Source: Geobacter sulfurreducens PCA (GTDB taxonomy: Bacteria; Desulfobacterota; Desulfuromonadia; Geobacterales; Geobacteraceae). Taken from it: DNA of 32,000 bases. Every line of letters begins with the position of its first letter. Positions within the stretch are counted from its first letter, which is position 1. A model generated the notes under the pieces. The model did no database searches. It worked only from the letters and a program-made list of their open reading frames with translations, and had not been told where the DNA came from. The stretch is from positions 870,001 to 902,000 of the forward strand of contig NC_002939.5 in assembly GCF_000007985.2 (NCBI RefSeq). Reading direction: 5' to 3'. The position numbers were made by a program, and so were the translations under genes. Positions 1 through 32,000 of this stretch are shown here, piece by piece.

Positions 1-857
1 TCTTCCTCCAGATTCCTCGTGCTGGCGGCCATGATGCGCACGTCCGCCTCGATGGACCTAGTTCCACCGGCCCGCTCGAATTTCCGCTCCTGGATGAGGC
101 GCAGGAGCTTCGCCTGGGCGCGGGGCGGCATGTCGCCGATCTCATCCAGAAACATGGTGCCGCCGTTGGCCAGGTCGAGCTTCCCCTTTTTCTGGGTCGC
201 GGCACCGGCAAAGCCCTTTTCGTGGCCGAAGAGCTCGCTCTCGATGAGTTCTTCGGGCAGGGCGGCGCAGTCGAGTTCCACGAAGGGCCGGTCGCGGCGG
301 GGGCTGTGGTAGTGCAGCGACCGGGCCGCCAGTTCCTTGCCGGCCCCGTTTTCGCCGGTGATGAGCACCGGCGCGTCGGCCGGGCCGGCCAGCCGGACTT
401 GCTCCCGCAGCCGTCCCATGGCCTCCGACTCCCCCATGATCTCGTGTCCCCTGAAGCTCAGGGCGCGCAGCGAATCGTTCTCGGCCCGGAGCCGTCCTGC
501 GTCCAGGCCGTTGCGGACCGTGACCAGGATCTTTTCCAGGGAGAGGGGTTTCTCGATGAAGTCGAAGGCCCCCATTTTGGTGGACTTCACTGCCGTTTCA
601 ATGGTGCCGTGGCCCGACATCATGACCACCGTGAGGCCGGGGTCGGCCGTCTTGAGCCGTTGGAGGGTCTCCATGCCGTCCAGCCTGGGCATCCAGATGT
701 CCAAAAGCACCAGGTCGGGCCGATCTTTCTGGACCGTCTCCAGGGCCTCGACGCCGTCGCGCGCGAAGGCGGTCCGGTACCCCTCGTCCTCCAGAATGCC
801 GGCCAGGGCCGTGCGGATGTCCTGTTCGTCGTCCACGACGAGTATCGTTTCGTTCAC
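1..857 (-). CDS. NtrX/NtrC-family response regulator (receiver + sigma-54-activator-type AAA+ domain); 3' end outside window
   Basis: Not in the ORF track because there is no stop inside the window. My reverse translation from GTG at 857-855 gives [42 protein letters not shown] (receiver), then [12 protein letters not shown] (Walker A), [15 protein letters not shown] and [12 protein letters not shown] (Walker B). A GAGG Shine-Dalgarno lies 5 nt upstream. The gene starts 10 nt after the stop of the upstream kinase gene. Confidence 0.9.
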
Positions 858-867
858 GTAATCCTCT

Positions 868-3114
868 CTATCCCGTCACGGGCAGTTCGATGACGAACTT
901 GGTCCCCCGGGGCTCGTTGTCCCGCACCCGGATGAACCCGTGATGGTCGGTGATGATGCTGCTGACGATGGCGAGCCCCAGGCCGGTGCCCGACGCCTTG
1001 GTGGAGAAGTAGGGCTCGAAGACCCGCGTCTTGTCCTCCGGGGGGATGCCCGGCCCCGTATCGGCCACGGTCACCACCGCCATTTTCAGCTCCGGATCGA
1101 AGCGGCTCATGATCCGGACCTCGCCCGTCCCCCCCATGGCCGCCACGGCGTTGTCCAGGAGGTTGATGAAGACCCGCTTGATCTGGTCCCGGTCCAGCTG
1201 CAGCAGGGGCAGCCGGTCGTCGGCGCTGAAGCCGAACGCGACGCCGCGGTGCCCTTCCCGGAAGAGGGTGACTGCCTCGCGGATGACGGCGTTCAGGTCG
1301 TTGGGGGAGGGATGGGCCGCAGGCATCCGGGCGAAGTTGGAGAACTCGTCCACCAGGGTCTTCAGTTCGTCAACGGATTTGACGATCATGGCCGTGCACT
1401 CGTCAAAGACCCGGTCTTCGTCGCCGAAGCGGGGAAGGTAGCGCTTGCGCAGCCGTTGGGCCGAGAGCTGGATCGGGGTCAGCGGATTCTTGATCTCGTG
1501 GGCGATGCGGCGGGCCACCTCGCGCCAGGCGGCCATCCGCTGGGCCTTGATCAACTGGGTCATGTCGTCGAAGACCACCACGGTGCCGAGGAATTCGCCG
1601 CTCTCGTCCCGCAGGACCGACAGGTTGAAGAGGAACGTCGCCCGGCTGTCCCGCACCGGCACCGTGATCTGGCGGCTGATGCTGTCCTTCTTGGCCATGA
1701 CCATGTCCCGCAGGACCCCCTTCACGATGTCGAGCTGCTCTCCCTTGAGCACCTCCCGGAAGTTGTGGCCCACGGCCCGGGGCATGTCGATCTGCAGGAG
1801 CCGGGCCGCTGAGGGGTTGATGGTGGTTATCGTCCCCCCCCGGTCCACGGCGATGACCCCGGCAGCCACGTTGCGGAGCACAATTTCCATATGGCGCCGC
1901 CGCTGTTCCAGTTCCTGGTTGCTGCGCGACAACTCGTCGTTGGCGTTTTTCAGGGCCAGCTGGTTGCTTCGCAGGTCGTCGGTCATCTTGTTGAAGGCGG
2001 CCACCAGCATGCCCAGCTCATCGTCGGTCCGCTGGCCCAGGCGGATGTTCAGGTTTCCCTCGGCCACCTGACGGGTCGCTTCGGCCAGTTCCTGGATCGG
2101 CGTGGTGAGGCTGTTGGCCAGGTGGAGTCCGAACCAGACCGCCAGGAAGATAATCACCATGGTGATCAGGAACAGGGCCAGGATGTAGCCGGACCGGATG
2201 GGATTCTTCAGGATTTTGAGCTGACGGAACTGCTCGTAGGAGGCGGTGATCTCCCGCATTTTCTCCACCAGGGAGTAGGGGACGAAGTAGTTGACCACCA
2301 CCGCCCCCACCACCTCGTCGGCGCGGTAGGTGGAATAGATCGGCACGATGCCGCGGATGAGGTCGGCCTTACCCACCGTGTTGACCCGGGTCAGTTCCTT
2401 GCCGTTGAGCCCCTGCTTGATGTCTTCGGAGGAAGGGTTGGTGAACTCCCCCAGCGGGAGCCCCGGGTTCGCGGCGCGGACCAGCTCCTCATTCTGGGCC
2501 GAGTAGACCTCCACGATTCCCAGGTTGTACTCCTTCTGCTTCTGGCGGATCAGCTCCTTCATCCGCGGCAGGTTCTCGTCGTTGAGCAGGCGCTGGTCCC
2601 GGATGATGGCGCTGATCTGGTTACCGTAGTAGAGAGCGTTGGCCGCCGAATTCTTGTAGTAGGTCTGGGCAACCTCCAGCGATTCGGAGAGGGAGTTTTC
2701 GATCTGGGTGTTGAACCAGTTGCGGATGCTCTGGTTCACGTAGGTGGCCGAGACAAAGAACAGGAGCATGGTGGGGATGATGGAGAGGCTCACGAAGGCG
2801 ATGACGAGTTTCGTGCGCAGGTTGGCCCCCAGGGCCTTGCCCCGTCGCTCCATCAGAAGCTTTGCCACGTTGCGGAACAGAAGGTAGATGAGGAGGATGA
2901 TCAGCAGGATGATGACGTTGATGACGCCGAAGATCAGGAAGTTGCTCCCCATCGGCACATCGGAGCTGATGCGCGACAGGTGGATCTCCACCCGGGTCAG
3001 GATCAGGATCAGGAGCACCGACAGGGCGATGACGATCCCTTCGCGGCGCCGCTTGATCCGTTCCCGTTCGGCTGGTGTTGCTGTAGGCGTGCTGTCCGTG
3101 GTCCGTTTGTCCAT
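868..3114 (-). CDS. NtrY-like sensor histidine kinase (TM-HAMP-PAS-HisKA-HATPase)
   Basis: ORF 868..3150 (760 aa). It has N-terminal hydrophobic helices and a HAMP-like segment ([38 protein letters not shown]). It also has a PAS-like segment ([28 protein letters not shown]), H-box [18 protein letters not shown]-box [10 protein letters not shown] and G-boxes DTGPGIP and [10 protein letters not shown] set the start at ATG 3114 (MDKRTTD..) because the GTG at 3150 lies next to or inside the putative -10 box. Confidence 0.9.
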
Positions 3115-3150
3115 GGGGCGTCCGAGGTGTGGCGTAAATGCAACAGTCAC

Positions 3151-3179
3151 ACTCTAGCGGAACGCAGCGGATTATGCAA
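3151..3179 (-). promoter_or_regulatory. putative sigma-70 promoter for the NtrY-like kinase operon
   Basis: Minus strand reads TTGCAT (3179-3174), a 17-nt spacer, then TAGAGT (3156-3151). The predicted TSS is about 30 nt upstream of ATG 3114. Confidence 0.4.
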
Positions 3180-3214
3180 GGAGTCGATGTGGCGGGAGAA
3201 ATACGCCCCGGATG

Positions 3215-3242
3215 AAAAAACGGGGAGAGTGGCCTCTCCCCG
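3215..3242 (-). terminator. rho-independent terminator ending the mla operon
   Basis: Minus strand reads CGGGGAGAG-gcca-CTCTCCCCG (9-bp perfect GC-rich stem, 4-nt loop) followed immediately by TTTTTT. It lies 28 nt downstream of the mlaC stop. Confidence 0.8.
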
Positions 3243-3269
3243 CGTCGATGCTGCCAAGTGCCGTCACGC

Positions 3270-3872
3270 TTACGGCATGCTGATCTCCTTGTTCTTGGAG
3301 CGCAGTTTTTTTACCAGTTCCGCGTACCCCTGGTTGGTGATGATCTTGTTGAACTGGGTCCGGTAGTTGGAGACGAGGCTGACCCCTTCGATGACGATGT
3401 CGTAGACCACCCACTTGCCGCCCTTGAGCATGAGGCGGTAGTCGAGAGAGTACTCGTCGCGCCGGGCGGTGACGATCTTGCTCCTGACCTCGGCATAGTC
3501 GCCGTCGATGGCCTCCTTCAGGTAAACCACCTTCTCCTGGTTGTAGGACTCGATCTTGCCGGCGTAGGAGTTCTCCAGCAGATTTTCGAAGAGATCCACG
3601 AACTCCTTCTTCTCGGCGGCGTTCCGATCGCGCCAGTGGCGCGCCATGGCCCGCTGGGCCATTTCGGCGGAATCGAACACCGTGCCGATGGCCCGCTTGA
3701 TCTCCTGGCGGCGCCGTTTTTCGTTCTGGGGCTTTTTCAGTTCCTTGTCCGAGACGATTTTGATGACGTCGTCAACGGTCTTCTTCACCGTTTCGGTGGG
3801 CGAGGGCTGGGCCAGGGCGGTGCCGGAGACGGCCAGGGTGACGAAGAGGATGGGAAGCAGGATCCATTTCAT
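3270..3872 (-). CDS. mlaC: MlaC/Ttg2D-family periplasmic phospholipid-binding protein
   Basis: 200-aa ORF with signal peptide MKWILLPILFVTLAVSGTALA. The body shows the typical MlaC pattern: FDSAEMAQRAMARHW, FVDLFENLLENSYAGKIESY, KWVVYDIVIEGVSLVSNYRTQF. Confidence 0.9.
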   Translation of the reverse strand: MKWILLPILFVTLAVSGTALAQPSPTETVKKTVDDVIKIVSDKELKKPQNEKRRRQEIKRAIGTVFDSAEMAQRAMARHWRDRNAAEKKEFVDLFENLLENSYAGKIESYNQEKVVYLKEAIDGDYAEVRSKIVTARRDEYSLDYRLMLKGGKWVVYDIVIEGVSLVSNYRTQFNKIITNQGYAELVKKLRSKNKEISMP

Positions 3873-3893
3873 GGAGCAGAGACCTCCTGGTGC

Positions 3894-5252
3894 TCAGTTA
3901 AGCGGCGCCTGGCCCACGGCGTGGTCGAGCCGGGCCAGGGCCATGTTCTGGTTGTAGATGGCCTGGAAGTAGGCGGCGCGCATGCGGGCGTAGTTCTGGA
4001 GCCCGTCGAAGATCTCCTGGGCCGGTCCGACGCCGAAGTCATAGTTGGCCACGGAGGCCACCACCCAGCGCTTGGCGTTGGTGTACGCCTCTTTCATGGC
4101 GGTGGCGCTCGCCTCGGCCTCCCTGGCTTCGAGCCACGCCTTGCGGATCTGGAGCGGGATGAACTCGTCGGCGTAGGCCTTGGTGGAGAGGAGCCGGTTG
4201 TACTGGGCCCGTTCGCCCGCCACCTTGGCGCCGGTGATGCCGAAGTCAAGCTTCCACTTTACCCCCAGGGCGATGCCGGCCCAGACGTGGTTGAAATCGT
4301 CGGGCACAAAGGGATTGTCGATTCGGGTCCGCTTGTCGGCGTAGGCGGCAGAGACGTAGCCCCCCAGGAAGAGGTCGGGCCAGTAGTTGGCCTTTGCCGC
4401 CTCCACCAGGGCTTCGCGGGCCTTGATCCCCTCGTTGAGCTGGCGGAACTCCGGCCGCCGGGTCCGGGCCTCTTCCACGTAGGCAGTCAGGTCGCCCAGG
4501 GTGGCGCCGGCGGGCTGAAGCCGTTCGGCGTCGATGTCGACCGCTTCGGCGGGCGAGAGCCCCATGCGGGTCTTGAGGGCGGCCAGGGCAAGCTGCTCGC
4601 CTTTGGTGGCCTCCTCCAGGTATTTGGCCACTTCGCCCCGGAAGGCGTCGAGCTTGTAGATGTCCAGTTCGTCGGCGTTGGGGGATCCCTTGTCGATCAG
4701 CTTGCGGGCCTTGGTCTTGGCGTCGTCCAGAATGTCGCGCGTCTCCAGGACCAGTTCCCTCAGCTCCCGGGCCAGGAGGATGCCGTAGTAGTATTCCTTG
4801 ACCTGGAGCGCCACGTCGGTGCCCTTCTGGTCCTTCTTGGCCCGGTCAACCTCGATGCCGTGGCTGGCGGCCTTCATGTTCTCGGAAATCTTGCCGAAGG
4901 TGTAGAGGGGCTGGACCAGGGTTGCGTCGCCCCGCTGGAACCAGGTCCAGCGCTCGGTGTCGTTGATGCCGTCCGGCGAGTAGACCTGGTTGCCCCGTGC
5001 CTGGGGCACTGGTCCGATGAGGCCCAGGAATTCGATCTGGGGATAGCGGTGGGCCTTGGCCTCGTCCAGCTTGGCCGAGGTGGCGTCGATGTCCGCCTGG
5101 GCCTCGCCCAGTTCAGGGGCGGCGGTGAGCGCCTTTTTGATGCAGTCGTCGAGGGTGAGCTTCGTCCCGGCGCCGGCGTCGGCGCCCCACGCCGCTGCCA
5201 GCGGCAGGAGCGTTACGGCCAGTGCGAGAGCCGTCCGTCTGAGTGCCTTCAT
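3894..5252 (-). CDS. TolC-family outer membrane efflux protein embedded in the mla operon
   Basis: 452-aa ORF with signal peptide MKALRRTALALAVTLLPLAAAWG. It opens with the TolC-type LTLDDCIKKAL motif and has two repeated coiled-coil/beta halves (..YPQIEF.., ..YWPDLFLGGY..). Confidence 0.9.
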   Translation of the reverse strand: MKALRRTALALAVTLLPLAAAWGADAGAGTKLTLDDCIKKALTAAPELGEAQADIDATSAKLDEAKAHRYPQIEFLGLIGPVPQARGNQVYSPDGINDTERWTWFQRGDATLVQPLYTFGKISENMKAASHGIEVDRAKKDQKGTDVALQVKEYYYGILLARELRELVLETRDILDDAKTKARKLIDKGSPNADELDIYKLDAFRGEVAKYLEEATKGEQLALAALKTRMGLSPAEAVDIDAERLQPAGATLGDLTAYVEEARTRRPEFRQLNEGIKAREALVEAAKANYWPDLFLGGYVSAAYADKRTRIDNPFVPDDFNHVWAGIALGVKWKLDFGITGAKVAGERAQYNRLLSTKAYADEFIPLQIRKAWLEAREAEASATAMKEAYTNAKRWVVASVANYDFGVGPAQEIFDGLQNYARMRAAYFQAIYNQNMALARLDHAVGQAPLN

Positions 5253-5297
5253 GGTTGGTCCCTCCGTCAGGTGTCCGGATGAATTCTGCGTCCCGTT

Positions 5298-5747
5298 TTA
5301 TTCGACGTTCCCGTGGATGTACTTGCTCAGGAGCTCTTCCAGGTCCACGGTCGATTCCGTGTCGCGGATGCGGCCGCCGTCGGCCAGCAGCTTGTCCGCC
5401 CCCCCCGGCTTGAGCTTGATGAATTTGTCGCCGATGATGCCGCTGGTCCGAACCGAGGCGATCACGTCGTCCTGGAGCTTGACGCCGTCCCTGATCCTCA
5501 GGTAGACCCGTGCCCGGTCGTTGGAGGAGTCGAGCTCGATCCGGTCGACCCGACCGACCTCCACCCCGGCTATTTCGACGGTGGCGCCTTTTTTGAGGCC
5601 CGATACCGAGTCGAAATCCGCGGAGACCTGATAGTGGTCCCCCCCCAGCAACTCCATCTGTCCCAGCCTTACGGAGAGCCAGGCAAGGCAGATGATGCCG
5701 ACCAGGACAAATATGCCTACTATCAATTCGAGAGTGACTCTTTTCAT
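5298..5747 (-). CDS. mlaD: MlaD (single MCE domain, membrane anchored)
   Basis: 149-aa ORF with an N-terminal TM helix (LELIVGIFVLVGIICLAWLSV). This is followed by an MCE-domain pattern: YQVSADFDSVSGLKKGATVEIAGVEVGRVDRIEL..ARVYLRI. Confidence 0.9.
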   Translation of the reverse strand: MKRVTLELIVGIFVLVGIICLAWLSVRLGQMELLGGDHYQVSADFDSVSGLKKGATVEIAGVEVGRVDRIELDSSNDRARVYLRIRDGVKLQDDVIASVRTSGIIGDKFIKLKPGGADKLLADGGRIRDTESTVDLEELLSKYIHGNVE

Positions 5748-5759
5748 GGGCCTACCTTT

Positions 5760-6506
5760 TTAGATGAACTGAATGGGGCCTTCGAGGCTGCCGCTGATGA
5801 ACTGCCGCACCACCGGATGCTCCGAGCGCCGGATATCCTCCGACGTGCCCTGCTCGATGATCTTTCCCCGGTACAACATCGCCACGTTCTCGGAGATGTC
5901 GAAGATCTCCGGGATTTCGTGGGAAACGATGACCGCCGTGTAACCGAACCGCTCGTGGGTCTCCCGGATCAGCTCATGGATGGCCCGGCAGATGATGGGG
6001 TCGAGTCCGGTGGTCGGCTCGTCGAACAGGATGATCCGCGGGTTCAGGAGCAGGGCCCGCGCCAGCCCCACCCGCTTCTTCATGCCTCCGGACAGTTCGT
6101 CGGGGAATTTCTTGTCCACATTCCTGAGCCCCACGTGCTCAAGCGCATCGTGGACCCGGTCGCTGATCTCCGAGCGGCTCAGATGGGTCTTCTCCTCCAG
6201 GGGGAAGGCCACGTTCTCGAACACGGTCAGGGAGTCGAACAGGGCCGCGTTCTGGAACAGCATGCCGAACTTCTCCCAGACACGGTTCATCTGGTAGCGG
6301 CGCATGGTGGTGATGTTCTCGCCTTCCACGAACACCTCGCCCCGGTCCGGTTTCATGAGGCCGATCATGTGCTTGAGCAGCACGCTCTTTCCCTCGCCGC
6401 TGGGGCCGATCACCGCGGTGATCTTCCCTTCAGGGATCTCCATGGTGAGGCCGTCGAGCACCACTTGGCTGCCGAATGATTTATGGACGTCAACGAGTCT
6501 GATCAT
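5760..6506 (-). CDS. mlaF: MlaF ABC transporter ATP-binding protein
   Basis: 248-aa ORF with Walker A GPSGEGKS, ABC signature LSGGMKKR, Walker B ILFDEPTTGLD and H-loop VIVSHE. Confidence 0.93.
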   Translation of the reverse strand: MIRLVDVHKSFGSQVVLDGLTMEIPEGKITAVIGPSGEGKSVLLKHMIGLMKPDRGEVFVEGENITTMRRYQMNRVWEKFGMLFQNAALFDSLTVFENVAFPLEEKTHLSRSEISDRVHDALEHVGLRNVDKKFPDELSGGMKKRVGLARALLLNPRIILFDEPTTGLDPIICRAIHELIRETHERFGYTAVIVSHEIPEIFDISENVAMLYRGKIIEQGTSEDIRRSEHPVVRQFISGSLEGPIQFI

Positions 6507-6509
6507 GGC

Positions 6510-7283
6510 CTATAACATAACTGAAGTCAGGAAGTAGTCCCAGATGAGCACCAGCACCGACGACATGACCACCGCCTCGGTGGTGGCCCGCGAAACCCCC
6601 TCGGCGCCGTGGCTGGCGTGATATCCCTTGTAGCAGCAGACCCAGGCGATGATGCCTCCGAAGGAAAACGATTTCACGATGCCGGACCAGACGTCCTTCC
6701 ACTCCACGCTCCGCTCCATCTCGGAGAAGTAGGCGCCCGGGTTGACTCCCAGCAGTTTCACCCCCACCACGTAACCGCCGTAGATGCCGACCACGTCGAA
6801 GATGGCGCAGAGAAGCGGCAGTGCAATCAGAGCTGCCAGGATCTTGGGGGAAACCAGATACTTGAATGGCTCCAGGGCCATGGTCTTCAGGGCATCGATC
6901 TGTTCGGTGATCTTTTTAATGCCGATCTCGGCGGTAATGGCGCTGCCGGCCCGGCCAACCACCATGAGGGCCGAGAGGACCGGCCCCAGCTCCCGGATGA
7001 GGGAGAGGGCCACGGCCGAGCCGAGCATTCCCTCGGAGCCGAATTTTGCCAGGGTGTAGTACCCCTGGAGACCCAGCACCATCCCCGTGAAGGCGGCGGT
7101 CAGGACGATGACGAAGAGCGATTTGGCGCCGATGAAGTGGATCTGCTTGTAGATGTGGATCGGCTTGCCGGGCCTGATCACGATGTTGACGAGGGCATAG
7201 GTGAGGAAGATGAGCATCTTCCCCATCTCCCTCACCACGAAGAGGGTGAGGGCGCCGATCTTTTCAATGGATGATACCAGCAA
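6510..7283 (-). CDS. mlaE: MlaE ABC transporter permease
   Basis: ORF 6510..7337 is a polytopic membrane protein with the MlaE-type core LIRELGPVLSALMVVGRAGSAITAEIGIKKITEQIDALKTMA. I place the start at TTG 7283, which has GGAG 6 nt upstream, because the TTG at 7337 lies upstream of the putative -10 box. The start remains uncertain. Confidence 0.88.
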   Translation of the reverse strand: MLVSSIEKIGALTLFVVREMGKMLIFLTYALVNIVIRPGKPIHIYKQIHFIGAKSLFVIVLTAAFTGMVLGLQGYYTLAKFGSEGMLGSAVALSLIRELGPVLSALMVVGRAGSAITAEIGIKKITEQIDALKTMALEPFKYLVSPKILAALIALPLLCAIFDVVGIYGGYVVGVKLLGVNPGAYFSEMERSVEWKDVWSGIVKSFSFGGIIAWVCCYKGYHASHGAEGVSRATTEAVVMSSVLVLIWDYFLTSVML

Positions 7284-7315
7284 GGAACGCTCCGGATGTG
7301 AGGTTGACGGGTCAC

Positions 7316-7343
7316 AGTATACGCACAAACCGCGCAAAGTAAA
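7316..7343 (-). promoter_or_regulatory. putative sigma-70 promoter of the mla operon
   Basis: Minus strand reads TTTACT (7343-7338), a 16-nt spacer, then TATACT (7321-7316). The -35 element is weak. Confidence 0.35.
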
Positions 7344-7384
7344 GCATTAGAGCTCGTTCATCACGGCCTGCGGGGGGTGACGCC

Positions 7385-9010
7385 TCACAGGATGAAGTCC
7401 GTTGAGAGGAAGGTGGAGCGCCGCTCTCGCACGATGTCGGTGATGATTTCCTTGTTGATTTCGTGGTTTCGTGCCGCCACCAGGGTCCGGAGCGAGAAGG
7501 CGCGCAGGGCGTCCGACACCGACAGGGTCCCAACGGCCGAGTCCTTGCGGCCGGTGAAGGGGAAGACATCGGGACCCCGCTGGCACTGACTGTTGATGTT
7601 GACCCGTGACACCTGGTTCACCAGATGGTCGATGAGCGGTGCCAGCAGGGCGCTGTTGCGGCCGAAGATGCTTACCTGCTGGCCGTAGTCCGATTCGCGG
7701 ATGGCGCGGATCGGCTCCTCGATGTCGGTGAACGGGACTATTGGCACTACCGGTCCGAACTGCTCCTCGGTGTAGAGGCGCATCCCCGGCGCCACTGGAT
7801 AGACCAGGGCCGGGTGGAAGTAGGTGCCGGTGACCGTGCCGCCCCCCTCGTTCACCACCGCTGCCCCGCGGGCCGAGGCATCGGCCAGCAGTTCCTCCAG
7901 GTAGGCGGTCTTCCCCTCCTCGGGCAGGGGGGTGATCATCACCCCCGCTTGCCAGGGCATGCCGGTGCCGATGGCCGACAGGGCCCGGGAAAAGAGGGCA
8001 ATGAACTGCTGCGCCACGGATTCGTGGACAAAGAGGAGCTTCAGGGCCGTGCAGCGCTGGCCGTTGAAGGCGAGGCTGCCGGCCAGGCATTCCTCCACCG
8101 CCAGGTTGAGATCGGCGTCAGGCAGGACGATGGCGGGGTTTTTCGCTTCGAGCCCCAGGACCAGCCGGAGTCGGTTGGGGCGGGGATGATCCTTCAGCAG
8201 TGTATTGGCCGCCTTGCTCGTGCCGATGAAGGCCAGCACGTCGATCCGGCCGGACCGCATCAGGGTGGGGGTCAGGGCACGTCCGGCGCCGAGCAGTACG
8301 TTTACCACCCCCGGAGGGAACGCCTCGCGCAGGGCGGCCAGGAGCGGCGCGAACAGGAGCACCCCGTGGCGCGGGGGCTTCATGACCACCGTGTTCCCCA
8401 TGATCAGGGCCGGGATCAGGGTGGTGAAGGTCTCGTTGAGGGGATAGTTGTAGGGCCCCATGCAGAGGGCCACCCCAAGCGGGCCCCGGCGGATCTGGCC
8501 GATGATCCCTTGCTCGATCACGAAGCGGGAGGAGACCCGGTCCAGCTCCTTGAGGGCGTCGATGGTGTCGGTGATGTAGACGACGGTCCGGTCGAATTCC
8601 TTTTCCGCATCGGAACGGGTCTTGCCGATCTCCCACATGATCAGCCGGACCACTGCTTCCCTCTGTTCCTTCATGAGGGACGCGAAGTGCTGTACATGCC
8701 GGATCCGGTCGGCCACTCCCATGGTGGGCCACCGTCCCCTGCCGCAGTCGTAGGCCGCGGTGGCGGCATCGAGGGCGGCATGGGCGTCGGCCTCGCCCAT
8801 GAGAGGGAAGCTTCCGATCCGTACGCGCTCGGGGCCGCCGGGTGTCCGGACGCAGACCGGGGAGAATACATCCTGAACGGCCCCCTGCCAGTGGCGGAGC
8901 TCGCCGTTCAGCAGGTAGTCCCGCAGTTCCACCGGAGCGGACAGGAGCTGCTGGGGAGGGATTTCATCCGGGGAAGGGAAGAAGGTGGGGATGCGTTCCG
9001 CGATGGACAT
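7385..9010 (-). CDS. aldehyde dehydrogenase family protein, GapN-like (non-phosphorylating NADP-dependent type)
   Basis: 541-aa ORF with ALDH signatures: catalytic Cys in FNGQRCTALK, general-base Glu in LGLEAKNP, and cofactor region AFIGTSKAAN. The overall pattern (MWEIGKTRSDAEKEFDRT.., EEQFGPVVPIVPF) resembles GapN-type enzymes. Confidence 0.85.
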   Translation of the reverse strand: MSIAERIPTFFPSPDEIPPQQLLSAPVELRDYLLNGELRHWQGAVQDVFSPVCVRTPGGPERVRIGSFPLMGEADAHAALDAATAAYDCGRGRWPTMGVADRIRHVQHFASLMKEQREAVVRLIMWEIGKTRSDAEKEFDRTVVYITDTIDALKELDRVSSRFVIEQGIIGQIRRGPLGVALCMGPYNYPLNETFTTLIPALIMGNTVVMKPPRHGVLLFAPLLAALREAFPPGVVNVLLGAGRALTPTLMRSGRIDVLAFIGTSKAANTLLKDHPRPNRLRLVLGLEAKNPAIVLPDADLNLAVEECLAGSLAFNGQRCTALKLLFVHESVAQQFIALFSRALSAIGTGMPWQAGVMITPLPEEGKTAYLEELLADASARGAAVVNEGGGTVTGTYFHPALVYPVAPGMRLYTEEQFGPVVPIVPFTDIEEPIRAIRESDYGQQVSIFGRNSALLAPLIDHLVNQVSRVNINSQCQRGPDVFPFTGRKDSAVGTLSVSDALRAFSLRTLVAARNHEINKEIITDIVRERRSTFLSTDFIL

Positions 9011-9120
9011 GGGGCGTTTCCTCCTGGCGCGTGGTATGCTGAAAGAAGTTTAATCAGTTTCAGCGGGGAAGCAAGGAGGTATACGGTACGGAATCCCGGC
9101 GGGGAGGGCCGGCGGTGTTA

Positions 9121-9480
9121 TCAGTTCTGTACTCCGTTCGCCTTTTTCACGATCGCCATGACGTCGCGGAGGTCGATTTTCCCGTCCGGACAGGGGGCGC
9201 CGTTGATGCGGGGGTAGACGTCGCCCCGAGTGGCCTGCTCGTCGGTGGGGGTGGCTTGGCCGACGGCTATCCGGAGCGCCGCAAGGGCATCCTGGATGGT
9301 GACCGCGCCGTCGCCGTTCAGGTCGCCGTCACTATCCCGGGAGAGGGTCATGCAGCGGTACATGCCGCTGGGGTCCTCCTCCAGCGCAGTCGCCCGGCCG
9401 GGCATGAGCGCCGCGGCTGCGAGGAAGACCACCAGGGTCGCACCGACGATTCCGACGGAATACCGAGTGTACTGTTCCAT
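9121..9480 (-). CDS. small membrane-anchored/secreted protein with dockerin-like Ca-binding repeats
   Basis: Only the last 119 codons of ORF 9121..10176 look real. The ATG at 9480 is preceded by AAGGAAA. The protein has an N-terminal hydrophobic helix (VGIVGATLVVFLAAAALM) and two dockerin-type repeats: DSDGDLNGDGAVTIQDALAAL and GDVYPRINGAPCPDGKIDLRDVMAIV. Confidence 0.75.
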   Translation of the reverse strand: MEQYTRYSVGIVGATLVVFLAAAALMPGRATALEEDPSGMYRCMTLSRDSDGDLNGDGAVTIQDALAALRIAVGQATPTDEQATRGDVYPRINGAPCPDGKIDLRDVMAIVKKANGVQN

Positions 9481-9567
9481 GGCATTTCCTTTTGCATTGG
9501 TGACTGTTATACAAAGGTATAAACGAAAACCGGCCATGTGCCAACAGCGAAAATCGAGGGGGCGACC

Positions 9568-10326
9568 ATGGGGCAGCCGATCATCACCAGGGATGCTGGC
9601 CGTTATTTTCTGACCGACCGGATCAGGCACGAGGTGGACTGGTGGAACACTCCCCAGGCCCGGGGGGAGGAGCCGCCGCCGGTCCAGAAGCCCGTTGCGC
9701 CGGGGGCGATGGTGATCCCGCTGCCGCCTCCCGCGACTTGGGGGATTCCGCCCTGCAGCCTGGCGGATGGCATTGCCCGGCGCGAGAGTAGGCGCCGGTT
9801 CCGGGCGGTGCCCCTGACACCGGAAGAGCTGGCGTTTTTGCTCTGGGCCACCCAGGGTGTGCGCGCGCGGCTCAACGAGGCGGCGGTGCTCCGCACTGTC
9901 CCGTCTGCGGGGTGCCGCCATCCGTTCGAAACGTACCTGGCGATCCTCTCCGTCACGGGGATCGAGCCGGCCGTCTATCGCTATCTCCCCCTCGATCATG
10001 CCCTGGTTCTGGAGCGGGAGGTCCCCGATCTCGCCGCCACCGTAACCGCGGCCGCCCACGGTCAGCGCTTCGCCGGGGAGGCGGCCGTTACCTTTGTCTG
10101 GACGGCGATTCCCGCCCGCACCGAATGGCGCTATGCCGAGGCCTCCTACAAGGTGATCGCCCTGGATGCCGGCCACGTCTGCCAGAACCTCTACCTGGCC
10201 TGCGAGGCCATCGGCGCCGGCACCTGCGCCATTGCGGCCTACCGCCAGGCTCTGGCGGACGAACTGCTGGGGGTGGACGGCCGGGAGGAGTTCACCGTCT
10301 ATCTTGCGCCGGTGGGGAAGGTGTGA
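9568..10326 (+). CDS. SagB/ThcOx-type dehydrogenase (nitroreductase superfamily)
   Basis: In ORF 9538..10326 the ATG at 9568 has GAGGGGG 6 nt upstream. The sequence shows a nitroreductase/SagB-type pattern: RRESRRRF..LTPEELAFLLWATQGV, RTVPSAGCRHPFETYL, YKVIALDAGHVCQNLYLACEAIGAG. Confidence 0.85.
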   Translation: MGQPIITRDAGRYFLTDRIRHEVDWWNTPQARGEEPPPVQKPVAPGAMVIPLPPPATWGIPPCSLADGIARRESRRRFRAVPLTPEELAFLLWATQGVRARLNEAAVLRTVPSAGCRHPFETYLAILSVTGIEPAVYRYLPLDHALVLEREVPDLAATVTAAAHGQRFAGEAAVTFVWTAIPARTEWRYAEASYKVIALDAGHVCQNLYLACEAIGAGTCAIAAYRQALADELLGVDGREEFTVYLAPVGKV

Positions 10327-10370
10327 TTGAATCTCTCAACCGACGTGCCGCTGACATACGGGAGGGTACC

Positions 10371-11336
10371 ATGAGGATGATCATCGCGTTTCTGCTCGGC
10401 TGCCTCGGCATGTTCCTGACAACGGGGTGCGCCTTTGTCAGCGTGCCGCTCATGAGTGCGCCTCAGCCCCTGGCCGAACAGGTGCTGGAAGGGGAGGGGA
10501 CGAAAAAGATCCTGATCGTGGACATAAGCGGCGCCATCGGCGATCAGGCCAAGGGGGGCGGCCTGCTGAGCCGGGGAACCCCCTCCACGGTCTCCCTGGT
10601 GCGGGAGGTCCTCCTGAAGGCCGAGCGCGATCCCAAGGTGGCCGGGCTGATCCTGCGGATCAATTCGCCCGGGGGGACGGTGACGGCCAGCGACATCATC
10701 CGCCACGACCTGCTCGCCTTCAAGGAGCGCCGGAATCTGCCGGTGTCCGCCTGCATCATGGGGATCGGCGCCTCGGGTGGCTACTACGTGGCCACCGCCG
10801 CCGACGGGATAACCGCCCATCCCACGGCCCTGACCGGGAGCATCGGGGTGCTGCTCATGACCTTCAACGTGGAGGGATTGCTGGGGAAGGTGGGTGTGGA
10901 GGAGAAGACCATCAAGTCGGGCGGGAAAAAGGACCTCCTGTCGCCGTTCCGCCGCGCCACCCCGGAGGAGGAGCGGCTGGTTCAGGGGGTCATCGACCAG
11001 TTCCACGGGCGCTTCGTGGACGTGGTCCAGGCCCGGCCGGGGAACCGGCTTTCGCGCCACGACCTGCTCACGCTGGCCGACGGCCGCATCTTCTCCGCCG
11101 CCGACGCCCTTGCCGCGGGCCTCATCGACCGGATCGGCTACCTGGACGACGTCATCGCCTCCCTGCGTGACCGCATAGGAGATCCCGACGCCCGGGTTGT
11201 CACCTACTTCCGACCCGGCAGCTACCAGGGGAGCATCTATGCGGAGTCGGCAGCCGAGCCGTCCATGGCGGACCTGCTGGGCGGGTTCGACATGACTGGC
11301 GGCGGCCAGTTCATGTATCTCTGGCGCCCCTGGTGA
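10371..11336 (+). CDS. sppA: signal peptide peptidase SppA (36K type, S49 family), lipoprotein
   Basis: This is the in-frame internal start of ORF 9912..11336. ATG 10371 follows GGAGGG. A lipobox (FLTTGC) is present. S49 pattern: ILRINSPGGTVTASD, IGASGGYYVATAAD, GSIGV, and a C-terminal GLIDRIGYLDD. Confidence 0.9.
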   Translation: MRMIIAFLLGCLGMFLTTGCAFVSVPLMSAPQPLAEQVLEGEGTKKILIVDISGAIGDQAKGGGLLSRGTPSTVSLVREVLLKAERDPKVAGLILRINSPGGTVTASDIIRHDLLAFKERRNLPVSACIMGIGASGGYYVATAADGITAHPTALTGSIGVLLMTFNVEGLLGKVGVEEKTIKSGGKKDLLSPFRRATPEEERLVQGVIDQFHGRFVDVVQARPGNRLSRHDLLTLADGRIFSAADALAAGLIDRIGYLDDVIASLRDRIGDPDARVVTYFRPGSYQGSIYAESAAEPSMADLLGGFDMTGGGQFMYLWRPW

Positions 11337-11360
11337 TCGACAGCCCGCCAGTGGCCGGGC

Positions 11361-11969
11361 TCAGCGGCGCTCTTCGCCCTGTTCCCGTTCCTTTTCCAGT
11401 TCCTGCCGGAGACGCTCCAGCCCCTTGCTGAAGCTTTCGGCATCGCCGAACTCGAAAAAGCGGGGATAGCGGTCATGGGCCGCCTTGATCCTGCGGGCGT
11501 GTTTGATGGGGCACCAGTACTGCTCGGTGCGGGCTGAAATCTCCCGCGCGTAGGCGGCCAGCCCGTTGCCGTAGGAGCAGTAGAAGCAGTTGAACTTTTC
11601 GATGATGTTCAGGTAGGGGAGATCCTCCCGGTCGAAGATCAGGTAGTCGGCGCGCTTCACTTTCGGAATGCCGTAAACCGGGAAGCAGATGGCCTGGTAG
11701 ATGAAGAGAAAGAGATCCAGCGCCATGAACGGGATGAACCCGGCGTAGATGATCGGCGCGGTGAGGATGTTCAGGGGGCGCGCCTCGATCAGGTAGCGAA
11801 AGAGTCCCGTTTTCAGGCGACGCTGCTGCCGGGCCACCTCTTCGGCGAAGCGGATCCGCTTCTTTTCGATGACAAACTGGAATTCCTCCCGCTTCTGTTT
11901 GAACTCCGTTTCCAATTCCTCTTGCAGCTCTTTTATCCTGCGGATCAGTTCGTCGATCTGGTGGGTCAT
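11361..11969 (-). CDS. conserved hypothetical membrane protein (coiled-coil N-terminus, hydrophobic hairpin, Cys/His C-terminal region)
   Basis: In ORF 11361..12047 the ATG at 11969 (MTHQIDELI..) has GGGAGAG 5 nt upstream. The hydrophobic region is LNILTAPIIYAGFIPFMALDLFLFIYQAICFPVYG. It is followed by FNCFYCSYGNG..YWCPIKHA. Confidence 0.7.
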   Translation of the reverse strand: MTHQIDELIRRIKELQEELETEFKQKREEFQFVIEKKRIRFAEEVARQQRRLKTGLFRYLIEARPLNILTAPIIYAGFIPFMALDLFLFIYQAICFPVYGIPKVKRADYLIFDREDLPYLNIIEKFNCFYCSYGNGLAAYAREISARTEQYWCPIKHARRIKAAHDRYPRFFEFGDAESFSKGLERLRQELEKEREQGEERR

Positions 11970-12163
11970 CAAGCTCTCCCTGTTCTCCCCGTGTGATTCT
12001 GCACCCTGGCCCTGCTGACCATAGCCGTACTCTCGCCATAAGTCCACCGGTTAATCGGGCGGGAGCGGATGGCCCATCCCTGCGTGGCGCATGCCGGCAA
12101 GGCGGCGACAGGAGCCGTGGGGACGTGACGGCCGGAATGGCACATTCGGCTGGAGACGGGGTA

Positions 12164-14353
12164 TCAGTCGAGGGAGAAATAGAAGGTGGCTCCCCGGCCG
12201 GGGGCCGACTCGGCGCGGATGGTGCCGCCGTGGCGATGGATGATCCTGGCGACCGTGGCGAGCCCGATGCCGTTTCCTTCGAACTCGGATGCCGGATGGA
12301 AGCGCTGGAAGGGGGCGAACAGCCGCTGGGCCTCGCGTATGTCGAACCCGGCGCCGTTGTCCTTTACGTAGTACATGTTTTTTCCCGAACAGTATTCGCA
12401 GCCGAATTCCACCTCAGCCCGTTCGTTTCGCGAGGTATACTTCCAGGCGTTGCCCAGGAGATTTTCCAGCACGGTCATGAGGAGTTCGGGATCGGCATTG
12501 GCCGGCGGCACATCCTTTACGCTCCAGTCCACCTGCCGCGCCGGCTCTGCCGCGGCCAGCTCGATGCAGATCTCCCGGGCCAGGTGGGCCGGGCGAACCT
12601 CCTGGCGCCGCAGTTCATCGCTGCCAACGCGGCTCAGTTCCAGCAATCCGTCGATCATGGACTGCATCCTGCCGGCTGCCGCGGCCACACGTTCCATCAA
12701 CTCGCGGTGCGCAGGCTCCATGCAGCCACCCCAATCTTCCAGCACTATGTCGACGATCCCGGAGATATGGCGGGCCGGGGCCTTCAGGTCGTGGGAGACA
12801 GTGTAGCTGAATGCCTCCAACTCCCGGTTGGCGCTCTCCAGTGCGGCGGTACGATCCGCCACCCGCTGTTCCAGGTCGGAGTTCAACCGCAGGATTTCCT
12901 CTTCGGCACGCTTGCGCTCGGTGACATCCTCCACCACCATTATGAAGGAATCGTCGGTGCCACTCCTCCCCCGGACCGGCGAAAACGCGGTATTTGCCCA
13001 GACGGTCCGGCCCGTGCCATGGGTGAACCGGAGCTCACGCGTCAACGGCTCCCCTTCAGTGGCGGCCATGGTCGGCATGATCTCCCGGGTGGCGTTGCGG
13101 TCCTCCGGGTGCACCAGGGTAAGGCAGTCGAGCCCCGCCAGATCCTCGTCATGGCGACCGGTAATGTCGCAGAAGCGCCGGTTTGTCCTGAGCAGCAGCC
13201 CTTCGCGGTCGATGATGGCCATGCCCACCGCCGCCTGCTCGAAAGCCCCCCGGAAACGGTCCTCGCTCTCCCTGAGGCTCTCGGTTTGCCGGTCGATCTC
13301 CGCAAGCATAGTGTTGAAGGTTTCGGTGAGCCGGCTCAACTCGTCCTCGTTCGATACCGGCACCAGCCGTTCCTTGCCTTTTTTGCCGCTCAGTTCGTTG
13401 ATGTGCCGCTCCAGCGCCAGAATGGGGCGGGTCAGGTACTGCATGGAGAGCGAGACCACTACCAGAACACCGAGGATGGCGACCACGGTACTGATGATGA
13501 ACAGCCGGCGTACCACCTTCACGGGCTCGTAGGCCACTGTGAGCGGATAGCTCGCCGCCACGACCCAATCCTTGCTGCCGAGCTTCGCTACCGATGTCAG
13601 AAGGATGTCGCCGTATCGCCCCTTTGTTTCGCGGGTGCCCACGTAGCCCTCCCGGGCGGCGTCGGCCAGGCGCGCAACTTCAGGAACCGCCTTGATCAGG
13701 GTGTGCTCCCGTTCCGCATGGATCAGTACCATATGGTTGCGGTCAATGATGCGGATGAACCCCTTGTTGCCCACGGTGATCCGGCCGAACCGGCTCAGGG
13801 CGTTTTCCTCGCTCAGGTCAATTCCCCCCAGCAAGGCTCCCTTGAATGATCCGTTTTTCCCGAGGATGGGGCTGATAAAGACGATTTCCCTCAAGTTGGC
13901 GGTGCCGGTGCAGCAGGTGGTCAGCTCGGAGATGAGCGGCTTGCGGGTTGCCCTGGCTTTGTTGAAGAAGGCGTGACCGGAGAAGTTTTCCACCCGTCGG
14001 ACTTCCTGGTTGGTCACTTCTGCCAGGAGGTTGCCGGCGGCATCAACGACGAAGAGGTGATTGTTGAACAGCGTGCGCAGGCCGGTCCGGCTTTCCAGAA
14101 ACGCCTTGGCGCCCGAGGGGTCGGCCAGTGCTGCGGGCGGGACGACCCGGGCGCTTGCCGTCAGCAACTCCAGCATGGAGCGGAGGGTGCTGTCGATGTC
14201 CGTGGCCACGTGGACGACGGTGGCGGTCTGCTGGGCGGCGATGGAGTCGTGGAGGTGCCGCTCCAGGTAGCCCAGCGTGATCCTCGAGGTCACCACCATC
14301 AGGATGATTACGAGAATCGACACCAGAATAATGAGTTTTGTCCTGAGTTTCAT
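12164..14353 (-). CDS. sensor histidine kinase (TM - Cache-like periplasmic domain - TM - HAMP - PAS - HisKA - HATPase)
   Basis: 729-aa ORF. TM1 is LIILVSILVIILMVV, followed by a periplasmic stretch of about 250 aa and TM2 LFIISTVVAILGVLVVVSLSM. It also has a HAMP segment, a PAS segment (AVGMAIIDREGLLLRTNRRFCDITG), H-box SHDLKAPARHI, N-box LLGNAWKYT and G-boxes DNGAGFD and GNGIGLATV. Confidence 0.9.
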   Translation of the reverse strand: MKLRTKLIILVSILVIILMVVTSRITLGYLERHLHDSIAAQQTATVVHVATDIDSTLRSMLELLTASARVVPPAALADPSGAKAFLESRTGLRTLFNNHLFVVDAAGNLLAEVTNQEVRRVENFSGHAFFNKARATRKPLISELTTCCTGTANLREIVFISPILGKNGSFKGALLGGIDLSEENALSRFGRITVGNKGFIRIIDRNHMVLIHAEREHTLIKAVPEVARLADAAREGYVGTRETKGRYGDILLTSVAKLGSKDWVVAASYPLTVAYEPVKVVRRLFIISTVVAILGVLVVVSLSMQYLTRPILALERHINELSGKKGKERLVPVSNEDELSRLTETFNTMLAEIDRQTESLRESEDRFRGAFEQAAVGMAIIDREGLLLRTNRRFCDITGRHDEDLAGLDCLTLVHPEDRNATREIMPTMAATEGEPLTRELRFTHGTGRTVWANTAFSPVRGRSGTDDSFIMVVEDVTERKRAEEEILRLNSDLEQRVADRTAALESANRELEAFSYTVSHDLKAPARHISGIVDIVLEDWGGCMEPAHRELMERVAAAAGRMQSMIDGLLELSRVGSDELRRQEVRPAHLAREICIELAAAEPARQVDWSVKDVPPANADPELLMTVLENLLGNAWKYTSRNERAEVEFGCEYCSGKNMYYVKDNGAGFDIREAQRLFAPFQRFHPASEFEGNGIGLATVARIIHRHGGTIRAESAPGRGATFYFSLD

Positions 14354-14484
14354 GGTGGCGTGATTATCGGTGGGACCGCGCCGGTGACGGGCATGCGGCG
14401 TATCCTGTCTCTGCCCTGCTGGCCGGATTCCCGAAAATCCAATTCAAAATTCATGTCGGCTCGTTGCCGCATTGTGTGTGTACC

Positions 14485-14512
14485 ATTATAGTTAAGCGCC
14501 ATAACTTCACAA
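14485..14512 (-). promoter_or_regulatory. putative sigma-70 promoter for the Cache-PAS kinase gene (long leader)
   Basis: Minus strand reads TTGTGA (14512-14507), a 16-nt spacer, then a perfect TATAAT (14490-14485). This implies a 5' leader of about 125 nt before ATG 14353. Confidence 0.5.
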
Positions 14513-14668
14513 GAAATAATAATTTTACCTACCCGTTCGTCCGGTTGCAGAGGGTTTGCATCCAGTAGATCGAAGCGGAGAGAGCTTTCCAGTTGCCGAG
14601 GCCTCCCTTTCCCGATACCCTGTTCCCTAGAGATTTCCCTATCCGTCACTGAGCAAGGAGAACCGTTC

Positions 14669-14947
14669 ATGCCCACAGCAACTGCCCGTCACATCCTCGT
14701 TTCTTCGGAAGCCGAGTGCCTGCAGCTCAAGGCCGAGATCGAGGCCGGCGCCGAATTCGCCGATGTCGCCCGCCAGCATTCCCTCTGCCCCTCACGCGCC
14801 CAGGGAGGCGATCTCGGGACCTTTACCCAGGGACAGATGGTAAAGGAATTCGACGATATCGTCTTCTCCGGCGAGATCAACAAGGTGCTCGGTCCGGTCC
14901 GGACCCAGTTCGGGTACCATCTCATCGAAATCACCAAGCGCTGGTAA
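14669..14947 (+). CDS. ppiC: parvulin-type peptidyl-prolyl cis-trans isomerase (PpiC)
   Basis: 92-aa ORF with AAGGAG 8 nt upstream. Parvulin pattern: ARHILV, CPSRAQGGDLGTF..GQMVKEFD, GPVRTQFGYHLIEI. Confidence 0.9.
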   Translation: MPTATARHILVSSEAECLQLKAEIEAGAEFADVARQHSLCPSRAQGGDLGTFTQGQMVKEFDDIVFSGEINKVLGPVRTQFGYHLIEITKRW

Positions 14948-14980
14948 CCGAAACGACGCCCTGAAAGGACAGACACACCC

Positions 14981-15403
14981 ATGACCGAACTCGACAAAGC
15001 CCTGACCGTTCTGCGTCAGGACATGACCGATGCCAAGAGCCAGTCGGCCTTTTACGACCTGTTCCTCAACGCCACCTTCTATGTTCCGATTCTGGACGAA
15101 GCCGCGGAAGTGGAGGACAACGCCGCTCAGAAGGGTGAGGTGCTGCCGCTCGTCATCGAAGCGGAGGGCAATGACTACCTGATGCTGTTCGACACGAAGG
15201 AGCGCCTGCAGGAATGGACGCAGGCCGATGCCCGCTACGTGGAAGTGCCGGGGTACGTGCTGGCCGCCACCACCATGCCGCCGCTGCACTGGGCGCTGAA
15301 TGCCGGCACCGAGTACTCCAAGCAGTTTCTCCCCGATGAGATCGCATGGCTGAGGGATGTGGTCGAACGCTGCAACGCGGCGGCCGCGAAGCAGCAAGGG
15401 TAA
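14981..15403 (+). CDS. SseB-family protein
   Basis: 140-aa ORF. The N-terminal pattern FYDLFLNATFYVPI..PLVIEAEGNDYLMLFDTKERL is typical of the SseB N-terminal domain. This assignment is by recollection only. Confidence 0.7.
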   Translation: MTELDKALTVLRQDMTDAKSQSAFYDLFLNATFYVPILDEAAEVEDNAAQKGEVLPLVIEAEGNDYLMLFDTKERLQEWTQADARYVEVPGYVLAATTMPPLHWALNAGTEYSKQFLPDEIAWLRDVVERCNAAAAKQQG

Positions 15404-15515
15404 GCAGTTCCTCCCTGCCCCCCGGTGGGGCCGTTGCCGTGATGCTGTCGGAAAACCCGGTATTCCGCGTTTGAAGGAGGCCCGGCCTTGCGGGCCATCC
15501 GGAGAGGAGTCAGCC

Positions 15516-16424
15516 ATGACCGCACGCCGCATCTCCCGCGTTTTCAAAAGCCGGCCCACCGTCGAGGGGGCCGGCGTCCACATCAAGCGCGCCTTCGGCT
15601 ATTCGCAGGTGCCGCTGTTCGACCCGTTTCTCATGCTGGACGACTTTCACACCGCCAACCCTGCCGAGTACCTGCCGGGCTTTCCCTGGCACCCGCACCG
15701 GGGCATCGAAACCATCACCTATGTGCTCGAAGGACTGGTGGAGCACGGCGACAGCATGGGGAACAAGGGGGTCATCGGCGCGGGCGATGTGCAGTGGATG
15801 ACCGCCGGCAGCGGCATCATCCACCAGGAGATGCCCCAGCCGAGCCCCACCGGCATGATGTGGGGATTCCAGTTCTGGGCGAACCTGCCGGCGGACCGCA
15901 AGATGATGGACCCCCGCTACCGCGACGTGAAGGCCGCCGACATCCCGGAAGTCGTTCTGGATCGGGGCATCCGGGTCAAGATCGTCAGCGGCACGGTCAA
16001 CGGCGTTCAGGGCCCGGTGCGCGACATTATCATCGACCCGGAAATGCTCGACGTCAGCGTCCCGGCCGGTGAGGTTTTCACCCATCCGGTCAAGGAGGGG
16101 CATACGGCCGTGGCCTATGTCCTTGACGGCGAGGGGTATTTCGACGACCGCCGCGATCCCTTTGCTTTTGAAATGACAGGCTCGGGCTGGATGGATGTGA
16201 CGCGGCGCTGTGTCTGCGGCCCCGAAACGGTCATCCTCTACGAGCGCGACGGCGCTGCGGTGGCGGTGACTGCCGGCGACCGGCCGGTCCGCTTTCTCTT
16301 CATTTCCGGCAAACCCCTCAATGAGCCGGTGGCCTGGTACGGCCCCATTGTCATGAATACCAACGAGGAACTGCGGACCGCCTTTGAGGAGTACGAAAAG
16401 GGGAGGTTCATCAAGCACCGGTAG
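15516..16424 (+). CDS. pirin family protein
   Basis: This is the in-frame internal start of ORF 15357..16424, where ATG 15516 follows GGAGAGGAG. Pirin signature: GFPWHPHRGIETITYVLEG..HGDSMGN..GDVQWMTAGSGIIHQEMP. Confidence 0.92.
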   Translation: MTARRISRVFKSRPTVEGAGVHIKRAFGYSQVPLFDPFLMLDDFHTANPAEYLPGFPWHPHRGIETITYVLEGLVEHGDSMGNKGVIGAGDVQWMTAGSGIIHQEMPQPSPTGMMWGFQFWANLPADRKMMDPRYRDVKAADIPEVVLDRGIRVKIVSGTVNGVQGPVRDIIIDPEMLDVSVPAGEVFTHPVKEGHTAVAYVLDGEGYFDDRRDPFAFEMTGSGWMDVTRRCVCGPETVILYERDGAAVAVTAGDRPVRFLFISGKPLNEPVAWYGPIVMNTNEELRTAFEEYEKGRFIKHR

Positions 16425-16435
16425 GCGTAGCAGGG

Positions 16436-16464
16436 CCGGGATCGGAAGTGTCCTGGAATTTTTA
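16436..16464 (+). terminator. weak candidate intrinsic terminator after the pirin gene
   Basis: CCGGGA-tcggaagtg-TCCTGG (6-bp stem with one G-U pair) followed by AATTTTTA. Confidence 0.3.
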
Positions 16465-16486
16465 TGCGACTGTAACGTGTATCCCC

Positions 16487-16515
16487 TTGACGTGTAATGG
16501 TTTTAGGTCTATATA
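16487..16515 (+). promoter_or_regulatory. near-consensus sigma-70 promoter in an AT-rich island
   Basis: TTGACG (16487-16492), a 17-nt spacer, then TATATA (16510-16515). It lies about 55 nt upstream of the 64-aa gene. Confidence 0.6.
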
Positions 16516-16569
16516 GATGCTAAGCTGGTATGCAATGTTTATTTATTTTTTTCTGGGGGGTGATCAATT

Positions 16570-16764
16570 ATGCTGATCCGTGTCCAGTATCCTGACGGCC
16601 GTTATGACTACGTGAAGCACACGCGTCTCGACGACCTGATCGATTCCGTGAAGATTTCCCGGTTCCTCCGCTCCAGCGGCTGGGTCGTGATCGGTGAAGA
16701 CCCCGTTCGCCGCAGAGGCAACAGGGCTCCGTACGTCGGGCCCGAGCGACGACTAGCCGCCTGA
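16570..16764 (+). CDS. small (64 aa) hypothetical protein
   Basis: ORF MLIRVQYPDGRYDYVKHTRLDDLIDSVKISRFLRSSGWVVIGEDPVRRR..YVGPERR. A GGGGGGTGA RBS lies 7 nt upstream, and the strong promoter above precedes it. It resembles a small protein family I recall from Geobacter genomes, but I cannot verify this. Confidence 0.6.
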   Translation: MLIRVQYPDGRYDYVKHTRLDDLIDSVKISRFLRSSGWVVIGEDPVRRRGNRAPYVGPERRLAA

Positions 16765-17050
16765 CCGTCAACCCCGGTCGACCGATCCTTCCCCCGCACG
16801 TCTCCTTTCCGCCTCCCATGGGCGGCCCGGCGTCTCCTTTTGTCCGTTATTCTCTCTGCCATGCTGTTCAGGGGGCATGTCCGTTTCCCGTTGCCCCCCT
16901 GCCAGCCCTTGGGGGCATCGGTTTCGGGGGGGGACGCCGCCGCCGGCACGGCCGCTGAACTTCGTTACCTTATCGATTAGAAGTTGTTTGATTTTGCTGA
17001 TCTTTGGCTCGTTGCGGTAAAATTGCGATTGCTGGTCTGGAAATTGTCTA

Positions 17051-17080
17051 TTGACATGCTCAACAACGCACGACTATGAT
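17051..17080 (+). promoter_or_regulatory. sigma-70 promoter of the heavy-metal efflux operon
   Basis: Perfect TTGACA (17051-17056), an 18-nt spacer, then TATGAT (17075-17080). Confidence 0.6.
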
Positions 17081-17111
17081 GACTCAACTCATGAAAGCGT
17101 GGCCAGTGCGT

Positions 17112-17480
17112 ATGCGATCCAGCGTGCTCAAAAAAATGATAGCCGTCATGCTCCTCGTGGCTCTGGTCGCCATTGCCGGCAATGGTCGTTGCTTTGCCCT
17201 GGACGCGGGCAATTCCCTCCAGCCATCGTACGGGAAAGCCGGAGAGACCGTGCTCAAGTCCTGCTGCGGGGAGGAGACTCCCTGTTGCCCCACTGACAAT
17301 GATTCCGCTTCGGATCATTGCAGTACCTGTTTTTCCTGCCCCTGCAGCGCCCCCCTGAGCAGCCACGGAGCCCTGGTTTCCTATGCTCCCCTTATTGCCA
17401 GCATCTCTTTCCTCGAACATCGCAACGCACCACCCGACGTGTATCTCTCCATTTTCGTTCCACCCCAGATACTCGCCTAA
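17112..17480 (+). CDS. CzcI-like secreted Cys-rich protein (first gene of the efflux operon)
   Basis: ORF 17076..17480. The ATG at 17076 lies inside the -10 box, so the start is more likely 17091, 17112 or 17136. Sec-type signal peptide MRSSVLKKMIAVMLLVALVAIAGNGRCFA. Cys cluster SCCGEETPCCPTDNDSASDHCSTCFSCPCS. C-terminal APPDVYLSIFVPPQ. Confidence 0.7.
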   Translation: MRSSVLKKMIAVMLLVALVAIAGNGRCFALDAGNSLQPSYGKAGETVLKSCCGEETPCCPTDNDSASDHCSTCFSCPCSAPLSSHGALVSYAPLIASISFLEHRNAPPDVYLSIFVPPQILA

Positions 17481-17606
17481 CCTGCTGAAGTAGCGGCCGC
17501 CAGGCCGTTAGGGATTGGTGCGTCCAGCGCCCGGATTCCCATTCTTCAGCACTCCTTCGTTTTCCCCAACCAATCGGACATTGAATACCTGCAAGGAGGT
17601 ACTGTC

Positions 17607-18914
17607 TTGGTACGAGCATCTCGTTTCGTGTCTGGAGCAGTCCATCTGTTCCTGACAGCTGTAATTCTCGCCCCACTGGGGGCTTCAGGCGAGGTTCGCA
17701 CACTGACCCTGCCGCAGGCGGTTGAGTATGCCCTGGCACACAACGGCGAGCTGAAGGCTCTGCGCAACGAAAAGGACGTGGCGCGGGCAGGGCTGGAGCG
17801 CGCCGTGCTTCTGCCCAATCCTACCCTGGAGTTGTCGGCCGACTCCGGCGTCATGACCGGCAGTCCCGACGAAACCGCCCTTTCCATCGGCATTTCTCAG
17901 GAGTTCCTGACCGGCGGCAAGCGGGCCAAGCGCCGGGCCGTTGCCGAACGCGAGGCGGAGGCGGTTCATTTCCAGATCGCCGACCGTGAGCGGCAGCTCT
18001 CCCTGGATGTAAAGAGTTCTTTCTCCGAACTGATTCTGGCTCAGAAACGGCGGGAACTCGCCGGGCGTGCAGTGGAGCTGAACGGAAAGCTGCTGGAGAT
18101 AACACGGGAGCGTCTGGCAGCGGGCGATATTCCGGAACTGGAGGTTAACCTTGCCCGGGTGGAGGTGGCCCGGAGCGAAGGACGCAAAATCGAGGCGGAA
18201 CGGGAGTTCGCTCCGCTGCTGGCCAGGCTGAGGACTCTGCTGGGGGTTCCGGCGGGGGAGGAGATCGGTTTCGACGGCATTCCCGAGCAGTCGCCCCTGT
18301 CGATTTCCCTTGACGATCTCATTCGTCTGGCCCTGGAGAACCGGCCCGATCTGAAGGCATTCCAGGCCACCAGCGCAAAGGGTGAGGCCGCCGTTGAGCT
18401 GGCCGAGGCGGAGCGCATCCCGAACGTGACGCTCGGCCTCGGCTTCACCCACGAGCGGAGCACGGACGCCACCGGCTCCGGCGATGAAAAGACCCGCGAT
18501 AACCTGCTGGGGGTGACCCTGTCTATTCCGCTCCCCCTTTTCGACCGCAATCAGGCCGGCATCCGCGAGGCCCGGGCCGTCAGGCAGGGGGCCGACAACC
18601 GGCTGGAGTTCGCCCGTTCGAGCGTGCCCCGGGAGATCGAGGGCGATTACGCGCGGCTTGCAGCGGCCGAGAAGACCCTCAGGCTCTACGCCGACGGCAT
18701 TCTTCCCCAGCTTGAGGACAACCTGAAGCTCGTCCAGGAGGCGTACCGGCTGGGCGAGGTCGGAATCCTCGCAGTCATTGAAGAGCAGAAAAAGTATATC
18801 GAAGTCAACGACGGTTACCTTGTCGCCCTCGCCGAGCGGCAGGCGGCCCTGGCCCGGCTCGAAGCCTCTGTCGGGACCGATTTCCAGAACAGAACCAACG
18901 GAGGTGCGCAGTGA
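17607..18914 (+). CDS. TolC/CzcC-family outer membrane factor of the RND system
   Basis: 435-aa ORF with a TTG start 7 nt after AAGGAGG. It has a signal peptide and the TLTLPQAVEYALAHNGELKAL opening typical of OMF proteins, plus two repeated halves. Confidence 0.92.
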   Translation: MVRASRFVSGAVHLFLTAVILAPLGASGEVRTLTLPQAVEYALAHNGELKALRNEKDVARAGLERAVLLPNPTLELSADSGVMTGSPDETALSIGISQEFLTGGKRAKRRAVAEREAEAVHFQIADRERQLSLDVKSSFSELILAQKRRELAGRAVELNGKLLEITRERLAAGDIPELEVNLARVEVARSEGRKIEAEREFAPLLARLRTLLGVPAGEEIGFDGIPEQSPLSISLDDLIRLALENRPDLKAFQATSAKGEAAVELAEAERIPNVTLGLGFTHERSTDATGSGDEKTRDNLLGVTLSIPLPLFDRNQAGIREARAVRQGADNRLEFARSSVPREIEGDYARLAAAEKTLRLYADGILPQLEDNLKLVQEAYRLGEVGILAVIEEQKKYIEVNDGYLVALAERQAALARLEASVGTDFQNRTNGGAQ

Positions 18915-20182
18915 ACAGGAAACGTGGGATCATTATCGGCCTTGTCCTGGCCATGGCCCTGGGGGGTGGTTTCTTCGCCTATCGTTCCACCCAGGTGACG
19001 GACGGCGCCGGCGGGCACACCGGCTCGAAGGATGCCGGTCACAAGGAGGAAAAGGCCGGTCACGACGGGGAAAAGGGGCACGGCGAAGAGAACGGCGGCC
19101 ATGACGGACATGGGGAGGAAGGCCGGATTTCAATGGCAGTCGAGGCACAGAAGCAGAACGGCGTGGTCGTGGCCGCCGCCGCAGCACAGCGGCTTGCCGG
19201 CGTGATCAGCGCCACCGGCAAAGTGGAGGCCAATGCCGACCGGACCGCCCATGTTTCGCCGCGCATTTCCGGCAAGATCGTCAGTGTCCGGGCCTCCCTC
19301 GGCGACAGCGTCGCCGCCGGCCAGCCCCTTGTGACCCTGGACAGCGTCGAGCTGGGCGAAGCCCTGAACCGCTACCACCAGTCGAAGACGCGGCTGGCCC
19401 TGGCCCAGTCCAACATGGACCGGATCAAGGCACTGGTGGAGAAGAAGATCGCGGCCCGCAAGGACATCCTCCAGGCGGAGACCGACTACACAATGGCCCA
19501 GACCGAACTGCATACCGACGAGGAGCGCCTCGCCCTGTACGGCGTTTCGGCGTCGGACCTCACAAACGCACGCCACAGGAAGCCGCTGCTGCCGGTCCGC
19601 TCTCCCATCGGCGGCGTCATCACTGAAAAACACGCCATCGTCGGCGAATTGGCCGATCCTTCAAAGAGCCTCTTTACCGTGGCCGACCTCTCGTCGGTCT
19701 GGGTGATGGTGGACATCAACGAAAAGGACCTGGCTAAGGTCCACCGCGGGCAATCCGCCACCGTCACCCTTGGTGCGTTTCCCGACGTGAAGCTGAAAGG
19801 GCGCATCACCTACATTGCCGATCTCGTCGACGTCAGCACCCGTACCGTCAAGGCCCGGGTCGAGGTACCCAACCCGGCGCGGAAGCTGAAGCCGGAGATG
19901 TTCGCCACGGTGGAACTGACGCTGGCGGCCGACGCGCCGCCGGTCCTGGCGGTCCCCGAGGATGCCCTGCAGGATCTGGACGGGAAAAAGGTCGTTTTCG
20001 TAGTGGAGAAGGATTCGGTATTCGCGGCCCGTCCGGTACAGATCGGCCGGGCGGCCGGCGGCCTGGTGGAAATCGTTTCAGGGCTGAACGAGGGGGAACG
20101 CTATGCCGTCAAGGGCTCGTTCATTCTGAAGTCGGAGCTGAAAAAGGGCGAGATGACGGACGAGCACGGCCACGGCGAATGA
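18911..20182 (+). CDS. RND efflux periplasmic adaptor (CzcB/CusB-type MFP) with His-rich N-terminus
   Basis: 423-aa ORF. Its GTG start overlaps the OMF stop (GTGA, 4-nt overlap). It has a TM anchor, a GH-repeat region and the adaptor core: VSPRISGKIVSV.., GQPLVTLDS, LPVRSPIGGVITEKH, VWVMVDINEKDL. It ends in DEHGHGE. Confidence 0.92.
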   Translation: MNRKRGIIIGLVLAMALGGGFFAYRSTQVTDGAGGHTGSKDAGHKEEKAGHDGEKGHGEENGGHDGHGEEGRISMAVEAQKQNGVVVAAAAAQRLAGVISATGKVEANADRTAHVSPRISGKIVSVRASLGDSVAAGQPLVTLDSVELGEALNRYHQSKTRLALAQSNMDRIKALVEKKIAARKDILQAETDYTMAQTELHTDEERLALYGVSASDLTNARHRKPLLPVRSPIGGVITEKHAIVGELADPSKSLFTVADLSSVWVMVDINEKDLAKVHRGQSATVTLGAFPDVKLKGRITYIADLVDVSTRTVKARVEVPNPARKLKPEMFATVELTLAADAPPVLAVPEDALQDLDGKKVVFVVEKDSVFAARPVQIGRAAGGLVEIVSGLNEGERYAVKGSFILKSELKKGEMTDEHGHGE

Positions 20183-20215
20183 CCACCACCGACCATTACG
20201 TAAAGCGAGGTTCCG

Positions 20216-23200
20216 ATGCTGGAGAAACTGATTGCCTATACGCTGCGCCAGAAGGGGATGGTCATCTTCCTGGCGTTGCTGATTATCGTCATTGGAGTGT
20301 ATTCCTACGCGAAACTGCCCATCGACGCCTTCCCGGACGTGACCAACATCCAGGTTGAGGTCGTCAGCCATGCCGACGGCCTGTCGGCGATCGAGATCGA
20401 GCGGAACGTCACCTACCCGATCGAGATGGCCATGCGCGGCCTGCCCGACATCGAGCAGATGCGCTCGGTCACCAAGTTCGGCCTGTCGATTGTTACCATT
20501 GTCTTCAAGGACAACGTGGACATCTACTTTGCCCGGCAACTGGTGTTCGAGCGTCTGGCCGAGGCCCGGGAGAAGGTGCCGAAGGGGGTCGAAGTCGCCA
20601 TGGGGCCCATCGGCACGGCCATGGGAGAGATCTATCAGTACACCCTGGAAGGGGAGATGCCCCGAGACCCCCGGCAGAAGATCGAGTACCTGACCAACCT
20701 GCGGACCATCCAGGAGTGGATCGTCACCCCGCAGCTCAAAAGTGTTGCCGGCGTCAACGAGATCAACTCTTTCGGGGGCTACTTCAAGCAGTACCAAGTG
20801 CTCGTATCGCCTGAAAAACTCCTGAAGTACGGCGTTACCGTGGATGACGTCTATACCGCCATCGGCAGCAACAACGAAAACGTCGGCGGCAACCTGCTGG
20901 AGCGGGGGACGGACCAGTACATCGTCCGCGGTGTCGGCCTGATCACGGATACGAACGATATTGGAACTATCGTCCTGAAGTCCTCCGGCGGCACTCCCAC
21001 CTATATCCGCGACGTGGCCGAAGTCAAGGTGGGCGAGGCGGTCCGCATGGGCGCGGCCATGAAGGACGGCAAGGACGAGTGCGTCGGCGGCATCGTCATG
21101 ATGCTGCGGGGGGAAAACAGCCGCGACGTGGTGCGCCGGGTCGCGGATAAAGTGAAGGAGATCAACGAAAACAACGTGCTGCCGGAAGGGATCAAAATCG
21201 TCCCCTTCTACGACCGCAGCGACATCGTCAAGGCAAGCGTGGGGACGGTCAACAGGGCGCTCATCGAGGGATCGATCCTCGTCCTGATTATCCTGTACCT
21301 GCTGCTGAACAGCGTCCGGGGGAGCATCGTGGTCCTGATCGCGCTGCCGCTCTCCCTGCTGGCCACCTTCATCGTGATGAGGCTCACGGGGATCAGCGCC
21401 AACCTCATGTCGCTGGGCGGCCTGGCCATCTCCATCGGGATGATCATCGACACCACGATCATTCAGGTGGAGAACGTCCAGCGCCACCTGAGCGAGGGAG
21501 GGGAGCACCATCCCAAGCTGCTAACGGTGCTGAAGGCCGTCATGGAGGTCCGCAAGCCGAGCATCTTCGGCGAACTGATCATCGCGCTCACCTTTATCCC
21601 GATCCTGTCCCTGGAGGGAATCGAAGGTAAGATGTTCGGGCCCCTGGCCATCACCGTGGCCATTGCGCTGCTGTCCTCCCTGTTTCTCTCCATTTTCATC
21701 ATTCCGGTGCTCTGCAGCCTGTTCCTGAAACCGCAGCCGGAGCAGGAGAGCTTCATCATGCGGCACGCCCACCGGCTCTATCTGCCGCTGCTCGACTACG
21801 CCATGGCCAAAAAGCGCGTGGTGCTGGGCGTTGCCGGCGTGCTCCTGGTGGCGTCGGTGCTTCTGGTCTCCCGGCTGGGCACCGAGTTCATTCCGACCAT
21901 GGACGAAGGCGCATTCGACATGGACGTTTCCATGCTCCCCGGCGTTTCCCTGGACAAGGCCATGGAGGTCAACCAGCGCGTCGCAGAGAAGCTGAAGCAG
22001 TTCCCCGAGCTGGGCACGGTGGTGTCGCGGACCGGCCAGACCGGGGTGGCCCTGGACACCAGGGGCTCGGACAAGACCGGCTACGTGGGGATCTTCAAGC
22101 CGAAGGACGAATGGCCGCGGGACATCTCGAAGGAGGAGCTGACCAACGAGATGCGCGAGTCCCTGGAATCGGTAGCCGGCATCACCTTCGGCTTCAGCCA
22201 GCCGATCCAGTGCCGCATCGACGAACTGGTGGCCGGCACCCGGGCCCAGTTGATCCTGAAGCTCTTCGGCGACGATATCGACGTGCTCAGCGCTAAATCC
22301 CAGGAAATCGCCAAGGTGCTCTCCACCATCAGGGGAGGGACCGACCTGAACGCGGAGAAGATCTCGGGCCAGCCGTATCTCACCGTCGACATCGACCGGT
22401 CCAGGATCGCCCGGTACGGCCTGAACATCAGCGACGTGCAGAAGGTGATCGAGATCGCGGTTGCCGGCAAGGCAGCCTCGCAGCTCTACGAAGAGAACCG
22501 CAGCTTCGACATAACCGTGCGCCTGCCGGAAGAAAAGCGGAACTCTCTGGACGCGATCAAGAACCTGATCATCACTACGAAAACCGGCATCAACGTGCCC
22601 CTCGAACAGTTGGCCGAGGTGAAGATGATCGAGGGCCCGGTGCAGATCAGCCGCCAGGACGGGGTGCGCCGCATCGGCATTGAAATGAACATCACCGGCC
22701 GGGATATCGGCGGTTTCGTGGCCGAGGCGAAACAGAAGATCAAAGAGCAGGTCAAGCTCCCCCCCGGTTACTACCTTACCTGGGGCGGACAGTTCGAGAA
22801 CCAGCAGCGGGCCATGAAAAAGCTGATGATCATCGGGCCGGTGGCCATCGGCCTGATTCTGCTGTTGCTCTACGTGACCTTCCGGTCCATCCGCCTGGCG
22901 CTCCTAGTCATCTCCAACCTCCCGTTCGCCCTGATCGGCGGCGTCTTCTCCCTGTTCATCTCGGGCCAGTACCTGTCAGTGCCGGCATCCGTCGGCTTCG
23001 TGGTCCTCTTCGGCGTGGCCGTGCTGAACGGCCTGGTGCTGGTGTCGCGGATATCCCAATTGCGGGATGAAGGCTTCGAGCTGCAGGAGGCCATCCGGCG
23101 GGGGACCGTCGACCGCCTGCGGCCGGTGCTGATGACCGCATCCATCGCCATATTCAGCCTGATTCCCATGCTTCTGGCCAGCGGCACCGGGTCCGAAATC

Positions 23201-23320
23201 CAGAAGCCGCTGGCAACGGTTGTGGTCGGTGGCCTGGTAACGTCCACCCTGCTGACGCTGCTGGTCATCCCGTCGGTGTACAGCTGGTTTGAGAAGAGAA
23301 GCGTGGAAGAGGAGATGTAG
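20216..23320 (+). CDS. CusA/CzcA-family heavy-metal efflux RND transporter
   Basis: 1034-aa ORF. The N-terminus MLEKLIAYTLRQKGMVIFLALLIIVIGVYSYAKLPIDAFPDVTNIQVEV is typical of HME-RND pumps. The TM4 motif is SIGMIIDTTIIQVEN. The topology is 12 TM helices with two large loops. Confidence 0.95.
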   Translation: MLEKLIAYTLRQKGMVIFLALLIIVIGVYSYAKLPIDAFPDVTNIQVEVVSHADGLSAIEIERNVTYPIEMAMRGLPDIEQMRSVTKFGLSIVTIVFKDNVDIYFARQLVFERLAEAREKVPKGVEVAMGPIGTAMGEIYQYTLEGEMPRDPRQKIEYLTNLRTIQEWIVTPQLKSVAGVNEINSFGGYFKQYQVLVSPEKLLKYGVTVDDVYTAIGSNNENVGGNLLERGTDQYIVRGVGLITDTNDIGTIVLKSSGGTPTYIRDVAEVKVGEAVRMGAAMKDGKDECVGGIVMMLRGENSRDVVRRVADKVKEINENNVLPEGIKIVPFYDRSDIVKASVGTVNRALIEGSILVLIILYLLLNSVRGSIVVLIALPLSLLATFIVMRLTGISANLMSLGGLAISIGMIIDTTIIQVENVQRHLSEGGEHHPKLLTVLKAVMEVRKPSIFGELIIALTFIPILSLEGIEGKMFGPLAITVAIALLSSLFLSIFIIPVLCSLFLKPQPEQESFIMRHAHRLYLPLLDYAMAKKRVVLGVAGVLLVASVLLVSRLGTEFIPTMDEGAFDMDVSMLPGVSLDKAMEVNQRVAEKLKQFPELGTVVSRTGQTGVALDTRGSDKTGYVGIFKPKDEWPRDISKEELTNEMRESLESVAGITFGFSQPIQCRIDELVAGTRAQLILKLFGDDIDVLSAKSQEIAKVLSTIRGGTDLNAEKISGQPYLTVDIDRSRIARYGLNISDVQKVIEIAVAGKAASQLYEENRSFDITVRLPEEKRNSLDAIKNLIITTKTGINVPLEQLAEVKMIEGPVQISRQDGVRRIGIEMNITGRDIGGFVAEAKQKIKEQVKLPPGYYLTWGGQFENQQRAMKKLMIIGPVAIGLILLLLYVTFRSIRLALLVISNLPFALIGGVFSLFISGQYLSVPASVGFVVLFGVAVLNGLVLVSRISQLRDEGFELQEAIRRGTVDRLRPVLMTASIAIFSLIPMLLASGTGSEIQKPLATVVVGGLVTSTLLTLLVIPSVYSWFEKRSVEEEM

Positions 23321-23371
23321 CGCCAGCTGCAGCACAAACATCCCGCAACACATGTTGCCGAGGAGCATGCC

Positions 23372-23713
23372 ATGAAAGAGATAAAAGCGATTATCCGGCC
23401 GGCCAAATTGCTGGAGGTAACCGAGGAGCTTCACGCCATTGACGGGCTACCGGGAGTGACCGTATCGGAAATCAAAGGCTTCGGCAAAAGCAGGGCCAAA
23501 AACGCACAAGACAAGATTGTGTATGAAATGGTTGAGCTCGTTCCCCGCATTCAGCTGGAGGTCGTCGTTGATGACGGGATGGTCGAGGAAGTCGTCGCCG
23601 TGATCCGGAAACATGCTCATACCGGCACTGCCGGAGACGGCAAGATCTTCGTTTCCACGGTCGACGACATCATCAAGATCAGAACCAACGAACGGGGCAG
23701 AGATGCCATCTGA
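23372..23713 (+). CDS. P-II (GlnB-like) family signal protein linked to the RND pump
   Basis: 113-aa ORF with GAGGAG upstream. PII pattern: MKEIKAIIRP, a T-loop region GFGKSRAKNAQDKIVYEMVELVP, a B-loop TGTAGDGKIFV and a C-terminal IRTNERGRDAI. Confidence 0.9.
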   Translation: MKEIKAIIRPAKLLEVTEELHAIDGLPGVTVSEIKGFGKSRAKNAQDKIVYEMVELVPRIQLEVVVDDGMVEEVVAVIRKHAHTGTAGDGKIFVSTVDDIIKIRTNERGRDAI

Positions 23714-23766
23714 CCGCCCCGACGGGGCAATGGATTACAACGACGCGAACAATGAAAGGAGAAACC

Positions 23767-24360
23767 ATGAACAGGATCACCAGGATAGTGCTGACCGTTT
23801 TTACTATTGCCCTGCTCAGCGGCTGCGCGAGGTCCGCGGAGCTTATCCGGACCGCTGGCATAGCCGAGCGTCAGGACGTATTCGTCACGCAGGCAGAGGG
23901 GCAGCCCCTGCCGCCGGGCTATGCTGAGCTCCGGATCGTCTCGCTCCTGAAGACACATAAGCCGGGCCTGTATTCCTCCGCCGACGTCCACGGCACCCCG
24001 GGCTACAAGCTGCTGCTGAATATCGGCGGCCAGGCCCTGGAACTGTCGGGTGATCCCCGTCCCGAACGCAAGGAGCCGGTCGGGCCGCGCGACCCGGAAG
24101 CCGGAGACGGAATGAGGTATCAGTTCAGCCGGACCCTGCACGTCAAGGCCGGCACCCACCGCACCGTGATGGCCATCCCTGACGACACCATCGCCGTTGA
24201 AAAGGAGATCACCCTTGCCGACGGGAGCCGCAACACCCTGGTGCTGGAGCCGGTGTACGGGAAAATGCCCGTGCGGAGCCGGCCCTGGAATTACAATGTG
24301 ACCGATTTCAACGAAGGAATCCGGTCGCTGAGGGTTGTGTTCAACGGCAAGGAGAAGTAA
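23767..24360 (+). CDS. lipoprotein of unknown function (last gene of the efflux operon)
   Basis: In ORF 23752..24360 the ATG at 23767 follows AAAGGAG. Lipobox IALLSGC. I recognise no domain. Confidence 0.8.
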   Translation: MNRITRIVLTVFTIALLSGCARSAELIRTAGIAERQDVFVTQAEGQPLPPGYAELRIVSLLKTHKPGLYSSADVHGTPGYKLLLNIGGQALELSGDPRPERKEPVGPRDPEAGDGMRYQFSRTLHVKAGTHRTVMAIPDDTIAVEKEITLADGSRNTLVLEPVYGKMPVRSRPWNYNVTDFNEGIRSLRVVFNGKEK

Positions 24361-24397
24361 GGGCGCCAGGGCCCGACAGATACATCAGTATGCAATG

Positions 24398-24441
24398 GGC
24401 GCACTCCTTTGCACTCTTCCTTCGGGAGTGCGCCGCTTTTT
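24398..24441 (+). terminator. rho-independent terminator of the efflux operon
   Basis: GGCGCACTCC (24398-24407) pairs perfectly with GGAGTGCGCC (24425-24434) and is followed by GCTTTTT. Confidence 0.75.
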
Positions 24442-24493
24442 AACTTCTCCCGCCCGATTGTCGCGGCGGCGGAAATAACCGGAGAACACCACG

Positions 24494-24937
24494 TTGAGAG
24501 GTCGGGTGCAGGCAATGACGCCACCGTTCCCATCCAGACAAGCCATGCTGGTGCGGGTTGTCGCAATGATAGCGTTGATCGTCCTCGCCGTAGCAACGGT
24601 CACTGCCGCAGGAGCCGGCGTCATCCCGCACCCTGCGGGCGGAGCCGTGGCTCATGCGGACGGGCACGCTCGGGGTGAGCATAGCCCCTGTCCCACTCCA
24701 TGCCACAACCCCGATTGCCACCGCTGCCACTGCACGACCACCATCCTCCCCGGCTCAGCGCTGGCCATGAGCCCTCCGGCCGTCCACTCGGTCGATTGGG
24801 GGGATGGTGACGGGTATCCGCCCGATCCGCCCCCCAGGTCGATATTTCACCCTCCACGTCCGGCATTGGCTACCCAGCACGGAGAATGTGAACCAGTCAA
24901 TGCTGCGGCCGGGTTTCCCCGGGAATGCCGGCCGTAA
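24494..24937 (+). CDS. second CzcI-like membrane-anchored His/Cys-rich protein
   Basis: 147-aa ORF with a TTG start (GGAG 9 nt upstream); alternative ATGs are at 24515 and 24545. TM/signal anchor VVAMIALIVLAVATVTAAGAG. His stretch HPAGGAVAHADGHARGEH. Cys cluster CPTPCHNPDCHRCHC. Later motif YPPDPPPRSIFHPPRP. Confidence 0.6.
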   Translation: MRGRVQAMTPPFPSRQAMLVRVVAMIALIVLAVATVTAAGAGVIPHPAGGAVAHADGHARGEHSPCPTPCHNPDCHRCHCTTTILPGSALAMSPPAVHSVDWGDGDGYPPDPPPRSIFHPPRPALATQHGECEPVNAAAGFPRECRP

Positions 24938-24964
24938 ATTACACAAATACGGAGAGTGAATACC

Positions 24965-25231
24965 ATGAAAAAGCTACTTGTTCTTGCGGCAATCGTATCC
25001 TTTGGCCTCAACGCCCTGCCTGTCTTCGCCCAACCCGAACCGACGGGCAAGGACGACCGCCTTGTGAACTGTACCTCCCGGGACAGCCTGCCCGAACGTA
25101 TCACCAGGCTGGAAAAAGAGATCGCCAAGGGGGAGCGCGTCTACACCGCGGCGGAACTGGACCGGCTCGAACGGAAGCGTGACGAGGCAAAGGACATGCT
25201 GCGCGTCCTGATGCTGGGGGGTAAGCGTTAG
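24965..25231 (+). CDS. small secreted coiled-coil protein
   Basis: ATG 24965 lies 8 nt after GGAGAG. Signal peptide MKKLLVLAAIVSFGLNALPVFA, then a charged helical region ERITRLEKEIAKGERVYTAAELDRLERKRDEAKDML. Confidence 0.7.
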   Translation: MKKLLVLAAIVSFGLNALPVFAQPEPTGKDDRLVNCTSRDSLPERITRLEKEIAKGERVYTAAELDRLERKRDEAKDMLRVLMLGGKR

Positions 25232-25302
25232 CCATCCGGGACGCAACCGCCTCCTGCCGGTATCTTCCACCTCCCGCCGGACTGCGGCGGGAGCGGCAGT
25301 AC

Positions 25303-25337
25303 AAAAGCCCATGGACGATGAGTCCATGGGCTTTATT
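25303..25337. terminator. bidirectional rho-independent terminator between convergent units
   Basis: AAAGCCCATGGAC-gatga-GTCCATGGGCTTT forms a 13-bp perfect stem flanked by A-run/T-run sequence on both sides. A second GC hairpin, CTCCCGCCG-gactg-CGGCGGGAG, lies at 25271-25293. Confidence 0.75.
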
Positions 25338-25433
25338 GTCAGCGGGTCACAGGTGGCTGCGTGGGCGTATGCCTCGTCAATCAGGCTCTCCTTCTGCGGC
25401 GGGCACGGCAGACCTGGCTGCGGAGAATCCTTG

Positions 25434-25592
25434 TCAGCCGGAAACAACGTTGTTGTTAAGCAGAATAATCCCATCCACGTTAGCAATCCAGATGGTCCCG
25501 CAGCGGGTGCATTCAAGCAGGTTATCGGCATATCCGTCGGAGTGCATGACGATTTCGATTGTCGTGCGATCGTTACAGATGGGGCATTTCAT
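25434..25592 (-). CDS. 52-aa zinc-ribbon protein (not in ORF track)
   Basis: My translation gives MKCPICNDRTTIEIVMHSDGYADNLLECTRCGTIWIANVDGIILLNNNVVSG, ending at TGA 25436-25434. A GGAAGGAGATGAAGG RBS region lies upstream. The pattern is CxxC-X21-CxxC. The gene lies 57 nt downstream of rnk on the same strand. Confidence 0.65.
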   Translation of the reverse strand: MKCPICNDRTTIEIVMHSDGYADNLLECTRCGTIWIANVDGIILLNNNVVSG

Positions 25593-25649
25593 GGTCCTTC
25601 ATCTCCTTCCCGTTGTGTGTCCGATGAGTCCTGATCTCCCGGCGATGCC

Positions 25650-26057
25650 TTACCGGGCGTGACTCCCCGCCGCCCCGGGCTGATAGAGAACCTCCTCGAT
25701 TCTGATTTTTTTGGCAAACGAACGGACTGCCAGGTCCAGGGTGTCGCCGGCGCCAAAGCCGAGAATCGCGGTCCCGATGGGTGACAGGATGGAGATTTTT
25801 CCTTCCGCAATGTTTGCGTCGTTGGGAAAGACCAACGATATGGTCATTTCCTTGTCGGCACGGAGATCGCGCAGCTTAACCCGCGAGTTCATGGTTACGA
25901 CATTCGGCGGAACATCCTTGGGATCGACGATCATGGCCGATGCCAGTTCGTCTTCCAGTTTCTGGAGATCCTTACGGTCGCGAAACGGTATCGTATCGAG
26001 AATCTCTTCAAGTCTTGAGAGATCGTCTTCTGTTACGTAGATAGCTCGTGTGTCCAT
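25650..26057 (-). CDS. rnk: Rnk (regulator of nucleoside diphosphate kinase; GreA/GreB-fold RNA polymerase secondary-channel factor)
   Basis: In ORF 25650..26072 the ATG at 26057 follows GAGGAGGAAAC. Close motif matches to E. coli Rnk as I recall it: PPNVVTMNSRVKLRDL, ISILSPIGTAILGFGAGD and a C-terminal YQPGAAG. Confidence 0.9.
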   Translation of the reverse strand: MDTRAIYVTEDDLSRLEEILDTIPFRDRKDLQKLEDELASAMIVDPKDVPPNVVTMNSRVKLRDLRADKEMTISLVFPNDANIAEGKISILSPIGTAILGFGAGDTLDLAVRSFAKKIRIEEVLYQPGAAGSHAR

Positions 26058-26123
26058 ATGTTTCCTCCTCATGATGATGAAGTGTAAGTTCTTGTATTCA
26101 GACCATGTGAGCGTGAAAAAGCC

Positions 26124-26534
26124 CTACATTCCTTTAGCGGACGTACTGTTCATGTCATTCCTCCTGTCCGATGCCCTGCGGGCTTCCCGCAACAGATACC
26201 CCACCAGGTTGGGAGATAAGGGCTTGTCGAAGATCCGTTCAATGCCCGCTTCGCTGATCTCTCGCCGCAGGGCGCGTGTCGGCAAGTCGGTATACATGAA
26301 AACGGTGAGTCCGGGACTGACCCTGCGGGCTCGGCGGGCCAGCGTGATGGCATCCATGTCCGGCATCACCATGTCGGTGAGCATGATTTCAAAGGGCATC
26401 GCGTGCAGGGTGGCGAGGGCCTCTTCTCCGCTGCCGACACGATGGACTGTGGTGTTGTTTCTGTCGAAAAGCTCTTCCAGGATAGTCAGGTCACAGTCGT
26501 TCTCCACGGCAAACAATATGTTCGAAGCATCCAT
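26124..26534 (-). CDS. single-domain response regulator (receiver only)
   Basis: 136-aa ORF. Receiver landmarks: acidic pocket AVENDCD, phospho-acceptor IMLTDMVMPDMD, VFMYTD (Thr) and FDKPL (Lys). Confidence 0.88.
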   Translation of the reverse strand: MDASNILFAVENDCDLTILEELFDRNNTTVHRVGSGEEALATLHAMPFEIMLTDMVMPDMDAITLARRARRVSPGLTVFMYTDLPTRALRREISEAGIERIFDKPLSPNLVGYLLREARRASDRRNDMNSTSAKGM

Positions 26535-26567
26535 TGCATTATTCCTCTCTCTGATGTCTCATTGCCG

Positions 26568-26846
26568 CTACCCGGTCAGGTTCGGGCAGAAGGTGTCATC
26601 GGTCATGCCCGGGCGGTATCCTCCATGACAGAAGGTTCCGCTGCCGGCACGTCGCCTCCGGCCGGTAACGTGGTTTTGATGGGCATCGACTCCACCGGTG
26701 ATGTCGTGTTCGACACCCCCGGCAGTTTTGCATTGTTTACTGCACATACCGCAGGCCAGCGGTGCTCTGGCCAGTCTCCAGCCCTTGGATGACAATCGTG
26801 TACGCATTGCAGTATTCTCCGTCGTCAGTGCGCGAGGCCCGGGCAC
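26568..26846 (-). CDS. candidate Cys-rich small protein (79-92 aa), frame and start uncertain
   Basis: ORF-track entry; an internal ATG at 26807 has GGAG 9 nt upstream. It contains CGMCSKQC, FCHGGY and FCPN. Its codon bias is weak. It overlaps the end of the 32-codon ORF below in another frame. Confidence 0.35.
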   Translation of the reverse strand: MPGPRALTTENTAMRTRLSSKGWRLARAPLACGMCSKQCKTAGGVEHDITGGVDAHQNHVTGRRRRAGSGTFCHGGYRPGMTDDTFCPNLTG

Positions 26847-26923
26847 GCCGTAAGCGATCGACCCGTCCAGCAGGTTCCGGGCCCGGACGGATCAACGGTG
26901 CGCACCCTGTCGTTCACTTCCAT
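26825..26923 (-). CDS. 32-codon ORF with strong RBS (possibly the interrupted 5' part of a longer gene)
   Basis: GAGGAGG lies 7 nt upstream of ATG 26923. The ORF reads MEVNDRVRTVDPSGPGTCWTGRSLTACPGLAH and ends at TGA 26827-26825. It lies 38 nt downstream of the pseudo-receiver stop. Confidence 0.3.
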   Translation of the reverse strand: MEVNDRVRTVDPSGPGTCWTGRSLTACPGLAH

Positions 26924-26961
26924 ATCCCGGCCTCCTCGCCTTCAGTGCGTTCCCGCAGCCG

Positions 26962-27360
26962 CTACGGCAGCGATGCCTGTCTCCTTGAAGGATTCCCGGG
27001 TCCGTTACCCGGACTCGCCATTCTGGCAAGCACGGCAACCACCTCCGCCGGGTTCTGGTCCAGGTACGTCATGAATCGCGGTTCCAGGCAGTGCCCCCGG
27101 GAGACCGTCTCGGCTCGCCTGTCGGGGAGAACCAGGACGGTCTTTGTGTCCCGGAAAGCGGTTCGCATGGTAAGCAGGCGTTCCAGCTCATCCCTGTCCC
27201 GAACTACCAGAACGGTGATCGCGGGTTGCTCCAGTATCCGCCGGAACCGTTCAGCGAGCGCTGCCATTGATCGATACACCTCAAGGCCGGGAATAACCCC
27301 CGAAACCGTTTTTCGAATATCCTCGCCAACTCTTTCGGGGGCGTAGAAAAGCACATCCAT
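26962..27360 (-). CDS. receiver-like (pseudo-receiver) domain protein
   Basis: In ORF 26962..27366 the ATG at 27360 is preceded by GGAGCGAGG. The beta-alpha periodicity is like CheY (VLFYAP / LEVYR / ITVLVV / TVLVLP / FMTYL). However, the DD pocket is AP-E and the conserved Lys position reads LDQNP. Confidence 0.7.
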   Translation of the reverse strand: MDVLFYAPERVGEDIRKTVSGVIPGLEVYRSMAALAERFRRILEQPAITVLVVRDRDELERLLTMRTAFRDTKTVLVLPDRRAETVSRGHCLEPRFMTYLDQNPAEVVAVLARMASPGNGPGNPSRRQASLP

Positions 27361-27403
27361 AGGCAATAACCTCGCTCCGTGTCTGAGTATTCAATGACGC
27401 TAA

Positions 27404-27419
27404 AGCACGGCCTGTGCCA
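27404..27419 (-). promoter_or_regulatory. sigma-54 (RpoN) promoter
   Basis: Minus strand reads CTGGCAC-AGGCC-GTGCT. This matches TGGCAC-N5-TTGCW at all but one position, with correct GG-N10-GC spacing. The predicted TSS is about 34 nt upstream of ATG 27360. Confidence 0.7.
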
Positions 27420-27439
27420 GAAAGGCGTGATGTTGATTG

Positions 27440-27460
27440 TCTATTAATATCAAATAGATA
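27440..27460. promoter_or_regulatory. AT-rich IHF-like bending site between UAS and sigma-54 promoter
   Basis: TATCAAATAGATA (27448-27460) matches WATCAANNNNTTR except at one position. It overlaps the inverted repeat TCTATT-N7-AATAGA (27440-27458). Confidence 0.35.
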
Positions 27461-27511
27461 TGCTGGCGGGAGCCTCGGGGGAGGCAGAGAATTTTCCTGT
27501 CAGGCGGGAAT

Positions 27512-27550
27512 GGTTCCAGTCGTACAGGAATGCTCCGTACGACTGGAACC
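27512..27550. promoter_or_regulatory. perfect 14-bp inverted repeat: candidate enhancer (UAS) for the adjacent sigma-54 activator, or a U-less terminator hairpin
   Basis: GGTTCCAGTCGTAC-N11-GTACGACTGGAACC is centred about 115 bp upstream of the sigma-54 -24 element. It begins 11 nt after the stop of the activator gene. No T-tract is present on either side. Confidence 0.55.
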
Positions 27551-27560
27551 GCAGGGTGGT

Positions 27561-28961
27561 CTATGCCGGTTTAATTCCGTGCTTACTGAGAAGGGCATAC
27601 AAGCGGGAGAGTGAAAGTCCGGCAATGCGGCACGCTTCCTTGAGATCATTGTCGGTGAGGGAGAGCAAGTCGCGCAGGTATTGTTTTTCGGCCTGGGCGA
27701 ATACCGTTTCGCGAAAGTCCTGGAGCCGGGGCAGCGATTGGGTGATCCGCTGGGGCGCTGCACCGGGCTCTGGTTGCTCCACTGCTGCCCGCGCGATCTG
27801 TATGCGGATGTCGAGGGGCAGGTGCTGGGGGAAGAGGGTCGGTTCCAGGCGTGCTGATGCGAGTGCCCGCTCCAGCGTATTGACCAGTTCACGCACGTTG
27901 CCGGGCCACGAGTGCTGGGCCAGGGTGTCTAGGAATTCCGGCGCAAACCCTTTCGGCGCTAATCCATAGCGTTCGCAGAGTCTGTCCACATGGTGACGCG
28001 CCAACTCCTTGATGTCCTCCGGGCGCTCCCGAAGTGGCGGAAGCTCGATGGCGAACGCACGGAGCCGGAACAGCAGGTCGTCACGGAAACCGCCATCGCG
28101 CACCATCTGGTCGAGATCCCGGTTGGTCGCGGAGATGAGACGAAAATCGCTCACCTGCTCGCGCTGACTGCCAAGGGGACGGAACCGGCGTTCCTGGAGG
28201 ACCCGCAGGAACGCCTTCTGGACCGAAAGGGGCAGCTCGCCGACCTCGTCCAGAAAGAGCGAACCACCGTGCGCCTGCTGGATGAGCCCTTCCCGGGCTT
28301 TTTCCGCGCCCGTAAAAGTCCCTTTTTCGTGACCGAACAAGAGGCTTTCCACCAGGGTTTCCGGCAGTGCGGCACAGTCAACCACCACGAAGTTGCCTTC
28401 GGCCCGGCGGCTGTTGCTGTGGATGGCCCGGGCAAAGAGTTCCTTACCTGTGCCGGTTTCTCCGGTAATCATCACAGAGGTGTCGCCGGCGGCCGCCTGG
28501 GCCACCAGGTCCAGGCAGTCCCTGATCTTGTGGCTGTTGCCGACGATATCGTGACGCTTGAGGGCGGTGACGCTCGCACCGCGGCTGGCAATTTTCTCCT
28601 GCCGGTATTGGAGTGCTCGTACGAGATGCAGGGTCATCGCCTTGAGCGAGGTCCCCTTTTCTATGTAGTCCCAGGCTCCGCTCCTGATGGCCAGTTCGGC
28701 TGAGTCCGGGTTGCCGTAGCCGGTGATGATGATCACCTCCGGTTCGGCCGGGGTCCGCTGGATATCCGGCAGAATGTCGAGGCCGTTCCCATCCGGCATG
28801 CTCACATCGAGCAGGACCACGTCAAATGCTCCAGTCGAGGCTTTTTCAAGACCTTCCCTGAGGGTCGGGGCGCTGTCCACCTGGTGCCCCATCCGCTTTA
28901 CCATGTGCCACAGGGAAGAGCGCATGGAGTCGTCATCGTCGATAATAAGGATTGCAGCCAT
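27561..28961 (-). CDS. sigma-54-dependent Fis-family response regulator (receiver - AAA+ - HTH)
   Basis: 466-aa ORF. Receiver ILIIDDDDSM..VVLLDVSMPDG. Walker A GETGTGKE. Sigma-54 contact loop GHEKGTFTGA. Walker B LFLDEVGEL. C-terminal HTH LKEACRIAGLSLSRLYALLSKHGI. Confidence 0.93.
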   Translation of the reverse strand: MAAILIIDDDDSMRSSLWHMVKRMGHQVDSAPTLREGLEKASTGAFDVVLLDVSMPDGNGLDILPDIQRTPAEPEVIIITGYGNPDSAELAIRSGAWDYIEKGTSLKAMTLHLVRALQYRQEKIASRGASVTALKRHDIVGNSHKIRDCLDLVAQAAAGDTSVMITGETGTGKELFARAIHSNSRRAEGNFVVVDCAALPETLVESLLFGHEKGTFTGAEKAREGLIQQAHGGSLFLDEVGELPLSVQKAFLRVLQERRFRPLGSQREQVSDFRLISATNRDLDQMVRDGGFRDDLLFRLRAFAIELPPLRERPEDIKELARHHVDRLCERYGLAPKGFAPEFLDTLAQHSWPGNVRELVNTLERALASARLEPTLFPQHLPLDIRIQIARAAVEQPEPGAAPQRITQSLPRLQDFRETVFAQAEKQYLRDLLSLTDNDLKEACRIAGLSLSRLYALLSKHGIKPA

Positions 28962-28967
28962 GGTTTC

Positions 28968-31253
28968 TTATACTCTCCTGTCCAATATCCGTCGAACAGC
29001 CCGGGCCATTTCGTCTCTGTCAACCGGCTTCCGCAGGACGTCGGCAATGCCTGCCGAACGGGCTTGTTCAAGGATCGTTCGTTCATCCTGGTCGATAAAG
29101 CCGGAGCAAAGCAGAACCGGCACATCCGGCCGAAGGCGGCGTAGTGCACGGGTCAGTTCCGTTCCGGTCAGCAGGGGCATGGTCTGATCGGTGATAATCA
29201 GGTCGAAGAGCCCGGGTTGAGCGGTGAACAGCTTCAGCGCTTCGACACTGCCCGTGGTGGCAACAACGTCGTAGCCGAGCCGCCGTAACATCTCGCCGGT
29301 GGTGGCGACCAGGTCTTCTTCGTCATCCACATAGAGAATCCTCTCGTCCCCCCCGGCGGGTGCACCGTCAGGCGCGGCCTCCGGCTGTTCCTCGATCTGT
29401 TCCGCCCTCGGAATCAGGACCCGCACGGTCGTTCCGCTGCCGGGCTCGCTCTCCACCACGATCCCCCCGCCATGGTCCTTTACGATACCATAGACAACGG
29501 GCAGACCCAGTCCTGTTCCCCGTCCCTGCTCCTTCGTGGTGAAAAACGGATCGAAGATACGCTCCAGAACCTCGCTTCCCATGCCGTGTCCCGTATCTTT
29601 GACCGAAAGTTCCACATAGGGGCCGGCATGCAGGTCGGGATGAGTGCCGGTTATATCATCATGGAGGGTGACCGCGGTCAGGGTGACTTCGAGCATCCCC
29701 ACCTTGCCGTGCATCGCATGGGCCGCATTGGTGCAAAGGTTCACGATGACCTGATGGATCTGGGTCGGGTCGATCGAAGCCATTGCGTCTTCGCAGGAGA
29801 TGGTGGGACGAATGTCGATGGTTGTTGGCAGGGAAGCCCGCAGCAGTTTCAGGCATTCCTTTACGATCGGGGCTATTCGCACCGTTTGCCGTTTTTGCTC
29901 GCCTTGCCTGCTGAAGGCGAGAATCTGCGTGACCAGGTTCCTGCCGCGTTCGGCCGCATTGAGCACTATTTCAAGCAGCTCCGGGTTGCTTGCCCCCTCT
30001 TTTGCGTCATCAAGAGCCAACTCGGTACTGATAATTATGGCCCCCAGAATATTGTTGAAATCATGGGCGATCCCTCCGGCCAGTGTCCCCACGGCTTCCA
30101 TTTTCTGTGCGTGGCGCAATTGGCTTTCCAGCTGCATCTCCGGCGTCACGTCACGGACAATGGCAACATAGCTTGCGACGGTGCCGGACGTCTCCCTGAC
30201 CGGGGAAAGAATTACCTCGACATCCACATTGCTGCCGTCGTCCCGTACGATGACATATCTTCCGGTTCGCGTCCTCGCCTGGGCGACAACGTCGGTCAGT
30301 GCCTGAATGAATGGAGATCCGAAGAGCGATTTGCCGTAGTTGTGAATGCGCTTATTGATGATACCGGCGTGGTCTGTCCCGCTGATTCGTTCAAATGCCT
30401 GATTGACGTAGCGTATCAGCCCGTCGGGGGCAAAAAGGACAACCCCCTGCATGAACTGGTCAAGAACAGCGGCGAGAACCGCATGCTGTTTTTCAAGCTG
30501 GCATTTCTCGGCCTGAACCCGGAGCGTCGTAATCCCATGCGCGAGGTTGCCGGCCAGCTTCCGCAAGAGCTCGACCTCTTCCGGGGCAAAGGCGTCGGCA
30601 CCGTCGGCGTATATGACGAGGGCGCCGAAGGCCCCTTCGTCGTCGGACAGCGGCAGCGATAGCACGGAAGAGGTGATGCGCCTGAAGAGTTCGCCGGCAC
30701 CCTGTCTGGCATTGATGTTCCGCACGACATGAACGCCGGCAGCGAGCGCTTCCCGTGCCATCCCCTGTCCCATGTCCGAGTCGAGTTGAAACTTTGCATC
30801 CGTAACCGTACTTTCCCAGCACGCCACCGGCCGCACCGATGCCACTCCATCGGCCTCCGCAAACCAGGCCCATGCTTGACGATACCCTCCGTGTTCCACC
30901 GCAATCCGGCATACATCCTTGATGAACCCCTGCTCGTCGTCGGCACGCAGGAGAGCCTGGTCGCACTCGCTGAGGGTCGCAAGCGCACGGTTGGTTCTCC
31001 GCAGCGACTCCTGCGAGCGTATGATGGTCGCTTCTCTGCGGCGGACCAGCAGAAACAGCAGAACCGCCGACACGCCAATCAGAAGCACCCCGTTCAACGC
31101 GGTCAGCCACGCCGCCACTGGCTGCCCCCCGAATAGGGTGCCGATCAGGGCATTCGCCACCACCATCCACGCTCCGCCGGCCAGGGCATAGATGAGCGCG
31201 ATCGACAGGGGAGTCAGTCTTGCTTTGAACACAGAAGGAATCGTTATGGGCAT
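28968..31253 (-). CDS. hybrid sensor histidine kinase (2 TM - GAF-like - PAS - HisKA - HATPase - receiver)
   Basis: ORF 28968..31397. The likely start is ATG 31253 (MPITIPSVFKARLTPLSIALIYALAGGAWMVV..), judged by the typical distance to TM1. H-box GGIAHDFNNILGAI, N-box NLCTNAAHAM, G-boxes DTGHGMG and GTGLGLPVV. C-terminal receiver ILYVDDEEDL..LIITDQTMP..RKP. Confidence 0.9.
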   Translation of the reverse strand: MPITIPSVFKARLTPLSIALIYALAGGAWMVVANALIGTLFGGQPVAAWLTALNGVLLIGVSAVLLFLLVRRREATIIRSQESLRRTNRALATLSECDQALLRADDEQGFIKDVCRIAVEHGGYRQAWAWFAEADGVASVRPVACWESTVTDAKFQLDSDMGQGMAREALAAGVHVVRNINARQGAGELFRRITSSVLSLPLSDDEGAFGALVIYADGADAFAPEEVELLRKLAGNLAHGITTLRVQAEKCQLEKQHAVLAAVLDQFMQGVVLFAPDGLIRYVNQAFERISGTDHAGIINKRIHNYGKSLFGSPFIQALTDVVAQARTRTGRYVIVRDDGSNVDVEVILSPVRETSGTVASYVAIVRDVTPEMQLESQLRHAQKMEAVGTLAGGIAHDFNNILGAIIISTELALDDAKEGASNPELLEIVLNAAERGRNLVTQILAFSRQGEQKRQTVRIAPIVKECLKLLRASLPTTIDIRPTISCEDAMASIDPTQIHQVIVNLCTNAAHAMHGKVGMLEVTLTAVTLHDDITGTHPDLHAGPYVELSVKDTGHGMGSEVLERIFDPFFTTKEQGRGTGLGLPVVYGIVKDHGGGIVVESEPGSGTTVRVLIPRAEQIEEQPEAAPDGAPAGGDERILYVDDEEDLVATTGEMLRRLGYDVVATTGSVEALKLFTAQPGLFDLIITDQTMPLLTGTELTRALRRLRPDVPVLLCSGFIDQDERTILEQARSAGIADVLRKPVDRDEMARAVRRILDRRV

Positions 31254-31542
31254 GGGATCGTCTTTTCCGGGCCTACCGTTTTGTCTTGGAGAATACATGA
31301 TGATTGCACCGCAGACCGACGGCGGGTTCATCGTTCCGGTGAGTCTCGCTACTCCTGCTAACCGGCTCCACTTCTGACCAGCACGGTTGCACGGCACATA
31401 CCAATGCCAGCCCTACGTCAACCCGCTGTTATTTCAACGCATTGCATTTCGCTACGTTGTGTCTGTCCGGAATTGTGTTCCTGCCACCAAGGGAGCCTCC
31501 TGCGTGGCAGGAAAATTCTTGCCGAACAGGACAGGCATCAGG

Positions 31543-32000
31543 TCACACGGCCTTGACCGCCTGGTTCGCCGCAATGAGGAGAGGATCCCACACCGGTGCG
31601 TAGGGGGGCGCGTAGCTCAGATCGAGCTCCGCCAGCTCGAAAACGGTCATCTGCTTGTACACGGCGACGGCAAGGACGTCGAGCCGTTTCGCCACCACGT
31701 CCTGTCCCACCATCTGGCCGCCGAGGAGCAGGCCGGTTCCCTTCTCGAACAGAAGCACGGTCCGCATGGTGCCTCCTCCGGGGAATGATCCCCTTGTCGG
31801 TGTGTCCACGTGGATTTTCCCGAAATCTGTCCCCATCTCCCGAAGCTGTCGTTCGTTGAGGCCGGTCGTGGCAATCGTCAGGTCGAAAAACTTGAACGCC
31901 GCGGTCTGATCGATGCCGTGAAACATCGTCATGGCATCGCGGTGAGCGATGTTGTTGCCCGCAAGACGCCCCTGTTTATTGGCCACGGGGCCGAGCGGCA
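31543..32000 (-). CDS. FAD-dependent pyridine nucleotide-disulfide oxidoreductase (CoA-disulfide reductase/NADH oxidase-like), C-terminal part; 5' end outside window
   Basis: The reading frame is open to the window edge. The sequence ..ANKQGRLAGNNIA..GTTGLNERQL..GGQMVG..VAKRLDVLAVAVYKQMTVFELAELDLSYAPPYAPVWDPL is typical of the dimerisation domain of this family. Confidence 0.85.
   Translation of the reverse strand, partial: PLGPVANKQGRLAGNNIAHRDAMTMFHGIDQTAAFKFFDLTIATTGLNERQLREMGTDFGKIHVDTPTRGSFPGGGTMRTVLLFEKGTGLLLGGQMVGQDVVAKRLDVLAVAVYKQMTVFELAELDLSYAPPYAPVWDPLLIAANQAVKAV

Follow-up and report, generated by a model that had tools for sequence, protein, structure and literature searches.

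Two small Cys-rich proteins encoded in a 32,000-nt stretch of Geobacter sulfurreducens PCA DNA (hereafter the window) are best interpreted as leader peptides of the CutF/CruR type, which would act in cis, sensing metal through ribosome stalling and thereby switching on the genes downstream, and probably not as stable periplasmic chaperones; we assign this interpretation a probability of about 60%. Both ORFs, named here protein 1 (GSU0827) and protein 2 (GSU3510), were confirmed on the + strand, with the amino acid (aa) sequences quoted in the original prediction. The best reading of their affiliation is that they form a new clade of an already known kind of sensor. The features on which the analysis is based are as follows (positions are those of the window).

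17051-17080, + strand: sigma-70-like promoter, TTGACA-18 nt-TATGAT (11 of 12 consensus matches; a consensus match only)
17091-17480, + strand: protein 1 (GSU0827), putative leader ORF; alternative start at 17112; predicted signal peptide ending with CFA, before LD
17262-17345, + strand: 8-Cys cluster CCGEETPCCPTDNDSASDHCSTCFSCPC, presumed metal-binding sensor segment
17427-17480, + strand: C-terminal motif APPDVYLSIFVPPQILA plus stop codon; invariant PP at 17460-17465, stop 4 codons later
17483-17551, + strand: branched stem-loop with the closing stem GCUGAAG/CUUCAGC, 3 nt past the stop codon of protein 1; predicted fold z = -2.6
17552-17592, + strand: spacer rich in C and poor in G, linking the stem-loop to the czcC ribosome-binding site; possible Rho-loading region
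17594-17609, + strand: czcC translation-initiation region; strong Shine-Dalgarno sequence AAGGAGG, TTG start at 17607
17607-23320, + strand: czcC (17607-18914), czcB (18911-20182) and czcA (20216-23320), GSU0828-0830; heavy-metal RND efflux pump according to Pfam and NCBIfam
23372-24360, + strand: last genes of the pump operon, encoding a P-II-like protein (23372-23713) and a putative lipoprotein of 197 aa (23767-24360)
24398-24441, + strand: terminator-like hairpin (GGCGCACUCC…GGAGUGCGCC; hairpin proper 24398-24434) followed by a T-run, between the pump operon and protein 2
24515-24937, + strand: protein 2 (GSU3510), with an N-terminal hydrophobic segment; alternative start TTG at 24494
24689-24733 and 24818-24862, + strand: Cys/His cluster CPTPCHNPDCHRCHC and motif PPDPPPRSIFHPPRP of protein 2, respectively, followed by a 26-aa tail
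24845-24856, + strand: F-H-P-P codons UUUCACCCUCCA of protein 2, predicted anti-Shine-Dalgarno partner of the next gene
24861-24934, + strand: two hairpins in the codons of the protein 2 tail; a long-range helix encloses them
24951-25231, + strand: Shine-Dalgarno sequence GGAGAG (24951-24956), start codon ATG (24965) and gene of a secreted coiled-coil protein of 88 aa, the presumed target of protein 2

The ATG at 17091 is more likely to be the real start of protein 1 than that at 17112, because GSU0827 is annotated as the 129-aa form and the N-terminal MKAW is kept in close relatives. A further ATG (17076) lies within the -10 box of the promoter-like sequence. From the position of this box, transcription may be expected to begin approximately 3-5 nt before the ATG at 17091, which would make the leader ORF nearly leaderless. 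A pirin gene and a gene of the GSU3473 family are located upstream of protein 1 in the window, and no two-component system or MerR-type regulator adjoins the operon among the genes examined. The CzcA protein of this locus (GSU0830) has been listed among the best-conserved proteins of Geobacter (PMC2825233).

Exhaustive profile searches retrieved 139 clusters (50% identity) at E ≤ 1e-3, whose members are approximately 115-125 aa long and match from end to end. Judged from these sequences, protein 1 is a member of a real, unannotated family. Its members are composed of (i) a predicted signal peptide, (ii) a Cys cluster, CPxCP…DxCxxCxxCxCH (consensus CPxCP…DxCDxCxxCxCH), and (iii) a PP pair about 39 residues downstream, which is invariant in 98 family sequences. 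The eight Cys residues of protein 1 are C51, C52, C58, C59, C70, C73, C76 and C78, and they are followed by APPDVYLSIFVPPQILA and the stop codon. The geometry of the C-terminal part is strikingly regular. The stop codon is placed exactly at PP+4 residues in 133 of 154 members, and the distance between the last Cys and PP is most often 39 aa (89 of 157 members), falling within 38-41 aa in 119 of 157. The consensus of the C-terminus is LPEVYLSKF[IV]PPQNLA. Of the SIF-PP tail originally noticed in both proteins, the PP pair is invariant, while the SIF residues are not family-wide.

Protein 1 and protein 2 have no match in Pfam or NCBIfam at E ≤ 1, and sequence searches against the PDB gave nothing meaningful for either of them. 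The AlphaFold model of protein 1 contains only an N-terminal helix (residues 2-24) and no globular fold (pTM 0.26). The segment past the Cys cluster (APL…Y.P…EPF) is conserved, with pLDDT values of 70-82.

The czcC-czcB-czcA genes are found directly downstream of the family gene in 41 of 43 related loci, a set that was retrieved with a 17-sequence sub-alignment and is therefore biased towards the PEVYL[SP]KFI subgroup. Some family members head operons that do not encode a pump, i.e. ResB/CcsA and a MacB-type ABC system.

We then analyzed the region separating the family gene from czcC, which comprises 119-135 nt in most loci (126 nt in the window). The AAGGAGG…TTG of czcC is nearly invariant, and TTG serves as its start codon in 39 of 42 loci. 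A structured domain of 60-75 nt is present in about 25 of 38 loci, spanning from +1..+8 to +63..+79 past the stop codon of the leader; the position of this domain is kept, though its sequence differs among clades. An alignment of all clades generated with MAFFT misaligns the 3′ arm, so the domain was characterized by folding individual sequences and by an alignment of the main group. In this group, 92.5% of the cells of the stem-loop are paired, compared with 44-61% in slid controls, and the observed covariation score was not reached in any of 500 shuffles. The z-scores for folding of the intergenic regions are modest (mean -1.4). The spacer contains 26% C and 10.5% G, with C exceeding G in all 37 of 37 loci; an action of Rho on this C-rich sequence is a speculative proposal drawn from base composition.

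The post-stop stem-loop does not include the czcC Shine-Dalgarno sequence, which is located ~45-60 nt further on. Shielding of this site by the stem-loop is not supported, as its predicted accessibility is 0.32 when unblocked and 0.29 when 13 nt past the stop codon are blocked. In the window, the sequence 17431-17448 can pair with 17595-17609 once a ribosome footprint is imposed, and masking of czcC initiation by the leader codons was also considered; it was dropped as a general mechanism, since complementarity in 37 loci is no better than in shuffled sequences (mean z = -0.42). Simple shielding of the kind described for CutF is thus unsupported for protein 1, because its codons and the czcC initiation region are not generally complementary. 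An intrinsic terminator behind the leader was rejected, since the U-run that the window contains 3′ of the stem-loop lacks conservation. Searches of the complete window and of the leader surroundings detected no Rfam family.

Protein 2 contains CPTPCHNPDCHRCHC, then PPDPPPRSIFHPPRP and 26 further residues, and it has five Cys and several His residues. Among 5.8 billion proteins it is represented by two clusters (90% identity), originating from G. sulfurreducens and one close relative. The best reading of this distribution is that protein 2 is a divergent copy limited to the G. sulfurreducens lineage. The gene order protein 2-88-aa gene, with a gap of 27 nt, is conserved. The F-H-P-P codons of protein 2 and the Shine-Dalgarno sequence of the 88-aa gene are predicted to form a long-range helix (z = -3.5 in the window and -4.2 in the sole distant orthologue, which is 73% identical). 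Whichever context between 130 and 600 nt is folded, the predicted pairing has a probability of about 0.79 (4 of 5 nt), in both the window and the related locus L044, evidence that spans two independent protein 2 sequences only and has to be read with the caveat that Pro codons naturally yield CCUCC. A ribosome footprint placed on PP is predicted to free the Shine-Dalgarno sequence in most of the contexts tested.

The comparison of the two protein 2 genes is informative with respect to the level at which the sequence is constrained. Codon-position identity between the window and L044 is 0.87/0.87/0.82, which provides little sign of purifying selection on the protein, and the corresponding values for the tail are 0.84/0.92/0.92, from which a constraint at the RNA level may be deduced. 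The 12-nt indel distinguishing the two sequences is in frame, which supports translation of protein 2, and the single substitution within the PPDPPPRSIFHPPRP codons is synonymous.

Based on these observations, the following model may be proposed. Protein 1 would be the first product made from the czcCBA transcript, and its signal peptide would direct its co-translational export. Its Cys cluster would be located outside, or would be leaving, the ribosome at the time when PP is reached, four codons before the stop. Metal binding by the cluster, or its thiol state, might then alter the dwell time of the ribosome at PP or at the stop codon. This could remodel the conserved stem-loop, which starts 2-8 nt 3′ of the stop codon, or, alternatively, block the loading of Rho on the C-rich spacer, and either effect would set the expression of czcC-czcB-czcA from the conserved TTG. 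Protein 2 would follow this logic in a more visible form, with PPDPPPRSIFHPPRP acting as a strong pause site. Base-pairing of its F-H-P-P codons (…CACCCUCC…) to the ribosome-binding site of the 88-aa gene is predicted, and a ribosome paused on F-H-P-P would unmask this site. PPQ is not known as one of the classic strong stall motifs, and the fixed length of the C-terminus could alternatively mean that the protein is stable and uses this part for docking.

The latter possibility is a part of the most serious alternative, which we nevertheless regard as rather unlikely: that both are stable, secreted periplasmic metal-binding proteins (a CzcI-like quencher or a CusF-like chaperone) with Cys/His ligands, docking on CzcB/CzcC via the proline tail. 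Both proteins have a signal-peptide-like N-terminus and a Cys-/His-rich cluster, the conserved segment of protein 1 past the Cys cluster might form a binding surface, and protein 1 is located upstream of czcC exactly like czcI in plasmid pMOL30. CzcI itself has been described as a periplasmic protein quenching CzcCBA (PMC10127602), and not as a cis-acting leader. The stable-protein alternative has no predicted folded domain to rely on, and it leaves unexplained the PP+4 stop, the intergenic length, the stem-loop and the TTG start, as well as the pairing of the protein 2 PP codons with a ribosome-binding site. Moreover, the presence of family members at the head of ResB/CcsA and MacB-type operons argues against a specific role in docking to CzcCBA. 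Periplasmic metal sensing or chaperoning had originally been suggested for the two proteins. Sensing outside the cytoplasm is plausible, because both are predicted to be exported, are rich in Cys or His, and are tied to a metal-efflux locus. Chaperoning fits poorly, because the stop is fixed at PP+4, the intergenic RNA is structured and conserved, no fold is predicted, and the PP codons of protein 2 are predicted to pair with a Shine-Dalgarno sequence. A cis-acting nascent-chain sensor such as CutF or CruR agrees better with this combination (PMC9973294, PMC9426467).

A resemblance to CzcI had also been pointed out. The description of CzcI was accurate, since the pMOL30 protein contains a signal peptide, a His-rich stretch, DTDCGVCH and the C-terminal APDRPQWQRLA. 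CzcI and CzcI2 of Cupriavidus metallidurans share with the window proteins the signal peptide, the His-/Cys-rich stretch, the DCxxC(H) core and the location upstream of czcC, but are devoid of the PP motif (PMC9973294). The CzcI-like place directly upstream of czcC is occupied by protein 1 (126 nt), not by protein 2. Membership of the CzcI families was rejected: pMOL30 CzcI, used as a positive control, scored 172.5 bits (E = 5e-51) against NF045614 (Cupriavidus type; cut-off 100 bits), whereas neither protein matches NF045614 or NF045615 (Acinetobacter type) at E ≤ 1. A profile comparison (hhalign) of the family of protein 1 with CzcI gave a probability of 1%. That of protein 2 with CzcI gave 20% (E = 1.1e-3), an alignment of the hydrophobic segment, the His-rich stretch and DCxxCH that is suggestive only. 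The label CzcI is inappropriate for GSU0827 and GSU3510.

A different affiliation is suggested by Pfam family DUF2946 (PF11162), which includes CutF and CruR, nascent-chain copper sensors that operate by stalling at a proline motif near the C-terminus, and whose cis action, Cys motif and proline motif have been shown to control downstream genes (PMC9973294, PMC9426467, 10.1101/2025.02.05.636593). Fifteen of 98 members of the protein 1 family match DUF2946, all below the gathering score of 23.7 bits (best E = 2.4e-4); no other family was matched by more than two of the 98. Two of these matches extend over nearly the complete profile, at positions 4-97 of 117 for P0042 (15.6 bits) and 4-115 for P0144. 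Two sets of ten members contained no DUF2946 match and a third contained two, and the window proteins themselves do not match at E ≤ 1. Judged from these sub-threshold matches, the relationship of the family to DUF2946 is remote and falls short of formal membership. CzcI also matches DUF2946 below the threshold (E = 0.026), and it has been placed among CutF-like clusters by Ozturk et al. (PMC9973294).

CutF of Rhodobacter capsulatus is, as predicted for protein 1, a small exported protein with a Sec signal peptide, encoded just upstream of a metal-homeostasis gene, and the leader is separated from its target by structured RNA. Its Cys motif and proline motif are separated by ~41 aa (~39 aa in the family), with the tail …GPPPRL near the stop. 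CutF-like proteins most often precede outer-membrane efflux proteins of the CusC/CzcC type (PMC9973294). The family differs from CutF in (i) the Cys motif, CPxCP…DxCxxCxxCxCH (6-8 Cys) instead of CxxxC, (ii) the tail, F[IV]PPQNLA (PP+4) instead of GPPPRL, (iii) the target, a Zn/Co/Cd-type RND pump instead of a multicopper oxidase, (iv) the host clade, Desulfuromonadales/Geobacterales, and (v) the stem-loop of protein 1, which, unlike that of CutF, does not contain a ribosome-binding site. In the last respect protein 2 is closer to CutF, as its paused ribosome is predicted to cover the strand responsible for masking of the next gene's ribosome-binding site. In line with the features defining CutF-like proteins (PMC9973294), protein 1 is 122-129 aa long, begins with what by inspection resembles a signal peptide, carries PP four residues before its C-terminus and contains 8 Cys, with czcC located 126 nt downstream. 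Protein 2 has 140-147 aa, a hydrophobic N-terminus, a gene 27 nt downstream and a Cys/His cluster, and it deviates from the rule on the position of PP because 26 residues follow its last PP.

CruR (Bp2923) of Bordetella pertussis is likewise an upstream ORF whose nascent chain senses metal by means of its Cys residues; the proline motif at its C-terminus is conserved, and its intergenic region is long, with 162 nt (PMC9426467). Its output is Rho-dependent termination, which would suit the 126-nt intergenic region of protein 1 with its C-rich spacer, as far as base composition is concerned. CruR differs in its motifs (CXXC and RAPP), in its reported independence of a signal sequence, and in its target, a TonB-dependent importer repressed in the presence of copper (PMC9426467). 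A C-terminal arrest or pause element in a leader ORF, with ribosome occupancy remodelling downstream RNA or blocking Rho, is also found in SecM, VemP, MifM and TnaC (PMC9973294), although these sense secretion capacity or tryptophan instead of metals and show no sequence similarity to the proteins described here.

More tentatively, the family might constitute a Desulfuromonadales-wide group of multi-Cys, arrest-type leaders, which sense periplasmic Zn/Co/Cd or thiol/redox state co-translationally and act over ~120 nt via structured RNA and possibly Rho, unlike the masking of CutF. This module could have been re-used in front of genes for cytochrome c biogenesis (ResB/CcsA) and an ABC exporter, and as a second copy in G. 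sulfurreducens, whose stall codons would themselves be the anti-Shine-Dalgarno sequence. If the leader-peptide interpretation is correct, it would explain the switching on of one of the most conserved genes of Geobacter and its relatives. It would also extend the use of a nascent exported peptide as a transmembrane metal sensor from the copper systems of Proteobacteria to Zn/Co/Cd-type RND pumps in another phylum, and about 140 "hypothetical" protein clusters could receive a name. The regular geometry of the system (Cys cluster, 39 residues, PP, 4 residues, stop, stem-loop) would make it a clean test bed for studying how the peptidyl-transferase centre is informed of a ligand bound outside the membrane.

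It had been predicted that the two proteins share the same order of elements, and this architecture was recovered by four approaches: a regular expression, an HMM from which protein 2 was excluded, profile-profile comparison, and the Cys-to-PP spacing. When the window was combined with 52 related loci, giving 3806 six-frame segments, 41 of these matched the expression C..C.C.{30,45}F.PP, and every match is a family member or a protein 2 orthologue, with no false positive among the ~3,760 others. With the HMM of the family built without protein 2, this protein ranks second of the 410 six-frame segments of the window (E = 6.3e-4; the next has 0.13). Profile-profile comparison (hhalign) gave E = 1.1e-4 to 1.8e-4 and probabilities of 49-57%, with CxC…PP in register, and the last Cys and PP are separated by 39 aa in protein 1 and 40 aa in protein 2. 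On the basis of these similarities, the two are probably distantly related, i.e. remote paralogues.

An alternative, which we consider improbable, is that protein 1 alone is a genuine family member. GSU3510 would be an ORF of a GC-rich leader region that is unrelated to it or does not encode a protein, and the likeness would result from Pro/Cys-rich composition; 24440-24964 would then be the RNA leader of the 88-aa gene. Direct similarity of the two proteins is indeed weak (BLASTP, E = 0.019; hhalign, ~50%), the KN400 orthologue scores no better than the best shuffle, the codon-position identities show little third-position excess, the family rule of PP+4 and stop is broken, and only the two clusters are known among the 5.8 billion proteins. 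Against this stand the rank of protein 2 with a profile that excluded it, the specificity of the composite motif, a Cys-to-PP distance inside the narrow family window of 38-41 aa, the in-frame indel of 12 nt in the tail, the synonymous nature of the lone PPDPPPRSIFHPPRP substitution, and the conserved synteny with the 88-aa gene. A second alternative, that the family represents precursors of ribosomally made, modified Cys-rich peptides (e.g. metal chelators exported by the adjacent pump), would suit small Cys-rich proteins adjoining an exporter and the B12/radical-SAM gene found two genes upstream in one locus (L050), but was rejected as highly improbable, since no maturase is conserved beside the family gene in the 43 loci (in the window the upstream genes are those of the pirin and GSU3473 families), the N-terminus is a classic Sec signal peptide and not a RiPP leader, and the conserved features lie at the very end of the protein and in the RNA that follows.

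The two genes had been described as paralogues bracketing a single pump, a description that is too simple for the window, where the terminator-like hairpin at 24398-24434 parts the pump operon from protein 2. Nor is this arrangement a common one: in 41 of 43 loci, protein 1 is the conserved czcCBA leader, while protein 2 occurs in two clusters and heads a different small gene. The hairpin has a z-score of -3.1, with none of 200 shuffles being equally stable, and it is conserved in L044 through wobble-preserving changes.

Both ORFs named in the original prediction, together with the motifs quoted from them, are present in the Geobacter sulfurreducens PCA window. The first, GSU0827 (protein 1), encodes a small Cys-rich, presumably secreted protein upstream of czcCBA; the second, GSU3510 (protein 2), encodes a protein with a Cys/His cluster and a proline motif downstream of the pump genes. 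A literature search found no mention of GSU0827 or GSU3510. The locus has the following features (window positions):

15510-16424, pirin gene, just 5′ of the leader promoter
16570-16764, gene of a GSU3473-family small protein (NCBIfam E = 8.5e-27), just 5′ of the leader promoter
17051-17080, promoter-like -35/-10 pair (11/12 matches; consensus match only)
ATG at 17091, protein 1, GSU0827 (AAR34157.2), annotated as a 129-aa hypothetical protein
17483-17551, branched stem-loop, beginning 3 nt past the protein 1 stop codon
17607-18914, czcC (GSU0828)
18911-20182, czcB (GSU0829)
20216-23320, czcA (GSU0830)
23372-23713, P-II-like gene (Pfam E = 7e-25)
23767-24360, putative lipoprotein (197 aa)
24398-24441, terminator-like hairpin with T-run, between the lipoprotein gene and protein 2 (z = -3.1)
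ATG at 24515, protein 2, GSU3510 (AFP20413.1), annotated as 140 aa
24965-25231, gene of an 88-aa secreted protein, downstream of protein 2

Protein 1 contains eight Cys at residues 51 to 78 (numbered from 17112) and ends with …NAPPDVYLSIFVPPQILA, while protein 2 carries CPTPCHNPDCHRCHC, then PPDPPPRSIFHPPRP, and 26 further residues beyond. The pattern common to the two proteins is not due to chance, as judged by four independent tests: (i) profile-profile comparison placed CxC…PP of the two in the same register, introducing one or two gaps (E = 1.1e-4, 57% probability; E = 1.8e-4, 49%), (ii) a family HMM built without protein 2 ranked it second among 410 six-frame segments of the window (E = 6.3e-4; next match 0.13), (iii) the pattern C..C.C.{30,45}F.PP gave 41 matches in 3806 six-frame segments (window plus 52 related loci), each of them a family member or a protein 2 orthologue, and (iv) the distance to PP, counted from the last Cys, is 39 residues for protein 1 and 40 for protein 2, compared with 39 in 89 of 157 family members and 38-41 in 119. 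On the strength of these tests we treat protein 2 as a probable divergent paralogue of protein 1, as had been proposed, although the direct similarity of the two is weak (BLASTP E = 0.019).

A word-indexed search yielded only three close relatives of protein 1. An exhaustive profile search (E ≤ 1e-3) yielded 139 clusters, almost all of 115-125 aa and matching end to end, which constitute a novel, large and unannotated Desulfuromonadales clade with its own motif and a very regular geometry. The family consensus comprises a signal peptide ending in …AHA, CPxCP, DxCDxCxxCxCHAPL, approximately 36 variable residues, LPEVYLSKF[IV]PPQNLA and the stop codon. Within the SIF-PP tail, the SIF residues are not shared by the whole family, and PP is the sole pair that never varies. 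In 133 of 154 sequences exactly four residues separate PP from the stop codon; a rare exception is the family ORF of locus L026 (~3001-3550), which runs past this position (…FIPPQIHAYPPV…) and could reflect natural variation or an error in the sequence. AlphaFold (98-sequence alignment) predicted only an N-terminal helix (pTM 0.26) and no globular fold for protein 1.

Metal sensing outside the cytoplasm, as envisaged in the original prediction, is plausible; the CzcI label attached to it is not supported. The features ascribed to CzcI are correct: the pMOL30 protein combines a signal peptide and a His-rich stretch with DTDCGVCH and …APDRPQWQRLA. At E ≤ 1 neither protein 1 nor protein 2 matched a Pfam or NCBIfam model, the two curated CzcI models among them, while the positive control, true CzcI from pMOL30, scored 5e-51 on NF045614. 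With hhalign, the family profile showed no relation to CzcI (probability 1%), and the match of protein 2 was suggestive only (20%, E = 1.1e-3). The main rival reading, a stable CzcI-like periplasmic protein, appears rather unlikely. DUF2946, the family containing CutF and CruR (PMC9973294, PMC9426467), received sub-threshold matches from 15 of 98 family members, two of them spanning nearly the whole profile, and every other Pfam family from at most two. CzcI itself matches DUF2946 at E = 0.026, and Ozturk et al. placed it, without a proline motif, in one of 29 "CutF-like" clusters (PMC9973294).

The better-supported mechanism, to which we assign a probability of roughly 0.6, is a nascent-chain sensor that acts in cis, like CutF and CruR; export, metal binding and stalling, and likewise the direction of control, are all inferred. 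CutF is exported co-translationally, acts only in cis and requires a CxxxC motif and a C-terminal PPP (…PEPEGPPPRL); copper binding lengthens its stall, and the stalled ribosome melts a stem-loop masking the cutO ribosome-binding site (PMC9973294; 10.1101/2025.02.05.636593). Its metal motif lies ~41 residues before PPP (our calculation, using the preprint's residue numbering), which is near the 39-40 of proteins 1 and 2. CruR combines CXXC and a C-terminal RAPP with Rho-dependent termination over a 162-nt intergenic region (PMC9426467). CutF-like genes, not all of them copper-specific, most often precede RND-pump outer-membrane efflux proteins (PMC9973294); this kind of sensor is already known, and its wide occurrence ahead of efflux pumps was predicted by those authors.

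The end of the near-consensus -35/-10 pair lies 10 nt from the ATG at 17091, so the mRNA of the leader ORF (the family gene ahead of czcC) may be leaderless or nearly so; czcI2 of C. metallidurans is likewise reported to be leaderless (PMC10127602). Protein 1 is followed by a structured, conserved leader RNA. Folding of 38 loci individually revealed a 60-75 nt domain (+1..+8 to +63..+79) in about 25, with closing stems that vary by clade (e.g. GCUGAAG/CUUCAGC, CCACGAC/GUCGUGG). In the main clade, 92.5% of cells are paired (44-61% in slid controls) and 13 are double-change cells (5.4 ± 2.1 in shuffles); none of 500 shuffles attained the observed score. The spacer beyond is C-rich and G-poor in 37/37 loci. 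The czcC Shine-Dalgarno sequence does not lie within the stem-loop, its predicted accessibility was unchanged when the first 13 nt were blocked, and no general complementarity was found between the leader codons and the czcC initiation region. Remodelling at a distance and a Rho-type switch are both possible as the coupling to czcC. A small local hairpin taking in part of the Shine-Dalgarno sequence can form in most loci.

The terminator-like hairpin before protein 2 implies that this gene comes first in a small separate unit, followed by the 88-aa gene; the arrangement is the same in strain KN400 and in L044, the locus of a 73%-identical orthologue, where the hairpin is kept with wobble-preserving changes (e.g. 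CA to TG). Alternative 5′ arms, GCGCACTCC and GCACTCTTCC, are available to its single 3′ arm, GGGAGTGCGC, and could represent an attenuator or plain redundancy. The segment 24846-24975 folds with z = -3.5. A long-range helix is predicted between the F-H-P-P codons (UUCAC-C-CUCC) and the Shine-Dalgarno region ahead of the 88-aa gene (GGAG-A-GUGAA), enclosing two hairpins of protein 2 tail codons. The L044 helix is more extended, taking in the AUG as well (z = -4.2; 0/200 shuffles as stable). The pairing probability is ~0.79 (4/5 nt) across all contexts of 130 to 600 nt in both genomes, and a modelled ribosome footprint on PP freed the Shine-Dalgarno sequence in most contexts. The tail is equally conserved at all codon positions (0.84/0.92/0.92) and contains an in-frame 12-nt indel, and therefore looks both translated and RNA-constrained. 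Protein 2 would follow the CutF design, the stall codons themselves being the predicted masking strand, a novel second copy embedding an anti-Shine-Dalgarno sequence; the helix rests on two independent sequences, and CCUCC arises naturally from Pro codons. The presumed target of protein 2, the 88-aa protein, matched no Pfam family; it combines a signal peptide with a charged, helical C-terminal portion.

A genome scan revealed 43 loci, all in Geobacteraceae, Desulfuromonadales or Desulfobulbales-like genomes, several of which carry three family copies; it was seeded with the PEVYL[SP]KFI subgroup, so the sample is biased towards it. Homologues of czcC, czcB and czcA are the next genes in 41 of the 43, which links the clade, for the first time, to Zn/Co/Cd-type pumps. 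The leader-czcC distance is 119-135 nt in most loci, and czcC starts with TTG in 39/42 (window 17607, L002-L043), preceded by a nearly invariant AAGGAGG. The DNA of this initiation region (main clade: AAAGGAGGTTATTCCTTTGGGAAC) is far better conserved than the leader protein. G. grbiciae has leader-czcCBA and lacks protein 2. In the window, no regulator gene was identified between the GSU3473-family/pirin genes and the pump operon. The P-II-family gene lies directly 3′ of czcA, a placement also seen after the pump in relatives. The CzcA N-terminus is 90-95% identical across many Geobacteraceae loci, and GSU0830 has been listed beside ribosomal proteins among the best-conserved Geobacter proteins (PMC2825233). 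Metal-resistance pumps are not usually so conserved, which hints at a housekeeping function.

Other contexts were found at the following loci:

L001 3001-6053 and L014 2980-6275, family loci with an ABC exporter or a truncated P-II gene
L051 10001-12724 and L052 4708-7431, ResB/CcsA-linked subgroup, Desulfuromonadaceae genomes

One family member precedes a MacB/FtsX-type ABC exporter, and at another locus a truncated P-II gene and a transposase-like gene come immediately after the leader, an arrangement that loss of czcCBA from between leader and P-II would produce. A distant subgroup (P0156, tail …IFVPPQN..) lies ~112 nt ahead of genes for cytochrome c biogenesis (ResB/CcsB and CcsA), with no pump, which suggests that the sensor module has been re-used for heme or thiol-redox related control.

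Follow-up and report, generated by a model that had tools for sequence, protein, structure and literature searches.

The locus of Geobacter sulfurreducens that runs from GSU0842 to about GSU0835 raises the question of what holds together a hybrid kinase, a sigma-54 activator, several small genes and a gene for the RNA polymerase-binding protein Rnk. A preliminary description had listed seven co-oriented genes and proposed an unrecognised type of operon. All of the listed parts were found on the minus strand of the window (the whole 32 kb stretch of DNA that was analysed), with one of them, a Cys-rich ORF, doubtful as a gene. Our preferred reading, to which we give a probability of about 0.55, is that the locus is a stress-type two-component/sigma-54 circuit of Desulfobacterota with an invariant receiver mimic and with Rnk as a recurrent output. 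It builds on the observed gene content, the predicted promoter, the triad of activator, promoter and GSU0840, and the recurrence of Rnk.

The regulators are a GAF-PAS hybrid kinase and a receiver-AAA+ activator. The kinase GSU0842 (28968..31253, minus strand) has two hydrophobic helices at its N-terminus ahead of the GAF domain, followed by PAS, HisKA, HATPase_c and a C-terminal Response_reg domain, and its H-box reads AHDFNN in the translation; HisKA, HATPase_c and the C-terminal receiver together make it a hybrid histidine kinase. Its start could be the ATG at 31253, the NCBI start 21 nt downstream or a GTG at 31397, to which the ORF is open. Its stop codon lies 6 nt from the start of GSU0841 (27561..28961, minus strand), an NtrC-type activator with Response_reg, Sigma54_activat and AAA_lid domains, in which the sigma-54 interaction domain was matched at 3.2e-65 (Pfam) and Walker A (GETGTGKE), LFLDEVGE and the GTFTGA loop can be read from the translation. 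The HTH that had been described is seen as an HTH-like C-terminal tail; HTH_8 was not reported for GSU0841 at E<=0.1 (Pfam), and the L107 and L109 activators gave weak HTH_8 matches.

As had been proposed, this pair adjoins a predicted enhancer-dependent promoter. The spacer between GSU0841 and GSU0840 is 194 nt long if GSU0840 starts at the TTG at 27366 and 200 nt if it starts at the ATG at 27360, and it carries a near-consensus sigma-54 (-24/-12) promoter found by pattern search, TGGCACaggccGTGCT (27404..27419, minus strand), whose 3' end is 44 nt upstream of the ATG. It reads TGGCAC-N5-GTGCT and is the sole match with one mismatch to TGGCAC-N5-TTGCW in the window. Allowing up to two mismatches, 7 matches were observed against 12.9 expected, a count not above chance; the promoter call carries weight because of its position and its conservation in orthologous loci, not because of the pattern count. 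The orthologous gene is preceded by an equivalent promoter in L007, L016, L017, L026, L029, L101, L104, L106 and L098. The same promoter had been predicted by PromScan with a score of 88, with GSU0840 treated as a single-gene unit (Leang et al. 2009). About 90-130 nt upstream of the promoter lies a putative activator site (27491..27550, minus strand), consisting of a 16/17-nt inverted repeat, GGTTCCAGTCGTACGG..CCTGTACGACTGGAACC, and TTCCTG..CAGGAA half-sites, with a hairpin of z -4.9 on folding. The same element precedes both sigma-54 promoters in L007, and TCCTG..CAGGA palindromes also occur in L016, L026, L101, L097 and L098, which suggests that GSU0841 may bind at these repeats.

The first gene behind the promoter, GSU0840 (26962..27360, minus strand), encodes a protein of 132 aa that had been called a pseudo-receiver. 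A receiver-like fold without a conserved phospho-acceptor Asp was borne out, and membership of the receiver family at sequence level was not. The 78 aligned family sequences, among them GSU0840, all lacked a match in Pfam and NCBIfam, and hhalign against receiver domains returned probabilities of 3.7% and 0.2%, so that no sequence-level relationship is detectable. The AlphaFold model built from the 78-sequence alignment is a CheY-like (beta/alpha)5 fold (pLDDT 88.6, pTM 0.81), and in Foldseek receiver and pseudo-receiver domains come out as its best PDB matches (E 2e-3 to 4e-2, TM about 0.6). At the end of beta3 an Asp is present in 16 of the 78 sequences, and neither the phospho-acceptor nor the beta1 loop is conserved. 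The conserved residues are Y6, L78-P79-D80-R81, T85, G89-H90, P94-R95-F96, Y99 and D101, and in the model surface conservation falls on the beta4-alpha4-beta5 face, through which receivers dimerise. Judged from the model and the alignment, GSU0840 is predicted to be a CheY-fold protein for which phosphorylation at the usual site is impossible. The family comprises 1,826 clusters at 50% identity and has no Pfam or NCBIfam model.

To see what is constant around this family, the window was compared with L007, L016/L017, L026, L029, L101, L104, L106, L107 and L109, together with the short contigs L097 and L098, in which the activator is visible as its C-terminus only. In all sampled loci an NtrC-type activator is followed, at a distance of 200-370 nt, by a gene of the GSU0840 family, and in most of them a -24/-12 motif is found 40-80 nt upstream of that gene's start. 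In L016/L017 a block of two-component, DUF5666 and cytochrome b561 genes is inserted between the activator and the pseudo-receiver. A tblastn check of seven activators (L007, L026, L029, L101, L104, L106 and L107) gave 56-97% identity to GSU0841, and without L007 the range is 56-66%. The conserved core is the activator, followed by the sigma-54 promoter, followed by the GSU0840-family gene. The genes after it vary by lineage (Rnk, Hsp20/Usp or CheW-MCP), and some loci have CheW-MCP or Usp/Hsp20 in place of Rnk; the GSU0840 family tracks the activator, not Rnk. These neighbours have a stress flavour, with Hsp20 inside the operon in relatives, Hsp20, Usp and hemerythrin in L109, and Hsp20 in L103.

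In the window, GSU0840 is separated from the next annotated gene, GSU0837, by 427 nt. On the minus strand at 26825..26923 this spacer holds the remnant of an Hsp20 gene, in which the ribosome-binding site, the ATG and about 7 codons are fused to the 3' end, and an intact Hsp20 gene of 143 aa stands at this position in relatives (in L017, Pfam HSP20 at 2.9e-12). The spacer is the leftover of an internal deletion in the Hsp20 gene that relatives still carry. The Cys-rich ORF (26568..26807, or to 26846, minus strand; 79 aa from the ATG) lies within it. In L016/L017 the ORF, ATG, TAG and CxxC are retained at 48-51% amino-acid identity. Its pN/pS is 0.66-0.81, about twice the 0.32-0.37 of its neighbours at equal divergence, it has no family match in Pfam or NCBIfam and NCBI annotation makes no call there, and the preliminary description's claim that it is a gene is therefore doubtful. 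As RNA, the region had no Rfam match and gave folding z-scores of -1.75 and -0.04.

GSU0837 (26124..26534, minus strand) is a canonical single-domain response regulator, as had been described, with a Pfam Response_reg score of 49.4 bits (cutoff 30.2), D54, T82 and K104-P105, and an N-terminal acidic pair partly kept in the translation as E11 and D13. It was the most strongly induced gene under silica-gel encapsulation, at 8.2x (PMC5743811). The next gene, GSU0836 (25650..26057, minus strand), had also been identified correctly as Rnk, a GreA-fold protein that binds in the RNA polymerase secondary channel: it combines a short Rnk_N coiled coil with a GreA_GreB C-terminal domain (Pfam 9.5e-12 and 2.7e-18, respectively), reaches 118.6 with NF004396, an NCBIfam equivalog model whose cutoff is 109, which places it in the Rnk family, and matches PDB 2pn0 at 5.5e-24 and E. 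coli Rnk (3bmb) at 5.4e-16 over its full length. The tip of its coiled coil is 3 residues shorter than in homologues. It is already annotated as rnk-2, and it is up-regulated in ihf mutants (PMC7962754). The last gene (25434..25592, minus strand) encodes a 52-aa protein restricted to Geobacter, in which the two CxxC knuckles of a zinc ribbon (CPIC...CTRC) are present; all family models stayed below threshold, the best Pfam match being CPxCG_zf (23.2, cutoff 27.2) and TIGR02098 reaching 18.2 (cutoff 20.9). The unit ends, as had been proposed, at a bidirectional intrinsic terminator (25301..25334, both strands) with A and T runs flanking a GC-rich stem of 12/13 bp, its hairpin having dG -26 and -31 kcal/mol and z -6.7 and -7.5 on the two strands. 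The terminator is common to a convergent 91-aa gene at 24956..25231.

Whether rnk-2 belongs to the unit that starts at GSU0840 depends on what lies between them. From GSU0840 up to where the zinc-ribbon gene ends, no terminator-like site was found beyond weak intragenic matches, in agreement with the earlier placing of Rnk downstream in the unit. The window's later intergenic gaps measure 66 and 57 nt, and those of L017 are all in the range 33-95 nt; from this layout we infer that all genes are on one transcript. Alternatively, the sigma-54 promoter could serve GSU0840 only, with GSU0837, Rnk and the zinc ribbon transcribed from a promoter in the spacer or before rnk, so that Rnk would not be under the activator. 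The single-gene treatment of GSU0840 by Leang et al. (2009), the length of the spacer and the loci L026 and L029, where Rnk is clearly its own unit, are consistent with this. The published expression data point both ways. Silica encapsulation induces GSU0837 along with GSU0842 and GSU0841, and in ihf mutants rnk-2 is up together with Hsp20 chaperones, which favours the stress-type circuit; GSU0840 and rnk-2 are absent from the first top-gene list (PMC5743811), and GSU0837 and GSU0840 from the second (PMC7962754). Because GSU0837 and rnk-2 appear apart in these lists, which are thresholded, separate promoters are allowed. Against this, the spacer is a decayed coding region that Hsp20 fills in relatives, leaving gaps of 33-64 nt, neither a sigma-70-like promoter nor a terminator was found on its minus strand, and Rnk in L101 follows the pseudo-receiver after 68 nt. 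We consider two transcription units unlikely.

The linkage of Rnk to the circuit takes three arrangements across Desulfobacterota, namely the Geobacter operon, the position directly downstream of the pseudo-receiver in L101, an unrelated MAG, and a divergent position adjoining the orthologous kinase-activator pair in L026 and L029 (a Desulfobacteraceae MAG and a Syntrophobacteraceae MAG), where Rnk is on the opposite strand with no recognisable sigma-54 promoter. In the Geobacter relatives L007 and L017 a second Rnk paralogue follows another sigma-54 promoter, which has the same element upstream of it. With 1-2 rnk genes per genome of roughly 4,000 genes, the chance of finding Rnk within 8 kb is below 1% per lineage. 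Synteny beyond close relatives is thus seen for Rnk, and the package of receiver, pseudo-receiver, zinc ribbon and Rnk is kept in the G. sulfurreducens clade only (L016, L017); in L016/L017 a gene for a MarC membrane protein lies between receiver and Rnk. The zinc ribbon did not accompany Rnk more widely: in other Geobacter its homologues (52-72% identity) stand alone beside a radical-SAM gene, with no Rnk nearby and no sigma-54 promoter. Nor does rnk generally co-occur with the pseudo-receiver in other phyla, where 76 of 80 Rnk loci have neither pseudo-receiver nor sigma-54 promoter. It could be that only the kinase-activator-pseudo-receiver cassette is real and that receiver, Rnk and zinc ribbon were gathered by rearrangement and share no function. 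The differing cargo, the Hsp20 deletion, the MarC indel, the relocated zinc ribbon and the block inserted in L016/L017 would all fit, but at least three recruitments of Rnk in different arrangements, and two within one locus in Geobacter relatives, are unlikely by chance, and we find this explanation quite improbable. The original proposal that a phosphorelay induces Rnk while receiver, pseudo-receiver and zinc ribbon bind or modify it to tune its action on the polymerase is very improbable, as the co-oriented, tightly spaced genes of the window and L016/L017 and the lack of an Hpt domain near the hybrid kinase, so that the kinase could feed several receivers, are set against a pseudo-receiver that also occurs without Rnk, a receiver and zinc ribbon found beside Rnk solely in one clade, the intervening MarC gene and the 76 of 80 Rnk loci without these partners, leaving no support for modulation of Rnk by receivers.

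In the stress-type circuit that we prefer, the membrane-anchored kinase GSU0842 would sense a signal, probably cytoplasmic or membrane stress, and pass phosphate to the receiver of GSU0841, which would occupy the TCCTG..CAGGA-type repeats about 100 nt upstream and open the promoter at 27404-27419. GSU0840, the invariant first product, may mimic a receiver and exert feedback on the activator or the hybrid kinase. Read-through would most likely continue through the decayed Hsp20 gene into GSU0837, Rnk-2 and the zinc ribbon up to the terminator, so that induction would raise Rnk, a predicted competitor of GreA/DksA for the RNA polymerase secondary channel. A more specific version, which we hold tentatively as possible rather than probable, is that the GSU0840 family is the first sigma-54 product of the whole activator clade and sets the gain of the circuit by heterodimerising through beta4-alpha4-beta5 with the activator or kinase receiver, with Rnk delivered in several lineages.

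The circuit type is conventional, and its promoter and gene annotations had been made public before. The undescribed GSU0840 family is sizeable and uncurated, at about 1,800 clusters, and with its CheY-like fold and its place as the first gene after the activator clade in the sampled loci it is a testable candidate feedback component of two-component/sigma-54 signalling. For Rnk, which still has no known function, the locus offers a condition for study in a tractable organism, with rnk behind a dedicated kinase/activator pair, an inducing condition (silica encapsulation, for the pair and GSU0837), a deletable regulator and putative co-expressed partners. If the more specific version is true, an enhancer-dependent pathway would reprogramme RNA polymerase via the secondary channel under stress, giving Rnk its first physiological context.

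Comparison with known systems places each part. E. coli Rnk (PDB 3BMB; Lamour et al. 2008 via PMC4598747) has the same Rnk_N plus GreA/GreB architecture as GSU0836. Its structure and RNA polymerase binding have been shown since 2008, competition with Gre/DksA for the polymerase is known for E. coli Rnk alone, and a 2015 review found regulator, phenotype and function all lacking (PMC4598747). Unlike E. coli Rnk, rnk-2 lies behind a predicted enhancer-dependent promoter, and relatives add a second sigma-54-linked paralogue. The N-terminal domains of CpaE (PDB 4DAD, 4DN6, 4MYR) and KaiA likewise have a CheY-like fold without a conserved phospho-acceptor and are among the best structural matches of the GSU0840 model, with no detectable sequence similarity; in contrast to them, GSU0840 is a stand-alone protein of about 130 aa with conserved motifs of its own (LPDR, T, GH, PRF, Y, D), and in all sampled loci the family gene follows that of a sigma-54 activator.

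At the level of the circuit, ZraS/ZraR-zraP and PspF-pspA of E. coli are examples of NtrC-family two-component systems whose sigma-54 targets start with a small protein feeding back on the system. The Geobacter locus resembles them in having an activator beside a -24/-12 promoter that is preceded by repeats, a sensor kinase, a stress context and a small, non-enzymatic first product. Their products are a periplasmic chaperone (ZraP) and the PspA coiled coil, whereas GSU0840 is a predicted cytoplasmic CheY-fold protein of an uncurated family through which feedback may run, and GSU0842 is a hybrid kinase with its own receiver. In Myxococcus, the hybrid kinase and sigma-54 activator HsfB/HsfA control a heat-shock gene. 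The Geobacter locus resembles it in that a deltaproteobacterium would use a hybrid kinase together with an NtrC-type activator to drive stress genes, and differs in the genes that are its targets.

The gene orders of the sampled loci, the identity of their activators and their shared promoter motifs together identify the conserved unit of this locus: an activator, usually with a hybrid PAS/GAF kinase, followed by a sigma-54 promoter and a GSU0840-family protein, and then by lineage-specific cargo. In the window, this unit is composed, on the minus strand, of the hybrid kinase GSU0842 (28968..31253), the NtrC-type activator GSU0841 (27561..28961) and GSU0840 (26962..27360). All coordinates in the preliminary description held, including the gap of 6 nt between kinase and activator. 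The kinase carries GAF, PAS, HisKA, HATPase_c and C-terminal receiver domains, and the activator carries a receiver, a sigma-54 interaction domain (3.2e-65) and an AAA lid. From a reading of its translation, the N-terminus of GSU0842 consists of two hydrophobic helices with almost no periplasmic loop. GSU0842 and GSU0841 have been published as a kinase and a sigma-54-dependent response regulator (PMC5743811), and GSU0840 as a hypothetical gene of 399 nt (Leang et al. 2009). The GSU0840 protein (132 aa) matches a hypothetical protein of G. sulfurreducens with 100% identity across the 101 aa of the shorter annotated form. The same gene order was found in three complete G. sulfurreducens genomes, flanked on one side by aconitase, a Rieske protein, a CitMHS transporter and a pyridine-nucleotide disulphide oxidoreductase, and on the other by a czc-type RND efflux system.

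A sigma-54 promoter had been proposed in front of GSU0840, and it was borne out: TGGCACaggccGTGCT at 27404..27419 is the sole match to the consensus with one mismatch in the 32 kb window. Allowing up to two mismatches gave 7 matches where 12.9 were expected, which is no enrichment, so the motif count by itself proves nothing. Exactly this site was predicted by Leang et al. (2009), with a PromScan score of 88, and assigned to GSU0840. Efforts to delete rpoN from G. sulfurreducens reportedly did not succeed (PMC4641369, citing Leang et al. 2009). A -24/-12 motif lies 40-80 nt 5' of the family member in the window and in the homologous loci L007, L016, L017, L026, L029, L101, L104, L106 and L098, with weaker variants upstream of the family gene in L107 and L097. 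About 100 nt upstream of the motif, TCCTG..CAGGA palindromes were present in the window, L007, L016, L026, L101, L097 and L098. There is also a near-perfect inverted repeat of 16/17 nt on the minus strand at 27512-27550, starting 10 nt past the activator stop codon and lacking a U-tract. Its right arm is kept 5' of every sigma-54 promoter of the module in Geobacter, and its left arm only in elements placed right behind the activator gene. The repeat may have a dual role, as an mRNA 3' hairpin and an activator binding site.

Loci of the GSU0840 family were sampled from HMMER matches. In L101, a hybrid kinase and an activator are followed, after 320 nt, by the family member and, after a further 68 nt, by Rnk. 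In L104 and L107, the order is kinase, activator, family member, CheW and MCP, and in L106 the same three genes precede a kinase, a receiver, an MCP, STAS and CheA. L109 (Syntrophorhabdaceae) has an activator and a family member followed by CBM48, HATPase, DUF488, hemerythrin, Usp and Hsp20, and the 1.1-kb contig L103 has Hsp20 and then the family member. By tblastn, the activators of L026, L029, L101, L104, L106 and L107 were 56-66% identical to GSU0841.

GSU0840 belongs to no curated family by sequence, and no curated model for its family was found, in Pfam or NCBIfam. Profile-profile comparison with receiver domains detected no relationship, and profile searches against PDB sequences gave nothing meaningful. 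A word-indexed search returned only 7 close homologues and a metagenome pattern scan only 5 loci; a HMMER search of 1.84 billion representatives was far more informative, with 1,826 family clusters at E<=1e-3 and 750 at E<=1e-10. The proteins are 91-184 aa long in all but one (351 aa) of the best 150 listed. A first AlphaFold run with the 7 close homologues (pLDDT 56, Foldseek uninformative) was superseded by one with an alignment of 78 family sequences from the HMMER search, which gave a confident (beta/alpha)5 model (pLDDT 88.6). Its best PDB neighbours, at a TM of ~0.6, are the receivers NarL, DesR, HupR, MicA, Spo0A and RcsB, together with known pseudo-receivers (CpaE N-terminal domain). 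The term pseudo-receiver, used in the preliminary description, is therefore apt for the fold but not for membership of the receiver family by sequence. Only 16 of the 78 sequences have Asp where a receiver would carry its phospho-acceptor, and there is no conservation of the acidic loop that follows beta1. The nearly invariant residues (L78-P79-D80, T85, G89-H90, P94-R95-F96, Y99 and D101) line beta4, alpha4 and beta5, the usual dimerisation face of receiver domains. In several lineages, chemotaxis-type genes (CheW, MCP, STAS, CheA, receivers) follow the family gene instead of Rnk (L104 7533-9814; L107 7416-10493; L106 7462-14477; L029 1-1865), a hint of a possible link between the CheY-fold protein and chemosensory arrays in these lineages.

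The mechanism we favour, with a probability of about 0.55, is a stress-type two-component/sigma-54 circuit; gene content, promoter, conserved triad and the recurrence of Rnk were observed directly, and its remaining steps are inferred. GSU0842, anchored by its two N-terminal helices, would sense through GAF and PAS and phosphorylate GSU0841, which would bind the upstream repeats and open the sigma-54 promoter. GSU0840 would be made first and may act on the activator or the hybrid kinase as a receiver mimic, a role suggested by its universal position behind the activator and by the conserved beta4-alpha4-beta5 surface. GreA/DksA would then face competition from additional Rnk at the secondary channel, an effect demonstrated for E. 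coli Rnk only (PMC4598747).

The spacer between GSU0840 and the receiver gene GSU0837 (26124..26534) is 427 nt long in the window (26535-26961). The same interval is 805 nt, with an intact 143-aa Hsp20 gene (Pfam 2.9e-12; L016 6083-6514, L017 6084-6515), in the closest other Geobacter genomes used for comparison (L016 and L017) and in a metagenome contig (L096). At 26825-26923 on the minus strand, the window retains the Hsp20 ribosome-binding site, ATG and ~7 codons, fused to the gene's final few codons and stop region, so Hsp20 was lost in G. sulfurreducens by an internal deletion of ~400 nt inside the sigma-54 operon. In L016 and L017, an inserted block (about 1350-5344) separates the activator region from the pseudo-receiver's sigma-54 promoter; it holds two DUF5666 lipoprotein-like genes, a cytochrome b561, an OmpR-type regulator and a histidine kinase.

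The Cys-rich ORF (26568..26807; 79 codons), which had been counted as a gene of the operon, lies 3' of the Hsp20 remnant. Its ATG, TAG and a CxxC are retained in L016 and L017, but it is doubtful as a protein-coding gene: amino acid identity to these relatives is 48-51% (neighbouring genes 78-82%), and over equal divergence its pN/pS is near neutral at 0.66-0.81 (0.6-1.4 in the other five frames), compared with 0.32-0.37 for GSU0840, GSU0837, Rnk and the zinc ribbon. It is also uncalled in the NCBI annotation. The idea that the spacer holds a riboswitch or a known small RNA was rejected, as Rfam scans gave no match, either over the whole window at gathering thresholds or over 25200-27600 in E-value mode. 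RNAalifold produced 68 pairs, 11 of them compensatory, better than slid controls. A structured RNA was nevertheless not accepted, because this fold came from the same four sequences, drawn from no more than two lineages, and single-sequence folding was unremarkable (z-scores -1.75 and -0.04).

The spacer, along with published expression lists, leaves room for the strongest competing explanation, namely that there are two transcription units and Rnk lies outside the control of the activator, which we regard as unlikely though credible. Encapsulation in silica gel for 96 h induced GSU0837 more than any other gene (8.2x), with GSU0842 (4.3x) and GSU0841 (3.7x) both in the top 30 (PMC5743811). The Rnk gene, rnk-2, was up 3.7-6.6x in ihfA-1 and ihfB-2 mutants along with two ATP-independent (Hsp20-type) chaperones, and GSU2077, a hypothetical gene next to rodA (GSU2078) and conceivably a zinc-ribbon paralogue, rose with it (PMC7962754). 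Expression of GSU0837 fell when Pd(II) was being reduced. These are thresholded lists, by which a single transcript is neither proven nor excluded. GSU0840 is a single-gene unit in Leang et al. (2009). Under the single stress-type circuit, transcription would most likely cross the remains of Hsp20 and go on to GSU0837, rnk-2 and the zinc-ribbon gene (25434..25592). No terminator-like site was found between GSU0840 and the zinc-ribbon gene, weak intragenic matches aside, and the gaps in the relatives' operon, from pseudo-receiver gene to zinc-ribbon gene, are 33-95 nt.

Transcription would end at the bidirectional terminator (25301..25334), which was confirmed as a 12/13-bp GC-rich hairpin with flanking A and T runs, stable on both strands (z -6.7 and -7.5). 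Beyond it, near the czc efflux genes, a 147-aa His/Cys/Pro-rich ORF on the plus strand (24494-24937), with one hydrophobic segment and no family match, sits between a lipoprotein-like gene and the terminator; of the three complete genomes, a single one has it among its gene calls (140 aa in the G. sulfurreducens sequence L001).

Rnk (GSU0836, 25650..26057) was correctly identified, meeting the Pfam and NCBIfam equivalog models and matching E. coli Rnk (3bmb) over its full length; its annotated start is 5 codons downstream of the start of a 140-aa ORF. In the G. sulfurreducens clade, it lacks 3 residues at the short coiled-coil tip compared with all other aligned Rnk (columns about 57-62 of alignment A1). 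A pure mosaic without functional coupling would also account for a cargo that changes between lineages; we consider this improbable, and the fact that Rnk was recruited repeatedly counts against it. Linkage to the cassette takes three forms: the Geobacter operon, the position directly downstream in L101, and a divergent Rnk beside the module in 2 of 80 Rnk loci, L026 (Desulfobacteraceae MAG) and L029 (Syntrophobacteraceae MAG), where the hybrid kinase is 41-49%, the activator 65% and the GSU0840 homologue 42% identical to those of the window. Neither a sigma-54 promoter nor a TCCTG..CAGGA element was found before Rnk in these two MAG loci. With one or two rnk per genome, we estimate the chance of rnk falling within 8 kb of a given locus at <1% per lineage, so three independent arrangements among ~7 sampled lineages, although a small sample, are unlikely to be due to chance. 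L007 and L017, both from Geobacter relatives, have an additional Rnk paralogue, paired with a Host_attach (PF10116)/baeRF_family12 protein (L007 8312-9524; L017 30-1011); the two genes stand in opposite orders in the two loci, and the pair is absent from the window. This paralogue stands behind a second sigma-54 promoter adjoining the same activator, present in L007 with the same upstream element as the GSU0840 promoter; the L017 sequence is cut off just upstream of the promoter.

By the criterion set in the preliminary description, the seven-gene package is not conserved beyond close relatives: among the best 80 Rnk loci, the full set of pseudo-receiver, spacer ORF, receiver, Rnk and zinc ribbon was found in only two Geobacter relatives, both with a MarC membrane-protein gene between receiver and Rnk, and 76 of the 80 had no sigma-54 motif within 400 nt 5' of Rnk. 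The Rnk family itself is very widespread, with ~50% identity kept across Nitrospira, Verrucomicrobiota, Acidobacteriota and others. GSU0837, published as a response regulator (PMC5743811; PMC3495685), is a canonical receiver as described, above the Pfam threshold and with D54, T82 and K104 kept. Between G. sulfurreducens strains, in a comparison of the window with L001 (10307-11139), the receiver (96% amino acid identity) and the spacer (94% nucleotide identity) diverge faster than GSU0840, Rnk and the zinc ribbon (each 100% amino acid identity), and GSU0837 is listed in the table of PCA-versus-KN400 SNP differences (PMC3495685). The 52-aa zinc ribbon has its two CxxC knuckles, but its family matches fall below threshold. 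In other Geobacter, its homologues (72%, 62% and 52% identity; L008 10001-10150, L011 8549-8701 and L014 10001-10153) are stand-alone genes, divergent from a radical-SAM gene ~400 nt away and in two loci beside rodA/mrdA, and these loci contain neither Rnk nor a receiver. No sigma-54 promoter or TCCTG..CAGGA element was found before them; they share the conserved upstream motifs TTCTAAAATAGCGAT and CTCTATAGTTGA, which suggests a sigma-70-type control, unlike that in the window. The Rnk-centred model of the preliminary description, in which receivers and zinc ribbon tune Rnk, is very unlikely, because the receiver and the zinc ribbon fail on conservation.

No literature linking sigma-54 or an enhancer-binding protein to Rnk was found. 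The stress-type circuit proposed here is itself of a standard type, and the promoter prediction and the gene annotations are already public.
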